This document shows positions 1 through 64,000 of a stretch of DNA of 64,000 nt, one piece after another. The notes below the pieces were generated by a model. That model had not been told where the DNA came from, did no database searches, and saw only the letters and a list, made by a program, of their open reading frames with translations. The DNA lies in NCBI GenBank assembly GCA_964346495.1, contig CAYFUW010000001.1, positions 23,327-87,326 of the forward strand, in the 5' to 3' direction. How positions within the stretch are numbered: position 1 is the first letter of the stretch; every line of letters begins with the position of its first letter. A program made the translations under genes and the position numbers. The stretch comes from an uncultured Dysgonomonadaceae bacterium (GTDB lineage: Bacteria > Bacteroidota > Bacteroidia > Bacteroidales > Dysgonomonadaceae).

Positions 1-2
1 GC

Positions 3-1844
3 GTACAAGATGCCGTAGTTGGGGAGATTCCAATCAATGAAAATGTAACAGCTTCACGCACTGTTCAGGAAGGTTTTAGCGGAACATACACTATAGGTGA
101 AAGTGCGGAAAGCGATTACAACACATTTCAAAGTGCTATCGCTGCAATGCAGGGCGGAATTGACGGAAAAGTAACCTTTGAAGTGGAAAGTGGCACCTAC
201 AGCGAGGTAATATCTATTCCGCATATTACAGGAGCATCTGCCGAAAACACAATCACCATTAAATCTGCAACCAACAATTACAACGATGTAATAATAGAGA
301 GAGGCTATTACTCAAATGCACTGTTTACATTTAACGGAGTTGACCATTGCACGTTGGAAGGCATTACCCTGAAAACAGATAAAGCATCAAACACAGCTGT
401 GATAGGCGTAATGAATGTCAGCAATCATGCTACGGTACGTAACTGCTTTATCCAGGCTCCGCGCTCATCATCTTATTCGGGTGGAAATATAGCTCTTATC
501 AGAGTTGAAGGAGCAAACACACCTTATGCCAATTCCGATTACTTCACATTGGAAAACTCTGTTTTAGATGGAGGATATAGCGGTGTATATATCTATGGAA
601 CAGGATATATATCTCTGCCAAAACAGAAAGGTGCACGTATCGCCGGAAATAAATTTACAAATCAGGGTGTAATGTCCGTTTATATTACCAAAGAACATGA
701 TGGTATTGTGGAAAACAACACGATTATTGCCAATGGAACTACCGGAAACCCATACAAAGCAATCGATGCTGTATTGATAGGTAACACAATTATCAGAAAC
801 AATAAAATCAATATATCCGATATTGGTTCAAGTTCAGATATTAACGCTATCTACCTTCGACGTCGAGACGATAACGAAACATTGGAAGGCAGAAACAGAG
901 TCTATAATAATGAAGTGATTATTGTTGCCAATAACGGCACTCGTGCTGCTTACGGTATTTTCTGTACTTCCGCTGTAACAAATACAGATATAGTGTATAA
1001 CTCCGTAAATATCACAAACGAAACCGATAAACTAAACAGTGCACCCTTTTATATCTGGAGTAAAGTAGACGAAAAACCTGAAAATGTTAAGCTGGAAAAC
1101 AATATTTTCCAAAACAATGCAGGAGGAAGAGTTTATTACATGAATAGAGCAGATGCTCTTGAGGGAATGACTTTCAACAACAATGCACTTTTCACAACAG
1201 GAGCACAATTTGCTTATGCCGGAGAAGAGGTTGCCGATTTCGAGGCTTGGAAAACTTTGTCTAACGAAACCAACTCAATAATAGAGCAGGTGCAGTTTCT
1301 CGCACCAAACTCTCTCGACTTGACAGAGGCAGGAAACCTACGAGCTGCCAAACCATTGAGTTACGCAACAACAGATATCAACGGAACTGCACGTCACGAA
1401 GTAACACAAACTATGGGTGCTTACGAGTATGTTCCGGTTATGATGCCTGAAATAGCGGAGGGTTATCCAAAAGTAGAGAATATCACTCACCAATCGGCAG
1501 ATGTAAAAGCGAAATTGACGGAAAATGGAAAACTATTTGTCCTGGCACGAAAAACTTCCGAAGCTGTTCCAACTCAAGCCGAAGTTTTGGCAGGAATAGA
1601 AAAAGATATGCTCAAAAACGTTGAAGAGACAATCGAAATAGGCGATTTAGAAAATCAAACCGAATATAAAGTCTATTTCGTGGCACAAAGTCTGTCGGGA
1701 GATAATTCGGGAGTAATCAGCAGCGAAGCATTCACAACAAGCTTCTTACCTACAGAAGCATCAACTTTTGAAAATATTCCGGCAGGAACCGAAGGTGAAT
1801 TTATTGACGGTACTGCTCGTTTCAACGGCTTTAAGGTTGTATAG
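3..1844 (+). CDS. Parallel beta-helix repeat surface protein with its 5' end outside the window; it ends at an in-frame TAG (see findings)
   Basis: The frame is open from base 3, with no stop upstream of the listed Met at 147. Repeated turns such as IIRNNKINIS, YNNEVIIVANNG, LENNIFQNNAGG and FNNNALFT are typical of right-handed beta-helix (PbH1) repeats. Confidence 0.7.
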   Translation, partial: VQDAVVGEIPINENVTASRTVQEGFSGTYTIGESAESDYNTFQSAIAAMQGGIDGKVTFEVESGTYSEVISIPHITGASAENTITIKSATNNYNDVIIERGYYSNALFTFNGVDHCTLEGITLKTDKASNTAVIGVMNVSNHATVRNCFIQAPRSSSYSGGNIALIRVEGANTPYANSDYFTLENSVLDGGYSGVYIYGTGYISLPKQKGARIAGNKFTNQGVMSVYITKEHDGIVENNTIIANGTTGNPYKAIDAVLIGNTIIRNNKINISDIGSSSDINAIYLRRRDDNETLEGRNRVYNNEVIIVANNGTRAAYGIFCTSAVTNTDIVYNSVNITNETDKLNSAPFYIWSKVDEKPENVKLENNIFQNNAGGRVYYMNRADALEGMTFNNNALFTTGAQFAYAGEEVADFEAWKTLSNETNSIIEQVQFLAPNSLDLTEAGNLRAAKPLSYATTDINGTARHEVTQTMGAYEYVPVMMPEIAEGYPKVENITHQSADVKAKLTENGKLFVLARKTSEAVPTQAEVLAGIEKDMLKNVEETIEIGDLENQTEYKVYFVAQSLSGDNSGVISSEAFTTSFLPTEASTFENIPAGTEGEFIDGTARFNGFKVV

Positions 1845-1931
1845 ATTGAAGATGGACAAAAGTCAACCAATATTCATGCGGCAAAACTTCAAAGCAACGG
1901 TACAATAACAATTATCAACAGTACCGAAGGT

Positions 1932-3539
1932 TTGGTTCTAAACGGATTCCTGTTTAAATCGGAAGCATCGGTTTCACTTACAACAAAATTAGGAGAAACA
2001 GAAACCAACTCGGCAACGCTGGATGCAACCAACGATAAATGGGTGTTTATCAATCTGAAAAATATGGGTAAAATCACATCGGTAACTCTTTCCGGAACAG
2101 GAAATACACTTATCGATAATTTTAGTGGCACACCACATCCAATGACTTTATCTATAGAAAATCAAACAGTTAATGAAGGAGAATCTGTTACACTTGTTCC
2201 TGATATAAATGGCGGTGTTTTACCTTACACTTATGTTTGGACAAATAGCAATCAGGAGACAATTTCCGAAGAAGAAACCGTATCTTTTACGGCAACAAAT
2301 ACAGCGGAATACACTCTTACAGTTACCGACGCATGGAATAGCAGCATCACCAAAAAATGTCTTGTTACCGTAACCGGTTCAGGTAAAGTTGCAACATTCG
2401 ACGATTTGTATCTCGAACCGGAAAGCCACTGTTGGGGAGATGAAGAGCAGAACACATCTACTTTCTACAGCGGCTCTTACTCGTTCTCGAACACACTTTT
2501 TGCAGAATACTACACATGGGCAGGATTTGCCTATTCAAACAGAACGGCAACCACATTCGAAAGTTTGTTCCCTGACCAATTCAACTCGGCTGTGGGACAT
2601 GGCGTAAACGATTCTGAAAACTACGCTGTTGCTTTCACGATGGGTGACCCGACTCAAGTAACTATAACTCACAACCCTGAAGGAGATGTCGTTAATGGTT
2701 TCTATGTAACAAATACCGCTTATCTGGTTTATACATCTGAAAATGGAACAGGTATGGGCGATGAGCCTAATGCACCTTTCCACGAGGGCGATTGGTTTAA
2801 AGTTATCGCAACTGCAGACAATGGTAACAGTGCAGAGTTTTACCTGGCTGACTACCGTTCGGAAAATGCAAATCATCACTATACACTCCAATCGTGGCAG
2901 TGGTTCGACTTGCGCTCTTTGGGACAGGTGAAATATATCAAATTCACTACCGATGGAACTCGTCACAATGCCTATGGCTCTACAATTCCAAGCTATTTCT
3001 GTATGGACGATTTTGGCGGAGAAAGAAGTGTATTACCTAAACCTGCACAAACTGTTGAAGAGCAGGAGACTGCGGTTATCGATCTGGATGCATTATTTGA
3101 TAATTTTAAAGCGGCAGGCGATGCAATCTACCAAATTACCGATGCACCCGATGAAGAGTTTGCTTCTGCAACAATTGAAGATAACTCCTTGCATCTCACA
3201 GGGAATAAGGTTGGTAACACCTCAATGGTTGTAAAACAGACTATAAAAGGAGAATCTGTTTTTATTGAGCTTCCGATAGAAGTAATATTGACCGATTATA
3301 TAGATAATTGGACACAAAATGCTCAAATAAAGGTAATGCCGAACCCGGCGGATGAGTTTATAAGAATAAATGTATCAGGCAATATTAATATCTATAGTGT
3401 TGACGGAAACTTAGTTGAATCAATCGACAACTATCAACCAAATCAATATATTGATATTAGCAGATTTAGTTCAGGATTGTACGTTATAAAGGTAAATAAT
3501 CAGGAAAAAACATCTATACATAAATTTATCAAGAGGTAG
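1932..3539 (+). CDS. DUF4465-like plus Ig-like domain protein with a T9SS C-terminal sorting domain; probably the C-terminal part of the preceding ORF
   Basis: It is in the same frame as 3..1844, and 1845..1931 is open. There is no signal peptide and the listed start is TTG. The C-terminus (KVMPNPADEFIRINV...GLYVIKVNN...) matches the Por secretion tail. The central region (ATFDDLYLEPESHCWG...YAVAF) resembles DUF4465. Confidence 0.72.
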   Translation: MVLNGFLFKSEASVSLTTKLGETETNSATLDATNDKWVFINLKNMGKITSVTLSGTGNTLIDNFSGTPHPMTLSIENQTVNEGESVTLVPDINGGVLPYTYVWTNSNQETISEEETVSFTATNTAEYTLTVTDAWNSSITKKCLVTVTGSGKVATFDDLYLEPESHCWGDEEQNTSTFYSGSYSFSNTLFAEYYTWAGFAYSNRTATTFESLFPDQFNSAVGHGVNDSENYAVAFTMGDPTQVTITHNPEGDVVNGFYVTNTAYLVYTSENGTGMGDEPNAPFHEGDWFKVIATADNGNSAEFYLADYRSENANHHYTLQSWQWFDLRSLGQVKYIKFTTDGTRHNAYGSTIPSYFCMDDFGGERSVLPKPAQTVEEQETAVIDLDALFDNFKAAGDAIYQITDAPDEEFASATIEDNSLHLTGNKVGNTSMVVKQTIKGESVFIELPIEVILTDYIDNWTQNAQIKVMPNPADEFIRINVSGNINIYSVDGNLVESIDNYQPNQYIDISRFSSGLYVIKVNNQEKTSIHKFIKR

Positions 3540-3604
3540 ATTTATGGAAAAAACCACACTATTTAATTTGACTTAACCTTTTTATATAACCTTAGCTTTC
3601 TGAA

Positions 3605-3641
3605 AAAACGATTGGCGAGATTTTTCGCTAATCGTTTTTTT
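3605..3641 (+). terminator. Intrinsic terminator after the T9SS cargo gene
   Basis: The stem pairs AACGATTGGCGA with TCGCTAATCGTT (one G:U pair) and is followed by a T7 run. Confidence 0.7.
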
Positions 3642-3676
3642 GTGGTCATAATTCCACGCCAATATATGTTAGCCTC

Positions 3677-3862
3677 GTCGGAGGGATTTGCAATCCCGAC
3701 AATTCACAACTAAAATGCTCATAACTCAAAACTATAAATACTGCATTTCGGATATATCAATTTATAATTACAGTTTTGAAACTCCCCCACACACACAAAC
3801 ACGAAACTCGTAACGTATAAAAACCACCCAACTACACACCCCACATTATCAACCCCTTACAT
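3677..3862. repeat. Mosaic repeat array (hairpin module A plus CA-rich heptad tracts)
   Basis: Module A lies at 3677-3700. It is followed by period-7 tracts (CAACTAA..ATAACTC..AAAACTA; CACGAAA CTCGTAA CGTATAA ...). Confidence 0.7.
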
Positions 3863-3915
3863 GCCTGTTGATAACTTTCTTTTCTCATTTATAAAAAACA
3901 GACATCAGTTTTTAG

Positions 3916-3923
3916 TATATTTG
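3916..3923 (+). promoter_or_regulatory. Bacteroidota-type -7 promoter box (TAnnTTTG) upstream of dnaE
   Basis: TATATTTG lies 47 nt upstream of the dnaE ATG. Confidence 0.45.
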
Positions 3924-3969
3924 TCATCACTATTTCTATAACATCAAAACATCCCAATCGAATAAAATT

Positions 3970-6900
3970 ATGCAACCATTTGTACATTTACACGTTCACT
4001 CACAATACTCACTTCTCGACGGACAAGCTAGCATCAAACGAATTGTTGACAAGGCAATGAATGATGGTATGGCTGGCGTCGCGCTTACCGACCATGGCGT
4101 TATGTACGGAGTAAAAGAGTTTGTGAACTATGTAAATAGTGCAAAATCGAAAATAAAGGGAGATATAAAAAAGCTTGAGCAAGAATTGGAAAAGAAACCA
4201 ACCGATGAAAAAATTGCTAAAGAGATTGAAAAACTAACTGCAAAACTAAATTTTAAACCAATAATCGGTTGCGAATGTTATTGTGCACAACGAGGCAGAT
4301 TTGAGAAAAGCGACAGCAAAGTAGATGGTAGCGGCTGGCACCTGGTAGTTCTGGCGAAAAATCTAAAAGGGTACAAAAACCTGATAAAGATTGTATCCAA
4401 AAGCTGGACCGAAGGGTACTATTATCGTCCGCGAATCGACAAAGAGTTGTTGCAAGAGTATCGCGAAGGACTTATTGTTTCGAGTGCATGTTTAGGTGGA
4501 GAGATTCCACGTAAAATAGAAAACGGCGATATAAGAGGTGCGGAAGAGGCTGTACAATGGTTCAAAGATGTTTTCGGAGACGATTTCTACTTAGAGATGC
4601 AACGCCACAAAGCTACCCGTCCCGATGCCGACCACTCAACCTTTCCAAAACAACAACGCGCCAACGAAGAGATTTTAAAACTCAGCAAAAAATTTGATGT
4701 GAAAGTTATAGCCACAAACGACTCTCACTTTGTTGACGAAGAGGATGCCGATGCACACGACAGGCTTATTTGCCTTAGCATGGGCAAAGATTTTGACGAC
4801 CCCGACCGTATGCGCTATACCAAGCAGGAGTGGCTGAAAACAACGGCAGAGATGAATCAAATATTTGCCGATATTCCTGAAGCGTTGAGCAACACTTTAG
4901 AGATTGCCAATAAAGTCGAGATATATTCAATAGATAATCCGGCTCTTATGCCATTCTACCCTATCGACCCATCTTTCGGCACCGAAGAGGAGTACAAAAC
5001 ACGCTTTACGCAGGAACAACTAATTGAAAAGTTTGGAGAAAAAGCTTATAACCGGGTGGGTGGATATGACAAAGCCATCAGAATACTGCTAGAATCGGAC
5101 TACTTGCGCCACCTGACATATTTAGGAGCCAAGAAAAAATATGGCGAAGAGCTATCACAAGAGGTAACAGAACGACTCGATTTCGAGCTGGAGACCATAA
5201 CTAACATGGGTTTCCCCGGATATTTCCTTATCGTTCAGGACTTTATTAATGCTGCACGAGAAATGGATGTGGCGGTTGGTCCCGGACGAGGTTCTGCTGC
5301 AGGCTCTGCTGTGGCATACTGTCTGGGAATTACCGATATCGACCCACTAAAATATCACCTGCTTTTCGAACGTTTCTTAAATCCCGACCGAATTTCGATG
5401 CCCGATATCGATATCGATTTCGATGATGAAGGAAGAGATAAAGTTCTGCAATGGGTAACCGATAAGTATGGTCACGAAAAGGTAGCGAGAATTATCACAT
5501 ACGGCACAATGGCTACAAAATCATCTATTAGAGATGTTGCCAGAATACACAAATTGCCACTGCCCGATGCCGACAGATTAGCCAAATTAGTACCCGACCG
5601 TATTCCCAACGTGAAAAAAGTAAATCTCGAGGCAGCAATAAATAATGTTCCCGAACTAAAAGAAGCTGCACAAAGCAACGACCCTATACTTGCCGATACA
5701 ATTAAGTATGCTCAAATGCTCGAGGGAAACGTACGAAATGTGGGTATGCACGCGTGTGGCGTTATTATCGGACAAACAGATATTTCGGATATTGTTCCTA
5801 TCTCCACAATGGATGATAAGGATGGCGAAAAACTTCTGGTAACACAATACGAAGGCTCTGTAATTGAAGAGACAGGCTTGATAAAAATGGACTTCCTTGG
5901 GCTGAAAACTCTAACTATCATTAAAGATGCGATAAATAATATTGAAGCCACAACCGGAAAAAAGATAAATATTGACGATATACCGTTAGATGATGCCAAA
6001 ACTTACGAATTGTATAGTAACGGGCAAACAACGGGAACATTCCAGTTTGAGTCGGCAGGAATGCAGAAGTATTTGAAAGAGCTGAAACCGACCAAGTTCG
6101 AAGACCTTATCGCGATGAATGCCCTTTATCGTCCCGGACCAATGGATTATATTCCATCTTTTATCGCTCGTAAGCATGGCAGAGAAGAGATTAGCTACGA
6201 TATTCCTGTTATGGAAAAGTATCTGAGCGAAACTTACGGAATTACGGTATATCAGGAGCAGGTGATGTTACTTTCCAGATTACTTGGCAACTTCACACGC
6301 GGAGAATCTGACGAGTTGCGTAAAGCGATGGGTAAAAAGCTTGCCGATAAAATGGCTCCGCTGAAGATGAAATTTATGGCTGGAGGAAAAGAGAACGGAC
6401 ACGACCAAAAAAAACTGGAAAAGATATGGGCAGATTGGGAAAAATTTGCTTCATACGCTTTCAATAAATCGCACGCCACATGTTATTCGTGGGTTGCATA
6501 CCAAACAGCCTGGTTGAAAGCAAATTACCCGTCGGAATATATGGCATCGGTGCTTTCGAACAACTTAAACAACATTTCCGAAATCACCAAGTTTATGGAC
6601 GAGTGCAAAGCCATGGGAATAAATGTGCTTACGCCGGATATAAACGAATCGGTATTGAAATTTTCGGTAAACAAACAGGGCGACATTCGTTTCGGGTTGG
6701 CTGCAATTAAAAGTGTGGGACAAAATGCAGTTGAGAGCATTATCAGCGAGCGGGCGGAAAACGGACCGTTTACCGATATTTTCGACTTCGTAGAGAGAGT
6801 AAACCTATCGGCTTGCAACAGAAAAAATATAGAATCTATGGCTTTAGCGGGAGCTTTCGACTCGTTACCAAACATAAAACGAGAACATTTTGCAAGCTCC

Positions 6901-7701
6901 GACGAAAAGGAAGGAGGAGAGGATTTCTTAGATACTCTTATTCGCTACGGAAACAGATTTCAACAAGATAAACAGCAATCGATGAATTCGCTTTTCGGTG
7001 ATGAAATGATCTCTATGATTACCAAACCTGAAATTCCCAAGGTTGAAAGATTCTCAGATTTAAAACGATTAGACAAAGAGCGCGAACTTATTGGAATCTA
7101 TCTATCGGCGCATCCTTTGGACGATTACGAGTTTATCCTGACCTATATCTGCAACGCTAATGCGGCTATGCTAAAAGACCTTGCCTCGCTTAACGGAAGA
7201 ACATTAACATTTGGCGGCTTGGTAACTAACGCGAGATACGGACAAACAAAAAATAACAAACCGTTTACAATTATAACGATAGAAGATTATACCGGAAGTT
7301 ACGAATTGGCACTTTTCGGGCAGGATAGCATCGATTTCGGCAACTATGGTCGCGAAGGATTAGCTCTTTATATTAAAGCTACAATAAGAGAGAGAGCATT
7401 CAGAAATAACGAGTATGAAATTAAGGTATCATCTATAAATTTACTATCGGAAGTACAAGACAGTTTGGTGAAAAAAATCACCCTTAATATCCCTATTTCG
7501 GAACTCGATGATACATTGGTTGCAGAATTATCGGCACTAATGAAAAACAATTCAGGAAATTCGTTGTTATATTTTCATATACAAGGCGAAGAGGCAAGGA
7601 TGAACGTGCAACTGTTTTCACGTCCATCACGAATTAATGTGAATAAACGTCTGATAGATTATTTAATAAACAACCTCCAAATTGATTTTAAGATAAACTA
7701 A
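3970..7701 (+). CDS. dnaE: DNA polymerase III alpha subunit
   Basis: 1243 aa. It has an N-terminal PHP domain (FVHLHVHSQYSLLDG), a polymerase core (PDIDIDF, GLLKMDFLGLKTL, FNKSHATCY) and an OB fold at the C-terminus. Confidence 0.97.
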   Translation: MQPFVHLHVHSQYSLLDGQASIKRIVDKAMNDGMAGVALTDHGVMYGVKEFVNYVNSAKSKIKGDIKKLEQELEKKPTDEKIAKEIEKLTAKLNFKPIIGCECYCAQRGRFEKSDSKVDGSGWHLVVLAKNLKGYKNLIKIVSKSWTEGYYYRPRIDKELLQEYREGLIVSSACLGGEIPRKIENGDIRGAEEAVQWFKDVFGDDFYLEMQRHKATRPDADHSTFPKQQRANEEILKLSKKFDVKVIATNDSHFVDEEDADAHDRLICLSMGKDFDDPDRMRYTKQEWLKTTAEMNQIFADIPEALSNTLEIANKVEIYSIDNPALMPFYPIDPSFGTEEEYKTRFTQEQLIEKFGEKAYNRVGGYDKAIRILLESDYLRHLTYLGAKKKYGEELSQEVTERLDFELETITNMGFPGYFLIVQDFINAAREMDVAVGPGRGSAAGSAVAYCLGITDIDPLKYHLLFERFLNPDRISMPDIDIDFDDEGRDKVLQWVTDKYGHEKVARIITYGTMATKSSIRDVARIHKLPLPDADRLAKLVPDRIPNVKKVNLEAAINNVPELKEAAQSNDPILADTIKYAQMLEGNVRNVGMHACGVIIGQTDISDIVPISTMDDKDGEKLLVTQYEGSVIEETGLIKMDFLGLKTLTIIKDAINNIEATTGKKINIDDIPLDDAKTYELYSNGQTTGTFQFESAGMQKYLKELKPTKFEDLIAMNALYRPGPMDYIPSFIARKHGREEISYDIPVMEKYLSETYGITVYQEQVMLLSRLLGNFTRGESDELRKAMGKKLADKMAPLKMKFMAGGKENGHDQKKLEKIWADWEKFASYAFNKSHATCYSWVAYQTAWLKANYPSEYMASVLSNNLNNISEITKFMDECKAMGINVLTPDINESVLKFSVNKQGDIRFGLAAIKSVGQNAVESIISERAENGPFTDIFDFVERVNLSACNRKNIESMALAGAFDSLPNIKREHFASSDEKEGGEDFLDTLIRYGNRFQQDKQQSMNSLFGDEMISMITKPEIPKVERFSDLKRLDKERELIGIYLSAHPLDDYEFILTYICNANAAMLKDLASLNGRTLTFGGLVTNARYGQTKNNKPFTIITIEDYTGSYELALFGQDSIDFGNYGREGLALYIKATIRERAFRNNEYEIKVSSINLLSEVQDSLVKKITLNIPISELDDTLVAELSALMKNNSGNSLLYFHIQGEEARMNVQLFSRPSRINVNKRLIDYLINNLQIDFKIN

Positions 7702-7770
7702 ATCAGCAAATTACAAAATATAAAAACATTATAAATATAAGATCTTATAACAAATTAATTTAACAAAACT

Positions 7771-8085
7771 ATGGCATTACAAATTACAGACGCAACACTG
7801 GACGAAGTGTTGGCAACAGACAAATTAGTAGTTATTGACTTTTGGGCAGAGTGGTGCGGACCTTGCAAAATGATTGGTCCAATCATCGACGAGTTGAGTG
7901 AAGAATACAAAGATAAAGCTGTTATTGGAAAAGTAAACGTTGACGATAACGACGATGTTACTTCAAAATACGGAATCCGCAATATCCCGACAGTTGTTTT
8001 CGTGAAAAATGGCGAAATGGTTGACAAAGTTGTTGGCGCTGCTTCAAAAGCTCTTTTCGCTGAAAAAATAGAGAAATATATCTAA
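7771..8085 (+). CDS. trxA: Thioredoxin
   Basis: 104 aa with the WAEWCGPCK active site. Confidence 0.93.
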   Translation: MALQITDATLDEVLATDKLVVIDFWAEWCGPCKMIGPIIDELSEEYKDKAVIGKVNVDDNDDVTSKYGIRNIPTVVFVKNGEMVDKVVGAASKALFAEKIEKYI

Positions 8086-8104
8086 TTTATTTTTTTATAG
8101 ATAA

Positions 8105-8148
8105 AATAAGGACTGATTCCAAAAAAAGGAGTCAGTCCTTATTGTTTT
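8105..8148 (+). terminator. Intrinsic terminator after trxA
   Basis: A 12 bp stem pairs AATAAGGACTGA with TCAGTCCTTATT and is followed by GTTTT. Confidence 0.7.
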
Positions 8149-8150
8149 CT

Positions 8151-8444
8151 AAGTAGCAACTAATTTCAAATTAGCAGCTACTTTATTCTGATAAAGTCGG
8201 GATTGCAAATCCCTCAGACAAGTCTTTGTGTTTTGATTCTTTCGTCTGTTCTTTTTTTTGACGAAGGCACAGCCATCGTCTCCTCGAAGCGCAGCGGAGA
8301 TCCCGATGAGCAAAGCGATTTCGGGATACATTCCCGCTTTCACGGGAATGACGTCTGGCGAATATAAATCTCACTTTGTTCGAAATAACAAGGAACACCT
8401 AAACCCGAAACGGGCAACTCGAAACACGTAACTCATAACCCGTT
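8151..8444. repeat. Mosaic repeat array
   Basis: In order: module I 8151-8183, module A 8196-8219, inverted AAGACAC heptads 8221-8250, module D 8262-8283, module E 8329-8353, heptads 8396-8444. Confidence 0.75.
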
Positions 8445-8448
8445 TAAC

Positions 8449-8487
8449 AAAAAAACAGTCGGCAACCATGTTACCGACTGTTTTTTT
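8449..8487. terminator. Bidirectional hairpin terminator (serves the DUF2795 gene)
   Basis: An A7 run is followed by the stem ACAGTCGGCAAC / GTTACCGACTGT and then a T7 run. Confidence 0.7.
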
Positions 8488-8516
8488 ACGCTCTGTTTTA
8501 TCTGTAAAGAAATGAA

Positions 8517-8738
8517 TCAATACTCATCTTCGTTGAAGAAAAAATCCTCTTTTGTAGGATAATCTGGCCAGATATCCTCTATTGTTTCAAAGATTTCGGA
8601 GTCATCTTCAATTTCTTGTAAATTCTCGATTACCTCTAGCGGCGCTCCCGAGCGTTGGGCATAATCGATTAATTCATCTTTTGTTGCCGGCCACGGAGCA
8701 TCCTCTAGTTTCGAAGCTAATTCAAGTGTCCAATACAT
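8517..8738 (-). CDS. DUF2795-like small acidic protein
   Basis: 73 aa. The motif PATKDELIDYAQRSGAPLEVIENL resembles DUF2795. The gene is flanked by a -7 box and a terminator. Confidence 0.65.
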   Translation of the reverse strand: MYWTLELASKLEDAPWPATKDELIDYAQRSGAPLEVIENLQEIEDDSEIFETIEDIWPDYPTKEDFFFNEDEY

Positions 8739-8790
8739 TATATTAAATCAGTTTTTGGGTTAATAATTGTCTTATATACCAATTTTCCCG

Positions 8791-8798
8791 CAAATGTA
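8791..8798 (-). promoter_or_regulatory. -7 box upstream of the DUF2795 gene
   Basis: The reverse complement reads TACATTTG, 53 nt upstream of the start. Confidence 0.4.
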
Positions 8799-8808
8799 TA
8801 AAAAATTT

Positions 8809-9369
8809 TTATATATTCTCCTTTTCCCAGTATAATTCTTGTGATGTCTTATTACTTTCGTATCGGGCAAGTATAAAAAAGTAGTCCGAAAGACGATTGA
8901 TAAAGGCAAGAACAACCTCACTTACAGGATAATTTTCAGCTACTCTGTAAGTTAATCTTTCTACTCTGCGAGTAACTGTCCGGCAAATATGCGACCGCGA
9001 TGCCGCTTCATTACCACCCGGAAGTACAAACTTCTTAATTTTTGGCAGGAGAGCATCTATTCTGTCTATTTCGTGCTCTATTCGCTCTACATCGGCAGTA
9101 GAAACTGTTTCAAAACTATCTGCTCCCTCTTTTTCTGTTTCGTATGCAAGGTATGCACCTATATTGAACAAGCGATGTTGAATAAACAATAAAAAGTTCC
9201 TTGTATCTTCATCTTCAATAGCACAGTTTAGCCAACCAACATAACTGTTTAGCTCATCAACCGAGCCGTACGATTCAAGGCGAATATGTGTTTTGCTTAC
9301 TCTTGTTCCGCCAACCAGCGACGTTGTACCTTTGTCGCCTCCTCTTGTGTAAATAACGCTTTTTTTCAT
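8809..9369 (-). CDS. PduO-type ATP:cob(I)alamin adenosyltransferase
   Basis: The N-terminus IYTRGGDKGTTSLVGG...SYGSVDELNSYVG is the PduO/MMAB family signature. Confidence 0.88.
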   Translation of the reverse strand: MKKSVIYTRGGDKGTTSLVGGTRVSKTHIRLESYGSVDELNSYVGWLNCAIEDEDTRNFLLFIQHRLFNIGAYLAYETEKEGADSFETVSTADVERIEHEIDRIDALLPKIKKFVLPGGNEAASRSHICRTVTRRVERLTYRVAENYPVSEVVLAFINRLSDYFFILARYESNKTSQELYWEKENI

Positions 9370-9397
9370 AATATGATTTTTAATTATGTGTGATGTA

Positions 9398-9952
9398 TTA
9401 TATTAAATAGTGCGATTTTAGAAAATCTTTTTTCAAAACTACTATGCCGATATCTTTCATATCAAACGTAAACTGTACTCTACTATCTTTAACTATCTTT
9501 TTCCAAATATGTTTACCTGTTTTCGAATTTATTCCCGATAAGAGCCAAAAACAGTTTTCATTGCTTATCGAAAGTAGAAAATCTATATTGCTCTTTTCGT
9601 CTATCAAGTATATGAAAATGGCATCGTATTTCTGCTTCTCATTTGCTTCTTCTAAAGAGTGAAGTATCATCTCTTTTCCCGAATGACAAAGATACAACGA
9701 ATTAATGTTGTTTTCAGGATTTATTTCAAGAGTTTTATCCGGTTTGAAATATTGTATAAGTCTGTACGACAAATGATGCAATCTTTCGTTATACGGCTCT
9801 ATTTTTTGCTTTGCCAACAGCTTTTTTATATCGAAATAGGCATAATATGCATAACCGGAATAGATAACTTTGGTTATAAACTCGTAAGCAAAAGGAGAGT
9901 GTATCCCGTGACCTTTTGCCTTTATTTTACGACGTATAGAGTTTAATAACAT
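9398..9952 (-). CDS. Conserved hypothetical protein, possibly a truncated SAM-methyltransferase-like fold
   Basis: 184 aa ORF about 28 nt downstream of the adenosyltransferase gene. The N-terminal GHGIHSPFAYEF motif is one I associate with a Bacteroidota methyltransferase-like family. No catalytic motif was confirmed. Confidence 0.55.
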   Translation of the reverse strand: MLLNSIRRKIKAKGHGIHSPFAYEFITKVIYSGYAYYAYFDIKKLLAKQKIEPYNERLHHLSYRLIQYFKPDKTLEINPENNINSLYLCHSGKEMILHSLEEANEKQKYDAIFIYLIDEKSNIDFLLSISNENCFWLLSGINSKTGKHIWKKIVKDSRVQFTFDMKDIGIVVLKKDFLKSHYLI

Positions 9953-9966
9953 TGTACTGTTTATTT

Positions 9967-10380
9967 TTTGCTGTTGGTTATTAGCTTTTAGCCTTTGGCT
10001 TATGACACCAATAATAAAAGTTTTTGTATGAAAAATGAAATTTGATAGTCGGGATTACAAATCCCTCCGAGCAGGGGCGCAAAGTCTCTTCTCGTTTTAT
10101 CACATATTCTCCAAATCGCCCTCTCTCCCATTCGCACAGTCTCCCTCTCTTCAAGTCTCGTAACACGCAATCCGAAACCCGCACCAACTACATACTACAA
10201 ACTACACACTACCTACTTCATGTTACTATTAGACGCGGCATGCCACGTCTCTACTTTTTGAACACGATACCTTTGATTTCGTGATAATTTAACGTAAGCA
10301 CAGCCATCGTCTCCCGCAACTCGTAACACGCAACACGCAACTACTACATACTACCCACTCCAAACTACACACTAACCTCA
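9967..10380. repeat. Mosaic repeat array
   Basis: In order: TTAGCTN heptads 9967-10001, module A 10048-10071, heptads 10158-10227, module B 10231-10254, the 45 bp module 10260-10304, module D 10294-10314, heptads 10321-10376. Confidence 0.75.
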
Positions 10381-10860
10381 ATGTATTTGATAAACAAGCA
10401 CCACCGCGTAAGCCGAAATACCTTCTTCGCGACCAACAAATCCCATTTTTTCAGAAGTTGTTGCTTTTATCGAAATATCGTCTGTTTTTATTTCCATTAT
10501 CTCCGAAAGTACTTTCTGCATTTCGGGAATATGTGGATTCATCTTTGGAGCTTCGGCGCAAATTGTAGCGTCTATATTGCCAATATCATAATATTTTTCA
10601 CGAAGTAGCTCTACCGTTTTTTTCAACAATATTTTACTGTCGATATTTTTATATTCCGGACTGCTATTCGGAAAGTGATAACCAATATCTCGCAAATTGG
10701 CAGCGCCAAGCAGAGCGTCGCAGATAGCGTGAATAAGCACATCGGCGTCGGAGTGACCTTGAAGCCCTTTTTCGTGTTCAATCCTAACTCCGCCCATGCA
10801 AAGCTCTCTGTCTGCCTCTAAACGATGCATATCGTATCCAAATCCGACTCTTATTCTCAT
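10378..10860 (-). CDS. ispF: 2-C-methyl-D-erythritol 2,4-cyclodiphosphate synthase
   Basis: 160 aa with motifs GFGYDMHRL and GHSDADVLIHAICDALLGA. Confidence 0.95.
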   Translation of the reverse strand: MRIRVGFGYDMHRLEADRELCMGGVRIEHEKGLQGHSDADVLIHAICDALLGAANLRDIGYHFPNSSPEYKNIDSKILLKKTVELLREKYYDIGNIDATICAEAPKMNPHIPEMQKVLSEIMEIKTDDISIKATTSEKMGFVGREEGISAYAVVLVYQIH

Positions 10861-10923
10861 GTCTTGTTAGTTTTATAATCTTTTTTGTTGTTGATTTGAA
10901 ACACCGAATGAGATTGGGATATA

Positions 10924-10931
10924 CAAAACTA
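10924..10931 (-). promoter_or_regulatory. -7 box upstream of ispF
   Basis: The reverse complement reads TAGTTTTG, 64 nt upstream of the start. Confidence 0.35.
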
Positions 10932-10981
10932 TATCCTCAACCTCATTCATAAAAAGTATTACTTTCGTAATTAAAATATCT

Positions 10982-12169
10982 TTAGTTGAAAAGCTGTTTA
11001 ATTCCATCCATATCAAATCCGAGCGATAGACGCAATGTTTGGTCTAACGGGTTTGTTTGAGCTGTTGAAATCAGATAAGCAGCATCCAGCTGGAATGCAC
11101 TCATTCTAAAGCCTGCACCAATAGAGAAATATTTTCTGTTACCTTTATATTCGCTCTCGTGGAAATATCCTGCACGTACCGAGAATTGGTTGTTATAGGT
11201 GTACTCAACTCCTAACGACCACATTATCTCCTGCATCTCTTCTTTAAAACCACCCGGGGCATCGCCAAACGATTTGAATACTCCGGCAACTGATGAGATG
11301 TTTTTATAAGCATCCAGTCTGGCAGTCCACTCTTCATCTGTTTCTTCTTCGCCTTTAATAGGAGGAGTTGGTACCAATAACTTATTGATATCAAAACTAA
11401 CCGAAATTGTATTTTTTTCATCTATTGGGTAACCCAATGCAGCTCCTAATCTCATATTTGCCGGTAAAAACATATTGGTATTTCCGCCATCGTAAGAAAT
11501 TTTTGTACCAATATTTGAAAAATTAAAACCTAATCCCAAAAGGGCTTCATTTCCTCCCAGATTAATATAGCTCTCATTATATCCTGCTACGTCGGCAGCA
11601 AAGGCACTTCCGGGCATAACTCCATCATCCTGACCATATGAGTAGTCTGCATGAATATAACGAAGAGTAACAGCTCCTGAAAAAGTTTCTGATAATTTTC
11701 TGGAATAGGCAATGTCTAAAGCCATCTCGTTGGGCGATACACTTTGCCAGAAGTCTCCGTTAAGGTCGGTTAAATCGATATTACCAAGCGAGAAGTAACG
11801 CAGTGAAGCACTCAGTGCATTGAGGTTTTCGCTTCCGAATTTCCAGAATCCGGTGACATATACCAAGTCAATATCGTTTACCAATTTGCTTAACCATGGT
11901 GTATATGAAAGAGCAAAACCGGCATTACTATTTACAAAAGGATATTTTGCAGCGTTCCAGTGTTGTGAATAGACGTCGGGCATAGTTGATACACCAATAT
12001 CTCCCATACCTCCACCGCGGGCATCAGGCGAAATTTGCAATGATGGTACTGCAACATGAATCGGATTATAATCTGGACTCGGAGCAGTCTCCTCTTGCGA
12101 TTTTACTAGCTGACTTACTGACAAAAGTATGATAACTACAGCTAATTTAATGATTGATTTTAAATTCAT
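10982..12169 (-). CDS. porV: T9SS outer membrane channel/shuttle protein PorV (LptO)
   Basis: It has a signal peptide, the motif PDARGGGMGDIGV and a beta-barrel-like C-terminus ending in F-N. It lies immediately downstream of porU. Confidence 0.88.
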   Translation of the reverse strand: MNLKSIIKLAVVIILLSVSQLVKSQEETAPSPDYNPIHVAVPSLQISPDARGGGMGDIGVSTMPDVYSQHWNAAKYPFVNSNAGFALSYTPWLSKLVNDIDLVYVTGFWKFGSENLNALSASLRYFSLGNIDLTDLNGDFWQSVSPNEMALDIAYSRKLSETFSGAVTLRYIHADYSYGQDDGVMPGSAFAADVAGYNESYINLGGNEALLGLGFNFSNIGTKISYDGGNTNMFLPANMRLGAALGYPIDEKNTISVSFDINKLLVPTPPIKGEEETDEEWTARLDAYKNISSVAGVFKSFGDAPGGFKEEMQEIMWSLGVEYTYNNQFSVRAGYFHESEYKGNRKYFSIGAGFRMSAFQLDAAYLISTAQTNPLDQTLRLSLGFDMDGIKQLFN

Positions 12170-12228
12170 TGTGATATTAATTTTTGTGTTATATTCAAAA
12201 TAGTTTATACCTTACTTTTGAAGGTTAT

Positions 12229-15200
12229 TTATTGTTTTGTGATAATTAGTTTTCTGCCTTTGGCATTTTCGAAAATTCCGTTTGCACTTGTAACGGATGC
12301 ACGTACTAAATAAATTCCCGGATTCAATCTTGAACCGTCTCTGCTTGTCAAATTCCACTCGTACTCTATCTCTCTGACATTGTTACCCGATGCACTCTTC
12401 TCCTGATGCGACCATATTAAATTACCTGCCATATTATAAACGCTGAAAGTAACCATTAGTTCAGAACCTGGAAGGTTAGTTGTAAGTACAAATCGGGTTA
12501 TATCTTTCGCAGGATTTCCGTATATAAAAAATTCATTTATTATTGGTTCAAATTCATCGGTCACCACAAATTCCAACTCCTTAGTTGCCGAGTTGTTGCT
12601 AACATCCCACACGCGGAATGTTAGTTTATATCTTCCGTTTTCTAACTCAGGTATAAGAAAGCTAACCAATCCCGAGTTTGCAGAATTTGCTATGTTTTGG
12701 AAATTACCTGTTACATCATAGGTTTTCAGATAATTTTTTGAAATACCCTCTATTGTTACAGTAATTTCATGTCCATGCCATCCCGAAAGGTTTATACCTG
12801 TATCGTCATAAACTTCTGCAATAAGCATTGGAGTTGTGTTAGTTTTATCTCCCGAAACAAAACTTTCGCTGTTCAAATATAGTTTGGTAATTTCGGGCGG
12901 TGTTACATCGTTCGGAGCATTGGGGTCGGTTCCATAAATTTTGTAATTAGAGAAATAGCCATGTGCTTTTTTATCTCCTCCGGGCTGATAAGCGTAGAAA
13001 CTCATCTTACCATAGTCTTCCATCGAATATAAAATATCTTTAGGAACAACAAAAGTATATTCAAATTCACCGTTTACAACCTCTGCCATACCGTTGTATA
13101 TGGTATTTGTATAGTCGTAATAGGTGAAAGCCAGGTCGTAATTTGCATTATCACGTGTAGTTAACTGTTGTCTGGAGTCGAATATTTTTGAATCGATATA
13201 ACCGTTAAAATCAGCATCGATACTTCCGTCTTCGTAAGCGATTTTTCCTTTTATGCGAACAGTAGATAGTGCATTAAACACGATTGGTTCACCACCTAAT
13301 TCATCTCCTTCTACACTATTTATCTCAGTTACTACCACTTTGGGATATTCATCGGGATAAGAGAGTCTGAGTGCCGGGTCGCCCAATAACGCAAAGTTAA
13401 GTTTGTTAGAGTCGAAAGCCAAATTTGATTCTCTTTTTGCCAACTTCATAATATCGCCCAAACGAAGTGGTTTGCCATTATCTTTGGTGAAAATATTTTT
13501 AAACAGCCCGGTAGCTAAAAGCATATTACTGCTGGCATATACCAATCGAACGGTTGAAAATAGAGCAATTGCTCCTCCTCTCGGATTTAAAAGAGCCATT
13601 TCTCCTCCCGACATATCCTCTCCGTCGAATCGGCTAAAATCGCAGGTAGCAGTAATCCAAACCGGCAATCTTGTATTGGTCATGTTCTCTATATCGGGAT
13701 ATTTTAATATATATTCGTGAGTCCAGTCTCGTGTAGAGCCGTGCCCCATGAAATTCAGAACAAGTTGACCATTTTCTATCGACTCGAAAAGTTTTTTCTG
13801 TGCATCGGGATAACGTCCACCCTCTCCGGTTTCTACTCTTTCGAACGCATCCATATAAAGTTTGTTGACAATAAACTGCGGTTTATCTTTGTTTACTTTT
13901 TCTGCCAACTCATCGGAGTCTGTTATATGAACCATCTCGCTTACAGGCGAATTTGACCCTGCTATTGCATCGTCTGCCAGGAAAAGCAGATTGTTTTTCC
14001 AAATTCCCTGGTCTTTATCTTTTATATATTTCTCAATTTTATTGATAACACCTATAGCTTCATCTGCTTTTCGTACCGGAAAACGTCCAATACCGATATC
14101 AAGTTTGTCTCTTGCAATTTCAACTCCTTCGTCGTCATCCAAAAACCCAAAGTAGTCATCTGTTACGTACGACCCTACCTGCGACAACGATTGATATGAC
14201 TGAAATGTAAGCAAAAATGCCGATGTATTTACACTACTCCATTTGCCACTCTCTATTAACCTATTATCGTAAACACCATCGCCAAATAGTAATAAATATT
14301 TCGGTTTTTCTTCTTCAGTTTCTGCTCTGTCGTAAAACATTTTCATAAAACGTCTGTAAGCAGTAGCATCGGGTTTACCGGAAGAGAATTCATTATATAT
14401 TTTTTCGGGATTTACAACTAAAGATGTTAGCCCTGAGTCATCGAAGTGAATTTGTGCAAGCTGATTTGCAAAGTGTTCTAATGTAGGTTGCACAATAATA
14501 ACCATATCTGCTCTTTCTAATGCATGAAGGTCTTGATTATCGACCTTTCCAATTACCTCCGGTGTGGGTATTTGCTTTGTTAAATCGACAATGGCAAACT
14601 CCTCCAAAGCATTTGAGTTGTATATAAATTGTCCGGTGCTTCCTGATAGCGATACCTGAATTTTTTGTGGATTTAATTCGTTGGTAACATTAAAAACAAG
14701 AAGTCCCGAATTTGCATTAGATATTTTATATTGAGTTGATGTGTTGACAGATTCTAAGTTTCTAAAGAAAGTAACAGCATCGTAGGGCTGAAGACGTCTT
14801 GTAAACTGTAGAGTTATGTAGTTCAGATATGTATTATCCAGATTTACTCCGCTATAATTCACACTCACTGTGTTCTGTCCACTTACAGTTCCGCTCCAAG
14901 GACCCGACAAAGTTAGATCCGAAGCGGCGGCATAACGGTTAACTGTTACCGGCACGTTACCCGATAGAGTCAGCACACCGTTTATTGAAACATTTAAAGG
15001 TGTTGCCACTTTTGTTTTCGAAACAAAGTTGATAGTAGCAACCTTTCCTGCCAAAATACCTGGTGTGTTGAATACAAAGTTTTGACTGTTATTTATTCTG
15101 AAAGACTCGCCATAAAACTCTCGTCCGGACTCAATCAGGTTTTTCTCGTCTTTTTCGTGTATGGCATAATCATCAAACCAATCTACTGTTTTAGTATATT

Positions 15201-15708
15201 CGGTAGCGCTTGATGTTGCATTCTCTATTCTTTTTCCACCGTCTCCCTCTGTTACAAAAAAGAATGCATCGGTAGAGTATGGGTTATTTTCGTGGATGAA
15301 TCCTCTGCCCGATTTTTCAAATACCCACTTTACCATCCCTTGAGCGTAAAAAATAATATAATCACCACTACCAAAAACGTTGTCATCTCCTTTTTCCATC
15401 CAGATTGGCAATTCGGGCAGGTCATCGATATATGGTTTTGAAAAATCGGGATCTAACAAATTACCTCCGTACCCATAAACTTTCACCTTTGAAGGATCGG
15501 AAAGCCCCATCTTACTCAAATCTTCATAAGTAAGCTTGTAAAAACTTTTTTGATTAGTTTTTATTTTGTACCAATTTCCGGTTGACAATACGGAATTGGC
15601 TGCATATCGGGATCCGTCATTCTTCTTTTGCTGAGAAAAAACATTCCCTGCAAGAAAGGCAAAAATGATGATTATAAATATTTTTATATATGAAATTCTC
15701 ATTATCAA
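12229..15708 (-). CDS. porU: T9SS sortase PorU (C25 gingipain-like peptidase)
   Basis: 1159 aa with a signal peptide, a C25 peptidase-like core (LLFGDG..., NFMGHGS, ATCDFSRFD) and its own C-terminal sorting domain. It is adjacent to porV. Confidence 0.88.
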   Translation of the reverse strand: MIMRISYIKIFIIIIFAFLAGNVFSQQKKNDGSRYAANSVLSTGNWYKIKTNQKSFYKLTYEDLSKMGLSDPSKVKVYGYGGNLLDPDFSKPYIDDLPELPIWMEKGDDNVFGSGDYIIFYAQGMVKWVFEKSGRGFIHENNPYSTDAFFFVTEGDGGKRIENATSSATEYTKTVDWFDDYAIHEKDEKNLIESGREFYGESFRINNSQNFVFNTPGILAGKVATINFVSKTKVATPLNVSINGVLTLSGNVPVTVNRYAAASDLTLSGPWSGTVSGQNTVSVNYSGVNLDNTYLNYITLQFTRRLQPYDAVTFFRNLESVNTSTQYKISNANSGLLVFNVTNELNPQKIQVSLSGSTGQFIYNSNALEEFAIVDLTKQIPTPEVIGKVDNQDLHALERADMVIIVQPTLEHFANQLAQIHFDDSGLTSLVVNPEKIYNEFSSGKPDATAYRRFMKMFYDRAETEEEKPKYLLLFGDGVYDNRLIESGKWSSVNTSAFLLTFQSYQSLSQVGSYVTDDYFGFLDDDEGVEIARDKLDIGIGRFPVRKADEAIGVINKIEKYIKDKDQGIWKNNLLFLADDAIAGSNSPVSEMVHITDSDELAEKVNKDKPQFIVNKLYMDAFERVETGEGGRYPDAQKKLFESIENGQLVLNFMGHGSTRDWTHEYILKYPDIENMTNTRLPVWITATCDFSRFDGEDMSGGEMALLNPRGGAIALFSTVRLVYASSNMLLATGLFKNIFTKDNGKPLRLGDIMKLAKRESNLAFDSNKLNFALLGDPALRLSYPDEYPKVVVTEINSVEGDELGGEPIVFNALSTVRIKGKIAYEDGSIDADFNGYIDSKIFDSRQQLTTRDNANYDLAFTYYDYTNTIYNGMAEVVNGEFEYTFVVPKDILYSMEDYGKMSFYAYQPGGDKKAHGYFSNYKIYGTDPNAPNDVTPPEITKLYLNSESFVSGDKTNTTPMLIAEVYDDTGINLSGWHGHEITVTIEGISKNYLKTYDVTGNFQNIANSANSGLVSFLIPELENGRYKLTFRVWDVSNNSATKELEFVVTDEFEPIINEFFIYGNPAKDITRFVLTTNLPGSELMVTFSVYNMAGNLIWSHQEKSASGNNVREIEYEWNLTSRDGSRLNPGIYLVRASVTSANGIFENAKGRKLIITKQ

Positions 15709-15714
15709 TAAAGT

Positions 15715-16329
15715 TTACTTTATTTTGAAATCGAGCAATTTTTGTTGGTTCAAAAATCCTTGCAAATGGTCGTTTATTTTTACACTCCCAACACCTGCGG
15801 GAGTTCCGGTAAAAATTAAATCACCTATTTTTAAAGTAAAGAAACGGCTAATATAAGATATTATTTTAGAAAAAGAGTAAATCATATTTCGACTGTTGTC
15901 GCTCTGTACCACTTTTTCGTTCACCAAAAGATGAAAATCAATGTTATCTAAATCACCTACTTCGTTTATACTAATAAATTCACCTATAGCAGCCGAGTTA
16001 TCAAAACTTTTAGCTATTTCCCAGGGCAAGCCCAACTCTTTCTGTTGTCGTTGTAAATCTCTTGCCGTAAAATCAATACCTACCGTAATTTCGTCAAAAT
16101 AGCGATGAGCAAATTTTTCCGAAATATTTTTACCTAACCTGTTTATTTTTATTACCAATTCTGTTTCGTAATGCATCTCTTGCGAAAAATCGGGCAAAAA
16201 AAACGGTTTGCCATCTTTCAACAAAGCGGTATCGGGTTTCATAAAAACAACAGGTTCACTACTTTCAAACGTTCTTTTCATTTCTTTATTGTGTGAATCG
16301 TAGTTTAGCCCGATAGCAAATATTTTCAT
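15715..16329 (-). CDS. Fumarylacetoacetate hydrolase family protein
   Basis: 204 aa with the C-terminal motif GDLIFTGTPAGVG and a YETELV metal-binding region. Confidence 0.85.
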   Translation of the reverse strand: MKIFAIGLNYDSHNKEMKRTFESSEPVVFMKPDTALLKDGKPFFLPDFSQEMHYETELVIKINRLGKNISEKFAHRYFDEITVGIDFTARDLQRQQKELGLPWEIAKSFDNSAAIGEFISINEVGDLDNIDFHLLVNEKVVQSDNSRNMIYSFSKIISYISRFFTLKIGDLIFTGTPAGVGSVKINDHLQGFLNQQKLLDFKIK

Positions 16330-16361
16330 TTTATTGTCACTTTTGTAGGTTAATAAAATTT

Positions 16362-17003
16362 CTATTGATTGCTTTTTTTATACTGCAACCTGTTATACAT
16401 TACTGCAAGATGTGCATAAAGTGAGGTGTTTTGTAAAACTACATTCTCCGGCACCCTGATGCGAAAAGGTGTAAAATTCCAAATAGCCTTTACTCCTCCT
16501 GCAATCATCTTTTCCGCCACTTGCTGAGCATGTTCTGGTGGAACTGTCAGGATACCTATCTCTGCCTTCAAGGTCTTGTTTATTTCACAAAAAGCGTCGG
16601 AATGGTAAACGGGAATACCAAATACTTCAGTATTTATCAGTGATGGATTGACATCGAACCCGGCGTAGATTTTCAGACCGAATTGCTCCAATCCAGAATC
16701 GGAAAGTAGAGCAGCACCCAAACTTCCTACACCGAATAATACAGAAGTACGCTTGGTGTTGAAACCCAAAAAATCTTCCAAAACATCTACCAATTCATTT
16801 ACATCATATCCCACACGGGTTTTACCGCTTATATTCAAATGAGATAAATCTTTAGCTATCTGTGTAGATGTAACGTTAATTACTTTTGCTATAGTTGTAG
16901 ATGAAACGTGGCTCTCACCCTGATTTTTCAACGATTTCAGGTAAGCCAAATACCATGGTAATCGGCGAATTGTAGGTTCCGGAATTAATGTATTGCCACT
17001 CAT
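16362..17003 (-). CDS. rex: Redox-sensing transcriptional repressor Rex
   Basis: The N-terminal winged helix (TIRRLPWYLAYL) and the Rossmann motif FGVGSLGAAL are present. Confidence 0.9.
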   Translation of the reverse strand: MSGNTLIPEPTIRRLPWYLAYLKSLKNQGESHVSSTTIAKVINVTSTQIAKDLSHLNISGKTRVGYDVNELVDVLEDFLGFNTKRTSVLFGVGSLGAALLSDSGLEQFGLKIYAGFDVNPSLINTEVFGIPVYHSDAFCEINKTLKAEIGILTVPPEHAQQVAEKMIAGGVKAIWNFTPFRIRVPENVVLQNTSLYAHLAVMYNRLQYKKSNQ

Positions 17004-17017
17004 GATTTTTGTTTTTA

Positions 17018-17025
17018 CAAAGATA
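17018..17025 (-). promoter_or_regulatory. -7 box upstream of rex
   Basis: The reverse complement reads TATCTTTG. It is only 15 nt from the start, which implies a very short leader. Confidence 0.3.
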
Positions 17026-17088
17026 GTTTTTAGTTGGCGGTAAAATATTTAACTACTTTGTTTCCTTTTTATTGTTTACACGAGCATA

Positions 17089-17454
17089 TTACTCATCCAT
17101 CTCAACTTCGCTATTGATAGGAAACACTTTAGTTTTGGTCTCTTTCTTGATATAAGGCTTCAAATCTTTGTTCACTATTCGTTTGTAATAAGCGCTATTG
17201 GTATGAGCAGTAAATGCCGACAAACTTTCGTAACTTTCGTAAATATATATTTTGGTAAAATTGTCTTCCACCAATAATACATCAAACACAACACACCCCT
17301 CTTCATTATCGAGAGTATTTTGTTGCAGTTCTGAAAGCAAATCAACAACTGTGTCGAAGTTGCTTTCGTCAATATTTATTTCACTCAAAACAACATAAGG
17401 GTCTTCTGCCTCTTGTGCTACAACTGATGATGTATTTAAGAAAAATGACATCAA
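17089..17454 (-). CDS. Antibiotic biosynthesis monooxygenase (ABM) domain protein; start uncertain
   Basis: An ABM-like ferredoxin fold (GCVVFDVL...IYESYESLSAFTAHTNSAYY) is present. The listed start is TTG and the signal-peptide-like extension upstream lacks a start codon (see findings). Confidence 0.6.
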   Translation of the reverse strand: MMSFFLNTSSVVAQEAEDPYVVLSEINIDESNFDTVVDLLSELQQNTLDNEEGCVVFDVLLVEDNFTKIYIYESYESLSAFTAHTNSAYYKRIVNKDLKPYIKKETKTKVFPINSEVEMDE

Positions 17455-17534
17455 AAAAAGCGAGCAAAAAATAAAAAATAATTTCTCATAAATTATAATA
17501 TAAAAGTATCATTATTGATATTGATTTCTGTTTT

Positions 17535-18332
17535 TTAGTTTTTTAGTCCGGACGCAGATTTTAAAACGGCTTTTACCGAACCAATTTTTAAGTGAGTTTC
17601 TATAATTATCGGAACCCGATTGAAGTCGTCTGTTAACGTTGCCCTTATAGCCTCTTTTTGATTGTTAAATGCTTTATCCAGAATTGTCAACGAAATATCT
17701 ATCGTATTGTATGTTTTTCCGTCATTTGCCTTAGTTCTGGATTTTCCCATGTAATTCACGTACATTCGAACAATATCTTTCCCCGACAAAAATTGTATCT
17801 CTCTCCTATCGCCTGCTTCCATACCCGAATAATCTAAATTTCGTATCAGTGGCAACACCGACAGATAGTCATACGTACACTTATTGGTAGAGACATAATC
17901 GTCAAATTGCTGCGTACCGTTAAACACTCTTTTTGCCCTAATTCTTATATTATTTCCGCTATAATTGTATGTTTGAACTTCTTGCGAATAATCTTTCCCC
18001 TCGAAAGCATTTTTTATAAAAAGTTGTGGTCTGAGCTTCATATCAACATATGAGGTCAATGTGTCGTTAACTCTGTAAACCCTGGCTAATCCGCTGGTAT
18101 TTAACTGCATATTAATGCTATACACATTTTCTCCTCTATAGTTTACAGTAGTCGTCCTCAACATACCGCTACCTGCTTTTGCATTAATAATACCGTAATG
18201 ATAATACAGATCGTAGTTGATGTTTTCACCACTTCTGAAAGCATTATTTCTTATTTCGCACTGCGAATACAGGCTATTTGCTATCACTAAAAGAGATAAC
18301 AAAAACCAAAGTTTTATTTTTGTTTTTTTCAT
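17535..18332 (-). CDS. DUF3108-like secreted protein
   Basis: 265 aa with a signal peptide and beta-rich composition resembling DUF3108. It is in an operon-like arrangement with the upstream lipoprotein gene. Confidence 0.55.
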   Translation of the reverse strand: MKKTKIKLWFLLSLLVIANSLYSQCEIRNNAFRSGENINYDLYYHYGIINAKAGSGMLRTTTVNYRGENVYSINMQLNTSGLARVYRVNDTLTSYVDMKLRPQLFIKNAFEGKDYSQEVQTYNYSGNNIRIRAKRVFNGTQQFDDYVSTNKCTYDYLSVLPLIRNLDYSGMEAGDRREIQFLSGKDIVRMYVNYMGKSRTKANDGKTYNTIDISLTILDKAFNNQKEAIRATLTDDFNRVPIIIETHLKIGSVKAVLKSASGLKN

Positions 18333-18357
18333 ATTTCTATCTGTTTTAGTTAATCAA

Positions 18358-20301
18358 TTAGCGTCTGCCACCAACATCTTGTACAGTACTGCCTGATCTT
18401 CCGGTTTGTATCGGCATAGATACTCCTTGTCTTTGACGCTGTTCTTTTTCTCTCTCCATTTCTTCTCTCAAATTACGTTTCTTACGTACTTGCGGTTTGT
18501 TTTTCGTAATTTCGAGCGGCTTTTGTTCAGATACAGGTGTAGCCAATAAATCCCATTCTTCCTCGTGATCGGTGTATGCTCTTATCTCGTAACCACGCGG
18601 ATAATAGTAAACCTCTTCCGGCTGTCTGCCACTGTGATAATCACCTGTTGTCCAAAGTCCATCCTCGTTATCATCTATAAATAGCCGCGCATAAATTATA
18701 CCCGGATTTATATCGAAAAACAGAGCCTCTCCATTATTGACCATTTTTTTTCGAAAAGGTTTATCCGATTTGTCAAGAAGCTCTACATAAGCAGTTTTAT
18801 TTGGAGGAATTCCGGAAACAAGAAACATAATGTTTCCATACTGGTCGAGCGATTTTACGGAGAAATCTTGTTGCAACTTATCGTTCCACAAATTATTATA
18901 GCTCATAACTGCGGACGAATCTATGGCAAGCCTATATCTGCCGCCCGGATCCCACTTGTGCTTTAAGAGAAATTTTCGTGGATTTAGTGTGTCTGCCTGC
19001 AATTGATAATTTATGGGCTGATAAACAGAGTCGACTAATTGAAATAAAGATGCCTGACTTTTCTCAAACTTATCAACAGGATATTCAAACTCTACATTTA
19101 TCGGGTCATAAACTTCAAAATTTTGACGCATATTATGTTTGATAGATAGAAACTTATCGGTATTTTCTTTTTCTTTTCGCCCTTTACGCGAGTCTCTGTA
19201 TGTCAAATCTATTGTATCACTTTTCCATGAATTGATATTTGTTTCTACATCAGTATTTAGATAGTCTAATTTTATTTTTATACTATCGTGCAAAATAACG
19301 AGCGAATCCATCAACCATAAGGAAATTGTATCATTATGAGCACTTTTTTCCATTAAGTACCAATCCGGATTCGATATTTTTGGTTCGAGCAACGTAAAGT
19401 GAGCCAATTCGGTTGGTGATGCAAAATAGAATGTTAGCTGAGAGCGAGTTTTTCGTTCACTTTTCTGAAAGTAATGTCGCTTAAAGTCAGATTTGAACGT
19501 TCTTAATAGCACATCGTCAGGCAAAAAATGCGTAGAAGTTTTACTTTTAATGGTATCTATGGTTAAACTGTCTGTAAATATGGTATCCGGAACTGTTGTT
19601 ATAATGGTTGTTGGAACAATTATCGAATCGAGAAACGCAATATCCTCCAACGGATTATCATATTTATAATCTCTGTTTAAATCGTTCAAAGCAAATATTT
19701 TATATTTCCCGGGAGCCAGACTTTTTACGGTAAATGCACCTCGCGAATTGGTCCTTGAAATTCTTTCGAAGGGAATAGTTGTAAAAGCAGTGTCACTTAA
19801 GTTGCTATGCATACCAATATATATACCGCTAACTGGCTCCAGATTCTCTGCTGCAAGCACTTTCCCCGATACAGACAATGTGTCTAAAATCTCTCCGGTT
19901 GAAAATGAGATTGAAAAATTTTCCAGAGGATTGCCTTCATTGTAATCGACAATTGCATCGGTAAAATCTATTGTGTAGGTTGTATTTCTCTGTAAACTAT
20001 CGTTTAACTCAACAACAACTCTTTTCCCCAAAGATTTTATTGCTGGTTGATTTAACTGCGGTGGCGTGATAATAACTTTTTCGTTAGCTTTCTCTACTTT
20101 AATGTTTTCATCAAAGAGTATTTCTATCTTGTTGCTCCCGACATTTAGCGAATTAAAATCGGGAGTGGCTTTGAGAACTTTCGGTGGTGTTTCGTCATAA
20201 TCACCACCTGTGGGCAAGGCTATATTGGCACAAGCATATAGAATAACTAAACTTGTGAGTATTATGAAAAGATATTGTAATTGTTTCGGGAGTTTTTTCA
20301 T
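18358..20301 (-). CDS. Ig-like (SbsA/Big_5-type) domain lipoprotein
   Basis: A lipoprotein signal (LYAC) is followed by DETPPKVLKATPDFNSLNV, typical of an SbsA-type Ig domain. The C-terminal tail is basic. Confidence 0.6.
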   Translation of the reverse strand: MKKLPKQLQYLFIILTSLVILYACANIALPTGGDYDETPPKVLKATPDFNSLNVGSNKIEILFDENIKVEKANEKVIITPPQLNQPAIKSLGKRVVVELNDSLQRNTTYTIDFTDAIVDYNEGNPLENFSISFSTGEILDTLSVSGKVLAAENLEPVSGIYIGMHSNLSDTAFTTIPFERISRTNSRGAFTVKSLAPGKYKIFALNDLNRDYKYDNPLEDIAFLDSIIVPTTIITTVPDTIFTDSLTIDTIKSKTSTHFLPDDVLLRTFKSDFKRHYFQKSERKTRSQLTFYFASPTELAHFTLLEPKISNPDWYLMEKSAHNDTISLWLMDSLVILHDSIKIKLDYLNTDVETNINSWKSDTIDLTYRDSRKGRKEKENTDKFLSIKHNMRQNFEVYDPINVEFEYPVDKFEKSQASLFQLVDSVYQPINYQLQADTLNPRKFLLKHKWDPGGRYRLAIDSSAVMSYNNLWNDKLQQDFSVKSLDQYGNIMFLVSGIPPNKTAYVELLDKSDKPFRKKMVNNGEALFFDINPGIIYARLFIDDNEDGLWTTGDYHSGRQPEEVYYYPRGYEIRAYTDHEEEWDLLATPVSEQKPLEITKNKPQVRKKRNLREEMEREKEQRQRQGVSMPIQTGRSGSTVQDVGGRR

Positions 20302-21131
20302 TGAAAATCTGACACATTATTTTTCAACATAATGCCCGTAAGCATCCTGCCCGAATGAATTGATTGGCGACGAGCAGAAAAGAACAATTTATCGTTGCTA
20401 AAAGTGCAATACCTTGTTTTTTCGATACTTTTTTGTGGTACTCCTAATCGCAACAACTCTTGTCGGTTTATCTCTTTCAGGTCTATATGCAATTTCTTTG
20501 TCGATGGATTACGGAAAGAGTTGCGCGCATTTAGCAAAAAGCCTCTGCTTATAAACTCTTTTTCAACATCTTTGCCAATTTCATAATGCTTTAGACTGAT
20601 TGAAGGTCCTATAGCTGCTACAATATTTTCAGGATTCGTATTGTACAAAGAGTGCATCTTCAGAATAGTTTTCTCGACTATTCTTTCTGATGTGCCTCTC
20701 CATCCGGCATGAATAGCAGCAATAGCTTGTTCTTGTTTATCATATAATAATATCGGAACACAATCAGCAGTTGTAACACAGAGAAAAACTCCACGTTCAT
20801 TAGTTATTGAAGCATCATAACCATAAATCTTGTCAATTTTTTCGCCTTTGTCTAATTGAAGGAAATCTGTGTCAACAACAAATACTTCTGAACCGTGTAC
20901 TTGATGCGGTGTGATAAGGTCCTCATGCTTAAGGAAAAAATAACGTGCTAAAGTTGCCCTGTTTTCATATATTTTAGTAGGATCGTCATCGGAGTAATTT
21001 CCCAAATTAAACGAGCTGTATTCACCTTTACATACTCCACCTTTCCTTGTTGTAGAAAAGTGGGCAATCTCCGGATATTGTTCCAGATTTTTAAACAGAA
21101 GCAAATTATTGAATTTTGGATGAGTTATCAT
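20298..21131 (-). CDS. pgeF: Peptidoglycan editing factor PgeF (YfiH/DUF152 laccase-domain protein)
   Basis: Motifs HQVHGSEV, TADCVPILLYD and HAGWRGT are present. The stop overlaps the next start (ATGA). Confidence 0.88.
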   Translation of the reverse strand: MITHPKFNNLLLFKNLEQYPEIAHFSTTRKGGVCKGEYSSFNLGNYSDDDPTKIYENRATLARYFFLKHEDLITPHQVHGSEVFVVDTDFLQLDKGEKIDKIYGYDASITNERGVFLCVTTADCVPILLYDKQEQAIAAIHAGWRGTSERIVEKTILKMHSLYNTNPENIVAAIGPSISLKHYEIGKDVEKEFISRGFLLNARNSFRNPSTKKLHIDLKEINRQELLRLGVPQKSIEKTRYCTFSNDKLFFSARRQSIHSGRMLTGIMLKNNVSDFQ

Positions 21132-21134
21132 ATT

Positions 21135-22262
21135 TTAAAAATCTTCTTCGAAATAATTATCCTCTTCTTCGTCTGACATGTCATCTTCTTCATCAGTATC
21201 AAGCGGCAGAGCCTTTATATCTAAGTTTCTGTGAACAAGCTGTTTGTCAACAGTTGTACTGGGTATAAAATCAAATGAATTTAGTTCCCGCCACAAAATA
21301 TCTTTTAGTTTTGAAATACCAAATCCGGTTACCGATGATATAAAAACATACGGGATAGACGGTAAATCAACAGACAGAGCTTCCATCAACTCTTCATCAA
21401 GCAAATCTGATTTTGAGATAGCCAATACTCTCTGTTTATCAAGTAACTCCGGATTGTATTGAGTTAGTTCATTCAACAAGATATTATACTCCTCCTTTAT
21501 ATCGTCACTATCTGCCGGAACCATGAAAAGCAATAATGAGTTACGCTCAATATGACGAAGGAATCTCAAACCTAAACCTTTACCCTCACTTGCTCCTTCA
21601 ATAATTCCGGGAATATCTGCCATCACGAAAGATTTTCCTTCCATATAGCTTACAATTCCCAAATTTGGCTTTAAAGTAGTAAAAGGATAGTCGGCTATTT
21701 TGGGTTTTGCTGCCGATACAACAGATAGCAACGTAGATTTTCCTGCGTTTGGGTGACCTACCAAGCCCACATCGGCTAGCAACTTCAACTCAAGAATAAT
21801 CCATTTCTCTTCAAAAGGTTCTCCCGGTTGTGCATAACGTGGAGCCTGATTTGTAGATGTTTTAAATCGGGTATTACCCAATCCGCCTCTTCCTCCTTTC
21901 AAAAGTACAACTTCCTGACCATCATCTGTAACATCACACAAAAATTCTCCTGTTTCGGCATCATAGGCAATAGTTCCACATGGTACTTCAATAACAACGT
22001 TCTCGCCATTTTTCCCTGTTCTGTTTGCTCCCGAACCGCTTTCGCCATGTCCTGCAAAAATGTGGCGTTGATAACGCAAATGAAGCAAAGTCCAGTGGTG
22101 TCTGCTCCCTTTCAGAATAATATCACCACCGTCGCCGCCATCGCCGCCATCGGGACCACCTTTTGGTATATATTTTTCTCTTCTAAAGTGAGTTGAACCT
22201 CTACCACCTTTACCCGAACGGCAAAATATTTTTATGTAATCTACAAAGTTCACTTCTGCCAC
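21135..22262 (-). CDS. obg: GTPase Obg/CgtA
   Basis: It has an Obg fold with GGDGGDGG, a G-domain ([15 protein letters not shown]) and an acidic tail. Confidence 0.95.
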
Positions 22263-22837
22263 TTATTTTTGTGTGATGATATCTCTTTTTCGATAGAATT
22301 AAAAATTTCTTCTATTGTGCCAATACCCTTTATCTCAATTAATTTCCCTTGTTTGCCATAAAATGTTTTTAAAGGAGCTGTCTGTTTATGAAAAACCTCC
22401 AGACGCGATTCAATAACTTTCAGATTATCATCTGAACGTCCTGACTCTTTACCTCTGTTTAGCAAACGAGTCATCAATTCATCATCGTCAACCTCTAAAC
22501 TAAAAACAAGAGTTATTTCTTTATCCAGCTTACTTAAAATAACGTCCAGAGCTTCGCCTTGAGCCAAAGTTCTGGGAAAACCGTCAAAAATAAAGCCGTT
22601 AGTGCTCACATTTTCGGTTATTAAATCTTCAAGCATAGGAATAACTATGTCATCCGGAACTAATTGACCCTTAGAAATATAACTATCAGCTAATTTCCCG
22701 AGCTGAGTCCCTTTTTTAATTTTTTCTCTCAGTATCTCTCCTGTTGAAACATATTTTAATCCATGCTCTTTTATTATCAGCTCGCTCTGTGTGCCCTTGC
22801 CTGAGCCTGGCGCTCCAAATATTACAATATTTAACAT
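22250..22837 (-). CDS. adk: Adenylate kinase
   Basis: The P-loop is [13 protein letters not shown] moved the start to the Met preceding the P-loop (MLNIVIFG). The gene overlaps obg by 13 nt. Confidence 0.92.
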
Positions 22838-22867
22838 ATAAACAATTATTATAATTTGAATATCTTG

Positions 22868-22875
22868 CAAAGATA
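22868..22875 (-). promoter_or_regulatory. -7 box upstream of the adk-obg-pgeF string
   Basis: The reverse complement reads TATCTTTG, 31 nt upstream of the adk ATG at 22837. Confidence 0.45.
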
Positions 22876-22961
22876 CAAGTTTTTTTATTCTAGCATGAAT
22901 CAGATTGAACTAAAATGGCAATAAATCCGTTTTATTATTGAATTTTAATGCAATACAAGAT

Positions 22962-23273
22962 ATGAATAAACAAGAATTTAAAGAGAGAACACATAAATTA
23001 TTAGATCAGCTCGAAGAAAGAATTGCCGAAATGAAGGTAGATATAGCAAATATAGCCGAAGATGCTAAGATAGAATATGCAGAGCAGATTGAGAAATTAA
23101 GCAGTCTGAGAGACGATTTGGCAGAGAAACTAAACCAGTTTGAAGCTGTTGCGGATAGTAAATGGGATATTATAAAAGAGGGTGCATCTAACTTTTTTGA
23201 AGCTGTTGCCGAAGCATGGAAAGAGAACTATGCAAAGGTTGTTAATTCTTTTAGAAAAGAGAAAGAAGAATAA
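22962..23273 (+). CDS. Hypothetical coiled-coil protein
   Basis: About 103 aa from the first ATG. It is helical and charged with no recognisable motif, and is followed by a hairpin terminator. Confidence 0.45.
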   Translation: MNKQEFKERTHKLLDQLEERIAEMKVDIANIAEDAKIEYAEQIEKLSSLRDDLAEKLNQFEAVADSKWDIIKEGASNFFEAVAEAWKENYAKVVNSFRKEKEE

Positions 23274-23325
23274 GATAAAGAAGACGAATAAAAAACCACA
23301 CATCTTTACAGATTAATACATAAAA

Positions 23326-23362
23326 AAATCTGCCTGAATTTATTCAAGCAGATTTTATTTTG
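23326..23362. terminator. Hairpin terminator between the convergent hypothetical gene and the peroxiredoxin gene
   Basis: The stem pairs AAATCTGCCTGAA with TTCAAGCAGATTT (one mismatch) and is flanked by A- and T-rich runs. Confidence 0.6.
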
Positions 23363-23408
23363 ACATAATGAAACTACAGTCTTAATAATACATTAATTTG
23401 TGGTTTTT

Positions 23409-24134
23409 TTAATTTTTCAACAATGCGTTGTCAATTGTCTCTTTCGATAATTTTTTTGTACAGAAGAACCAATCGTAGCAATGCATTTCATCTTCTGAAG
23501 TTTCCATACGCTCTTGTGCAACTCCGCAAGATCCTGCTGTAGGAACTATTACGTCATCGCCCGGTCTCCAGTCTGCCGGTAAAGCTACTCCAAACTCTTC
23601 AGCTGTTTGCAATCCGATAAGAATGCGCTTTATCTCGTCAAAGTTGCGTCCTAAAGCAATCGGATAATATAGAATCGTACGAATTATTCCTTTCGGGTCA
23701 ACGAAGAATACTGCGCGAACCGCTTGTGTGGAATTTTCATTTGGCTGAATCATACCATATTTCTTTGCTACATTCATAGAAATATCTTCAATCAATGGGA
23801 AAGTAACTTCCACATTTTTCATGCCTTTATATTCGATTTTTTCTTTTATTGTTCTTAACCATGCAATATGGCTGTACAATCCGTCAACCGAAAGACCTAC
23901 AAGCTGAGTATTGAGTGCTTCAAACTCTTTTTGCATAGTTGCAAAAGTCATAAATTCTGAAGTACAAACCGGTGTAAAGTCTGCAGGGTGACTGAAAAGT
24001 ATCGACCATTTTCCGGCGTAATCTTCCGGGAAGTTAATAGTACCTTGTGTTGTTACTGCTGTAAATGAAGGTGCTTTTTCGCCAATTCTTGGCATTGGTG
24101 TTAAGTTGTTTTCTAAATTTGTTTCCATATTCAT
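23409..24134 (-). CDS. Peroxiredoxin (1-Cys/Prx6-like, AhpC/TSA family)
   Basis: The active site is FSHPADFTPVCTSEF, followed by a long Prx6-type C-terminal extension. Confidence 0.9.
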   Translation of the reverse strand: MNMETNLENNLTPMPRIGEKAPSFTAVTTQGTINFPEDYAGKWSILFSHPADFTPVCTSEFMTFATMQKEFEALNTQLVGLSVDGLYSHIAWLRTIKEKIEYKGMKNVEVTFPLIEDISMNVAKKYGMIQPNENSTQAVRAVFFVDPKGIIRTILYYPIALGRNFDEIKRILIGLQTAEEFGVALPADWRPGDDVIVPTAGSCGVAQERMETSEDEMHCYDWFFCTKKLSKETIDNALLKN

Positions 24135-24173
24135 ATTTTAGTGTTAATTAGTTGTTTATTAATTCTTACAGTA

Positions 24174-24181
24174 CAAAGATA
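24174..24181 (-). promoter_or_regulatory. -7 box upstream of the peroxiredoxin gene
   Basis: The reverse complement reads TATCTTTG, 40 nt upstream of the start. Confidence 0.45.
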
Positions 24182-24412
24182 ATGGACATTCTTAATATAT
24201 AAAAATGATATAAATATTTACAATATAGAATAGATTTATACTATTAGCTCAGATGTAAGTATTTGTCCGATTACTGAAGTCAGATGTTGAAAGCTGTCTT
24301 TGTTACTTGCTCATTGTTCTATGTTCTAAAAAAACCGTTAATAATTAGCTGAAAAAATCTCAGATTAATATTATTTATGCAACATCTATGCTATTTTTCA
24401 AACTTGTTTCAC

Positions 24413-24420
24413 TACATTTG
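24413..24420 (+). promoter_or_regulatory. -7 box upstream of the lipoprotein gene and glmM
   Basis: TACATTTG lies 27 nt upstream of the ATG at 24448. Confidence 0.45.
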
Positions 24421-24447
24421 CAGACAATTATTAATAAAATCGCAAAA

Positions 24448-25020
24448 ATGAAAAGGAAATACTATCTGTTCTTATTGGTACTGGTTTCATCAGTTGCACT
24501 AATTTCGTGCAAAAAAGGAAAAACGTATGCCGACAGACTTAGAGACGAGATAAAAATAATAGACAAGTTTATTATTAATAATGGAATTAAAGTATTGGAT
24601 GAATTTCCAAAAGATACTGTATTTAAACCTAATGAGTTTTATCGGGATCCTGTAACAGGTGTGTATATCAACATTATCGAAAAAGGTGGCGATAGGAAAG
24701 CTAAAAACGGAGAAGAGATATATATCAGATACGACGGATATAGAATTATTTCTGCTGAAAACGATACTGCTACCTACTCTACAATGCAATCTGAAAAACC
24801 GAACACCCTGGTATATCGCGGTGTAGTTACTCTAGAAAATAGAGACAGACTATATGGAAGCACAACACCGGCATGGGTAGTCCCGCTCAGTTTTATCGGA
24901 CACCTGGGCAGAGTAAAAATAATTGTACCTTTTAATATGGGTTCACAAGGTGAAAGACAAAACTATCACACAACATATTACGACTTGGTAACTTACAATT
25001 TTGAAGATCACAAAAAATAA
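24448..25020 (+). CDS. Lipoprotein, possibly DUF4827 family
   Basis: A lipobox is present (VALISCKKG). I chose the start at MKRKYY, 27 nt downstream of a TAnnTTTG box. It lies 3 nt upstream of glmM. Confidence 0.55.
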   Translation: MKRKYYLFLLVLVSSVALISCKKGKTYADRLRDEIKIIDKFIINNGIKVLDEFPKDTVFKPNEFYRDPVTGVYINIIEKGGDRKAKNGEEIYIRYDGYRIISAENDTATYSTMQSEKPNTLVYRGVVTLENRDRLYGSTTPAWVVPLSFIGHLGRVKIIVPFNMGSQGERQNYHTTYYDLVTYNFEDHKK

Positions 25021-25023
25021 CAT

Positions 25024-26409
25024 ATGACACTTATCAAATCTATTTCCGGAATTAGAGGAACTATAGGTGGTGAAGTTGGAAATAATCTCACCCCGATAGA
25101 TATTGTTAAATTTGCTGCTGCATACGCTGCTTTTATTAAGAGAAATCCTTCTAAAAACGAAAAAACGAAGATAATATTGGGACGCGATGCCCGCATTTCG
25201 GGCCCAATGGTTCACAGTATTATTTCAGGCACGTTGATTGGAATGGGATGCGATGTAGTTGATATTGACTTAGCAACTACTCCAACAACAGAAATAGCTG
25301 TTGTAAAAGAGAAAGCCGACGGTGGAATCATTATTACAGCAAGCCACAATCCAAAACAGTGGAATGCTCTAAAACTCCTAAACAATAAAGGTGAGTTTTT
25401 AAGTGCTAACGAAGGACGTGAAATATTGAAGATAGCGGAAAAAGAAGATTTCACTTTTGTACAAGTGGATGAATTGGGCGAAGTTATCACCAAACAGTTC
25501 TTACATGAGCATATCCACAGCATCCTTACTCTGGAGCTGGTTGATGCAGAGGCAATCAAAGCAGCAAACTTTAGAGTTGCAGTTGATGCAGTAAACTCTG
25601 TAGGTGGTATGGCTGTGCCCGAACTACTATATGCCCTTGGCGTGAAGGAAGTTTTTAAACTTCATTGTGCTATGCATGGAAATTTTTCGCACAATCCCGA
25701 ACCTCTTCCTCAAAACTTGACAGAGCTTTCTTCTTTGATGAAAAGCTCAAATGCTGACGTTGGCTTTGCGGTTGATCCTGATGTTGACCGATTAGTTATT
25801 TATGCCGAGAATGGTGAACCGTTTGGCGAGGAGTATACTTTAGTTGCTGTTTCGGATTATGTTTTACAACACACACCCGGAAACACTGTTTCAAATTTGA
25901 GCTCTACTCGTGCGCTTCGCGATGTTACCGAAAAGCATGGCGGTAAATATTTTGCTGCTGCGGTTGGTGAAGTGAATGTAGTTGAGATGATGAAAGCTAA
26001 AAATGCAGTTATCGGCGGTGAAGGAAATGGCGGTGTTATTTACCCTGCATCACACTACGGACGCGATGCTTTGGTTGGTATAGCGTTGTTCTTAACCCAA
26101 CTTGCCAAATCGGGTAAAAAAGTTAGCGAGTTGAGAGCGGAATACCCGTCATATTTTATGTCGAAACAGAAAATCGACCTTACTCCCGATATTGATATTG
26201 ACAAACTATTACAACAGATAAAAGAGAAGTTTGCTAATGAGCAGGTTACTGATATTGACGGTGTGAAAATCGATTTCCCCGATAAATGGGTACATCTGCG
26301 AAAATCGAATACAGAACCAATTATTCGCATCTACTCCGAAGCAAAATCACAAGAAGAGGCCGATGCAATTGGTGCACAAATAATCGAAATTATAAAAGAG
26401 ATGTTTTAA
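25024..26409 (+). CDS. glmM: Phosphoglucosamine mutase / phosphohexomutase
   Basis: It has the active-site loop ITASHNP and the metal loop DPDVDR, with a four-domain length of 461 aa. Confidence 0.85.
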   Translation: MTLIKSISGIRGTIGGEVGNNLTPIDIVKFAAAYAAFIKRNPSKNEKTKIILGRDARISGPMVHSIISGTLIGMGCDVVDIDLATTPTTEIAVVKEKADGGIIITASHNPKQWNALKLLNNKGEFLSANEGREILKIAEKEDFTFVQVDELGEVITKQFLHEHIHSILTLELVDAEAIKAANFRVAVDAVNSVGGMAVPELLYALGVKEVFKLHCAMHGNFSHNPEPLPQNLTELSSLMKSSNADVGFAVDPDVDRLVIYAENGEPFGEEYTLVAVSDYVLQHTPGNTVSNLSSTRALRDVTEKHGGKYFAAAVGEVNVVEMMKAKNAVIGGEGNGGVIYPASHYGRDALVGIALFLTQLAKSGKKVSELRAEYPSYFMSKQKIDLTPDIDIDKLLQQIKEKFANEQVTDIDGVKIDFPDKWVHLRKSNTEPIIRIYSEAKSQEEADAIGAQIIEIIKEMF

Positions 26410-26411
26410 AC

Positions 26412-26552
26412 GTCGGGATTGCAAATCCCTCCAACAAGACTATAAAAGATATGTTATAATAGGACTTTATAAAAATATAAACCGCATAAAAACATTAGTT
26501 TATATGCGGTTTTTTATATTTCCATCTAGTCGGAGGGATTTGTAATCCCGAC
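26412..26552. repeat. Inverted pair of module A bracketing a terminator
   Basis: 26412-26435 and 26529-26552 are reverse complements of each other (22/24). Confidence 0.75.
26480..26516. terminator. Bidirectional terminator between glmM and the DUF368 gene
   Basis: The stem pairs AACCGCATA with TATGCGGTT and is flanked by an A-run and a T6 run. Confidence 0.7.
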
Positions 26553-26565
26553 AACTCACTGCTAA

Positions 26566-27474
26566 CTAAAACAAATCCTCCCTAGGATACTTCTCTTCTA
26601 CTTTGCTGAATAAGTATGAACAAATTGTTCCAATTATCAGCAATATCAAGCAAAAAATAAATGCTCCACCAAATGATAGTCCACTTGCAATTAGTCCTTC
26701 TTGTGAAAAAGCAGGAAATACAATTGCCGGGAAAATAGCTGTCGATGAACCCAGTACCATTCCTAAAATAAAATGATACATCCCGGCGTAATATTTTTTA
26801 AACAAGTAGGCTGCAAGTTTGGCAAAAAGAATTACACAGATAATCGCACCAAGAATAAGCGGAATAATTACCGCTAAATCGCCGTTTTTAATTCCCGTAG
26901 CCATTTTATCATACAAGCCAAAATAAATAAGAAAATTCGACGGACTCATTCCCGGTACTATCAAACCAAGTCCTATTAGCGCTCCCGAACCAAACCAAGC
27001 CGGTATAGTTGGGGCAACTTCGGTAAGTTGTTGCTCGCCTATCATCATCAGTCCGAAAATAGCTAAAGCTGAAACAAACATAATTACTATGTCTTTGGCT
27101 TTTCGGCCTTGCTTGCCGGCTGTTTTGTAGAGCGAAGGGAAAGTTCCTAATACGAACCCTACAAAAAGGCAAACAAATTGTGCGGCATATTTTCCAAAAG
27201 CTTTTTCAACCACTATTGAAAACAAGAACACACCTATCATTAGTCCAATTCCAACAGGAATAAAGAAAATTACGTTTTTGATAAAATCCTTTTTCAGGTT
27301 GGCAAGGAAAGCCAAAATTCGGTCATATATTCCAAGAATAACAGCCAATACACCGCCCGAAAGCCCGGGAAGAATAAATCCAATTCCGATAATAATCCCT
27401 TTTACCAAGCGAATAATCCAATCCGAAACCGGATTAAGTGTTTTAACAGTTTTTTCTTCTTTTAAATTCTGCAT
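26566..27474 (-). CDS. DUF368 family membrane protein (undecaprenyl-phosphate translocase-like)
   Basis: A polytopic protein of 302 aa with duplicated GLSGG / PGMSPS motifs. Confidence 0.78.
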   Translation of the reverse strand: MQNLKEEKTVKTLNPVSDWIIRLVKGIIIGIGFILPGLSGGVLAVILGIYDRILAFLANLKKDFIKNVIFFIPVGIGLMIGVFLFSIVVEKAFGKYAAQFVCLFVGFVLGTFPSLYKTAGKQGRKAKDIVIMFVSALAIFGLMMIGEQQLTEVAPTIPAWFGSGALIGLGLIVPGMSPSNFLIYFGLYDKMATGIKNGDLAVIIPLILGAIICVILFAKLAAYLFKKYYAGMYHFILGMVLGSSTAIFPAIVFPAFSQEGLIASGLSFGGAFIFCLILLIIGTICSYLFSKVEEKYPREDLF

Positions 27475-27565
27475 TTTTTTGATATTTTATTTTACCGCAA
27501 ATAGGCTAAAAGTTCACTATTTTTAATATTCCGACTTCAAACCTGTAACCCGAAACACGCAAACC

Positions 27566-28951
27566 TCAACAAACAACACACAGTTCATCATTCAATGCTA
27601 TAACTGCATCTTCGTATCTGTCGCGAGAAATAACAAATTGCATATTAACCTGCATAAGCGATTGAGCAAAACTTTCAACATTTATTCCTTTCTCATATAG
27701 AGCTTTCGATGCCCTATATAAAAAGCCGGGCATTGCTATATTTGTTCCCATTGCAGAAACAATTGCTGCCGGCATAACAGTAACATGAGAATAGGCTTCT
27801 TTCAAAACTTTAATGAGTTCCAAACTTTTTTCATCTTCCCAAACTACGATGGTAATAGAGTTTGCATTGGTAGATTTTAGGATATAACTTACACCTTGTT
27901 GTTGAAAATAGGTCATAATGCGTAAATCGTAGCCAACTTCGCCAACCATCATCGGGTCGTGAATTTCGATAGCGATAACTTTTCTTGTACCTGAAACGAT
28001 TTCCACTCTCGGTTCGGGCGAAACGTAATCGCGAGAAATAAGCGTTCCCGGATGTTCAGGCTGGAAAGTGTTCTTTATGCGAATATTTATACCTGCCAAT
28101 TCCAGAGGTTTTGACGCTTTCGGATGAATCGCTTCCATACCTATATCGGCTAACTGGTCGGCGATAATATAGTTTGTTTGTCCAACTGGAATGCTCTTTT
28201 CGACACCCACAATTTTCGGGTCGGCACTCGATAGATGATACTCTTTGTGGATAACTGCTTCATCAGCTTTAACTTCCACAGCTATTTTACTGAACGTAAC
28301 TTCGGAGTATCCTCTGTCGAACGCACGCATAATTCCCTCTGTACCTTTGGTATATCCGGTTGCGATACACAAAACATTGTCAAAATCGATTCCGTTAAAT
28401 TCTCTGTGGATGCGCTCGTCGATAGTTAATGGTTCGTTATCGTTAAATCCGCATAAATCTATAAATCGGGCATTTATTCCGTTATTATTCAATATGTTTA
28501 CCGAATTCCAACCAGAATGTGCTTCACCGATTGAAGCCAAAATCTCTCGAGCCGCCAAATGAATATCTTCCATATTTACATATCCCGATGCGAGAACTTT
28601 CCTCAAACTGTAAAGCAAGGTTTTGGATTGGTCAACACGAAAACGAATAAAATCACGTGCCTCTTTCAAATCCAAACCAATATCGGCAAATCCGTCGTTT
28701 ATAAGCAACAGTCGCTGGCAAAACGAATCTAATGCGCTACTGTAATCTTCGCCGTTCAGGAACTTGTTGTATATACCCGGTTCACCCGTTTTTTTGTGTT
28801 CCAACAACCAATTTGTAACATTGTTATATGCCGAAACCACAAAAATACGATTATACAACTCATCGCCTTTGCGATTTCCTTTTATAATGTTTTGCAGCAC
28901 ATCTTGAAACTGCGACATTGATGTTCCGCCTATTTTTTCAACTGTTAGCAT
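27566..28951 (-). CDS. Aspartate kinase
   Basis: It has an amino-acid kinase N-terminus (VEKIGGTSM) and C-terminal ACT-like repeats; 461 aa. Confidence 0.78.
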   Translation of the reverse strand: MLTVEKIGGTSMSQFQDVLQNIIKGNRKGDELYNRIFVVSAYNNVTNWLLEHKKTGEPGIYNKFLNGEDYSSALDSFCQRLLLINDGFADIGLDLKEARDFIRFRVDQSKTLLYSLRKVLASGYVNMEDIHLAAREILASIGEAHSGWNSVNILNNNGINARFIDLCGFNDNEPLTIDERIHREFNGIDFDNVLCIATGYTKGTEGIMRAFDRGYSEVTFSKIAVEVKADEAVIHKEYHLSSADPKIVGVEKSIPVGQTNYIIADQLADIGMEAIHPKASKPLELAGINIRIKNTFQPEHPGTLISRDYVSPEPRVEIVSGTRKVIAIEIHDPMMVGEVGYDLRIMTYFQQQGVSYILKSTNANSITIVVWEDEKSLELIKVLKEAYSHVTVMPAAIVSAMGTNIAMPGFLYRASKALYEKGINVESFAQSLMQVNMQFVISRDRYEDAVIALNDELCVVC

Positions 28952-28993
28952 AGTTCGATATATAATATTTTACGAATTACGATTTTTAAAGTA

Positions 28994-29001
28994 CAAAGAT
29001 A
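28994..29001 (-). promoter_or_regulatory. -7 box upstream of the aspartate kinase gene
   Basis: The reverse complement reads TATCTTTG, 43 nt upstream of the start. Confidence 0.45.
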
Positions 29002-29007
29002 GAAAAA

Positions 29008-29141
29008 GTTTCGGGTAATGTATATTTAGTCAGAAGTTTTGAGTGTGTAGTTTTTGTATCGTCGGGATTGCAATTCCCTCCAACGAAATTGTTTCTTGGT
29101 TTGACTTGTAGAGACGCGGCATGCCACGTCTCTACTTTTTT
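29008..29141. repeat. Mosaic repeat array
   Basis: In order: GT-rich heptads 29008-29060, module A 29061-29084, module B 29108-29135 plus a T6 run. Confidence 0.7.
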
Positions 29142-29154
29142 CAAAAGAAAGTAA

Positions 29155-29733
29155 CTAAAAGCTCTTAACTAACTCTTGATAAACCATATAAATCGGCAAT
29201 CCCATAACGTTGAAATATGAACCTTCGATGTGCTTAACCGCCACGTATCCAATCCACTCTTGCACGCCGTAAGCTCCGGCTTTGTCCATTGGCTGATACT
29301 TTTCAACATAATACTCTATCTCTTCATCAGATAATTTTCCAAATGTAACAAAAGCTGTAGCGGAAAAACAGACCTCTTTTTTTCGTGTAGTCATACACAC
29401 CCCGGTAATAACTCTGTGGGTTTCTCCCGATAGCATCTTCAACATCCGTTTCGCATCTGCTTTATCTTTTGGTTTTCCCAAAATGGTATCATCCAAAAGC
29501 ACCACAGTATCGGCAGTGATAAGCAATTCATCTTCTTTTAAATCGGACAGATAGGCAGATGCTTTCTTTCGCGCAATAAATTCGGCTATCTCTTCTTTCG
29601 GGAGAGAATCGGGATAAGACTCATCTATATTTTGGAGCGTTTTTATTGTGTAATCAACATCAATCCCCGAAAGCAACTCTTTTCGGCGTGGAGAATTTGA
29701 TGCAAGGATAATTTTGTAGTCGGTAATTTTCAT
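29155..29733 (-). CDS. maf: Maf-like nucleoside triphosphate pyrophosphatase
   Basis: Motifs ILASNSPRRKELL and DKAGAYGVQ are present. The start is placed at MKITDYK. Confidence 0.88.
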   Translation of the reverse strand: MKITDYKIILASNSPRRKELLSGIDVDYTIKTLQNIDESYPDSLPKEEIAEFIARKKASAYLSDLKEDELLITADTVVLLDDTILGKPKDKADAKRMLKMLSGETHRVITGVCMTTRKKEVCFSATAFVTFGKLSDEEIEYYVEKYQPMDKAGAYGVQEWIGYVAVKHIEGSYFNVMGLPIYMVYQELVKSF

Positions 29734-29781
29734 ATCGTTTAAATTTCGTCCGAAAGATACGAAAAAAAGAGTGTATTTTGC

Positions 29782-29789
29782 TATATTTG
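29782..29789 (+). promoter_or_regulatory. -7 box upstream of comB
   Basis: TATATTTG lies 20 nt upstream of the ATG at 29810. Confidence 0.45.
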
Positions 29790-29809
29790 CAACCAAACTC
29801 AGTAAAAAT

Positions 29810-30520
29810 ATGAAAGTTGATATCTGTTTTTCTCCTGCACTCTACCCTTTTTATCGGAAAGATAATGAAACGGTAATTATTGTTGATATTTTCCGTGCGT
29901 CAACGACCATTTGCGCCATGTTGACCAATGGAGCATCGGCGGTTATTCCTGTGGCTGATATAGAAGATGCAAAGCTATATAAATCGCAAGGATATTTGGT
30001 TGGTGCTGAACGAAACGCGAAAAGATGCGAATTTGCCGATTTTGGAAACTCTCCTTTCGATTATACAAGAGAAATAGTGACAGATAAAGAGATTGTTTTT
30101 ACCACAACAAATGGCACTCAAGCTATCGATGCTGCCAAAAATTGCAATAACATGTTTATTGGTGCCTTTTCCAATATAAGTGCATTGGCGGAAAAGTGCT
30201 TGCAATTGGGCGAAGATATTTTAGTATTGTGTGCAGGATGGAACAACACGGTAAATATCGAGGATATGCTGTTTGGCAGTGCATTAATAGAAGAGTTGGG
30301 AAAAAATATCGATATTGAAATTAACTCGGATGCTGTGAAAATTGCCAATCATTTATGGAGCGATGCAAAAGAAAATCCTATCGATTTTCTCAGAACTTCA
30401 GAACATTACAAGCGATTAGTAATGAGAGGTGCGGAAAAAGATATTGAGTTCTGTTTTTTGAGAAATACAACTTCCATTGTGCCATACTATAATAAGGAGA
30501 CAAAGAAAATAATTATTTAA
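29810..30520 (+). CDS. comB: 2-phosphosulfolactate phosphatase family protein
   Basis: The motif VDIFRASTTI matches the ComB family. The start at MKVDI lies 20 nt after a TATATTTG box. Confidence 0.72.
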   Translation: MKVDICFSPALYPFYRKDNETVIIVDIFRASTTICAMLTNGASAVIPVADIEDAKLYKSQGYLVGAERNAKRCEFADFGNSPFDYTREIVTDKEIVFTTTNGTQAIDAAKNCNNMFIGAFSNISALAEKCLQLGEDILVLCAGWNNTVNIEDMLFGSALIEELGKNIDIEINSDAVKIANHLWSDAKENPIDFLRTSEHYKRLVMRGAEKDIEFCFLRNTTSIVPYYNKETKKIII

Positions 30521-30533
30521 TTTGCTAATTTTT

Positions 30534-30941
30534 TAGACAAAAGACGCAAGAATCAAGACACAAGACACTTTGTTTCTCGCAAATAAAGCAAAGATTAGTC
30601 GCAAAGTTTTTTTACAACGCTCCCGCGCGAATCCTTCGCGTGGAACATTTAATAAACCGGGATTACAAATCCCTACAACAAGAGGGCATTGCGGTTGCAA
30701 TCCGCATTGCCTTTTTTTTGTTTTAGGCATCTCGCAGGAAACGATTGCTGTGCCTTCGCCAAAATTATCACGAAGCCAAAGGCATCGTGTCCCGATAATA
30801 GAAGAGACGTCATATTATGGCGTCTCAAAATCTAAACCACATAGACACATAGGGTAAAGATTTGCTCTGTGTTGTCGGGATTGCAAATCCCTTCGAAGTG
30901 AAAGAGTTATTTTTGGGATTTCCGCTTTCGCGGAAATGACG
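30534..30941. repeat. Mosaic repeat array (densest in the window)
   Basis: In order: modules G, F, A, a hairpin with T8, the 45 bp module, degenerate B, A and E (coordinates in findings). Confidence 0.8.
30684..30719 (+). terminator. Hairpin plus T8 run inside the repeat array downstream of comB
   Basis: The stem pairs GGGCATTGCGG with CCGCATTGCC and is followed by TTTTTTTT. Confidence 0.55.
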
Positions 30942-30952
30942 TTCGTTTAACC

Positions 30953-30991
30953 ATAAAAAAAAGGCAATGCTGTTTTAAACAACATTGCCTT
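30953..30991 (-). terminator. Intrinsic terminator of T9SS cargo paralog 1
   Basis: On the minus strand the stem AAGGCAATG / CATTGCCTT is followed by a T9 run. Confidence 0.7.
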
Positions 30992-31034
30992 CAAATTAGA
31001 TAACAACCAATAGCCAACTTCTAAAGGCTAAATA

Positions 31035-32675
31035 TTATTTTGCAATAATAACTTTCTCTACAGTCTGTTTATCATCTGTGGTAGTTATTACCATATGATA
31101 AATACCGTTTGTTAAAGAAGATACATCTATTTGATTATTAATCAATCTTGCATTAACCACTTGTCCTAAAGAGTTATATAGTGCTACATGTTTAATATCT
31201 CCTTTTACGAATAATATATCTGTTGCAGGATTTGGATATACTTTTACACCGCTAACTTCCTCATCATCAATACCTGTAATTGTTGTACAATTGAAGTCTG
31301 ATACACAATGTGCCGCTACTCTTCTTACACAATATTCGTATGTACCTCCAGTAACATTCATATCTGTATAATGATTCAGATGTATGTTACTTGCAATTTC
31401 AACACCATTTCTAAAAACATCGTATGTAAAACCTCCAGCCAAACCGGCATATAATGCAACATCATCAATATTGATTCTAAATTCATCGGTAGAATTAAAA
31501 TGACGGAAGGCTACATATTTTGTTCCCGGAGGCAGGTAAATATACCTTTCATACCATGCCCCTTGTTCATTTGTTCCACGTTCTCCTACGTGATTATCAC
31601 CCTTGACAGGTACCATCTCTTCAAATATAGTTGTAAAGTGAGAAGCATCTGTTGCGCTTGATGAAACCATAACTGCATAATAGTCTGCTGCCCAATTAGC
31701 ATCTTGCGCTGAAACCCAATAATGAACAACTTCAATAGGATAATCTAAATCCAACGATGGAGTAATTAGATAGTTATCAGGAGTTAATGGAGCTCCATTC
31801 CAAGAAGCAGAAGTTGCTAAGCCCGTTCCACTATGACCTGTATAATCAGGAGAGTTAATAGCATACCAGTTGAATCCGTCACCGTCTGCATCAATTGTTG
31901 TCCATCCTTCAGGTAATGATCCTAAATGTTCTACACCTTCGAAATCTTCTTCTAATAAAACATATTTCATATTTTTCATTGGGTCATCGTACCATGTTAC
32001 TTTTATATTCTCTCCTTCTGCAACCGCTTCTATATTCTTAGGTGGGAAACAATCAGGAGTCGCATCTACGCATACTTGTTCTGAAACACAATCATCATAA
32101 AGAGCTTCGATGCAGTAATGTTGAGTTCCTTCCTGTATACCTAAATCTTGATAAACAAGTACATCCGGGTCCTCAATTAAGGTCATAAATTCTGAATTTT
32201 TATATAATTTATAGCCTTGCAACGTACTTGTCATATTTTCAGTATCAGGTTTCTCCCAAGTAAGTGTAATAGTCCAAATTTGTACATCACATGCAAAATT
32301 AGTCGGAGAATTACAATCTCCAACTGCAAGAACATTCTTATTAACACAAACAGGTACCGAGATACAATCAGGATTGGTGTAAACCACAACAACACAGTAT
32401 TCGTGCTCGCCAACAGTCGCTTTCCAATCGGTATATTGAGTTGCTGTTAGTCCCGATGCCAATTCTATGTTATCTCTGCTAACTGTGTAGGTAAAGTTTC
32501 TTTGCTTAGAAACATCAATCTGTTCGCCTTGCGGCGACTCACATATCAGATTTTTGCTGTTAACAGGCGGATCCCATGTTATAGTTACAGGAGCACCTAT
32601 TTCTCTTGTAGTAGCTGCTTTTAGCATAAATACTGATAAAGCTAACGTAAAAAATAGTAGAGTAGATTTTTTCAT
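31035..32675 (-). CDS. T9SS cargo, choice-of-anchor-J / cleaved-adhesin-like domain protein (paralog 1)
   Basis: It has a signal peptide, Cys-paired Fn3-like modules, the motif EEDFEG...LPEGWTTIDADGDGFNWY and the C-terminal sorting domain VKVYPNPATDILFV... Confidence 0.8.
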   Translation of the reverse strand: MKKSTLLFFTLALSVFMLKAATTREIGAPVTITWDPPVNSKNLICESPQGEQIDVSKQRNFTYTVSRDNIELASGLTATQYTDWKATVGEHEYCVVVVYTNPDCISVPVCVNKNVLAVGDCNSPTNFACDVQIWTITLTWEKPDTENMTSTLQGYKLYKNSEFMTLIEDPDVLVYQDLGIQEGTQHYCIEALYDDCVSEQVCVDATPDCFPPKNIEAVAEGENIKVTWYDDPMKNMKYVLLEEDFEGVEHLGSLPEGWTTIDADGDGFNWYAINSPDYTGHSGTGLATSASWNGAPLTPDNYLITPSLDLDYPIEVVHYWVSAQDANWAADYYAVMVSSSATDASHFTTIFEEMVPVKGDNHVGERGTNEQGAWYERYIYLPPGTKYVAFRHFNSTDEFRINIDDVALYAGLAGGFTYDVFRNGVEIASNIHLNHYTDMNVTGGTYEYCVRRVAAHCVSDFNCTTITGIDDEEVSGVKVYPNPATDILFVKGDIKHVALYNSLGQVVNARLINNQIDVSSLTNGIYHMVITTTDDKQTVEKVIIAK

Positions 32676-32742
32676 GTTTTTCCTTTTTTATAGATGAATT
32701 AAAAATAAGCAGTACATTAAATAAAGAAACTGACATTCATGA

Positions 32743-32750
32743 CAAAAATA
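32743..32750 (-). promoter_or_regulatory. -7 box upstream of T9SS cargo paralog 1
   Basis: The reverse complement reads TATTTTTG within GACAAAAATAC, which is conserved upstream of both paralogs. Confidence 0.4.
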
Positions 32751-32812
32751 CTAAAAATTTAAATACAGTTGTTAGAAAGGTGCACTTATTTAAGCGGTCA
32801 TAGCTAACCACA

Positions 32813-32848
32813 TAAAAAAGGCAATGCAGCTAAAAACCACATTGCCCT
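32813..32848 (-). terminator. Intrinsic terminator of T9SS cargo paralog 2
   Basis: This is the homologous hairpin GGCAATG / CATTGCC followed by a T-run on the minus strand. Confidence 0.65.
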
Positions 32849-32915
32849 CAAATTAGCTAACAGCCAATAGCCAAACTTCGACAAACTCAGTAGCCGAATG
32901 GCAAAAGGCTAAATA

Positions 32916-34571
32916 TTATTTTGCAATAATAACTTTCTCTACAGTCTGTTTATCATCTGTGGTAGTTATTACCATATGATAAATACCGTTTGTTAAAGAA
33001 GATACATCTATTTGATTATCAAACAATCTTGCATTAACAACTTGTCCTAAAGAGTTATACAAGGTTACATGTTTAATATCTCCTTTTACGAATAATATAT
33101 CTGTAGCCGGATTTGGATATACTTTTACACCGTTAATTTCCGCATCCCCAATATCCGTAACAATAGTTGTACAGATAAAGTCGGATGTACAATGTGCCGC
33201 TACTCTTCTGACACAATATTCATATTCACCTTCGGGAACATTCAAATCCGTATAATGATTTACTTCCAGGTTGTTTGCTATTTCAACACCATTTCTAAAT
33301 AAATCATAAGTAAAACCTCCCGGCATAGATGCATAAACAGATACATCATCAAGATTAATTCTAAATTCGTCGGAAGTGTTAAAGTGACGGAAAGCTATAT
33401 ATTTTGTATCCATTGGTAGATCAATAATTCTTTCGTACCATACTCCTTGTGCGTTTGTGCCACGTTCTCCTCCGTTTTTATCTCCTTTTGCCGTTAATGT
33501 CTCTTCAAACACAATAGTAAAATCAGAAGCATTTGTTCCGGTAGATGATGCCATAACCGCGTAATGCTCTGCAGGCCAATCAGCATCTTGCGCTGAAACC
33601 CAAAATTGAACACTTTTTGGGAAAGCGTCAAACTCGTCAAATACTTGGGGAGTGATTAAATAGTTGTCCGGATTTAGAGGCATTCCGCCAACCCATGATG
33701 CAGACGTTACTAAACCTATTCCGCTATGACCTGTATAGTCAGAAGAATTAACAGCCCACCAGTTGTATCCGTCACCATCGGCATCAATTGTTATCCATCC
33801 ATCAGGCATAGTACCACCACCGTGTTCCAGACCTTCAAAATCTTCTTCAAATACTACTTGTTTCGTAAATTTGGTTGGATCATCGTACCACGTTACTTCA
33901 ATATTATCTCCTACAGCAACTGCTTCAATGTTATCAGGCGGGAGACAATCAGGTGCCGCATCTACACATACCTGTTCTGAAACACAATCGTTGTAAAGTG
34001 CTTCTATACAATAATGTATAGTTCCTTCCTGACCTCCTTCATCTACATATACAAGCACATTCGGATCTTCTATAAAAGCAAGAAATTCTGAATTTTTATA
34101 CAACTTATATCCGGTAAGGGTGCTGGTTGTATTGTCTGTATTCGGTTTTTCCCAAGTTAGTGTTCTGGTCCAAATTTCTACTTCGCAAGCAAAATTAGTT
34201 GGTGCATTACAATCTCCAACAGGCATAGCATTAGTAGTTACACAAGCAGGTACCGAAATACAATCAGGATCTGTATATACTACAACAACACAGTATTCAT
34301 GCTCACCCACAGTTGCTTCCCAATCTGTATATTGAGTTGCTGTAAGGCCTGTTATCAATTCTATGTTATCTCGCATTACAGTATAGGTATAGTTCCATTG
34401 TTTAGATGCATTGACTGCATCACTTTGCGCTGAATCAGATATTACAGATTTACTGCTAACAGGCGGATCCCATGTAATAGTTACGGGCGCACCTATTTCT
34501 CTGGTTCCTGTTGCTTTTAGCATAAATACTGATAAAAGCAAGGTAAAAAATAGTAGAGTAGATTTTTTCAT
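32916..34571 (-). CDS. T9SS cargo, choice-of-anchor-J / cleaved-adhesin-like domain protein (paralog 2)
   Basis: Roughly three-quarters of residues look identical to paralog 1 by eye. The last 70 aa differ at only 3 positions. Confidence 0.8.
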   Translation of the reverse strand: MKKSTLLFFTLLLSVFMLKATGTREIGAPVTITWDPPVSSKSVISDSAQSDAVNASKQWNYTYTVMRDNIELITGLTATQYTDWEATVGEHEYCVVVVYTDPDCISVPACVTTNAMPVGDCNAPTNFACEVEIWTRTLTWEKPNTDNTTSTLTGYKLYKNSEFLAFIEDPNVLVYVDEGGQEGTIHYCIEALYNDCVSEQVCVDAAPDCLPPDNIEAVAVGDNIEVTWYDDPTKFTKQVVFEEDFEGLEHGGGTMPDGWITIDADGDGYNWWAVNSSDYTGHSGIGLVTSASWVGGMPLNPDNYLITPQVFDEFDAFPKSVQFWVSAQDADWPAEHYAVMASSTGTNASDFTIVFEETLTAKGDKNGGERGTNAQGVWYERIIDLPMDTKYIAFRHFNTSDEFRINLDDVSVYASMPGGFTYDLFRNGVEIANNLEVNHYTDLNVPEGEYEYCVRRVAAHCTSDFICTTIVTDIGDAEINGVKVYPNPATDILFVKGDIKHVTLYNSLGQVVNARLFDNQIDVSSLTNGIYHMVITTTDDKQTVEKVIIAK

Positions 34572-34642
34572 GTTTTTCCTTATTTAAAGATGAATTAAAA
34601 AACGAATAGTATCTCAATCTATTTTGAGTAATACATTTGAGA

Positions 34643-34650
34643 CAAAAATA
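34643..34650 (-). promoter_or_regulatory. -7 box upstream of T9SS cargo paralog 2
   Basis: The same GACAAAAATAC context occurs as at 32741-32751. Confidence 0.4.
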
Positions 34651-34748
34651 CAAAAAAATATGAATTATTACTATTTAGAGGGTAGAATATTTGTTTTTTT
34701 CAACAATTATGATATTTTTCGGGTAAAAAGGCGCAATTTTAAAGTCGA

Positions 34749-35162
34749 TTATTCATCCCAATCAAAATCATCAAACATAATATCTTGTGTAAATTGCTCC
34801 AAATCGCGACGCTCTTTTTTTGTAGGACGACCGGTACCACGCTGTCTATCAATAAATCCTGAAATTTTATTGAGTTCTAAAATTTCGTACTGCTCGGGTG
34901 GTGTAATGTTTTCCATAAATTGCGGGACTAGCTTAGCATTCATCCTTTTATCAGATAAATCCAATACTTTAAAAGAGAATGTAATCGGCGGTTTGCGTAC
35001 CTGGATGATGTCACCTACTTTTATCATTCGTGATGGTTTTACCGAAACATCATTTATTATCACACGTCCTTTCTTGCATGCATCCGATGCAATGGTACGA
35101 GTCTTAAAGATACGTACAGCCCAAAGCCATTTATCAATTCTTACTTCTTCCATTATTTTCAT
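34749..35162 (-). CDS. hslR: S4-domain RNA-binding protein (Hsp15/HslR-like)
   Basis: The S4 motif is RIDKWLWAVRIFKTRTIASDACKKGRV. The longest ORF (to 35201) starts inside a heptad repeat module, so an internal Met is preferred. Confidence 0.78.
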   Translation of the reverse strand: MKIMEEVRIDKWLWAVRIFKTRTIASDACKKGRVIINDVSVKPSRMIKVGDIIQVRKPPITFSFKVLDLSDKRMNAKLVPQFMENITPPEQYEILELNKISGFIDRQRGTGRPTKKERRDLEQFTQDIMFDDFDWDE

Positions 35163-35166
35163 TAAT

Positions 35167-35369
35167 TTAGCTGTTAGCTGTTGGCTATTAGCTTTTGGCA
35201 AGTTATGTCTGTTTTAGTAGATAAACCAAATACACAAATACTAATTACCAAAACAACTCCATATACTACGAAACATCTTTTATCAGACATTCTCGAATTC
35301 GGGCAAAAAAAGCATTCTCGCTTTCTCTAAACTTACCACAGTCGCTCCCGCGCGAATCCTTTCGCGTGG
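35167..35369. repeat. Mosaic repeat array
   Basis: TTAGCTG heptads lie at 35167-35201, a G-free CA-rich tract at 35221-35269 and module F at 35343-35369. Confidence 0.65.
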
Positions 35370-35485
35370 TATCATTCAGTAAACGAGTTGACGGTAAACA
35401 AGTAAACTTTTTAGAAGTTCATGCAACCAACACCAAACAAAACGTAATTCAAAAGATCTTGCCTCTTGGTTCTATCGTCTTTCGT

Positions 35486-36046
35486 CTATTTATTATTATA
35501 CTGATTCATAGTTATATCCACACCTGCCAGACAAAAGCTACGGATAATTTCCACAGCAGTTTCGATACGTGGAGGAAGCAACAACTTTTCTTCATCGGTA
35601 AATTCTTCCAACACATAATCCACCTGTCTGCCACGCGTGAAATCATTACCTATTCCAAATCTGAGTCGCGGATAATTTTGCCCTATAAGTCCCTGAATAT
35701 GCTTCAAACCATTATGACCTGCATCGCTTCCCTTTGTTTTCAAACGAAGTGTACCAAATGGTAAAGATAGATCATCAACCACAATCAGAAGATTTTCGTT
35801 TTCGATTTTCTCTTTTTGCAACCAATATCGGACAGCGTTTCCGCTTAGGTTCATAAAGGTTGAAGGCTTAAGCAAGACTAACGACTTGTTGCGCAAGCGT
35901 GTTTCTGCAACAAATCCGTATCGCTTATCCTGAAAAACAATATTGGACGCCTTTGCAAAAGCGTCCAATATCATAAATCCTATGTTGTGGCGAGTATTGT
36001 CGTACTCGGGCCCAATATTGCCTAAACCTACAATAAGTTTTTTCAT
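35486..36046 (-). CDS. pth: Peptidyl-tRNA hydrolase
   Basis: Motifs [24 protein letters not shown] and GHNGLK are present. The start is placed at this Met, not at the longer ORF overlapping rplY. Confidence 0.93.
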
Positions 36047-36048
36047 TC

Positions 36049-36678
36049 TTATTCTGTAGCTTCCTCTTCTGCTTCTCCAGCTTCTGTAGCAACCTCTTCT
36101 TCGGTTACTCTTGAAGCAGCTCCTCTTGCAGCACGTGTCAATTGAACACGACAAACAACAGCATTGCTCGGAGTTAACAGTTCTAGGTCATCAAATTTAA
36201 GTTCGCCAACTTGAATTGATTTTCCAAGTTGAATTTTTTCAACATTAATTGAAAGATATTCCGGTAGTTTATCAGCATATCCTCTAACTTTCAGCTTACG
36301 CAAATCGAGAGAAAGTTTACCTCCGGATTTAACACCCGCTGCCAATCCATGCAATTTAACAGGAATTTCAATAACAACAGGTACATCATCAAATACATGT
36401 AGAAAATCTATATGCAGAATATTATCAGTTACCGGGTGAAATTGTAAATCTTTTAGAATTGCTTTAAATTTTTTAGTACCTAAATCAAGATTTACCAGAT
36501 ACACATCGGGTGTGTAAACCAATTTTAGTACATCGTTGTTTTTTACAACAAAGTTAATATTTTCTTCACCATGACCACCATACACTACGCACGGTATAAG
36601 TCCTTCTTTACGAAAAGAGCGAGCCGCTTTTTTCCCGAAATCACTTCTGATTTCGCCTTTTAATTCATAAGTTTTCAT
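36049..36678 (-). CDS. rplY: 50S ribosomal protein L25 / general stress protein Ctc
   Basis: 209 aa with the L25 N-terminus ([21 protein letters not shown]) and an acidic tail. It lies directly upstream of pth. Confidence 0.9.
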
Positions 36679-36759
36679 TTTTAAAAATTTTTGTGTTACT
36701 CAAAATAAAGGTGCTCCCTAAATTTCCCATCACACGATACGGACTTTCAAAAAGCGGCG

Positions 36760-36767
36760 CAAAGGTA
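36760..36767 (-). promoter_or_regulatory. -7 box upstream of rplY-pth
   Basis: The reverse complement reads TACCTTTG, 82 nt upstream of rplY. Confidence 0.4.
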
Positions 36768-36846
36768 ATGATTATCTTTTAATTGTACAAACAAAATGAA
36801 GTTCAATTTTTTAATTGATAATCTTGCAAAACTATTAAAAATAAAG

Positions 36847-36854
36847 TACTTTTG
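36847..36854 (+). promoter_or_regulatory. -7 box upstream of the GH3/beta-lactamase fusion gene
   Basis: TACTTTTG lies 44 nt upstream of the ATG. Confidence 0.45.
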
Positions 36855-36897
36855 AGCATTCAACAAGTACAAATATCATTTTTGGAACAACGAAATT

Positions 36898-39855
36898 ATG
36901 AAAAAATTATATACCACTCTATTTTTCCTTTTTACAACAATAATATTATTATCGGCTCAAAATGAAGCCAATTTGTTCAGACAGGCAAATAAAACTGAGA
37001 TGAATCGTTGGGTTGATTCGGTTTACAACAGTATGAGTCTGGATGAAAAAGTAGGACAACTTTTTATGCCGATTGCCGAGCCAAACAGTAGCTGGAAAGG
37101 GCGAATCGGCAACTATATCAACAACCAATATGTAGGTGGATTACTTTTTTCCGGTGGAACCATTACGGAGCAAGCCGAAATTACAAATTATGCTCAAAGC
37201 ATATCCAAAACACCACTTTTCATAGCAGTTGATGGTGAATGGGGGCTGTCGATGCGATTGAAAGATGCACCCAAATTTCCCAGAAACTTCGTTATTGGTG
37301 CTATTCAGGATGAAAATATTATTAAAGAGTATGGTAAAGAAGTTGCGAGACAGTGCCGCGCAATGGGAATCCATATCAATTTTGCTCCGGTTATGGATGT
37401 GAACAGCAATCCGCAAAATCCGATTATCAGAACACGCTCATTTGGCGAAAATCAGGAAAACGTTGCCAAAAAAGGTATAGCCTACTCTGCCGGATTGGAA
37501 GAGGGTGGTGTAATGTCAGTTGCCAAACACTTCCCGGGACATGGCGACACATCAGATGATTCACATAAAACTCTTCCAACCATTAGTCACAATTTAAATA
37601 GATTGGAAAGCATTGAGCTATATCCATTTAAAAAGTATATCGAAAAAGGTTTTTCGGGTATGATGGTCGGTCATTTGAATGTTCCTGCACTCAATACGAA
37701 AGGTTTGCCTTCATCGCTGTCGGAAAATGTTGTGCAAAAATTATTGAAAGAGAAAATGGGTTTTCAAGGATTGGTATTTACCGATGGAATGGCAATGAAA
37801 GGTGTTTCAAATCAACCCGATATGAGTGTTAAAGCCATACTTGCCGGAAACGATATTATTTTGGGTGTGGTGAATCAAGAGAAAGAGTTTAATGCTGTTA
37901 AAACTGCTGTAAATAAAGGTGTTATTTCTATGCAACTTTTAGAAGAGAAGGTGAAAAAGATTTTGGCATATAAATTCATCTTGAATGTACACCAACAAAA
38001 ACCTATTGAAACAAAAAATCTTTCCCAACAACTGAACACGACGAAAACAGAATGGGTACAAAGAAAAATATATGAAGGCGCACTTACTCTTATCAAAAAC
38101 AACCAAAACAGAGTTCCAATAACCGGATTGGATAACACAAAAATTGCCGCAGTTTGTATAGGCGGTGGAAACTCTGCATATAAAAATCAACTGAAAAAAT
38201 ATGCAGATATTACCTTTTTTGATGTTGCTTCGATGGAGAATTTATCCGGAATAATATCTAAACTTTCAAGTTTTGATTTAATTATTTTTTCAGTTCATTC
38301 GGATAAGTTAGTTGATAACACATCACTTCAAAATTTAACCAAAAACGAAAAATCAATTCTTGTACTATTTGCGTCGCCCTACCGATTGAATAACTTTAAA
38401 ACTTCTGTTTCAAATGCAAATAGTGTTTTAGTAGCTTTCGATAATAGCGAATGGGCACAAATATCTGCCGCGCAAGCACTATTCGGCGGAATCGCCATAA
38501 ACGGCAAACTGCCTGTAACTGTGGGAAATTACAAAGAGAGCAGAGGTATTGACACCAAAAAAACCAGACTATCCTACTCTCTGCCCGAAGAACTAAATAT
38601 TCCAAGCAACGCTTTCAGTTTTATAGATAATATTGCGCAAGAAGGAATTAAGAGCAGAGCATATCCGGGATGTTATGTTTTGGTAGCGAAAGATGGAGCA
38701 ATAATCTACAGCAAAGGGTTTGGTAATTTTGATTATAGAAGTGCTTCGAAGAAAGTCGATGATGAAACGGTTTACGACCTTGCATCAATTACAAAAGCAG
38801 CCGCTACTCTACCTGCAATAATGAAACTGTACGACGAAAAAAAACTTCGTTTGCAAGATAATTTATCGAAATTTGTCCCGGAAACACGTGGCAGCAACAA
38901 AGCAAATATTACTATCAGAGATGCGCTTCTGCATGAAACAGGAGTTATCTCTTTTATACCCTATTACACTGTGGCAATTGACACCGGGAGTTATCAGGGA
39001 AAGCTTATTAGTAACAGATCATCGTCAATTTATAATGCCAGATATGCAGGAGCTTACGGCAGAACCGATTACAAATTTATTCCCGAATTTATTTCAACAC
39101 AACCTTCGGAAAAATTTCCTTTTCATGTGGCAAAAGATATGTATGCCAGCGATAAAATGGAAAAAGCATTGCTGAAGGAGATAATTTCTACCAATCTGAA
39201 ATCGAAAACATACAGATATAGCTGCCTGAATTTTATGTTTTTGAAAGAGGTTGTTGAAAATATTGCCGACACTGACCTAAACAGTTATGTAAGAAGCAAT
39301 TTCTTTGAAAAGTTGGGTGCATCTTCTACAACATTTTTACCGCTAAAATATATGTCGGTAAACGATATTGCGCCTACCGAAAACGACCCGTTTTTTCGCA
39401 AACAGCAACTTCGCGGATATGTTCACGATGAAGGAGCTGCACTTTTTGGAGGAATTTCGGGAAATTCGGGACTTTTTTCTAATGCCAACGATTTGGCTAA
39501 ATTGTGCCAAATGTGGCTAAACGGTGGAGAATATGGTGGCGAACGATATTTGAGTATCGAAACTGTCAAACTTTTTACGCAAACAAAAAGCAGCAGAAGT
39601 CGTCGTGGCTTAGGATTCGATAAACCTGAAATAAGTGCAAGCAAATCAAGTCCTACAAGTCCGCTTACACCAATTTCTGTTTACGGACACACAGGATTTA
39701 CGGGAACATCTTTTTGGGTTGATCCTGATAATCAGATGATATATATATTTTTATCAAACAGAGTTTTTCCCGAACGTTCACCCAACAGATTGTCATCTAT
39801 GAAAATCAGGGAACGGATTCAGGAAGAGCTGTATAAAGTTTTTACAAGACAATAG
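36898..39855 (+). CDS. Fusion protein: GH3 (NagZ-like beta-N-acetylhexosaminidase) N-terminal part plus serine beta-lactamase/PBP4*-like C-terminal part
   Basis: The GH3 part carries KHFPGHGDTSDDSH and the serine hydrolase part carries the SxxK motif ASITKAAAT. A signal peptide is present. Confidence 0.83.
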   Translation: MKKLYTTLFFLFTTIILLSAQNEANLFRQANKTEMNRWVDSVYNSMSLDEKVGQLFMPIAEPNSSWKGRIGNYINNQYVGGLLFSGGTITEQAEITNYAQSISKTPLFIAVDGEWGLSMRLKDAPKFPRNFVIGAIQDENIIKEYGKEVARQCRAMGIHINFAPVMDVNSNPQNPIIRTRSFGENQENVAKKGIAYSAGLEEGGVMSVAKHFPGHGDTSDDSHKTLPTISHNLNRLESIELYPFKKYIEKGFSGMMVGHLNVPALNTKGLPSSLSENVVQKLLKEKMGFQGLVFTDGMAMKGVSNQPDMSVKAILAGNDIILGVVNQEKEFNAVKTAVNKGVISMQLLEEKVKKILAYKFILNVHQQKPIETKNLSQQLNTTKTEWVQRKIYEGALTLIKNNQNRVPITGLDNTKIAAVCIGGGNSAYKNQLKKYADITFFDVASMENLSGIISKLSSFDLIIFSVHSDKLVDNTSLQNLTKNEKSILVLFASPYRLNNFKTSVSNANSVLVAFDNSEWAQISAAQALFGGIAINGKLPVTVGNYKESRGIDTKKTRLSYSLPEELNIPSNAFSFIDNIAQEGIKSRAYPGCYVLVAKDGAIIYSKGFGNFDYRSASKKVDDETVYDLASITKAAATLPAIMKLYDEKKLRLQDNLSKFVPETRGSNKANITIRDALLHETGVISFIPYYTVAIDTGSYQGKLISNRSSSIYNARYAGAYGRTDYKFIPEFISTQPSEKFPFHVAKDMYASDKMEKALLKEIISTNLKSKTYRYSCLNFMFLKEVVENIADTDLNSYVRSNFFEKLGASSTTFLPLKYMSVNDIAPTENDPFFRKQQLRGYVHDEGAALFGGISGNSGLFSNANDLAKLCQMWLNGGEYGGERYLSIETVKLFTQTKSSRSRRGLGFDKPEISASKSSPTSPLTPISVYGHTGFTGTSFWVDPDNQMIYIFLSNRVFPERSPNRLSSMKIRERIQEELYKVFTRQ

Positions 39856-39863
39856 ACTTTTTA

Positions 39864-39940
39864 TTTACGATTTGGGATTTCGGATTTACGATTTATAAAA
39901 AAGGGAGACGATGGCTTTGCCTTCGTTACAAAATCCCGAC
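39864..39940. repeat. Mosaic repeat array
   Basis: Heptads TTTACGA TTTGGGA TTTCGGA TTTACGA TTTATAA come first, then inverted module D at 39903-39925 and a half copy of module A at 39928-39940. Confidence 0.65.
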
Positions 39941-39973
39941 ACACTAAGTTTACCAATTTACTAATAACAAATT

Positions 39974-41026
39974 ATGCAACATATAATAAAAAGCAAAAAC
40001 TTAACGCAAGATATAGAATCGGTTTTATCAAGAATTGATTTCGATTTGCTATTTATCCTTATGGATGAGAATACCCAAAAATGGTGTTTTCCTAAAATAG
40101 AGAATATAAATCTTATAAAAAATTCAGTTTCTATTGTTGTTCCGGCAAACGATGATAACAAAAACCTGAATAATCTATCATCAATTTGGCAACAATTGAC
40201 GGAAAATTTGGCAACACGCAAATCATTGTTAATCAATTTGGGAGGAGGAATGATTTCCGATTTGGGAGGATTTGCCGTAGCAACTTTTAAGCGAGGAATT
40301 AGATATATTAATATACCGACCACACTTTTGGCTGCAGTTGATGCTTCGGTAGGTGGTAAAACAGGAATAAATTTTGCCGGATATAAAAACGAAATCGGCG
40401 CATTTTATCCTGCCGAATATGTTATTATAAATACTGAATTTTACGATACTTTACCGCAAGATGCTATTCTCTCAGGTTTTGCCGAAATATTGAAACACGC
40501 ACTTATCTACTCTGAATATGAGTGGAATAAAATTCTCGATTTGAATCTATCCGAAATCAATCTCGATATAACCGATATGGTTTTCGAATCGGTAATGATA
40601 AAAGAGAGTATCGTGCAAAAAGATCCTTATGAAAAAGATATACGAAAAGCACTAAATTTAGGTCACACAATCGGGCACGCTTTCGAAAGCATGGCACTTG
40701 CAAAAAAAGAGCAACTTTCGCACGGTCATGCTGTAGCTTTGGGATTGATTGCAGAGTTGTATCTGTCGCATATTATTTGCGGATTTCCAAAAGATAAGTT
40801 GTTGCGAACCATCAGATTTATACAAAAATATTACCCGCCTTTCTATTTCGATTGTAGTGACTACGACAATCTGTTTGAAATTATCAGACACGACAAAAAA
40901 AACAGCGATAACGCTATCTTATTCACACTATTACAAGATATTGGCAATATAAAAATAAATCAGAATATATCTAAAGATTTGATTTTTCAGGCACTCGATT
41001 TTTATAGAGATGTTTTTAAATTTTAG
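39974..41026 (+). CDS. aroB: 3-dehydroquinate synthase
   Basis: Motifs GGGMISDLGGFAVATFKRGIRYINIPTTLLAAVDASVGGKTGIN and HTIGHAFE are present. Confidence 0.9.
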   Translation: MQHIIKSKNLTQDIESVLSRIDFDLLFILMDENTQKWCFPKIENINLIKNSVSIVVPANDDNKNLNNLSSIWQQLTENLATRKSLLINLGGGMISDLGGFAVATFKRGIRYINIPTTLLAAVDASVGGKTGINFAGYKNEIGAFYPAEYVIINTEFYDTLPQDAILSGFAEILKHALIYSEYEWNKILDLNLSEINLDITDMVFESVMIKESIVQKDPYEKDIRKALNLGHTIGHAFESMALAKKEQLSHGHAVALGLIAELYLSHIICGFPKDKLLRTIRFIQKYYPPFYFDCSDYDNLFEIIRHDKKNSDNAILFTLLQDIGNIKINQNISKDLIFQALDFYRDVFKF

Positions 41027-41053
41027 ATTTACAATTTCCTTCAACGATATATT

Positions 41054-41088
41054 GTAGATACGCGGCATGCCACGTCTCTACGATTTTT
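41054..41088 (+). terminator. Palindromic module B plus T-run downstream of aroB
   Basis: The sequence is GTAGATACGCGGCATGCCACGTCTCTAC followed by GATTTTT. Confidence 0.5.
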
Positions 41089-41138
41089 CAAAACTTGTAA
41101 CCCGAAACACGCAACACGTAACTCGTACCACAAAAAAA

Positions 41139-42206
41139 CTAATAAATCATTATCGCCCTAAGTTTTTTCCTTTTGTCTTGAGTTAGGTTAAGTTCTTTTT
41201 CAAGGTATTTATCTACCGAACCATATTTTTTATTTATATGTTCAATAGCGTAAACCAAATATGCAGTGTTTACGGAAAGCAAAGCGGTAATAGCTTCCTG
41301 AAGATGTTCCGGCATATCATGTGCACTTTCAACTATAGTAGAGATATCTATCAATTTGCCCGAAAGCATATAATCTTCAATAATAACTGCATCGGAAGCA
41401 TCCAGAGCATACAAAACAAGAAAAGATGCTATCCCTACCCTATCTTTACCCAAAGAACCGACCAATACAATAGGATAATTATCATCATCGACCATTATAT
41501 TAAACATCTCTCTGAACTCTTTTTTGTTGTTTTCGATAATAGCAACATAGGAGTTTTGCACATAACTAATAGCGGCACTTCTCGTCATATTCTCTTCATC
41601 TTCGTCAATCTCATCAATTATTGCTTCTAAATCCATTAACGAAACCGGAAGAGATATTTTTTTTATAGAAGGGTGCATCAAAATTGGATATTTTGCTTTG
41701 CTTTTTTCTGAACGAAAATCAATAATAGTTTTTACACCTAATCTTCTGATTCGTTCCTGGTCGTAAAGCGTGGCACTACTCAAATCGCCAGATCTGAATA
41801 TTTTACCCCATTTCAATTGACTGTTGTTTTTATTAAAATAACCACCCAAATCTCTGAAATTTTTCACTTTTCCCATTTCAATAACTCTATTCGAAACAAT
41901 TCCTGAATAAACACTATTTGCTTTCAGAATGAAAAACTTTCTTGTATCGGGATTGGAAATGGTGATTTCGGTTACCTGGTCGGAGATTGACATGGTTTTA
42001 ACCGGAGTAAAATTTTCAAGTGAAACATCTTCACTCGACGAATAGATATCAATATCCCCTTCTTGGTCGGGACTAACTTCCCATTTGAGCAAAATATTAC
42101 CTTCTTCGTTTTTTTCGGCTACCGATGTTATTTGCACTGTTGAAGCACAACCATAAAAAACGAACGAAATCAGTATTAAAAAAGATATATTTTTCAATTT
42201 TGCCAC
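41139..42206 (-). CDS. Lipoprotein with a tyrosine-phosphatase-like (Y_phosphatase3) domain lacking the catalytic Cys
   Basis: It has a lipobox (FYGCAS) and the motifs FRDLGG and FRSGDL. The P-loop reads VLVGSLGKDRVG instead of the canonical HCxAGKDRTG. Confidence 0.68.
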   Translation of the reverse strand: MAKLKNISFLILISFVFYGCASTVQITSVAEKNEEGNILLKWEVSPDQEGDIDIYSSSEDVSLENFTPVKTMSISDQVTEITISNPDTRKFFILKANSVYSGIVSNRVIEMGKVKNFRDLGGYFNKNNSQLKWGKIFRSGDLSSATLYDQERIRRLGVKTIIDFRSEKSKAKYPILMHPSIKKISLPVSLMDLEAIIDEIDEDEENMTRSAAISYVQNSYVAIIENNKKEFREMFNIMVDDDNYPIVLVGSLGKDRVGIASFLVLYALDASDAVIIEDYMLSGKLIDISTIVESAHDMPEHLQEAITALLSVNTAYLVYAIEHINKKYGSVDKYLEKELNLTQDKRKKLRAIMIY

Positions 42207-42781
42207 AATTAGTCAGTTTTATCAAGCAAATGTATATAAAAACATTTACATTTAATTTTAAAAATCAGCACTCTTAACAATAAATAATCAGTTTACGCCA
42301 CTTTTTTTAATAGTTTAAAAGTTAGATGATTGTATAAATAAGTTTTAAATATTACTTTTACCAATAAATTAAAATTTGTTCTTTTATTATTGTTGATAAG
42401 TTGTTAATTGAATGTGTGAAAGATTTGATAAATTAATTTTTTAAATCGAAATAAAATTTGTAAGCAAAAAATTTATCTAAAAAACCAAATTAGTTATTCT
42501 TTTTTATAAAGTTTTTCTTCACTTTTTCTTAACAATAAAATCGTAACAAAAACGAAATAATTTATCAACAAAATAATTATTAACAGTTTTAATTGACTTT
42601 ATTTTATTTAATTGATATTCATAAAAATAATATGATTAACTTTGTTGATAACATTTTAATAAGTGAGAGTAATATTTTTAATATTCAAATTTAAAAATTA
42701 ATAGCGTAAAATCTTTCAACACTATCAACAGACAATTATTATCATCATATATTTTTTAAATTAATAAACTATATATTTATT
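42207..42781. other. Unusually long, extremely AT-rich spacer with DnaA-box-like 10-mers; candidate replication origin (hypothesis)
   Basis: The 575 bp spacer has no ORF. TTATCAACAA or its complement occurs at 42390-42399(-), 42562-42571(+) and 42642-42651(-), plus CTATCAACA at 42722-42730. Flanking genes diverge from this point. Confidence 0.3.
42227..42234 (-). promoter_or_regulatory. -7 box upstream of the phosphatase-like lipoprotein gene
   Basis: The reverse complement reads TACATTTG, 21 nt upstream of the start. Confidence 0.4.
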
Positions 42782-43720
42782 ATGGAAAAGAAAAAACTCA
42801 TTGAGGAGATTAACAAACTAAAGAATGAAAAAAATGCCGTTATCATGGCGCATTTTTATCAAAATTCTGATATTCAAGATATAGCCGATTATGTTGGTGA
42901 CAGTTTGGCTTTGGCACAATGGGCTGCAAAAACAGAAGCCGATATTATCGTTCTTTGCGGAGTGCATTTTATGGCAGAAACCGCAAAAATTCTTTCACCC
43001 GAAAAACGTGTTTTTATCCCCGATGCAGAAGCCGGATGTTCACTTGCCGATAGCTGTCCTGCCGATGAATTTGAGAAATTTATTAAAGAACATCCCGGTC
43101 ATACTGTAATTTCTTATGTTAATACTACAGCTGCAGTAAAAGCATTGACAGATATTGTTGTTACTTCTACCAATGCAAAACAGATAGTTGATTCGCTTCC
43201 GAAAGATGAGAAAATTATTTTCGGACCCGATAGAAATTTAGGCGATTATATAAATAAGATGACAGGAAGAGAGATGTTATTATGGGACGGAGCTTGTCAT
43301 GTTCACGAGCAATTTTCATTGGATAAAATAGTGGAATTAAAGAAACAATATCCCGAAGCTTTAGTTTTAGCTCATCCCGAATGTCCAAATTATCTTTTGA
43401 AAATTGCTGACCATGTTGGTTCTACTTCATCAATTTTGAAATTTTCTACACAATCTGATAAAAAACAATTTATTGTAGCTACCGAAGTGGGAATTATACA
43501 TCAAATGCAAAAAGATAATCCCGATAAAGAGTTTATTCCTGCACCTGCCGAAAATTCTACTTGTGGCGGTTGTAACGAGTGTTCTTATATGAAAATGAAT
43601 ACGTTAGAGAAACTATATCTCTGTTTAAGAGATGAAAAACCTGAAATTTTTATCGATGAAGAGCTTCGGGTTAAAGCTGTGAAGCCGATTGAACGGATGT
43701 TGGAATTGTCGTTCTCTTAA
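42782..43720 (+). CDS. nadA: Quinolinate synthase
   Basis: 312 aa with motifs HFYQNSDIQDIADYVGDSL, VHFMAE and conserved Fe-S cysteines. Confidence 0.92.
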   Translation: MEKKKLIEEINKLKNEKNAVIMAHFYQNSDIQDIADYVGDSLALAQWAAKTEADIIVLCGVHFMAETAKILSPEKRVFIPDAEAGCSLADSCPADEFEKFIKEHPGHTVISYVNTTAAVKALTDIVVTSTNAKQIVDSLPKDEKIIFGPDRNLGDYINKMTGREMLLWDGACHVHEQFSLDKIVELKKQYPEALVLAHPECPNYLLKIADHVGSTSSILKFSTQSDKKQFIVATEVGIIHQMQKDNPDKEFIPAPAENSTCGGCNECSYMKMNTLEKLYLCLRDEKPEIFIDEELRVKAVKPIERMLELSFS

Positions 43721-43859
43721 CATCATTTCCTTGAAAAAGGAAATAGAGCGTGGAAAGAAGAATGAATAAATGAAATTAATCCTAAATGGACAGATTTGAG
43801 TGATGGGTGGTATGAATAAGAATAAAGGGATTCCCGCGGAAGCGGGAATGACGGCTTCG

Positions 43860-44741
43860 ATGATTCGTCTAAATAAATTTATTTCCGATAGCGGACTTTG
43901 TTCTCGAAGAGAAGCAGATAGATATATTGAATCGGGTCAAGTTTTTGTAAATGGAAAACGTGCCGAAATAGGTATGTCTGTTTCAAACAAAGACAAAGTT
44001 TTGGTTAATGGATTGCTTATCGAGCCAAAACATGAAGAAGAATTTGTTTTAATTGCTCTTAATAAACCGCGCGGAATTGTTAGTACAACAGAAAAGAGCG
44101 AAAAAGATAATATTGTAGATTTCGTTGGTTTTCACGAACGCATTTTTCCTATAGGCAGATTGGATAAAGATTCGCAAGGATTGATTTTACTGACCAATAA
44201 CGGCGATATTGTAAATAAAATTCTTCGTGCCGGAAATAATCACGAAAAAGAGTACATAGTAACTGTAGATAAACCTGTTACGGAAGAATTTGTAAAAAGA
44301 ATGTCATCCGGAATTCCTATTTTGGGAACAAGAACAAAAAAATGTAAAGTTGAAAGAATTTCGGAATTTGTTTTCAAAATAATTCTTGTTCAGGGATTGA
44401 ATCGCCAAATCAGAAGAATGTGCGAATATTTAGGTTACGAAGTTGTAAAATTGGAGCGTATCAGAATAATGAACATCACTTTAAAAGGTATCGGAATAGG
44501 AGATTGGCGTTTTATTGAAGAAAAAGAGTTGAAAGTAATAAAAGCTGCCATTGCCGATTCATCAGATACGAGTGATGCTTCACAAAAAACAAAATCAACA
44601 AAGTCAAGAACAAACTATTCTAAACTGACTAATTCTAATTCAAGTTCAAAAAAAGAGACTTCAAATTTTAATCCTAAATCTAAACAGTTGCGATCAAAAG
44701 GTAAGAGTAGAAATGAAAGAACAAATAAACCAAAACGTTGA
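43860..44741 (+). CDS. RsuA/RluF-family rRNA pseudouridine synthase
   Basis: It has an S4 domain ([22 protein letters not shown]), the catalytic motif [15 protein letters not shown] and a Lys/Ser-rich tail. The start is placed after repeat module E. Confidence 0.85.
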
Positions 44742-44765
44742 ATATTATCTTACACTCTTTTTTTG

Positions 44766-44773
44766 TACCTTTG
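44766..44773 (+). promoter_or_regulatory. -7 box upstream of ychF
   Basis: TACCTTTG lies 50 nt upstream of the ATG. Confidence 0.45.
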
Positions 44774-44822
44774 CACCCGCAAATAAATATACATTCTAAA
44801 AACAATTAAAAAATAAAATATA

Positions 44823-45926
44823 ATGGCTTTACAATGCGGAATAGTAGGACTTCCAAACGTTGGTAAATCAACTCTTTTCAACTGTTTATCAAATGCTCGT
44901 GCACAAGCGGCAAACTTTCCGTTTTGCACTATTGAACCCAACGTGGGAGTTATTACCGTTCCCGATGAACGATTAAATAAATTGGCTGAATTGGTTAATC
45001 CACAACGAATTGTGCCAACAACAATAGAAATTGTAGATATTGCAGGATTGGTAAAAGGTGCGAGTAAAGGCGAAGGATTAGGAAATAAATTTCTGTCAAA
45101 TATTCGTCAAACCGATGCTATAATTCACGTGTTGCGTTGTTTCGATGATGAAAACGTAACTCATGTTGATGGTTCTGTTGACCCTGTTCGTGATAAAGAG
45201 ATTATCGATTCCGAATTGCAACTGAAAGACCTTGAAACTATCGAATCACGTATCCAAAGAGTAGAAAAACAGGCAAAAACAGGAGGCGATAAAGATGCTA
45301 AATTGGCTTTTGAAGTGTATAGCAAAATTCGTGAAGTTTTACTTCGTGGAGAATCGGCTCGTGTTGTTACTTTCGATACAAAAGATGAAAACAGAATAGC
45401 CAAAGAGTTGTTTTTGCTAACATCGAAACCCGTTTTGTATGTTTGTAATGTGGATGAAAAAAGTGCAGTATCAGGAAATAAACATGTTGAAGCCGTTCGC
45501 GAATCGGTTAAAAATGAAGATGCCGAAATTTTAGTTGTAGCAGCAAAAATAGAATCTGAAATAGCTGAGTTTGAGACTTATGAAGAGCGAGAAATGTTTC
45601 TTTCAGAAATTGGATTGGAAGAATCGGGAGTAAGTCGTTTAATAAAATCGGCTTATAAATTATTGAATCTGCTTACATATTTTACTTGTGGAGTGCAGGA
45701 AGTTCGTGCATGGACTTTTGAAAAAGGTTGGAAAGCACCGCAATGTGCCGGAGTTATTCATACCGATTTTGAAAAAGGTTTTATTCGTGCTGAAGTTATT
45801 AAATACGAAGACTTTATCAGTTTTGGTTCGGAAGCAGCTGTAAAAGAAGCGGGAAAAATGAGTGTTGAAGGCAAAGAATATGTTGTTCAGGACGGCGATG
45901 TGATGCATTTCAGATTTAATGTTTAG
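44823..45926 (+). CDS. ychF: Ribosome-binding ATPase YchF
   Basis: Motifs GIVGLPNVGKSTLFN and a TGS C-terminus (DGDVMHFRFNV) are present. Confidence 0.95.
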   Translation: MALQCGIVGLPNVGKSTLFNCLSNARAQAANFPFCTIEPNVGVITVPDERLNKLAELVNPQRIVPTTIEIVDIAGLVKGASKGEGLGNKFLSNIRQTDAIIHVLRCFDDENVTHVDGSVDPVRDKEIIDSELQLKDLETIESRIQRVEKQAKTGGDKDAKLAFEVYSKIREVLLRGESARVVTFDTKDENRIAKELFLLTSKPVLYVCNVDEKSAVSGNKHVEAVRESVKNEDAEILVVAAKIESEIAEFETYEEREMFLSEIGLEESGVSRLIKSAYKLLNLLTYFTCGVQEVRAWTFEKGWKAPQCAGVIHTDFEKGFIRAEVIKYEDFISFGSEAAVKEAGKMSVEGKEYVVQDGDVMHFRFNV

Positions 45927-45933
45927 TTTTTTG

Positions 45934-46075
45934 TAGAACAAAGAGCAAAGAATCAAGACACAAGACTTTTTTATTTGCAATTATTTTGTTCGCTTCTGCG
46001 CGAATCCTTTCGCGTGATATTTACCCAACTATAAAGCAAATAGCCAATGGCTAATAGCTAACAGCCAATAACAAC
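45934..46075. repeat. Mosaic repeat array
   Basis: AAGANNC heptads lie at 45934-45968, module F at 45991-46017 and TAGCCAA-type heptads at 46034-46075. Confidence 0.7.
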
Positions 46076-46096
46076 ACTGTTTAAAATAGAAATATT

Positions 46097-47476
46097 ATGA
46101 AAAAGTTGTTTTATTTCTGTCTATGTTTTTTGCCATTTCTTTTTTCATGTAATAATAAGGAAAAGTCATCTTATGATTTCCCACAAATCATTGAGAAAGA
46201 TACACTTCGTATTATTACTTTAAACACATCAACATCTTATTTTATCTATCGTGATCAGGAAATGGGTTATCATTACGATATGATAAACAATTTCTGTAAA
46301 AAACATGACCTTGAGCTACAAGTTATTGTAGCTCAAAACCCTAATATGCTTATTCCGATGCTTCAAAGCGGTGTAGGCGACGTAATAGCATATAATGTTC
46401 CGGTAGATAATCAGCTAAAAGATTCACTTATTTATTGCGGATTAAATGAAGTTTCTCATCAAGTTCTTATACAACGCAACTTAAAGACAGATACCTTAAT
46501 TATCGACGTAACTCAACTGATAGGCAAAGATATACATGTTGTTAAAAACACCAAGTTTGAGCAGCGTATGCAAAATTTAAACGCTGAATTAGGCGGTGGT
46601 ATTGAAATAATTTCTAATTCGGAAGATACCATTGTTACTGAAGATTTGATTCGTATGGTTTCGTCGGGAGAGATAAAATATACTGTTGCAGAACATAAAC
46701 TTGCACAATTAAATCAGACCTATTTCAAAAATATCGATATACATCTGCCTGTAAGTTTCGACCAACGCACTTCGTGGGCAGTACGAAAAGATATGCCTAT
46801 ACTTGCCGATTCACTCAATAGTTGGTTTCAGCAGTGGAATTCTGAGCCAAGTCATTTCAGAATTACAAAACGCTATTTTGAAGAAGCAAAAGGTTTTTCA
46901 TCTAAATCGATATTATCTGACTACGATATTATTTCGCATGGAGTTATTTCGCCATTCGATGTCTATTTTAAAAAATATGGAAAAGAATATGGTATCGATT
47001 GGCGATTGTTGGCATCAGTTTCATATCATGAATCTACATTTAAAACCGATGGCGAATCGTGGGCAGGAGCTATCGGATTGATGGGTTTAATGCCACCTAC
47101 AGCAGCAGCTCTTGGTGTATCGAAAGAAGAGTTGTTTGATCCCGAAATAAATATCAAAACCGGAGCAAAATATTTGAAAAGTCTTATAAATATCTTTTCA
47201 TCGATAGAATCACACGACGAGCGTATAAAAATGGCATTAGCTTCTTATAACGGTGGTATCGGTCACATAGCAGATGCACGTGCACTTGCCGAAAAATATG
47301 GTGCCGATAGAAATGTTTGGGATGGAAGTGTAGAAAAATACGTGCAACTGAAACGTTTAGAACAATATTATAAAGACCCTGTTTGTAAAGCCGGATATTT
47401 CAGAGGTGATGAAACAGTGTTTTACGTAAAAACAGTTATGGAACGCTGGGCGATGTATAAAGCGAAAGTAAAATAG
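46097..47476 (+). CDS. MltF-like lytic transglycosylase (solute-binding-like domain plus SLT domain)
   Basis: It has a signal/lipobox, an SBP_bac_3-like N-terminal half, and SLT motifs ESTFKTDGES, GLMGLMP and SYNGG. Confidence 0.8.
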   Translation: MKKLFYFCLCFLPFLFSCNNKEKSSYDFPQIIEKDTLRIITLNTSTSYFIYRDQEMGYHYDMINNFCKKHDLELQVIVAQNPNMLIPMLQSGVGDVIAYNVPVDNQLKDSLIYCGLNEVSHQVLIQRNLKTDTLIIDVTQLIGKDIHVVKNTKFEQRMQNLNAELGGGIEIISNSEDTIVTEDLIRMVSSGEIKYTVAEHKLAQLNQTYFKNIDIHLPVSFDQRTSWAVRKDMPILADSLNSWFQQWNSEPSHFRITKRYFEEAKGFSSKSILSDYDIISHGVISPFDVYFKKYGKEYGIDWRLLASVSYHESTFKTDGESWAGAIGLMGLMPPTAAALGVSKEELFDPEINIKTGAKYLKSLINIFSSIESHDERIKMALASYNGGIGHIADARALAEKYGADRNVWDGSVEKYVQLKRLEQYYKDPVCKAGYFRGDETVFYVKTVMERWAMYKAKVK

Positions 47477-47690
47477 TTTCGAGTTCCGAGTAGCTGCGAA
47501 TTCCAATTAGCTGCTACTTAAAACCCTAAAAGTTTTCTTGTTGTATGGATTTGTTATACCGACAAATACCACGCGGAAGCAGTCTAAAAAAACTTAGCGA
47601 GCTTAGCGATTAATCTTTGCGTTCTTTGCGAGAAACATAGATTAGCATTCCAATAAGTCTTATGTCTTGATTCTTGTGTATTGTATCTGA
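47477..47690. repeat. Mosaic repeat array
   Basis: It contains TTNCGAG heptads, module I at 47488-47519, degenerate module A at 47541-47563 and inverted extended module G at 47587-47686. Confidence 0.7.
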
Positions 47691-47931
47691 AAAAATATTT
47701 TCAATATTATAATAATAATCTATAAGATAATGCGTTTCTAATTATATAAAACGAAGCGCGTATGATAAATTTTACTCAAAAAAGTCATTTAAATTCAACC
47801 TTTACAGATAAAAAAAGTCCAATGCCATCTACGCTGAGCATCAATATTATAAGGCAGTTTGCACTTGCTCTATATGTAGAGAGAAAACTATCTATTGCAG
47901 AAAATAGTTTTATTCTAAATTGATAATTTAT

Positions 47932-47939
47932 TATCTTTG
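47932..47939 (+). promoter_or_regulatory. -7 box upstream of rpe-comEC-nrnA
   Basis: TATCTTTG lies 21 nt upstream of the ATG. Confidence 0.45.
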
Positions 47940-47959
47940 AAAAATAAAACTAAAAAGAT

Positions 47960-48610
47960 ATGTTTCCATTAATTGCCCCTTCACTTTTATCTGCAAATTT
48001 TCTGAATCTTGAAAAGGATATCGAAATGTTAAACAACAGCGATGCTGATTGGATACATCTAGATATTATGGATGGTGTTTTTGTTCCAAACATTTCATTT
48101 GGATTCCCTGTTATCGATTTGTTGAAAAACAAAACCGATAAACCGCTCGATGTGCATTTAATGATAGTTTCGCCTGAAAAATTTATACCACAAATTGCGG
48201 CTACAGGTGCTACTTATATGAATGTTCACTACGAAGCGTGTACACACTTGCATAGAGTTGTACAAGAGATTAAAAAACATGGAATGAAAGCCGTTGTAAC
48301 GCTCAATCCGCATACACCTGTTGATTTACTGCAAGATATTATATGTGAATTGGATATGGTATTGTTGATGTCGGTAAATCCCGGATTTGGCGGACAAAAA
48401 TTTATCGAGCAAACCGTGGAAAAAGTTTCCAGATTGAAAGAGATTATACTTCGTAAAAACCTGAATACTCTTATAGAAGTTGATGGAGGAGTAAATCTCG
48501 AAACAGGTAAAAAATTGGTCGATGCAGGTGCCGATGTTTTAGTTGCAGGCAGCTTTGTTTTTTCATCGCCCAATCCCATTGAAACCATAAGTAAACTGAA
48601 AGCACTTTAA
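47960..48610 (+). CDS. rpe: Ribulose-phosphate 3-epimerase
   Basis: Motifs PSLLSANF, HLDIMDG and MSVNPGFGGQ are present. Confidence 0.93.
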   Translation: MFPLIAPSLLSANFLNLEKDIEMLNNSDADWIHLDIMDGVFVPNISFGFPVIDLLKNKTDKPLDVHLMIVSPEKFIPQIAATGATYMNVHYEACTHLHRVVQEIKKHGMKAVVTLNPHTPVDLLQDIICELDMVLLMSVNPGFGGQKFIEQTVEKVSRLKEIILRKNLNTLIEVDGGVNLETGKKLVDAGADVLVAGSFVFSSPNPIETISKLKAL

Positions 48611-48637
48611 TTATTATTCTCTCATAAACAGTAGGTT

Positions 48638-50605
48638 ATGAGTGATTTAATTTCGAGAATTCCTTTTCTAAAATTGCTTATTCCGGTAATAGTTGCCATT
48701 TTGGTAAACTATTATCTGACAGTTATTCCTTTTGCTGTTTACATCGCTGTTACAGGAGCAATCTTAATGATTCTCTCTTTTTTGATAAAGAAGGAGAAAC
48801 AGTTTTCATTGCGATGGGTTTTCGGATTGGGACTCAATGTTTTTATTTTCGGATTGATTTCGGTAATTTTTTCTTATCACGACGAAAAAACTACTTTCTC
48901 TTTTCCGGAAAATGAAGATTATTACGTTGGCTACGTTATGGATATTCCTTTGGAAAAACCGCGTTCCGTAGCTTGTAATATTCAATTGAAATACCCGAAC
49001 AATAAAAAAGTAGTTGTTTATCTGCAAAAAGATAGTCTTGCCAATTTGCTTTCACCCGGAGATGAGATTATTTTTCATTCGAGATTGCAATCATTCAAAA
49101 ATTTTGGCAATCCTGATGATTTCGATTACGAAAGATTTATGAAGATAAAAGGTTATAGCGGAACCAATTATCTACCTTCATACAATTGGCAAAAAACAGG
49201 GAAAAGCGTAAATAATATTTCTACAATTTCTCAAAGAGTAAGAGCAAAAATAATTTCACATTACGAATCTTTCGGTTTAGATTCCGATACTTTCGCATTT
49301 ATCACGGCACTTACAATCGGTTATAAAAACTTTTTAACCGATGATTTACAAGAGTCGTTTCGCAAATCGGGAACATCGCATGTTTTGGCTGTTAGCGGAT
49401 TACACGTAGGAATCGTGTTTATTGTATTTTCAACTATATTATCTTTTCTTGGAAAACATGGAAAACTGTTTCAACTAAGGCAGATACTTATTATTTTGGC
49501 ATTGTGGTTTTACGCGTTTGTTACAGGTTTTTCGCCTTCGGTTTTGCGCGCTGTGATTATGCTAACCGTTTATTGCATAAGCACTTTAATTTATCGTAAA
49601 GGTTTCACATATAATACATTAGCAATTGCCGCATTTATTATTTTGATAATAAATCCCTACTCTCTATTTGATATTAGTTTTCAGATGAGTTTTGTTGCGG
49701 TATTCTCGATTTTGTTTTTTATGCCGATTCTCGAAAAGCTTTATAAGCCCAAAAACAAGATTACAAAATATATTTGGGATTTGTTTAGCGTTTCGATGGC
49801 TGCACAATTAGGCGTTTTTCCAATAGTTTTATACTATTTCGGAACATTTCCAACCTATTTTTTCATCGCAAATATGCTGATTGTTCCATTGATAGGAATA
49901 ATTATTTATTCTGTTATACCGGTTGTTGTTTTTAAATTGTTGACACTTACCGGATTGAATATTTTTTCCACAATTTTCCTGTTTTTCAGATGGATACTTT
50001 ACGCACTTGTAACTGTGGTGCTAAAAGTTGCATCTTTTGTAGAGCATCTGCCTTTTTCGCAAATATCAAATCTATATATTACAACAACGCAACTGTTTTT
50101 CATTTCAATCCTTATTTTATCCTTCGCTCAATTTGTTCTTAATAAGAGACCTAAATACATAATATTAACTTTGTTATCATCAATATTTTTGTTATGTACA
50201 AACACCTTTTCAATGTTAAATGAACAACCTGTTAAATTGGTGGTTTATAACAAAACGGGAGAGAGCGAGATTGGTCTGTTTCACAAAGGGAAACGATACC
50301 CGCTCGAAATTTCGGAAAATGGAATCGTGCCACACAAAGAGGCTATAATTGTGCATCTATCTGATAATAATTATAAAAATATTATAGAAAACGAATATTT
50401 TCCTGCCGATATTTTGATTCTCAATAACGATAAAACTTTCTCTATTTCGAATTTAAACACTATCTTTCAGCCGTCAATTGTCGTTATTGAAAACTCAATT
50501 TCGCCATATTACAGAAATAGATTGATAGAAGAGTGTAACAATTTTAATATTAAATATTATGATGTTTCCCAAATGGGAGCATTTACAATAAATTATGAAC
50601 TATGA
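48638..50605 (+). CDS. comEC: ComEC/Rec2 family membrane protein
   Basis: 655 aa and polytopic, with a DUF4131-like N-terminus and the competence domain motif GTSHVLAVSGLHVG. Confidence 0.83.
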   Translation: MSDLISRIPFLKLLIPVIVAILVNYYLTVIPFAVYIAVTGAILMILSFLIKKEKQFSLRWVFGLGLNVFIFGLISVIFSYHDEKTTFSFPENEDYYVGYVMDIPLEKPRSVACNIQLKYPNNKKVVVYLQKDSLANLLSPGDEIIFHSRLQSFKNFGNPDDFDYERFMKIKGYSGTNYLPSYNWQKTGKSVNNISTISQRVRAKIISHYESFGLDSDTFAFITALTIGYKNFLTDDLQESFRKSGTSHVLAVSGLHVGIVFIVFSTILSFLGKHGKLFQLRQILIILALWFYAFVTGFSPSVLRAVIMLTVYCISTLIYRKGFTYNTLAIAAFIILIINPYSLFDISFQMSFVAVFSILFFMPILEKLYKPKNKITKYIWDLFSVSMAAQLGVFPIVLYYFGTFPTYFFIANMLIVPLIGIIIYSVIPVVVFKLLTLTGLNIFSTIFLFFRWILYALVTVVLKVASFVEHLPFSQISNLYITTTQLFFISILILSFAQFVLNKRPKYIILTLLSSIFLLCTNTFSMLNEQPVKLVVYNKTGESEIGLFHKGKRYPLEISENGIVPHKEAIIVHLSDNNYKNIIENEYFPADILILNNDKTFSISNLNTIFQPSIVVIENSISPYYRNRLIEECNNFNIKYYDVSQMGAFTINYEL

Positions 50606-51657
50606 AATATAAAGTACAGCTAACCGACGTAATTTCGTCAAACAATATAGAATCGGTTTTTCGACTGATTGAAGAGAGTGAGCAAATCCTTATTACAACT
50701 CACTTATCACCCGATGGAGATGCACTTGGTTCATCTCTCGCATTGTACAACTATCTACTCAGAATTGGAAAAAATGTACAGATAATTGTGCCAAACTCTT
50801 TTCCATATTTTTTGCGATGGATGCATGGAAGCGACCAAATAAAAATATATGAGTACAATCCCGAAGCAGCTCAAAAAATAATTGAGACATCAGATCTGAT
50901 TTTCAGTTTGGATTATAATATTCCAAAACGAGTTGGCGATATGGGAGAATTTTTAGAGAAAGTAAAAGGACATAAAGTTCTGATTGACCACCATTTATAT
51001 CCGGGAGAAATATTCGATATAGTAATTTCGCATCCGCCAATATCGTCAACAAGCGAGTTGGTTTTCAGACTAATTTTTCAAGGAGGGAAATATGATGAGA
51101 TGACTTCGGTAGAAGCCGAGTGCATATATACCGGAATGATGACCGATACAGGTGGTTTCACGTTTAATTCGAACGATGCTGAAATCTTTCAGATAATTAG
51201 TCTTTTGCTCAGAAAAGGTATTGATAAAGACGCTATTTATGCGAAAGTGTATAATAACATGTCGGAGAGTCGATTCCGATTGCTCGGTTTTACACTTATG
51301 CACCGAATGAAAATTTATCCCGAACTGCACAGTGCGCTTATCTATCTTTCGAAAGAAGACCAAAAACAATTCGATATTTCAAAAGGCGATACTGAAGGTT
51401 TCGTGAATTATCCTTTGGGAATTAAAGATATTATTTTTTCAACATTTACCAGAGAAGATGACAATTTGGTAAAAATGTCGTTTCGCTCGCAAAACAGATT
51501 CCCTTGTAACGAGTTTGCTGCTAATCACTTTGGTGGCGGCGGACATCTGAATGCATCGGGAGGAGAATTTTATGGCGAGCTGTCGGATGCTATAGAGCAT
51601 TTTGAAAAAAACTTAGTTAACTATGCCGAAAAATTAAAAGAAGAGGCAAATAAATAG
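50602..51657 (+). CDS. nrnA: DHH/DHHA1 phosphoesterase (NrnA-like)
   Basis: Motifs HLSPDGDALGS, DHH and GGGGHLNASGG are present. The start overlaps the comEC stop (ATGA). Confidence 0.8.
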   Translation: MKYKVQLTDVISSNNIESVFRLIEESEQILITTHLSPDGDALGSSLALYNYLLRIGKNVQIIVPNSFPYFLRWMHGSDQIKIYEYNPEAAQKIIETSDLIFSLDYNIPKRVGDMGEFLEKVKGHKVLIDHHLYPGEIFDIVISHPPISSTSELVFRLIFQGGKYDEMTSVEAECIYTGMMTDTGGFTFNSNDAEIFQIISLLLRKGIDKDAIYAKVYNNMSESRFRLLGFTLMHRMKIYPELHSALIYLSKEDQKQFDISKGDTEGFVNYPLGIKDIIFSTFTREDDNLVKMSFRSQNRFPCNEFAANHFGGGGHLNASGGEFYGELSDAIEHFEKNLVNYAEKLKEEANK

Positions 51658-51721
51658 TATAAAAAGCGACTCAAATAATCTCTTGATTCGCAACAGTTAT
51701 GTGTAATCTCATCTTTTTTTG

Positions 51722-51729
51722 TATTTTTG
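51722..51729 (+). promoter_or_regulatory. -7 box upstream of valS
   Basis: TATTTTTG lies 20 nt upstream of the ATG at 51749. Confidence 0.45.
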
Positions 51730-51748
51730 CACATCAAACAGAATTAAT

Positions 51749-54406
51749 ATGGAAATTTCAAGCAAATACAATCCTTCAGAAGTAGAAAATAAGTGGTACA
51801 AATATTGGATGGACAACAAATTGTTTCATTCAGAACCCGATGAGCGTGAACCTTATACAATAGTTATTCCACCACCCAACGTAACCGGAGTGTTGCATAT
51901 GGGTCACATGCTCAACAATACAATTCAGGATGTTTTGGTGCGTCGTGCCCGCATGTTGGGAAAAAATGCCTGTTGGGTACCGGGAACCGACCACGCTTCC
52001 ATTGCTACGGAAGCGAAAGTGGTAGCTCGTTTGGCAGAACAGGGAATTAAAAAATCTGACCTTACCCGCGAGGAGTTTTTGAAACATGCCTGGGATTGGA
52101 CACACGAACATGGCGGAATTATTCTTGAACAGTTGAAAAAGCTCGGAGCTTCGTGCGATTGGGACAGAACCGCGTTTACAATGGACGAAATTCGTTCAAA
52201 GAGCGTTATCAAAGTTTTCTGCGATTTGTATGAAAAAGGCTTGATTTATCGCGGTGTTCGTATGGTAAACTGGGACCCGAAAGCGCTTACCGCTATTTCC
52301 GACGAGGAAGTTAATCACAAAGAGATACAGGGAAAATTGTTCTACCTGAGATACAAAATCACCCCCCAACCCCCTAAAGGGGGAGCAAGTGCCGATAATC
52401 AGAATAACCCTGACTATTTGGTAGTAGCTACAACAAGACCCGAGACAATAATGGGAGATACGGCTGTTTGCATCAATCCGAATAACCCAAAAACGGCTTG
52501 GTTAAAAGGCAAGAAGTGTTTAGTTCCATTGATAAATAGAGAAATTCCAATTATTGAAGACGATTATGTCGATATGGAATTTGGAACCGGTTGCCTGAAA
52601 GTTACGCCTGCACACGATGTAAACGACTATGTGCTTGGTGAGAAACATAATCTGCCTTCAATTGATATTTTCAACGATAACGGTACGCTTAACGAGCATG
52701 GTGAAATGTATGAAGGAATGGATCGTTTTGATGTGCGGAAGAAGATTGTGAAAGATTTGGTAGAAGCCGGTTTGATGGAAAAAATGGAAGACTACACCAA
52801 CAAAGTTGGCTATTCCGAACGTACCGATGTGCCTATTGAGCCGAAACTTTCTATGCAGTGGTTTCTGAAAATGGATGATTTGGCGAAACCAGCACTTGAA
52901 AACGTAGAAAATGACACCGTTAAATTCCATCCCGAAAAATATAAAAACACCTATCGCCACTGGATGGAAAACATCAAGGATTGGAATATCAGTCGTCAGC
53001 TCTGGTGGGGACATCGCATTCCGGCTTACTATTTGCCCGAAGGCGGTTTTGTAGTGGGCGAAACCAAAGAAATTGCTTACGAAAAAGCACTTAAAATGGT
53101 TGATTATCCGTTGACGATGGATGATTTGCGTCAGGATGAAGATGCACTTGATACCTGGTTTTCATCGTGGTTGTGGCCCATCTCTGTTTTCGATGGAATA
53201 AATAATCCCGATAACGAGGATATCAAATATTACTATCCGACAAGTGACTTGATAACCGGACCCGATATTATTTTCTTTTGGGTGGCTCGCATGATTATGG
53301 CAGGCTATGAATACCGAAATGAGGAGTGTTTCAAAAATGTCTATTTTACCGGAATTGTACGCGATAAAATTGGTCGTAAAATGTCGAAATCCTTTGGTAA
53401 TTCGCCTGACCCGATTGAACTGATGGAACAATACGGTGCAGACGGTGTTCGAATGGGTATGCTCTTGACTGCACCTGCAGGAAATGACCTACTTTTCGAT
53501 GAAACACTTTGTGAGCAAGGACGAAACTTTAACAACAAGATATGGAACGCTTTCCGATTGGTAAAAGGTTGGGAAGTAAGCGATAGCATCGCTCAACCCG
53601 ATTCGTCGAAAATTGCAATCGATTGGTTCCGCAACAAACTTTCGGAAACAATTGTTGAAATGGATGATTTGTTCTCGAAATATCGCTTGTCGGAAGCGTT
53701 GATGTTGCTATATAAACTTTTCTGGGACGAGTTCTCATCGTGGTATCTCGAACTTGTAAAACCCGCTTATCAACAACCGATTGATAAAGCCACTTTCGAT
53801 TCAACATTGGAATTTTTCGATAGTCTGTTGCGACTTTTGCACCCATTTATGCCGTTTATCACGGAAGAGTTGTGGCAAGCAGTTTACGAGCGTAAATCGG
53901 GAGAGAGCATTATGTATGCCGCTCAACCCGAAGCAAGTGCGGTTGACAAGCAACTACTTGCCGATTTTGAAGATGTAAAACAAATCGTGGCTGGTATTCG
54001 CACAATCCGATTGGAGAAAAATATCGCTCAAAGAGAGGAGTTGGAGTTGCAAATTGTGGGAGAACACGATGGAAAATTGGATGATGCGATTATCAAAATG
54101 GCAAATCTAAGCTCAATCACTTCGGTAAACGAAAAGCAAATTGGTGCGGCAGGATTTTTGGTTGGAACAACGGAATACACCGTTCCGCTTGCCGATAAAT
54201 TGGATAAAGAAGCCGAAATTAAGAAATTGCAAGCCGAACTTGAATATCTTGAAGGATTCTTGCAATCGGTAATGAAAAAGCTTAGCAATGAGCGTTTTGT
54301 GCAAAATGCAAAACCCGAAATTGTTGAAAACGAACGTAAAAAACAAGCTGATGCCGAAAGTAAAATCGCGGTGTTGAAGGAGAATATTAAGGCGTTGTCA
54401 CTATAA
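51749..54406 (+). CDS. valS: Valine--tRNA ligase
   Basis: It has the class I HIGH motif ([11 protein letters not shown]), KMSKS and a C-terminal coiled coil. The start at MEISSKYNP lies 20 nt after a TATTTTTG box. Confidence 0.96.
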
Positions 54407-54408
54407 AT

Positions 54409-55266
54409 ATGCAAGAATTTATTTCGCATATTTCCGAAAAAATAGCCGAAAAGATTATCTCTTATCACTCTGTTGCGGGTGGAGATATCTCTTCGGCATT
54501 TTTATTAAAATCGGGAAAGCGGAACTATTTTCTGAAAGTCAATTCCAAGCCGTTTGCCTATACTATGTTTCACGCGGAACAAGCCGGTTTGGAGGCTATT
54601 GCGAAAACCGAAACTATCGCTGTTCCGCATATCTATTTGGTTGACTCTTTTCAAGATAAATCGTTTTTATTGGTAGATTTTGTGGAGAGCAAAAGTCCCG
54701 ATTCATCCGATTTTTCACTATTCGGAACTCAATTGGCAAAAATGCATCAACACTCTCAATCGAAATTCGGATTTTATAAAGATAATTTTATCGGAAGTTT
54801 GCCGCAATCCAACACTTTTCACGATAATTGGGCTGAGTTTTATTGGTTTGAGCGTATTCTTCCGCAACTTCAATTAGCGAAAGAGAACAGATTGCTTTCC
54901 GCATCTGAAATACCGAATGAAAACAGGGCAATTACTCTATTTCAAGACTCTTTTGGAGATGTAAAACCTTTGCTTCTGCATGGCGATTTATGGGGCGTCA
55001 ACTACCTTATAGCATCAAACGGAACACCCTTTCTTATTGACCCTGCAACCTATTTCGGGCACTCGATGGTGGATATCGCGATGAGTAAACTTTTCGGCGG
55101 ATTTTCTCAATCGTTTTACGATGCTTATCATGAAATAATTCCCAAACCGGCTAACTACTCACAGCAAATTGAACTCTATCAACTCTATTATCTGCTTGTT
55201 CATTTGAATCTGTTCGGAAGCGGATACTATTCGAGTGTTTCTCGTATTTTGAAGAGATATTTTTAA
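54409..55266 (+). CDS. Fructosamine/ketosamine-3-kinase family protein
   Basis: 285 aa with the APH-like motif LLHGDLWGVN...DPA. It starts 2 nt after the valS stop. Confidence 0.83.
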   Translation: MQEFISHISEKIAEKIISYHSVAGGDISSAFLLKSGKRNYFLKVNSKPFAYTMFHAEQAGLEAIAKTETIAVPHIYLVDSFQDKSFLLVDFVESKSPDSSDFSLFGTQLAKMHQHSQSKFGFYKDNFIGSLPQSNTFHDNWAEFYWFERILPQLQLAKENRLLSASEIPNENRAITLFQDSFGDVKPLLLHGDLWGVNYLIASNGTPFLIDPATYFGHSMVDIAMSKLFGGFSQSFYDAYHEIIPKPANYSQQIELYQLYYLLVHLNLFGSGYYSSVSRILKRYF

Positions 55267-55276
55267 TCTTTCTGAT

Positions 55277-55571
55277 CACTATTGTCCGATTAAAAATTGT
55301 CCGTAGGAAAAAACCGTAAATAACCACCAGATTTATCTGGGGGATAGGAAGTGTCAACTTAACCAAACTCTGTAAGAGTTTGCCATAAAATAAGCAAGGA
55401 AACACTTACAGTGTTTATTATTGTTCTATCATTGTCCCCAATTAAAATTGTGGGTTATGTACAGGAAACTTCTACGAAGTTCAAAAAGAACACTATAAGC
55501 TGTTAAATCACTTTAAACAGCTTGTTTTGAATGCTCTGAATAGTAGCAAAATATTTTGTCGGACAACAATG
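55277..55571. mobile_element. MITE-like non-autonomous element (295 bp) with 13 bp imperfect TIRs and a 9 bp flanking direct repeat
   Basis: The left TIR is CACTATTGTCCGA (55277-55289). The right TIR at 55559-55571 reverse-complements to CATTGTTGTCCGA (11/13). The direct repeat CTTTCTGAT occurs at 55268-55276 and 55572-55580. No ORF lies inside. Confidence 0.55.
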
Positions 55572-55583
55572 CTTTCTGATTAA

Positions 55584-56327
55584 TCAAAACTCTAAATAGG
55601 GTCTTAACCGCTCAATATCTTCGGCTGTAAACTCTTCAAGCATTGCCAATTCGTCTAAGGAAGCGACTTTCCCTTTTCGTTTACGAAGATTTGTTATTGA
55701 TTGTACTTGTTTGTAGTTCAGATAAGGATGATTCAACAACTCTTTAAATTCCAACTTATTGACTTGGACTTTTTGGAAATTGCCATCGGGTTTTATATAC
55801 GGAGAAATTCGAGCAAACATTTCGTTATCAACACCATACACTTCCCTAAGCTGTTCCGTTGATGCGAAGCCACCTAATTTATTTCTATATTTTAAAATTC
55901 TTGCCGCATACGAACTACCTATTCCGGGTATCTTTTTCCATTCGGCTGTATCGGTGCTGTTTAGAGAGATAGTTTCGCCTACGGCAAGCTTTTCTTGTCG
56001 TGGAAAAGAAGTTTTAGAATCAGATTCGAAGTGTTTTCTATCTTCATATTTGAAATCAGACTTTTTTCGACTATCGTAATATGGTCCGGTTTTCTTGTTT
56101 GCGTATTGACTATTATACTCTCTCTCTTTTTTCGATTCGCTCTCATATTTTTGTCGAAAATCTTCAAATTTATAGACAAGTGAATCGTTTTGAATTTGAG
56201 TTATTACGGTTGACGTGCGTTGACGTAACACAATATTGAGCAGCATTATCAAGACAATCAGTACCAGCAGAACAATTATTGCTATTTGCTCGCCTCTCTG
56301 GTAGTATAGAAAATCTTTCCACTTCAT
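55584..56327 (-). CDS. ComEA-like helix-hairpin-helix DNA-binding protein
   Basis: It has an N-terminal TM helix and two HhH motifs (WKKIPGIGSSYAARILKYR, LNHPYLNYKQVQSI). Confidence 0.72.
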   Translation of the reverse strand: MKWKDFLYYQRGEQIAIIVLLVLIVLIMLLNIVLRQRTSTVITQIQNDSLVYKFEDFRQKYESESKKEREYNSQYANKKTGPYYDSRKKSDFKYEDRKHFESDSKTSFPRQEKLAVGETISLNSTDTAEWKKIPGIGSSYAARILKYRNKLGGFASTEQLREVYGVDNEMFARISPYIKPDGNFQKVQVNKLEFKELLNHPYLNYKQVQSITNLRKRKGKVASLDELAMLEEFTAEDIERLRPYLEF

Positions 56328-56380
56328 CTTACTGCCGCTATTATGTGTTAATCATGCTCGAGGTTATTTAAACTTTTTTC

Positions 56381-57160
56381 TTATCCCGCTACATTAGTTT
56401 TTATTCCCAATGCCTCTACCCTATCAGCTATTTTTCGCAACTCTTCTATTGGCGCTTTTTCGAGCTTTTTGGCGGGTGTTTCCCGGTCGATGGTGTAAAT
56501 CATTACTTCCCGCGGATTAAGCTCTCTAACGAGCTCTAACCATGCTGAAACTTCTTTTTCGGTTGTGTTATCTACCGGCTCTCCTTCAAATTCACCTCGC
56601 AAAAACATTGTTTGCAAAATAAAGTTGCCTTCAAACTGCTTGTAAAGCTCTACTTGTTTGGCGATTGAATAGTCCTTTGAGTTTGGGCGGTCAATTAATT
56701 TTGCAGTTTCGTCAAAAGCAGAGTCGAGTTTCAATATTGGATTTTCAACTTTTTTCAAAGCTTCAAAAATTTCGGGTTTCCCTACATTTATACCGTTTGT
56801 GAGTACGCTGATTTTTGCATCGGGTGTAAACTGATTTCTCAAAACGATTGTGTCGTCTATAATATTCGTAAACTCTGGGTGTAATGTTGGTTCGCCATTT
56901 CCGGCAAAAGTTATAACATCTATTTTTGTTCCCTCTTTTTGAAGTGTTTGCAACTTATCTTTCAGAGCCGCTTTTACATTTTCTCTATCGGGAAGTTTTG
57001 TACGTGTGCGAAAATCTTTGTTAAAACCGCATTCGCAATATATGCAATCGAATGAACATAACTTACCGTCGTATGGCAATAGATTCATCCCTAATGATGA
57101 GCCCAATCTTCTGCTGTGAATGGGACCAAAAACTATTTCATGAAAAAGAATTGTTGACAT
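56381..57160 (-). CDS. Radical SAM protein
   Basis: The CxxxCxxC motif is CSFDCIYCECG near the N-terminus; 259 aa. Confidence 0.8.
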   Translation of the reverse strand: MSTILFHEIVFGPIHSRRLGSSLGMNLLPYDGKLCSFDCIYCECGFNKDFRTRTKLPDRENVKAALKDKLQTLQKEGTKIDVITFAGNGEPTLHPEFTNIIDDTIVLRNQFTPDAKISVLTNGINVGKPEIFEALKKVENPILKLDSAFDETAKLIDRPNSKDYSIAKQVELYKQFEGNFILQTMFLRGEFEGEPVDNTTEKEVSAWLELVRELNPREVMIYTIDRETPAKKLEKAPIEELRKIADRVEALGIKTNVAG

Positions 57161-57240
57161 CTATTTTATTTTTTGAAAATATGTTACAGGTAATATTTTA
57201 TCAACAGTTTTTACCTTGATTTGTTTATTATTTTTTATCC

Positions 57241-57304
57241 TAATCGAAAAAACACGCCTAAAATTCCGCTTATAATCGAAAAATTACGCCTAAATTTTCG
57301 ATTA
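57241..57304. repeat. Tandem 32 bp direct repeat (2 copies, 27/32 identical)
   Basis: The two units are TAATCGAAAAAACACGCCTAAAATTCCGCTTA and TAATCGAAAAATTACGCCTAAATTTTCGATTA. Confidence 0.8.
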
Positions 57305-57317
57305 GAGCCTTTTCTCA

Positions 57318-57770
57318 TTAAAAAACACTCAAAATTCCCTCCACTCCGAAACCAATTAACAGGTAACGTGAAAATTTTCCTGTTGTCATAGAAATCATTG
57401 TTATCGGAGCATTTGCACGAAGGAAGCCCAATGCGACTAAAATAACATCGCCAATGGCGGGCAGGAATCCGAAAAATCCCATTATTGCGCCTTTTCCTTT
57501 TAGCCAATGAATTGTTTTGTCGATTTTTTCGGGTTTTATCTTAAACCACTTTTCTAGCCACTCTGTTTTTCCCAAAAGTCCTATATAATAGCAAGTTGCA
57601 CCACCTGCCGCATTACCTATTGTGGCAAATATGATGCTTGTCCAAACGTCCATTCCCGCGGCAATTAGTGCAGCGAAAACAACTTCTGAACTAAACGGGA
57701 GTATTGTTGCTGCTAAAAACGATGCAAGCAATAATCCCCAATATCCATATTCTGCTAATCCGTCGAGCAT
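57318..57770 (-). CDS. YqaA/DedA-like small membrane protein
   Basis: 150 aa with 4 predicted helices and the motif LLLASFLAATILPFSSEVVF. Confidence 0.72.
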   Translation of the reverse strand: MLDGLAEYGYWGLLLASFLAATILPFSSEVVFAALIAAGMDVWTSIIFATIGNAAGGATCYYIGLLGKTEWLEKWFKIKPEKIDKTIHWLKGKGAIMGFFGFLPAIGDVILVALGFLRANAPITMISMTTGKFSRYLLIGFGVEGILSVF

Positions 57771-57773
57771 ATA

Positions 57774-57858
57774 CCCCTAAATCCCCTAAAGGGGACGTTT
57801 ATTTTTGTTTAATTAATTCATATTTTTGTTCTTCCTTGTTCTCCCCCTTCAGGGGGAG
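57774..57858. repeat. GC-rich hairpin elements in the polA-yqaA spacer
   Basis: CCCCTAAA occurs twice in tandem, forming the hairpin CCCC-TAAA-GGGG (57783-57794). A second hairpin CTCCCCC-TTCA-GGGGGAG lies at 57841-57858. Confidence 0.7.
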
Positions 57859-57869
57859 TTAGAGGAGGC

Positions 57870-60653
57870 TCAATGCGCTTCAAGCCAATTCTCCCCCACT
57901 CCAACGTCAGTTTTAAGTGGCACTCGCAATTTATAAGCATTTTCCATCTCTTCGGTGACGATTTTTGTCAATTTGTCGAGTTCGTTTACCGGAACATTGA
58001 AGTTGAGTTCGTCGTGAACTTGAAGTATCATTTTCGATTTTAATTTTTCAGAATTGATTCTGTCAAAAATACGAACCATTGCAATTTTAATTATATCTGC
58101 CGCACTTCCCTGAATTGGTGCGTTTATGGCGTTTCGTTCGGCATAACCGCGAACGATTGCATTTCTTGAATTGATGTCCGGCAAAAAGCGTTTGCGACCT
58201 GAAACCGTCTCTACATAGCCCTTTTCACGTGCAATTGCTATGCTTTCATCCATATAATTTTTTACTTGCGGGAAAGTTTCAAAGTATCCGTCGATTAGAT
58301 CTTTCGCTTCGCCACGTGGAACATTTAATCTTTCAGATAATCCGAAAACCGAAATACCGTAAATAATCCCGAAGTTGGCGGTTTTTGCTTTATTTCTCAT
58401 ATCGGACTTAACCTCTTCGATAGGAATTTTATAGATTTTGGCTGCCGTGGCGGCGTGAATATCTTGTCCTTGTGCAAATGCTTCGAGCATGTTTTTATCC
58501 TGGCTCAGATGCGCCATAATTCGAAGTTCAATTTGAGAATAGTCGGCAGAAACAAATGTGCAACCATCATCAGGAATAAAAACTTTTCGCATCTCTTTTC
58601 CTCGCTCATCGCGAATTGGAATATTCTGTAAATTTGGGTTTGTACTGCTCAATCTTCCCGTTGCTGCAACAGTTTGATTGAACGATGTGTGAATTTTACC
58701 CGATTTAGGATTTATAAGCAACGGAAACGCATCGATATATGTGCTTAATAACTTTTTCAATCCTCGTTGCTCAAGAATTTTATCGATAATCGGGTGATTT
58801 TTGCGCAGTTTCTGCAACTCCTCCTCGCTTGTGCTGTATTGTCCGGTTTTGGTTTTCTTAGGCTTATCTACAATACGCATTCTATCGAAAAGAATTTCTC
58901 CGACCTGTTTTGGCGAGTTTACATTAAAATCTATTCCCGCCATATCGATAATCTCTTTTTCGACCAGATTGAGTTCGTTTGTAAACTCTTTTGAAAGTTC
59001 GGCAAGTGCATCTAAATCAAGTCTTACGCCTGTCCACTCCATATCAGCCAAAACGTAAATAAGCGGAAGCTCGATATTGTAAAACAGGTCTGAAAGATTG
59101 TTCGTCTCGATCTCTTTCTCAAGGATATGTTTTAGCTTGAGTGTAATATCGGCATCTTCTGCGGCGTAGTCGCTAATGATTTCCAAAGGAACATCGCGCA
59201 TCGATTTCTGATTTTTTCCGCGTTTACCAATCAACTCTTCAATATGAATGGTTTTGTATTTCAGATAAGTCTCTGCCATATAATCCATTCCGTGACGAAG
59301 TTCGGGATTGAGCAAATAGTGCGCGATCATTGTATCGAAAAGCTTTCCCTTGACTTCGATATTATAATTTCTGAGTGAAAGTATGTCGTATTTCAGGTTT
59401 TGACCAACCTTTTCGATATTCTCATTTTCGAAAAACGAACGGAAAATATCAACCTGCTTTTGAGCCTCTTCCCTGTTCGCAGAAATGGGAACATAAAATG
59501 CCTCACCCTCTTTGTAAGCAAAAGATAGACCGACCAATTCACTTAAAATTGGGTCAACATCGGTAGTCTCAGTATCGAAACATATTGATTCTTGAGAGCA
59601 TAACTTTTTATTTAGTTCCCGCATTTTTTCTTCGGTTTCAACGGTTATGTAGGTATGTGGTGTGGAATTAATATCGGTAAAATCTGTAGGTAAATCATTT
59701 GAAACCTCTTCCACATTGGTACTTTCGTCCATCATTGCGAACAGATCACCTTGTACAGGAACACTTGGTTTTGGTGTTTCAATCTTCAGTACTCTGTTGA
59801 TAAGAGTTCGAAACTCCAACTCTTCAAAAATTGCTCTTAAAGCGGCTTCATCCATTGGCTTACGTTCGAAATCCTCTTCTTTTGCCGTAACAGGGACATC
59901 GGTTTTTATCGTTGCCAGGAATTTCGACATCTTTATCTGTTCTACATTTTCTTCAACTCTCTTTTTTAGTGCACCTTTTAGTTGATGTGTATTTTGCAAC
60001 AGATTTTCAATGCTTCCAAATTCGTCTAATAGTTTTGCGGCGGTCTTCTCTCCCACTCCCGGACATCCCGGAATATTATCTGATGAATCTCCCATCAAAC
60101 CTAGCAAATCAATCATTTGTAACGGATTTGTCAGACCATATTTTTCCATAACTTTTTTATCGTCCAAAATATCGAAATCGTTACTGCCATATTTTGGTTT
60201 ATAGATAAAAATATGTGGTTCTACAAGCTGCCCGTAATCTTTATCGGGAGTCATCATATATACATCGAAACGTTCTTTATCCGCACGTTTTGCAATAGTT
60301 CCGATTACGTCATCAGCTTCATATCCCATTACCTCCAAAACCGGAATATTGTATGCCTTTATAATATCTTTAATTATTGGAACAGAGAACTTTATATCTT
60401 CTGGTGTAGCTTCTCTTTGTGCTTTATACTCCTCGAATTCTGTATGGCGAAAAGTCGGTCCGGGTGGATCGAATGCAACAGCTATATGAGATGGGTCTTC
60501 TTTGCGAAGTACCTCTTCTAAAGTATTTACAAAACCGAAAATAGCAGATGTGTTTTGTCCCTTCGAATTTACACGTGGATTTCTGATAAAAGCATAATAA
60601 GACCTGTAAATCAGCGCATAAGCATCTAATAAGAACAATTTATTTTTTTCCAT
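57870..60653 (-). CDS. polA: DNA polymerase I
   Basis: 927 aa. It has a 5' nuclease domain (LLDAYALIYRSYYA), a 3'-5' exonuclease domain (FDTETT) and polymerase motifs (DYSQIELR, QVHDEL). Confidence 0.97.
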   Translation of the reverse strand: MEKNKLFLLDAYALIYRSYYAFIRNPRVNSKGQNTSAIFGFVNTLEEVLRKEDPSHIAVAFDPPGPTFRHTEFEEYKAQREATPEDIKFSVPIIKDIIKAYNIPVLEVMGYEADDVIGTIAKRADKERFDVYMMTPDKDYGQLVEPHIFIYKPKYGSNDFDILDDKKVMEKYGLTNPLQMIDLLGLMGDSSDNIPGCPGVGEKTAAKLLDEFGSIENLLQNTHQLKGALKKRVEENVEQIKMSKFLATIKTDVPVTAKEEDFERKPMDEAALRAIFEELEFRTLINRVLKIETPKPSVPVQGDLFAMMDESTNVEEVSNDLPTDFTDINSTPHTYITVETEEKMRELNKKLCSQESICFDTETTDVDPILSELVGLSFAYKEGEAFYVPISANREEAQKQVDIFRSFFENENIEKVGQNLKYDILSLRNYNIEVKGKLFDTMIAHYLLNPELRHGMDYMAETYLKYKTIHIEELIGKRGKNQKSMRDVPLEIISDYAAEDADITLKLKHILEKEIETNNLSDLFYNIELPLIYVLADMEWTGVRLDLDALAELSKEFTNELNLVEKEIIDMAGIDFNVNSPKQVGEILFDRMRIVDKPKKTKTGQYSTSEEELQKLRKNHPIIDKILEQRGLKKLLSTYIDAFPLLINPKSGKIHTSFNQTVAATGRLSSTNPNLQNIPIRDERGKEMRKVFIPDDGCTFVSADYSQIELRIMAHLSQDKNMLEAFAQGQDIHAATAAKIYKIPIEEVKSDMRNKAKTANFGIIYGISVFGLSERLNVPRGEAKDLIDGYFETFPQVKNYMDESIAIAREKGYVETVSGRKRFLPDINSRNAIVRGYAERNAINAPIQGSAADIIKIAMVRIFDRINSEKLKSKMILQVHDELNFNVPVNELDKLTKIVTEEMENAYKLRVPLKTDVGVGENWLEAH

Positions 60654-60720
60654 TTAAGTAAAATTTTCATTTAAAAATGTAAAGTTACAAATATTTGATG
60701 GGTTTAATACGAATTATTTT

Positions 60721-60728
60721 TAAATTTG
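60721..60728 (+). promoter_or_regulatory. -7 box upstream of ispB
   Basis: TAAATTTG lies 24 nt upstream of the ATG. A TTTG at 60694-60697 could serve as the -33 element. Confidence 0.45.
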
Positions 60729-60751
60729 TACCTTTAATCGTTAAGTAAGTA

Positions 60752-61732
60752 ATGAGCGAAAGATATATTCTAGATATTAAGAAATCGCTTCAGAAAGAGT
60801 TTGAGCAGTTTGATGTTTATATCAATCAAGCCTTGAAGAATGACAATAGACGTATTGCCGATATTATTGAACATTCTTTCAAAAAAGATGGTAAACGAAT
60901 CAGACCTATGTTGGTTTTTTTGGTAGCAAAAGCATGTGGCAATGTTACTAAAAGTACTTATCATGGGGCTGTTACGGTAGAGTTGCTACATACGGCAACA
61001 CTTATTCATGATGATGTTGTTGATGAGTCGTTTACTCGTCGCGGACAACCATCTGCAAATGCTGTTTTCGATAATAAACGTTCTGTTTTGGCTGGTGATT
61101 ATATTCTTTCGTCTGCATTACGTCAAAGTGTTGAAACCTCTAATCTCGAGGTAATAGCCATTATTTCACAGTTAGGGCAAAAATTAGCAGAAGGTGAATT
61201 AAATCAATACTCTCTTGTAAATGAGATAATTATTGATGAAGATGAGTATTTCAAAGTTATTGAATTGAAAACTGCTTCATTATTGGAAGCGTGCGCCAGA
61301 ATTGGAGCAATAACTTCCGGTGCCGACACCAAAACTGTTGATAATTTCGGAAAAATTGGCAATATTTTAGGTGTTGCTTTCCAAATTCGTGATGATATAT
61401 TTGATTACTTTAATAACGATGTAGGTAAACCTACCGGCAACGATATTCGTGAAGGTAAAATTACGCTTCCGCTTATCTATGCACTTAATAATGCTCCTGC
61501 AAGAGACTCCGAAAAGATGAAGAAGATTATTAATGCAGGAGATTTTACTACCGAAAATATCAATAAACTAATTGATTTTGCTAAACAACATGGTGGTATA
61601 GAGTATGCTCAAAAAACTAATGAGAGATTACTCAACGAAGCAGAGCAATTGCTCAACCAGATAGTAGTAGGCAAAGAGTATAAAGAGATTTTTAGTTTGT
61701 TGATAATTTATCTGAAAAACAGGTCTTTTTAG
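60752..61732 (+). CDS. ispB: Polyprenyl (octaprenyl-type) diphosphate synthase
   Basis: The FARM motif is LIHDDVVDES and the SARM motif is FQIRDDIFD. Confidence 0.88.
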   Translation: MSERYILDIKKSLQKEFEQFDVYINQALKNDNRRIADIIEHSFKKDGKRIRPMLVFLVAKACGNVTKSTYHGAVTVELLHTATLIHDDVVDESFTRRGQPSANAVFDNKRSVLAGDYILSSALRQSVETSNLEVIAIISQLGQKLAEGELNQYSLVNEIIIDEDEYFKVIELKTASLLEACARIGAITSGADTKTVDNFGKIGNILGVAFQIRDDIFDYFNNDVGKPTGNDIREGKITLPLIYALNNAPARDSEKMKKIINAGDFTTENINKLIDFAKQHGGIEYAQKTNERLLNEAEQLLNQIVVGKEYKEIFSLLIIYLKNRSF

Positions 61733-62051
61733 AGACTTTTGTTTTTGCTTCTATATTTCCCCAAATAGTAATTATGTAGAATAATTCCCCAAAAGTTAAT
61801 TTTGAGGAATTAATATATGGGAACTTAACTAGTTTCTCCATATTTTTGAAGTGCATTCTTTATTTTTAATAAATAGAGATTACGCGCATTGATTTTTTAT
61901 TTTAATCCAACCAAAATTAAACTATGTTTTTGTCTTTTTCGTAGTGATTACGCGAATTCAAAAGCATAGTTTTTCTTATATATAGTTCTTGTTGAATAAA
62001 TCCAACAAGAACTATATAAGTAAATTAGCAAAATTAGATTAACATCATAGG

Positions 62052-63797
62052 TTAATTCCAGCCTGGATTTTGAGTTAAGTTTCCGTTTAGGACGATGTCT
62101 GCATTTGAGATAGGATAGAAATATTTCTTATCATCAAATACACGATTTTCATCATCTCGCCAGGTAACATGTCCTTTATCTCCTTCTGTTAATCTGGAAG
62201 AAACTCCGTTTATGATGTAATAGATAACTCCCGGTACCATTTCGGTAGGTGCTTTTTTAACGAAAGCCACATCAGGAGTTCCGTTTCCATCCAAGTCCAT
62301 AGGAAGATCCATTGCAGGTACATAAATTCCTTTCCATGACATTTCGAGCAGATGTCCTTTTCTCCATCTTTTCAAGTCGTCAAATCTTAATCCTTCATAA
62401 CATAGTTCTATACCTCTTTCTCTTCTGATTTCCATAAGATATTTATCTGAGATTTCGGGGAAATATACTTCTTGCAGATACGGGTCAACATCTGTTGGAA
62501 TAGCTGGATTAACACCTGCACGTGTGCGAAGTACACCAATAGTTTTATCCCATACACTTTCATCAAATTTTCCCAATTCAGCCATAGCTTCTGCGTAGTT
62601 TAGTAAAACTTCGGCATATCGTAATAGTGTTATTGAATTGTACGACTCTCCTACTCCATCCAATCTTTTATCATCTAAGCTGAATTTTAGGATATGATAT
62701 CCTGTGAATGTATACCCGAAGTTGGGTGGTGCTGCACTTCCGTCACTTCTTTTGTAACCCAATGACCTGATAGTTTGTGCTAAACGCGGGTCTCTATCTT
62801 GCATCTCATTTACAAATAGTATTTCGTCATAATTAGGTTTGTCTGTAAAGCGTGAACCATCGGTCATTAAGTAGGTGTTAACGAACTGCTTGTTCAATCC
62901 CCAGCGAATACCATAAGTAGCACTATTAAATTTCCATGTAATATTATGCCATCTTCTGAGCGCATTGTTATATACCACAGCCAACATTATCTCTTCTGAT
63001 ACAGGATTTTCGCTAATGAATAATGTTCTATAGTCTGACTCAGGTTGTCCTGTTGAATAGATTGTATATTTATTCGATTGCATTACTTTTTCAGCCGCGT
63101 CAGCAGCAGCTTCCAGGAATTTGTTGGCAGTATCTTGAAGTCCCAGATTGGTATGATATTTTCTGAATGTTCCTTCGAATAAGCAGATTCTGGATTTCAA
63201 AGCAAGTGCAACTTGTCTTGTCATTGTAGAAGATGTTTTGTCTTTCGTGTCTCTAATATGTTCTGCTGCAAAATTTAAATCAGCCAAAACAGAGTCCATT
63301 ACTAATGTACGTGGATCACGTGGCTTATACAAATCTTCATCGTCAGGGTTTAGTGCTTTTGAATACCAGGGAACATCTCCATATCTAACCACTTTTTCGT
63401 AATAAAATTGAGCACGAAATGCTCTTGCAATGCCAATATAGTGATTCTTAATGTCTGAATCTATACCCTCGGCTGCCTGAGCTTTTTCAATAAAATAATT
63501 TATATTTCTTAAATTAGTCCAATTCCAAGATGGCTCATTTACAGAGCTATATGAACCTGCTATAAATGCCGGAGAATTACTTTTTGATGTATATTCGCCC
63601 ATTTCATCACTTGTCACAACATTTAATCCATTCGGAATCATTCTTTGATAGAAAGAGTTTGTGTACAGTTGCAAATCTTTTTCTGTTTTAAAAAATGTGC
63701 CGGGTGTAAGTTGATCAAAAGGTTCTTTATCCAGAAAGTCGCTACAAGCTCCTAATCCAAGGATTAAAATAAATATTATTCTATATATATGTTTCAT
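62052..63797 (-). CDS. susD: RagB/SusD family nutrient-binding outer membrane lipoprotein
   Basis: It has a lipobox (LGLGACSD) and a TPR-like SusD core (LLRYAEVLLNYAEA, RRERGIELCYEGLRFDDLKRW). Confidence 0.9.
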   Translation of the reverse strand: MKHIYRIIFILILGLGACSDFLDKEPFDQLTPGTFFKTEKDLQLYTNSFYQRMIPNGLNVVTSDEMGEYTSKSNSPAFIAGSYSSVNEPSWNWTNLRNINYFIEKAQAAEGIDSDIKNHYIGIARAFRAQFYYEKVVRYGDVPWYSKALNPDDEDLYKPRDPRTLVMDSVLADLNFAAEHIRDTKDKTSSTMTRQVALALKSRICLFEGTFRKYHTNLGLQDTANKFLEAAADAAEKVMQSNKYTIYSTGQPESDYRTLFISENPVSEEIMLAVVYNNALRRWHNITWKFNSATYGIRWGLNKQFVNTYLMTDGSRFTDKPNYDEILFVNEMQDRDPRLAQTIRSLGYKRSDGSAAPPNFGYTFTGYHILKFSLDDKRLDGVGESYNSITLLRYAEVLLNYAEAMAELGKFDESVWDKTIGVLRTRAGVNPAIPTDVDPYLQEVYFPEISDKYLMEIRRERGIELCYEGLRFDDLKRWRKGHLLEMSWKGIYVPAMDLPMDLDGNGTPDVAFVKKAPTEMVPGVIYYIINGVSSRLTEGDKGHVTWRDDENRVFDDKKYFYPISNADIVLNGNLTQNPGWN

Positions 63798-63809
63798 TGT
63801 TTCAAGGGT

Positions 63810-64000
63810 TTAAAAAGTTAAGTTTATTCCTATTGTATATGATTTCAACATTGGATATGCATATCCTTGACCTTGTCCGTTAGTAAGTTCTCCTTTCGGG
63901 TTTTCTATGATTTCGGGGTCAAAGTTTTCGGCATGTTTAAACAAGTTGGAGAAAGTAAGTAAATTATTTCCTGTTAAAAATATTCTTGCATTTTCGATAT
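63810..64000 (-). CDS. susC: SusC/RagA TonB-linked outer membrane protein, C-terminal end only (gene continues beyond the window)
   Basis: My own translation of the minus strand gives ...NLFKHAENFDPEIIENPKGELTNGQGQGYAYPMLKSYTIGINLTF-stop. This is a typical SusC terminal beta-strand ending in F, 12 nt upstream of susD. Confidence 0.8.
   Translation of the reverse strand, partial: IENARIFLTGNNLLTFSNLFKHAENFDPEIIENPKGELTNGQGQGYAYPMLKSYTIGINLTF

What the first reader, a model, noticed from the sequence alone, without database searches (positions are those of the whole stretch)
10158..10380. Degenerate heptanucleotide tandem repeats (STRR-like) are a major component of the spacers
Reading 10158-10227 in steps of 7 gives TCGTAAC ACGCAAT CCGAAAC CCGCACC AACTACA TACTACA AACTACA CACTACC TACTTCA TGTTACT. 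Reading 10321-10376 gives TCGTAAC ACGCAAC ACGCAAC TACTACA TACTACC CACTCCA AACTACA CACTAAC. The same 7-nt phase appears in several other tracts. AAGACGC AAGAATC AAGACAC AAGACAC occurs at 30541-30568 and 45941-45968. TAGCTAA CAGCCAA TAGCCAA occurs at 32854-32874, 31004-31017 and 46041-46068, and inverted at 35167-35201 and 9967-10001. TTTACGA TTTGGGA TTTCGGA TTTACGA TTTATAA occurs at 39864-39898. CTTGTAA CCCGAAA CACGCAA CACGTAA CTCGTAC occurs at 41094-41128. ACCCGAA ACGGGCA ACTCGAA ACACGTA ACTCATA occurs at 8403-8437. Several tracts are completely G-free on the plus strand for 40-49 nt (10182-10221, 10338-10382, 35221-35269). A 7-nt period cannot be a coding signal. Tandem heptanucleotide STRR repeats are established for heterocystous cyanobacteria, and I am not aware of an equivalent description for Bacteroidota. 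Function is unknown. Possibilities include unstructured CA-rich RNA, slippage-prone spacers or protein-binding arrays, and all of these are inference.
Basis: partly seen in the sequence, partly recalled or inferred. Interest (0 to 1): 0.6.

Follow-up and report, generated by a model that had tools for sequence, protein, structure and literature searches.

The report
Seven-base repeats anchored after stop codons
The 7-base repeats between the genes of this Bacteroidales bacterium are real, lie on the coding strand just after stop codons, and are the same repeats that form the two arms around ten small "rRNA-intervening-sequence-type" genes elsewhere in the genome, which links a long-unexplained kind of bacterial repeat to one gene cassette.

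Summary
Observation confirmed. All listed tracts exist. Period-7 arrays are about 12-fold over dinucleotide-shuffled expectation in intergenic DNA genome-wide (236 vs 19.4). They make up only about 5% of spacer length, so "major component" is overstated.

Each unit has a 4-5 nt fixed core and 2-3 free positions. Arrays are mostly 3-4 units long. Neighbouring units are no more alike than units from different loci, so these are not fresh slippage products.

New here:
- Arrays start 0-20 nt after stop codons on the coding strand. Five families give 100 in that orientation against 5 in the other.
- All ten PF05635/TIGR02436 four-helix-bundle (S23p, Avd-like) genes of the genome are bracketed by a 5' heptad array abutting the upstream stop codon and a complementary 3' array. 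This is the build of ORF-bearing 23S rRNA intervening sequences.
- The main array families match four of these cassettes.
- Across 41 relatives, the ten genomes without the gene have no arrays.
- In 79 cassette loci across the phylum, the AAGA/TCTT arm core is kept while the proteins drop to about 45% identity.
- Published Xanthomonas data show GGGAATC x4 in front of XCC0516, the S23p homologue.

The finding's tracts are gene-less "solo" 5'-arm copies. How they spread is unknown. STRR-like: yes. Prior Bacteroidota and stop-codon descriptions exist.

The parts
10321..10376 (-). Solo 5'-arm-type array. On the minus (coding) strand it reads (TGTAGTN)x5 followed by (GTTNCGN)x3. It starts 1 nt after the ispF stop codon (10378-10380).
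   Evidence: ispF = PF02542; the families match cassettes C61 and C64
10158..10227 (-). Second, direct copy of the same composite array (TGTAGTN then GKTNCGN) in the same spacer.
   Evidence: no complementary partner, and the whole spacer folds no better than shuffles (z -0.40)
10096..10157 (-). GGGAGA-rich module. The minus strand reads CTTGAAGAGAGGGAGA..., which resembles the 5' arm of cassette C21 (CTTGGAGAGAGGGAGA).
   Evidence: sequence compared by eye with the C21 flanks; not tested statistically
9967..10001 (-). NAGCYAA-type array on the coding strand, 15-49 nt upstream of the ATG (9952) of the 184-aa ORF. It is partly conserved in the congener G001.
30541..30568 (+). AAGANNN x4 solo array. 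It is preceded by TTTTTTAGACAA and starts 20 nt after the stop codon of ORF 29771-30520.
45941..45968 (+). AAGANNN x4 solo array ending in AAGACTT plus a T-run. It starts 14 nt after the stop codon of ORF 44823-45926.
39864..39898 (+). TTTNNGA (= GATTTNN) x5 solo array, 8 nt after the stop codon of ORF 36898-39855.
41094..41128 (-). GKTNCGN x4-5 solo array on the coding strand, about 10 nt after the stop codon (41139-41141) of ORF 41139-42206.
8403..8437 (-). GTTNNGN-type array on the minus strand. It lies just downstream of a hairpin plus T-run at about 8449-8487.
32854..32874 (-). TTRGCYN x3 on the coding (minus) strand, 42 nt after the stop codon of ORF 32916-34571 and just before a terminator-like hairpin. 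The paralogous copy lies at 31004-31017.
46041..46068 (+). NAGCYAA x4 array, 29 nt upstream of the ATG of ORF 46097-47476.
35167..35201 (-). NAGCYAA x5 on the minus strand, ending 4 nt before an ATG on that strand.

Best explanation
The tracts are short arrays of degenerate heptads, mostly 3-4 units (21-28 nt). Each unit has a 4-5-nt fixed core and 2-3 free positions. They are the cis-elements of an 'intervening-sequence-like' cassette family. In the complete form, a gene of about 120 aa for a four-helix-bundle protein (PF05635/TIGR02436; S23p, Avd-like) lies between two co-directional host genes. A 5' heptad array abuts the stop codon of the upstream gene, and a complementary 3' array lies in front of the next gene. 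The transcript can therefore close into a stem of about 28-40 bp around the ORF. This is the build of ORF-bearing 23S rRNA intervening sequences, which RNase III excises. The genome has ten such cassettes, each with its own heptad core. The tracts in the finding are the much more numerous gene-less 'solo' form. They belong to the same families (TGTAGTN as in cassette C61, GTTNCGN as in C64, AAGANNN as in C80, GATTTNN as in C11). They lie on the same strand, have the same anchoring at a stop codon and are transcribed as the start of the 3' UTR, but they have no ORF and no complementary arm. Shown: the anatomy, the anchoring, the cassette architecture, and the co-distribution of gene and arrays. 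Inferred: (a) solo arrays are copies or derivatives of cassette 5' arms that spread and turn over quickly, as non-autonomous elements do; (b) the conserved periodic core is the recognition site of the cognate cassette protein, a pentamer in the solved homologue, with roughly one heptad per subunit; (c) the paired arms are cut by RNase III.
For: 1. Anchoring. Within 50 nt after an ORF stop codon, 34/26/13/8/19 arrays of the five main families lie in one orientation and 1/1/0/2/1 in the other (junctions listed).
2. A family-independent profile shows lag-7 identity of 0.35-0.37 in the first 30 nt after stop codons, against 0.31 at lags 6 and 8. It decays beyond 40 nt.
3. Core versus free positions. 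Information per position is 1.5-2.0 bits at core positions and 0.2-0.7 bits at free positions.
4. Unit number peaks at 3-4, and adjacent units are no more alike than units from different arrays.
5. All 10 PF05635 genes of the genome have heptad arrays upstream and complementary arrays downstream, and all sit right after a same-strand stop codon. MFE folds pair the two arms.
6. The same architecture is seen in 32 further cassettes from 14 relatives.
7. Arm complementarity has a median z of -3.1 to -4.1, against -0.08 for control genes.
8. Protein clades track the arm core. For example, the clade of C64, G001 and G039 (another family of the order) has CGNAAC arms, with 100/99 support.
9. In 79 loci of the C80 clade across Bacteroidota, 71% have a strong period-7 window in a flank, against 1-3% at lags 6 and 8 and 0% in controls. 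The core is always AAGA upstream and TCTT downstream, although protein identity falls to about 45%. 77 of 78 follow a same-strand stop codon, and the array begins a median 3 nt after it.
10. Co-distribution. All ten relatives without PF05635 have zero hits to all three array patterns, while 26 of 31 with the gene have hits. The hypergeometric P is about 3e-6 by my arithmetic, not corrected for phylogeny. C11-clade orthologues occur in 5 of the 6 GATTT-rich genomes and in no genome with 3 or fewer such windows.
11. Independent published cases. The Coxiella IVS has an S23p ORF, a 28-bp terminal stem and GACAGAT heptamers at the RNase III site (PMC4990558). In Xanthomonas, a GGGAATC x4 array lies 6 nt from bccP and overlaps the annotated start of XCC0516 (supplement of PMC4692102). 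XCC0516 is the solved S23p pentamer 2GSC, which matches the C80 protein at E 1e-23.
12. An RNase III gene is present.
Against: About 90% of the arrays have no complementary partner within 600 nt. There are no detectable PF05635 pseudogene remnants next to them. Derivation of solo arrays from cassettes is therefore inferred from shared family, strand and anchoring, and no transitional forms were seen. Only four of the ten cassettes have expanded solo families. The abundant TTRGCYN family has no resident cassette; one was seen only in congener G002. Co-occurrence for the C64 clade is imperfect: G001 and G029 have the gene but no 4-unit arrays, while G006 and G015 have arrays but no orthologue. 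The match between protein clade and arm core could partly reflect plain linkage and shared descent, because many of the 79 phylum loci may be one orthologous locus. No mobilising enzyme, target duplication or terminal repeat was found.
Confidence: 0.6

Rival explanations
1. The tracts are ordinary heptanucleotide microsatellites. Replication slippage, which favours 7-nt units, amplifies arbitrary heptamers in neutral intergenic DNA, and the arrays then decay by point mutation. The link to cassettes would be incidental.
For: Heptanucleotides are the commonest long SSR class in prokaryotes, and a polymerase-contact explanation has been proposed (Mrazek 2007, as cited in PMC4679880). Long near-perfect arrays exist in relatives, for example (AAGAGCC AAGAACC)n in G007, (CGAAACC)n in G039 and (AAGAAAT)n in G010. 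Copy number varies among Coxiella strains.
Against: In this genome adjacent units are no more alike than units of different arrays. For GATTTNN they are less alike, 0.063 vs 0.135 identical. Variation is confined to 2-3 positions of the unit. The same few families recur at 20-100 loci. The orientation bias after stop codons is 100 to 5. Arrays are absent from all ten PF05635-free relatives.
Confidence: 0.1
2. The arrays are host 3'-UTR signals read by a host factor, such as an oligomeric RNA-binding protein, an RNase or a termination factor, and they modulate mRNA decay or termination. The four-helix-bundle cassettes would merely use the same signals.
For: The arrays are strictly on the coding strand and lie 0-20 nt after stop codons, so they must be transcribed. 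43% are followed by a terminator-like hairpin plus T-run within 200 nt, against 30% for random genes. One unit, GAUUU, fits the RN|WUU RNase E motif (my recollection, untested). Period-7 RNA recognition has a precedent in HutP, which reads NAG-N4 (my recollection).
Against: At least five unrelated cores share the same position, so several readers would be needed, or one reader blind to sequence. Arrays are not conserved at orthologous 3' flanks within the genus: the lag-7 correlation is 0.07, and after the ispF stop codon G000 and G001 carry different families. The distribution within the family is patchy. Structure is not uniform across families.
Confidence: 0.15
3. The arrays are modules of a REP/BIME-type mosaic that REP-associated tyrosine transposases (RAYTs) spread together with the hairpin modules. 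This was the earlier agent's reading for this genome.
For: Heptad tracts sit in spacers next to GTAG-tagged hairpins such as GTAGAGACG...CGTCT and GGGATTTGTAATCCC. The genome encodes two intact Y1 transposases.
Against: The two RAYT genes are flanked by other palindromes and not by heptads. Array-bearing genomes G002, G018 and G023 have no Y1 transposase hit, while G003, G011, G024 and G025 have several hits but almost no arrays. The tracts themselves are not palindromic.
Confidence: 0.08
4. The arrays are products or targets of a reverse-transcriptase system, since Avd is the accessory protein of diversity-generating retroelements. They would be templated repeat addition or retro-insertion at mRNA 3' regions.
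For: The cassette protein is a distant Avd relative (NF033474, E 5e-5, below cut-off). The arrays are strand-specific and lie at mRNA 3' regions.
Against: No RVT_1 reverse transcriptase is detectable in G000, G001, G002, G006 or G007, which are all array-rich.
Confidence: 0.03

Closest known systems
Heptameric repeats GGGAATC (Xanthomonas) and GGGGAYT (Nostoc), Rehm et al. 2015 (PMC4692102)
   Same: [quoted passage not shown] One array lies directly in front of XCC0516, the S23p-family gene.
   Different: Their units are G-rich and able to form quadruplexes, whereas the units here are not. There is essentially one family per genome there, against at least five here. The authors did not connect the repeats to the S23p gene.
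ORF-bearing 23S rRNA intervening sequences (Coxiella burnetii helix 45; also Leptospira and Brucella), PMC4990558
   Same: The same protein family (S23p/PF05635) sits in the loop of a stem formed by terminal inverted repeats of about 28 bp. Tandem heptamers (GACAGAT) lie in the 5' arm. Cassette C33 here has CACAGAT and TACAGAA units.
   Different: Here the cassettes lie between protein-coding genes, anchored on stop codons, and not inside rRNA. The finding's own tracts lack both the ORF and the complementary arm. RNase III cutting is not shown here.
STRR (short tandemly repeated repetitive) heptanucleotides of heterocystous cyanobacteria
   Same: Tandem heptads, several families per genome, dispersed and intergenic, with no known function.
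   Different: The units are different (CCCCAGT, TTGGTCA and CAACAGT, from my recollection). In Nostoc, heptamers are reported mainly near start codons and promoters (bioRxiv 10.1101/2022.06.06.494920). No sequence homology was found. A link to PF05635 in cyanobacteria was not tested here.
TAACTGA direct repeats of Beggiatoaceae, cyanobacteria and five Bacteroidetes (MacGregor 2015, PMC4679880)
   Same: Heptamer arrays in intergenic DNA, including Bacteroidetes (Paludibacter, Flexibacter, Gramella, Aequorivita), with a patchy distribution that suggests transfer.
   Different: Those repeats lie mostly a few nt upstream of start codons and are near-perfect repeats of one unit. Here most arrays lie after stop codons, are degenerate and belong to several families.
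REP/BIME/NIME intergenic mosaics
   Same: Spacers are assembled from a kit of short dispersed modules, mostly at gene 3' ends. REP-type hairpins co-occur in the same spacers.
   Different: Heptad arrays are tandem and non-palindromic, show no RAYT association, and are tied to another gene family.

Membership tests
Stop-proximal heptamer repeats (sensu Rehm 2015) | Tandem 7-nt units, intergenic, many loci | tested here: met
   236 intergenic period-7 arrays against 19.4 expected
Stop-proximal heptamer repeats (sensu Rehm 2015) | Preference for about 4 units | tested here: met
   Unit counts peak at 3-4 in all five families
Stop-proximal heptamer repeats (sensu Rehm 2015) | [quoted passage not shown] | tested here: met
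   100 vs 5 arrays by orientation; profile
Stop-proximal heptamer repeats (sensu Rehm 2015) | G-tracts able to form G-quadruplexes | tested here: not met
   The units AAGANNN, GATTTNN, GKTNCGN and TGTAGTN have no GGG runs
Cyanobacterial STRR | Canonical units (STRR1-3) in heterocystous cyanobacteria | tested here: not met
   The units differ, and the host is Bacteroidales (T9SS genes; nearest named relatives Petrimonas and Proteiniphilum)
S23p-type intervening sequence / four-helix-bundle cassette | PF05635/TIGR02436 ORF inside the element | tested here: not met
   For the finding's tracts there is no such ORF in the window, and no remnant anywhere except the 10 intact genes. The feature is met for the 10 cassettes elsewhere in the genome.
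S23p-type intervening sequence / four-helix-bundle cassette | Complementary terminal arms forming a stem of about 28 bp or more | tested here: not met
   For the finding's tracts there is no partner within 600 nt, and the spacer fold has z -0.40. The feature is met for the cassettes.
S23p-type intervening sequence / four-helix-bundle cassette | Arms built of tandem heptamers of the same family | tested here: met
   The TGTAGTN, GTTNCGN, AAGANNN and GATTTNN tracts match the arms of C61, C64, C80 and C11
S23p-type intervening sequence / four-helix-bundle cassette | Located in a 23S rRNA helix | tested here: not met
   The cassettes lie between protein-coding genes, for example methylmalonyl-CoA mutase/UbiA, GlnS/TPR and lysine aminomutase-like/unknown
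S23p-type intervening sequence / four-helix-bundle cassette | Excision by RNase III | not testable with these tools
   An rnc gene is present.
REP/RAYT (REPIN) elements | Imperfect palindrome with a GTAG tag, flanking or associated with a RAYT gene | tested here: not met
   The tracts are not palindromic, and the RAYT flanks carry other palindromes
Slippage microsatellite (contingency-type SSR) | Near-identical adjacent units and length polymorphism | tested here: not met
   Adjacent-unit identity equals between-array identity. Two other assemblies are identical. A population-level test was not possible.
Diversity-generating retroelement | Reverse transcriptase plus Avd plus TR/VR | tested here: not met
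   No RVT_1 in the genome, and the Avd model scores below its cut-off

The most novel reading that the evidence does not exclude
Dispersed heptamer arrays of bacteria in general may be the cis-elements of one ancient and widespread cassette system. This would include the Xanthomonas GGGAATC repeats and possibly cyanobacterial STRRs and the TAACTGA repeats. The autonomous form would be a PF05635 four-helix-bundle gene enclosed by inverted heptad arms, and 23S rRNA intervening sequences would be only the special case that landed in rRNA. The pentameric protein would read its own clade-specific heptad core on single-stranded nucleic acid, about one unit per subunit. The hundreds of solo arrays after stop codons would be its trans targets or non-autonomous progeny.
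Probability: 0.3. Interest if true: 0.9.

Novelty: new variant of a known kind. Interest (0 to 1): 0.68.

Why it matters
Tandem heptamer repeats have been known since 1990 (STRR). They are the commonest long simple repeats in prokaryotes, and they still have no accepted origin or function. S23p / four-helix-bundle "intervening sequence" proteins are equally unexplained. This genome shows both in one system:
- Every such gene sits inside its own pair of heptad arms.
- The abundant gene-less arrays share family, strand and stop-codon anchoring with those arms.
- Gene and arrays are present or absent together across relatives.
- A published Xanthomonas table and the Coxiella IVS show the same juxtaposition.

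This turns two open questions into direct bench tests. Does the protein bind its cognate heptads? Does RNase III cut the arms? What happens to the upstream mRNA? For annotation, such tracts should be read as markers of 3' gene ends on the coding strand, and small ORFs between inverted heptad arrays should be recognised as cassettes.

Tried and rejected
- Rfam (gathering thresholds) and tRNA scans of the window found nothing.
- A simple G-vs-C strand test and a per-family orientation test in co-directional spacers looked unbiased. The bias appeared only when distance to the nearest stop codon was used.
- The spacer is not alignable with congeners at 85% coding identity. The first of these alignments used the wrong orientation of the locus.
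An exact-protein lookup gave only two identical contigs. The metagenome scan found nothing closer than 77% aa identity.
- The paralogous 3' flanks at 31004 and 32854 differ only by substitutions plus a 24-nt indel, which says nothing about slippage.
- The 'unstructured spacer' idea is rejected. Mean MFE of 28-nt arrays ranges from -0.1 to -9.7 kcal/mol by family.
- The 'three-frame stop barrier' idea is rejected, because GKTNCGN arrays contain no stop codons in any frame (by inspection).
- The RAYT link is rejected.
- The RT/DGR link is rejected.
- The idea that solo arrays are decayed cassettes gets no support, because no PF05635 remnants were found at E <= 10.
- Raw RNAduplex energies of 130-nt flanks did not discriminate from controls. 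Shuffle-based z-scores did.
- Matching TRF consensus units to arm units within one mismatch was uninformative, because 67-90% of random 7-mers also match.
- A nine-sequence cassette-protein alignment was too divergent for the search for related loci, so a two-sequence alignment was used.
- The 100-kb samples of relatives give noisy lag-7 estimates (SE about 0.013) and only a trend.
Full report
**1. The observation**

The three G-free stretches contain no G. TRF calls period 7 (or 14) at eight of the places.

The window is C1:23327-87326 of a 2.14-Mb, 140-contig, 37% GC assembly. It is a T9SS-bearing Bacteroidales genome (PorV, C25 peptidase and Por_Secre_tail). The nearest named relatives of one of its proteins are Petrimonas and Proteiniphilum.

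The signal holds genome-wide:
- Intergenic DNA has identity peaks at lags 7, 14 and 21, and coding DNA has only period 3.
- TRF finds 236 period-7 arrays in 226 kb of spacers, against 19.4 in dinucleotide shuffles. For period 14 the counts are 76 vs 4.8, and for period 21 they are 21 vs 1.8.
- By length the arrays are about 5% of spacer DNA (412 tracts, 12.0 kb), so "major component" is too strong.
- The ispF spacer is identical in contigs from two other runs.

**2. Anatomy of the arrays**

The arrays fall into a few families.
- In each family 4-5 positions are almost invariant (1.5-2.0 bits) and 2-3 are nearly free (0.2-0.7 bits).
- Arrays have mostly 3-4 units.
- AAGANNN and GATTTNN arrays have fixed boundaries: T-run, TAGAnnn, (AAGANNN)3-4 ending in AAGACTT, T-run.
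- Adjacent units are no more similar than units taken from different arrays. For AAGANNN the identical-unit fractions are 0.059 vs 0.058, and for GATTTNN they are 0.063 vs 0.135.

These are therefore copies of family-type elements with a constrained periodic core, not fresh slippage products.

**3. Position and strand**

Simple strand tests looked neutral. Measuring distance to the nearest long-ORF stop codon showed a sharp rule.
- Within 20 nt after a stop codon, sense versus antisense counts are 25:0 (AAGANNN), 18:1 (GKTNCGN), 12:0 (GATTTNN) and 8:1 (TGTAGTN) (junctions).
- Within 50 nt, five families give 100 vs 5.
- A family-independent profile shows lag-7 identity of 0.35-0.37 in nt 0-29 after stop codons, against about 0.31 at lags 6 and 8. 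It decays beyond about 40 nt. The excess upstream of start codons is much weaker.
- 89 of 1719 genes carry such an array within 40 nt of the stop codon.

Every tract in the finding obeys the rule. 10321-10376 begins 1 nt after the ispF stop codon on the minus strand. 30541, 45941, 39864 and 41094 begin 8-20 nt after stop codons on the coding strand.

Arrays this close to a stop codon must be transcribed, since no terminator fits in between. This is an inference from geometry.

**4. What is already published**

- Rehm et al. [quoted passage not shown]
- MacGregor 2015 described TAACTGA heptamer arrays in five Bacteroidetes, and summarised Mrazek 2007 on the excess of heptanucleotide repeats.

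The kind of repeat, its presence in Bacteroidota and the stop-codon rule are therefore not new.

**5. The link to four-helix-bundle gene cassettes**

- The genome has 10 such genes. Across 41 relatives, the ten genomes with none are exactly genomes with zero hits to all three array patterns, while 26 of 31 genomes with the gene have hits. The hypergeometric P is about 3e-6, by my arithmetic and without phylogenetic correction.
- All ten genes are bracketed by a heptad array upstream and the complementary array downstream, and each gene has its own core. C80 has AAGACAC/GTGTCTT, C64 has GTTNCGN/NCGNAAC, C61 has TGTAGTN/ACTACAN, C11 has GATTTGG/CCAAAAT, C33 has CACAGAT, and C16b has AATTACN.
- Each 5' arm abuts or contains the stop codon of a same-strand upstream gene.
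- The cassettes lie between housekeeping genes: methylmalonyl-CoA mutase and UbiA, GlnS and a TPR protein, and a lysine-aminomutase-like gene and an unknown gene.
- MFE folds pair the two arms.
- The proteins are TIGR02436 four-helix-bundle proteins. They match the Xanthomonas S23p pentamer 2GSC at E 1e-23 and match Avd only weakly.

**6. Generality**

- Thirty-two further cassettes from 14 relatives have the same build.
- Arm complementarity has a median z of -3.1 (family) and -4.1 (phylum), against -0.08 for control small genes.
- Some cassettes are at orthologous loci across genera. The C80 locus is shared by G000, G001 (truncated), G002, G006, G007 and G015, and the C11 locus by G000, G001, G002 and G006. 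Both arms change in step, for example AAGACAC, AAGAACA, AAGARCC and TAGACTN.
- Protein clades track the arm core. The clade of C64, G001 and G039 (100/99 support) has CGNAAC arms.
- In 79 loci of the C80 clade from Flavobacteriales, Cytophagales, Sphingobacteriales and Bacteroidales, 71% have a strong period-7 window in a flank. The figure is 1-3% for lags 6 and 8, and 0% in controls. The core is always AAGA upstream and TCTT downstream, although protein identity falls to about 45%.
- 77 of 78 of these loci follow a same-strand ORF, and the array starts a median 3 nt after its stop codon. Many of these loci may be orthologous, so they are not independent insertions.
- C11-clade orthologues are present in 5 of the 6 GATTT-rich genomes and in no genome with 3 or fewer GATTTNN x4 windows. 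The C64 clade matches the CGNAMC counts only partly.

**7. Independent published support**

- The Coxiella 23S IVS has an S23p ORF, a 28-bp terminal stem and 3-4 GACAGAT heptamers, whose number varies between strains, at the RNase III site.
- In the supplement of Rehm et al., repeat 15 (GGGAATCGGGAGTGGAGAATCGGGAATC, 4 units) lies 6 nt from bccP (XCC0517) and overlaps the annotated start of XCC0516. That is the very protein solved as 2GSC.
- In the searchable library, only the Coxiella paper mentions S23p together with heptameric repeats.

**8. What the finding's tracts are**

They are "solo" arrays.
- About 90% of arrays have no complementary partner within 600 nt.
- The ispF spacer as a whole folds no better than shuffles (z -0.40).
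- There are no PF05635 remnants beyond the ten intact genes.
- Solo arrays are almost all in the 5'-arm orientation.
- Four cassette families have expanded (97, 48, 37 and 23 arrays). TTRGCYN (40 arrays) has a cassette only in congener G002. The other five cassettes have 1-7 arrays.
- Solo arrays turn over fast. Orthologous 3' flanks in G001 and G002 mostly lack them (lag-7 correlation 0.07). After the ispF stop codon G001 carries GTAAACN units, which are the arm family of one of its own cassettes, where G000 has TGTAGTN and GTTNCGN.
- Among sampled relatives, G000 and G009 have the highest array density, at about 18 and 16 period-7 arrays per 100 kb. Array-poor genomes have 2-5.

**9. Mechanism**

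Shown: the architecture, the anchoring, the strand bias, the core constraint, and the co-distribution of gene and arrays.

Inferred:
- The paired arms form an RNase III substrate, as in rRNA IVSs. An rnc gene is present.
- Solo arrays are gene-less copies of 5' arms that propagate as non-autonomous elements.
- The clade-specific periodic core is read by the cognate pentameric protein.

Rejected or weakened alternatives:
- Plain slippage.
- RAYT/REP mobilisation.
- RT/DGR.
- An unstructured spacer.
- A three-frame stop barrier.

A host 3'-UTR signal read by host factors remains possible, but it fits poorly with the fast turnover and the many different cores.

**10. Limits**

Gene calls are my own greedy ORF calls. 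The cross-genome statistics are not corrected for phylogeny. How solo arrays originate and spread is unresolved.

Noticed in passing
G000 contigs C8:20899-21349 and C104:4662-5085 (outside the window): Two intact IS200-like Y1 (RAYT-type) transposase genes are flanked by their own palindromes (CTGCCTGAAAGGCAG, CCGCAAGTCGTTGACTTGCGG, ACACCTTTCAGGTGT). These differ from the hairpin modules in the window's spacers.
   Followed up: partly
for example G000 C15, C18, C50, C63, C87, C110 and C118 (listings): A dispersed unit of about 150 nt is bounded by inverted GTCATWCTGAAYG...GAAGWATCTA ends. It contains an AAGAGCA-type heptad array, a short linker and a TAGCCAA-type array. At least 8 copies exist, and it looks like a MITE that carries two heptad arrays.
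   Followed up: no
relative G009, for example C1:112800-112868, C3:144003-144070 and C6:327545-327619: GATTTNN arrays occur as facing inverted pairs about 20-45 nt apart at more than 10 loci. These are gene-less hairpins built of heptads. G009 has 55 such windows but no C11-clade gene at E <= 1e-15.
   Followed up: no
relative G039, contig C118:2375-6764 (locus L157): Four long, near-perfect CGNAACC arrays lie within 4.4 kb, two of them flanking a PF05635 gene (6212-6568) whose protein clusters with the C64 cassette of this genome.
   Followed up: partly
relative G010, locus L175: A perfect (AAGAAAT) array of at least 15 units lies directly upstream of a PF05635 gene. This shows that slippage-type expansion of an arm does occur in some genomes.
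   Followed up: no
window 10228-10320 and 10047-10070: Between and beside the heptad tracts lie dispersed hairpin modules: AGACGYGGCATGCCRCGTCT with a CTAC/GTAG tag, GGAGACGATGGCTGTGCYTWCGTT, and GTCGGGATTACAAATCCCTCCGA. They recur on dozens of contigs at 80-100% identity.
   Followed up: partly
window about 42207-42781: Long ORFs switch from mostly minus strand on the left to mostly plus strand on the right at this AT-rich spacer. This is consistent with the earlier candidate-origin note. Array orientation follows the genes on both sides.
   Followed up: no
G000 C45:7918-8094, C55:3422-3650, C57:11970-12246, C20:10103-10405 and C2:39042-39120: Five facing pairs of same-family arrays have gaps of 15-239 nt, too short for the 120-aa gene. 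They may be 'empty' cassettes.
   Followed up: no

What the first reader, a model, noticed from the sequence alone, without database searches (positions are those of the whole stretch)
30534..30941. Intergenic spacers are assembled from a shared kit of short modules (BIME-like mosaic arrays); this is the densest example
Almost every spacer longer than 100 bp in this window is a concatenation of the same 20-100 bp modules in varying order and orientation, not unique sequence. The array 30534-30941 alone contains the following. (1) The AAGACAC heptad block with its 3' extension (30534-30613). An inverted copy with an insert of about 20 nt lies at 47587-47686, and the heptad part recurs at 45934-45968 and inverted at 8221-8250. 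(2) Hairpin F, CGCTCCCGCGCGAATCCTTCGCGTGG (30618-30643), also at 35343-35369 and 45991-46017. (3) Hairpin A (30656-30679 and 30874-30896), with 7 more copies elsewhere. (4) A 45 bp module (30747-30791), with an inverted copy about 80% identical at 10260-10304. (5) A degenerate B palindrome (30804-30826). (6) Hairpin E, GGGATTTCCGC-TTTC-GCGGAAATGACG (30915-30941), also at 8329-8353 and 43827-43853. Other arrays lie at 3677-3862, 8151-8444, 9967-10380, 26412-26552, 29008-29141, 35167-35369, 39864-39940, 41054-41128, 45934-46075 and 47477-47690. The modules are too short and too shuffled to be IS copies. They have no coding potential and only generate spurious ORFs, and their orientation does not track the flanking genes. 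The architecture recalls E. coli BIMEs or Neisseria Correia-type mosaics. I do not recognise these module sequences as a described family and cannot verify novelty without a search.
Basis: partly seen in the sequence, partly recalled or inferred. Interest (0 to 1): 0.7.

Follow-up and report, generated by a model that had tools for sequence, protein, structure and literature searches.

The report
REP-type hairpin and heptad mosaic spacers
The spacers between genes in this Bacteroidales (Dysgonomonadaceae) genome are largely built from a few families of small repeated DNA hairpins and 7-base tandem repeats; this is a new example of the known REP/BIME/NIME type of bacterial "junk mosaic", and one hairpin is shared almost letter for letter with very distant phyla.

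Summary
Spacer-to-spacer similarity is about 20 times what shuffled spacers give, and outside one paralogous gene pair every repeat in the window lies between genes.

The array 30521-31034 fills a convergent spacer. It reads: heptad block, CGCAAAG-type block, hairpin F, hairpin A, terminator; then module C, a palindrome, hairpin A, hairpin E, and the terminator of the opposite gene.

- Hairpin A has the layout of GTAG-tagged REPs: GT[C/T]G-GA-GGGATT-TGY-AATCCC-GAC.
- Hairpin E fits the CGTC-1 family, which includes Neisseria dRS3.
- Nine period-7 tandem arrays accompany the hairpins, as STRR repeats do in cyanobacteria.

Modules sit in convergent and co-directional spacers and never in divergent ones. 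Some form longer co-linear composites, and module C sits inside one of them. Relatives at about 90% protein identity lack all modules. A closer relative shares some and carries different arrays elsewhere.

The 20-mer of hairpin A recurs in Poribacteria, Chloroflexi and other Bacteroidales, and there too it lies near heptad arrays more often than chance.

Verdict: a new member of a known kind (REP mosaics). Spread by a Y1/RAYT transposase is inferred; none was found in the DNA I could read.

The parts
30527..30570 (+). Imperfect heptad array (AGACNCA x about 5) that begins with TTTTTTAGA just after the stop codon of the ComB-like gene
   Evidence: TRF period 7, 4.9 copies. nhmmer E=4.5e-11 with 4 further copies. 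Predicted unstructured, z=+1.1.
30571..30613 (+). 'Extension' block made of CGCAAAG-type sub-repeats; second part of the ~155-bp composite
   Evidence: 89% identical to 47637-47602. Co-linear alignment.
30617..30645 (+). Hairpin F (CCGCGCGAA-TCC-TTCGCGTGG)
   Evidence: 9-bp stem, -9.1 kcal/mol, z=-3.0. Copies at 35342-35371 and 45990-46019.
30657..30682 (+). Hairpin A, a GTAG-like REP. Its reverse complement reads GTTGTA-GGGATT-TGT-AATCCC-GG, so the tag is partly decayed
   Evidence: nhmmer E=2.5e-6. 6-bp stem with a 3-nt loop, z=-4.1. It lies directly upstream of terminator T1.
30685..30721 (+). Intrinsic terminator-like hairpin followed by T8, downstream of the + strand gene 29771-30520
   Evidence: Terminator scan. 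Fold -9.4 kcal/mol. Its left arm is shared with the terminator at 30955-30992 (16/16 bases).
30734..30792 (+). Module C, a 59-bp imperfect long hairpin
   Evidence: nhmmer E=5e-18. Full inverted copy at 10260-10318; half copies at 8256-8283 and 39903-39939. At 10260-10318 it sits exactly at the junction of a B-D composite. Three independent assemblies break at 30793.
30804..30826 (.). Palindrome GAGACGTCATA-T-TATGGCGTCTC, possibly a variant of B
   Evidence: Inverted repeat I3, 91% complementary. -8 kcal/mol, z=-5.7. Not detected by the B profile.
30873..30898 (+). Hairpin A, second copy in the array, same orientation as the first
   Evidence: nhmmer E=3e-8.
30914..30942 (-). Hairpin E, a CGTC-1-type REP. 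The minus strand reads CGTC-ATTTCCGC-GAAA-GCGGAAAT-CCCA
   Evidence: 8-bp perfect stem, -8 kcal/mol. Tag, stem, loop and tail match the CGTC-1 definition. Copies at 8328-8355 and 43826-43854.
30955..30992 (-). Intrinsic terminator of the minus-strand T9SS adhesin gene 31035-32675. It belongs to the duplicated 3' flank of the paralog pair, not to the dispersed kit
   Evidence: Terminator scan. z=-6.3. 30948-31017 is 86% identical to 32805-32874.
26411..26554 (.). Inverted pair of hairpin A copies (tags facing inward) on either side of a bidirectional terminator, in a 156-bp convergent spacer
   Evidence: The terminator at 26479-26513 is conserved in relative L100.
29060..29140 (+). Hairpin A followed by palindrome B (GTAGAGACGCGGCATGCCACGTCTCTAC), kept at the same position in a related species
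   Evidence: Alignment A5. A is decaying in both species. B differs by two compensatory pair changes and one unpaired change.
41052..41127 (+). Composite of B, a T-run and D heptads (GTAACNC x5) in a convergent spacer
10046..10377 (+). Large array: A; heptads (ACTACAT); B; inserted C(-); D heptads (CGCAACA); heptads (ACTACAC)
47536..47696 (-). Decayed inverted copy of the ~155-bp composite heptad-ext-F-A
   Evidence: Alignment A1. nhmmer hits.

Best explanation
The array is a non-coding mosaic built from two kinds of material.

(i) Several families of REP-type palindromic hairpins:
- A has the layout of GTAG-1/2 REPs.
- B is a 28-bp palindrome that starts GTAG and ends CTAC.
- E is a CGTC-1 (dRS3-type) REP.
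- F and C are lineage-specific hairpins.

(ii) Imperfect heptanucleotide tandem arrays.

Shown here:
- The elements are dispersed repeats confined to spacers.
- They lie downstream of genes (convergent and co-directional spacers), often between a stop codon and an intrinsic terminator.
- They nest into one another and turn over quickly between related species.
- The palindromic symmetry of B is maintained.

Inferred:
- The hairpins spread as single-stranded DNA hairpins. A Y1 HUH transposase of the RAYT/TnpA-REP type probably handles them, as proposed for GTAG REPs. Such enzymes are known in Bacteroidetes.
- Heptad arrays grow by replication slippage and travel with, or attract, the hairpins.
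- Copies that land in 3' untranslated regions are tolerated, or retained as mRNA 3'-end stabilisers or terminator helpers.
- Insertions into promoter-bearing divergent spacers are removed by selection.
For: - Repeats far exceed chance and are confined to spacers.
- A, B, E and F fold as hairpins.
- The layout of A (tag, GA dinucleotide, stem-loop, GAC) matches the published description of GTAG-1/2. The Poribacteria version carries a true GTAG tag.
- E matches CGTC-1 in tag, 8-bp stem starting with AT, 4-nt loop and CCA tail.
- By spacer type, modules occur in 0 of 3 divergent, 5 of 6 convergent and 10 of 12 co-directional spacers. This is the distribution published for REPs.
- Module C is inserted exactly at a B/D junction.
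- Relatives at about 90% aspartokinase identity lack all modules in 47 kb.
- A relative at 84% nucleotide identity keeps A and B at one orthologous site, with A decaying, and has a different mosaic of about 400 bp inserted elsewhere.
- B shows two compensatory pair changes between the two species.
- RAYT subclasses 2.4 and 2.6 occur in Bacteroidetes, flanked by repeated secondary structures.
- In unidirectional spacers of other phyla, 29 of 38 A copies put the tag-first form on the sense strand. In the window it is 4 of 4.
Against: - No Y1/RAYT gene lies in the window or in about 950 kb of fetched DNA. The rest of this genome could not be read, so the mobilising enzyme is unverified.
- The tag in the window copies is GTCG or GTTG, not GTAG. 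GTTG is not among the published degenerate tags.
- No presence/absence polymorphism between strains was available. The three other assemblies are identical to the window.
- CGTC REPs have no known dedicated transposase.
- Heptad arrays are not part of the classical REP/RAYT picture.
- Hairpin A is invariant at an orthologous 3'UTR site across Prevotellaceae. There it behaves like a selected functional motif rather than a selfish repeat.
Confidence: 0.62

Rival explanations
1. The hairpins are mainly functional RNA elements in 3' untranslated regions. They would block 3'-exonucleases, assist or modulate termination, or give rise to small RNAs, and they would be kept by selection. Their repetition would be secondary.
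For: - Four A copies sit 3-136 nt after stop codons and upstream of terminator-like hairpins (26411, 26526, 30657).
- In seven Prevotellaceae sequences a 43-nt block containing A is invariant between the nifJ/PFOR stop codon and its terminator. The terminator stem covaries and the flanks diverge.
- Orientation is biased relative to transcription.
- Palindrome B shows compensatory changes.
Against: - The orthologous A copy in the Maf-aspartokinase spacer is decaying in both species, as is the copy at 47537.
- Arrays are gained and lost between close relatives.
- The same hairpin occurs in both orientations relative to transcription, and between two terminators (30873).
- The heptad blocks are unstructured.
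- This reading is compatible with the main explanation rather than exclusive of it.
Confidence: 0.25
2. The modules are decayed fragments of one or a few longer non-autonomous transposons (MITEs), whose intact copies and parent IS lie elsewhere in the genome.
For: - A ~155-bp co-linear unit (heptad-ext-F-A) occurs twice, with a partial third copy.
- A ~80-bp B-T-run-D unit occurs 2-3 times.
- Assemblies break inside the array.
Against: - The composites show no terminal inverted repeats or target-site duplications on inspection of alignments A1 and A3.
- Each module also occurs alone and in other orders and orientations.
- Hairpin A occurs alone in several phyla.
- No transposase lies in the window.
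Confidence: 0.1
3. The arrays act at the DNA level as binding platforms for nucleoid or topology proteins, as E. coli BIMEs bind IHF, gyrase and Pol I. The heptads would be iterated protein-binding sites.
For: - Analogy with BIMEs (established knowledge).
- Families D, E and F all lie on one strand.
- The association of heptad arrays with hairpin A is conserved across phyla: 13 of 115 copies against 30 of 1840 random positions.
Against: - Nothing here tests it directly.
- Heptad unit sequences differ from array to array, which argues against a single sequence-specific binder.
Confidence: 0.08

Closest known systems
GTAG-tagged REPs, especially families GTAG-1/2 (e.g. Pseudomonas REPs), and REPIN/RAYT systems (Di Nocera 2013, PMC3733652; Bertels & Rainey 2011, PMC3116915)
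   Same: - A short stem-loop with a 5' GTNG tag, an unpaired dinucleotide and a conserved 3-bp motif on the far side.
- Many dispersed intergenic copies.
- A preference for convergent and unidirectional spacers.
- Occasional inverted pairs.
   Different: - The tag is GTCG or GTTG in this genome.
- The stem is only 6 bp.
- No RAYT has been seen.
- GTAG REPs were not reported from Bacteroidetes in the 2013 survey.
- This hairpin sequence appears neither in that paper's supplementary files nor in the full-text library.
CGTC-1 REPs, i.e. Neisseria dRS3, and the Neisseria intergenic mosaic elements (NIMEs) built around them
   Same: - Hairpin E fits ATTCCC-N8-GGGAAT / CGTC-ATTYCCGC-N4-GCGGRAAT-CCA.
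- It sits inside mosaic spacers interleaved with other repeat families.
   Different: - There is one E per array, so E does not flank each repeat unit.
- There are no head-to-head dimers.
- The host phylum differs.
- No link to prophage integration was seen.
E. coli BIMEs
   Same: They are mosaics of palindromic units and conserved linker motifs located after genes.
   Different: - There is no regular alternation of two palindromic-unit types in opposite orientation. The two A copies in the array point the same way, 216 bp apart.
- Several unrelated hairpin families and heptad arrays take part.
Cyanobacterial STRR heptanucleotide repeats and the small dispersed repeats (SDR) of Nostoc (Elhai et al. 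2008). STRR is described in PMC2670836; details of the SDR paper are from my own recollection because it could not be read
   Same: - Intergenic tandem arrays of 7-bp units with no known function.
- They are associated with ~20-30-nt mobile-looking hairpins.
   Different: - Different phylum and different unit sequences.
- The association here is statistical, not obligatory.
Correia elements / MITEs
   Same: They are small, non-coding, repeated and intergenic.
   Different: There are no terminal inverted repeats, no target-site duplication and no fixed full-length unit.

Membership tests
GTAG-tagged REP super-family (Di Nocera 2013) | Short stem-loop (stem 6-13 bp, short loop) | tested here: met
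   Hairpin A has a 6-bp stem GGGATT/AATCCC and a 3-nt loop. B is a 28-bp palindrome.
GTAG-tagged REP super-family (Di Nocera 2013) | Unpaired terminal GTAG tag, or a listed degenerate form (GYAG, GYRG, GTRG, GTMG) | tested here: inconclusive
   On the reverse strand the window copies start GTCG (fits GTMG) or GTTG (not listed). The Poribacteria and Chloroflexi copies of the same hairpin start GTAG or GTGG. In B, GTAG pairs with CTAC and so is not unpaired.
GTAG-tagged REP super-family (Di Nocera 2013) | GTAG-1/2 layout: an unpaired dinucleotide between tag and stem, and a conserved 3-bp motif on the other side | tested here: met
   GT[C/T]G-GA-GGGATT-TGY-AATCCC-GAC in 7 of 9 copies. Definition.
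GTAG-tagged REP super-family (Di Nocera 2013) | Many dispersed copies, mostly between convergent or unidirectional ORFs | tested here: met
   9 copies in 64 kb, all intergenic, none in divergent spacers. The genome-wide number could not be obtained.
REP/REPIN-RAYT system | A cognate Y1 HUH transposase (RAYT, PF01797) flanked by the same REPs | not testable with these tools
   No Y1 transposase in the window or in ~950 kb of fetched loci, by tblastn with two seed sequences written from memory (E. coli RAYT-like, IS200 TnpA) and by a motif scan. The rest of the source genome was not retrievable. RAYTs do exist in Bacteroidetes.
CGTC-1 REPs (includes Neisseria dRS3) | CGTC tag, 8-bp stem starting with AT, 4-nt loop, CCA-like tail | tested here: met
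   The reverse strand of 30914-30942 reads CGTC-ATTTCCGC-GAAA-GCGGAAAT-CCCA. Copies at 8328 and 43826 keep tag, stem and loop, with tails GTA and CCC.
CGTC-1 REPs (includes Neisseria dRS3) | Predominantly organised as head-to-head dimers or large clusters | tested here: not met
   All three copies are single.
E. coli BIME | Palindromic units of two types alternating in orientation, separated by specific linker motifs | tested here: not met
   The two A copies in the array have the same orientation and are separated by unrelated modules C and B'. Only 26411/26526 forms an inverted pair.
E. coli BIME | Binding of IHF, DNA gyrase and Pol I | not testable with these tools
   Needs biochemistry.
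Neisseria NIME | 50-150-bp repeat units, each flanked by dRS3 inverted repeats | tested here: not met
   There is one E (dRS3-like) hairpin per array at most.
Correia element / MITE | Terminal inverted repeats, target-site duplication and a defined full-length unit | tested here: not met
   The ends of the 155-bp and 80-bp composites show no inverted termini or duplications (alignments A1 and A3).
STRR-type heptanucleotide tandem repeats | Intergenic tandem arrays of 7-bp units | tested here: met
   Nine period-7 arrays, all in spacers. Unit sequences differ from the cyanobacterial ones, so this is a resemblance in kind, not shared sequence.
Any Rfam RNA family | Score at or above the family's gathering threshold | tested here: not met
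   0 hits in the window. Only sub-threshold noise in the array.

The most novel reading that the evidence does not exclude
Hairpin A together with heptad arrays may be a phylum-spanning intergenic system, not just another lineage-specific REP.

- The same 20-24-nt hairpin is kept to the letter in Poribacteria, Chloroflexi and several Bacteroidales families.
- It is preserved at orthologous sites, for example the nifJ 3'UTR of Prevotellaceae.
- It lies near heptanucleotide arrays about seven times more often than chance.
- Some of those arrays share units across phyla (CAGTTNN...GTTAAGAG).

This would imply one of two things. Either the hairpin is recognised by a conserved host factor, or there is a so far undescribed way of propagating such elements that also generates the heptads. 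If so, the cyanobacterial STRR/SDR puzzle would be one instance of something general.
Probability: 0.15. Interest if true: 0.7.

Novelty: new member of a known kind. Interest (0 to 1): 0.42.

Why it matters
- REP-type repeats are well studied in Proteobacteria and barely described in Bacteroidales, a major group of gut and anaerobic-digester bacteria.
- These arrays break short-read assemblies: three independent assemblies end at the same base inside the array.
- They create spurious ORFs and probably shape the 3' ends of mRNAs.
- The near-identity of one hairpin across phyla, and its link with 7-bp tandem arrays, gives a concrete handle on an old question: what heptanucleotide repeats and very small dispersed repeats are, and how they spread.

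Tried and rejected
- **Rfam:** no family matches at the gathering threshold over the whole window or at the E-value threshold over the array. There are no tRNAs.
- **Literature:** a full-text search for the hairpin A sequence on both strands, as DNA and RNA, found nothing. It is also absent from the supplements of the REP survey.
- **Y1/RAYT transposase:** tblastn with an E. coli RAYT-like and an IS200 TnpA sequence (both written from memory), and an HUH...Y motif scan, over the window and all fetched loci (~950 kb), found nothing. An inverted A pair 613 bp apart in L109 encloses an ORF with no HUH-transposase features on inspection; the contig looks phage-like.
- **Strain polymorphism:** the only other assemblies of this organism are identical to the window, so they give no insertion polymorphisms.
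- **Source genome:** exact-protein look-ups returned only short Logan contigs.
- **Other modules elsewhere:** modules B-F were not found in the 92 loci from other genomes or in relatives L097-L099.
- **Phage origin:** rejected. There is one hit in 2.9 million viral contigs.
- **Coding control:** the control was flawed because the sampled segments overlapped. I rely instead.
- **Elhai et al. 2008:** the paper could not be retrieved.
- **tRNA-Cys idea:** I considered that the A loop (TTGCAAA) mimics the tRNA-Cys anticodon arm. I did not pursue it, because the Poribacteria copies carry ACA.

Full report
**Where the window comes from.** Its proteins place it in Bacteroidales, family Dysgonomonadaceae. 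The aspartokinase at 27566-28951 has its best named relatives (84-87% identity) in Proteiniphilum, Fermentimonas, Limibacterium and 'Dysgonamonadaceae bacterium'. Type IX secretion (T9SS) sorting domains are present. G+C is about 37%. The window is part of a 111-kb NCBI contig.

**Checking the observation.**
- Copy numbers: hairpin A 9, AAGACAC heptad block 5, hairpin F 3, palindrome B 3, module C 2 full and 2 half copies, CA-rich heptad module D 5-6, hairpin E 3.
- Spacers hit each other 129 times, covering 1686 of 7825 bp. Dinucleotide-preserving shuffles give 6.2 hits and 99 bp.
- In a self-comparison of the whole window, the only repeat inside genes is a pair of paralogous T9SS adhesin genes.
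- 'Almost every spacer' is too strong. Fifteen of 21 internal spacers of 100 bp or more carry at least 15% module cover (three of them mainly through a local tandem duplication or the paralog flanks), and the three divergent ones carry none.

**Anatomy of 30521-31034.** This is a convergent spacer between a ComB-like gene (+) and an adhesin gene (-). In order it contains:
1. the heptad block (30527-30570), starting just after the stop codon;
2. a block of CGCAAAG-type sub-repeats;
3. hairpin F;
4. hairpin A;
5. a terminator-like hairpin with a T8 run (30685-30721);
6. module C;
7. a 23-bp palindrome;
8. a second hairpin A;
9. hairpin E;
10. the terminator of the minus-strand gene (30955-30992), which belongs to the duplicated flank of the paralogs.

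These assignments rest. A, B, E, F and the palindrome fold better than shuffled sequence. The heptad block does not.

**The modules are not all independent.** The stretch 30529-30683 is co-linear with 47694-47536 in inverted orientation, so heptad-ext-F-A is a composite of about 155 bp. The second copy is decayed, and a third (45927-46019) lacks the middle. B, a T-run and D heptads form a second composite at 41052-41127. At 10231-10342 the same composite carries module C exactly at the B/D junction, which reads as a nested insertion. None of the composites has inverted termini.

**Heptads are a main ingredient.** Tandem Repeats Finder reports nine period-7 arrays with different units: AGACACA, CGCAACA, ACTACAT, ACTACAC, GTAACAC, ATTTACG, TTAGCTG, TCTATCG and a 14-mer made of two heptads. 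All nine lie in spacers.

**What the hairpins are.** On its reverse strand, A reads GT[C/T]G-GA-GGGATT-TGY-AATCCC-GAC.
- That is a tag, an unpaired dinucleotide, a stem-loop and a 3-bp motif. This is exactly how Di Nocera et al. describe GTAG-1/2 REPs.
- E on its reverse strand reads CGTC-ATTTCCGC-GAAA-GCGGAAAT-CCCA. This matches their CGTC-1 family, which includes Neisseria dRS3, in tag, 8-bp stem starting AT, 4-nt loop and CCA tail.
- B is a palindrome beginning GTAG and ending CTAC.
- The restriction to convergent and unidirectional spacers is the published REP pattern.
- The strict definitions of BIME, NIME and Correia elements are not met (see the membership table).

**Evolution.**
- Relatives with about 90% aspartokinase identity (L097-L099, G+C 41-42%) contain none of the modules in 47 kb.
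- In one of them, the S4-domain (Hsp15-like) gene and ComB are 18 bp apart. In the window, 4.2 kb lies between them: two adhesin genes and this array.
- A closer relative (L100, 84% nucleotide identity in genes) keeps A and B at the same place in the Maf-aspartokinase spacer. A is decaying in both species. B differs at five positions, four of which form two compensatory pairs.
- The same relative has its own copies of the heptad block and an extra mosaic of about 400 bp in a spacer that is plain in the window.
- So arrays turn over quickly, and at least B keeps its symmetry.

- Most hits are in Candidatus Poribacteria, with many per genome and a true GTAG tag. Others are in Anaerolineae/Chloroflexia, Tannerellaceae, other Bacteroidales, Prevotellaceae and Siphonobacter. 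Single hits in Brucella, Treponema and an actinomycete are within what chance would give.
- In these loci period 7 is the commonest tandem-repeat period. Thirteen of 115 A copies have a heptad array within 60 bp, against 30 of 1840 random positions.
- By a crude ORF call, 29 of 38 copies in unidirectional spacers place the tag-first strand on the sense strand. In the window it is 4 of 4.
- In seven Prevotellaceae sequences, a 43-nt block containing A is invariant between the stop codon of nifJ/PFOR and its terminator.
- Only one viral contig carries the 20-mer.

**Mechanism.**
- Shown: these are dispersed, nested, fast-evolving non-coding hairpin repeats and heptad arrays placed downstream of genes.
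- Inferred: the hairpins spread through a single-stranded hairpin intermediate handled by a RAYT-type Y1 transposase. Such enzymes occur in Bacteroidetes, flanked by repeated secondary structures. Copies in 3' untranslated regions may stabilise transcripts.
- Not verified: I found no Y1 gene in the window or in about 950 kb of fetched DNA, and I could not read the rest of the genome.

**Verdict.** This is a genuine, dense REP-type mosaic and a new member of a known kind. The cross-phylum identity of hairpin A and its association with heptad arrays are the parts worth following up.

Noticed in passing
L106:8790-8960(-), L108:3515-3685, L047:7665-7835, L060:3180-3345(-), L083:622-792, L107:88-258, L110:7135-7300(-): In seven Prevotellaceae sequences a 43-nt block, (G/A)TTGGAGGGATTTGYAATCCCGACC(A/T)TCATA(A/T)TCA, is invariant. 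It lies between the stop codon of pyruvate:ferredoxin oxidoreductase (nifJ) and its terminator. The terminator stem covaries and the flanks diverge. It looks like a conserved 3'UTR element.
   Followed up: partly
window 31035-32675 and 32916-34571 (with flanks 30948-31017 / 32805-32874): Tandem paralogous T9SS 'Cleaved_Adhesin' genes with duplicated 3' flanks and terminators. Together with the array they form a 4.2-kb block between the S4-domain gene and ComB. In relative L098 those two genes are only 18 bp apart.
   Followed up: partly
window 30793 (ends of L001, L002 and L003): Three independent Logan assemblies of this organism all end at the same base, at the 3' edge of module C. Most contigs of the closest relative species are 5-7 kb. 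The arrays evidently break short-read assemblies.
   Followed up: partly
window, all copies of modules D, E, F and the T-run side of B: There is a strand bias. D (5 of 5), E (3 of 3), F (3 of 3) and B-with-T-run (3 of 3) all point the same way on the + strand, whatever the direction of the flanking genes. A is 6 of 9. This may reflect replication direction, but the copies inside composites are not independent.
   Followed up: no
L099:845-1302(-) compared with L010, L039, L052, L059 (Poribacteria): A Dysgonomonadaceae relative carries the heptads CAGTTTT-CAGTTAA-CAGTTTT-CAGTTAAGAG. Poribacteria carry CAGTTAT/GTTATAA heptads ending in the same GTTAAGAG, directly before hairpin A. Heptad units may therefore be shared across phyla.
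   Followed up: no
L027, L032, L037, L044, L050, L067 (Poribacteria): At one orthologous gene, hairpin A lies in frame near the N-terminus. In L037 it encodes ...LLVGGICNPD... within MKTIKFALISVILLVGGICNPDTQGAS..., a signal-peptide-like region. This is an intragenic REP kept across species.
   Followed up: partly
L020, L048, L093: These loci carry hairpins with the same TTGCAAA loop but different stems: GTCGCAGATTGCAAATCTGC and TTTCGGATTGCAAATCCGAAAG. This suggests sub-families with covarying stems. From memory, the loop resembles the anticodon loop of tRNA-Cys.
   Followed up: no
window 43800-43854: Hairpin E (43826-43854) overlaps the first 18 codons of the ORF called from GTG 43800. The true start of that gene is probably further downstream.
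   Followed up: no
window 26566-27474 compared with L100:2720-3300: The VCA0040-like membrane protein gene between aspartokinase and phosphoglucomutase is absent at this position in the closest relative. That relative instead has a 580-bp spacer with an A-like hairpin and a heptad block.
   Followed up: no
window 8517-8738(-): A 73-aa acidic ORF (MYWTLELASKLEDAPWPATKDELIDYAQRSGAPLEV...) looks like a real small gene inside what the 100-aa ORF list treats as a 723-bp spacer. I did not check it against any family.
   Followed up: no
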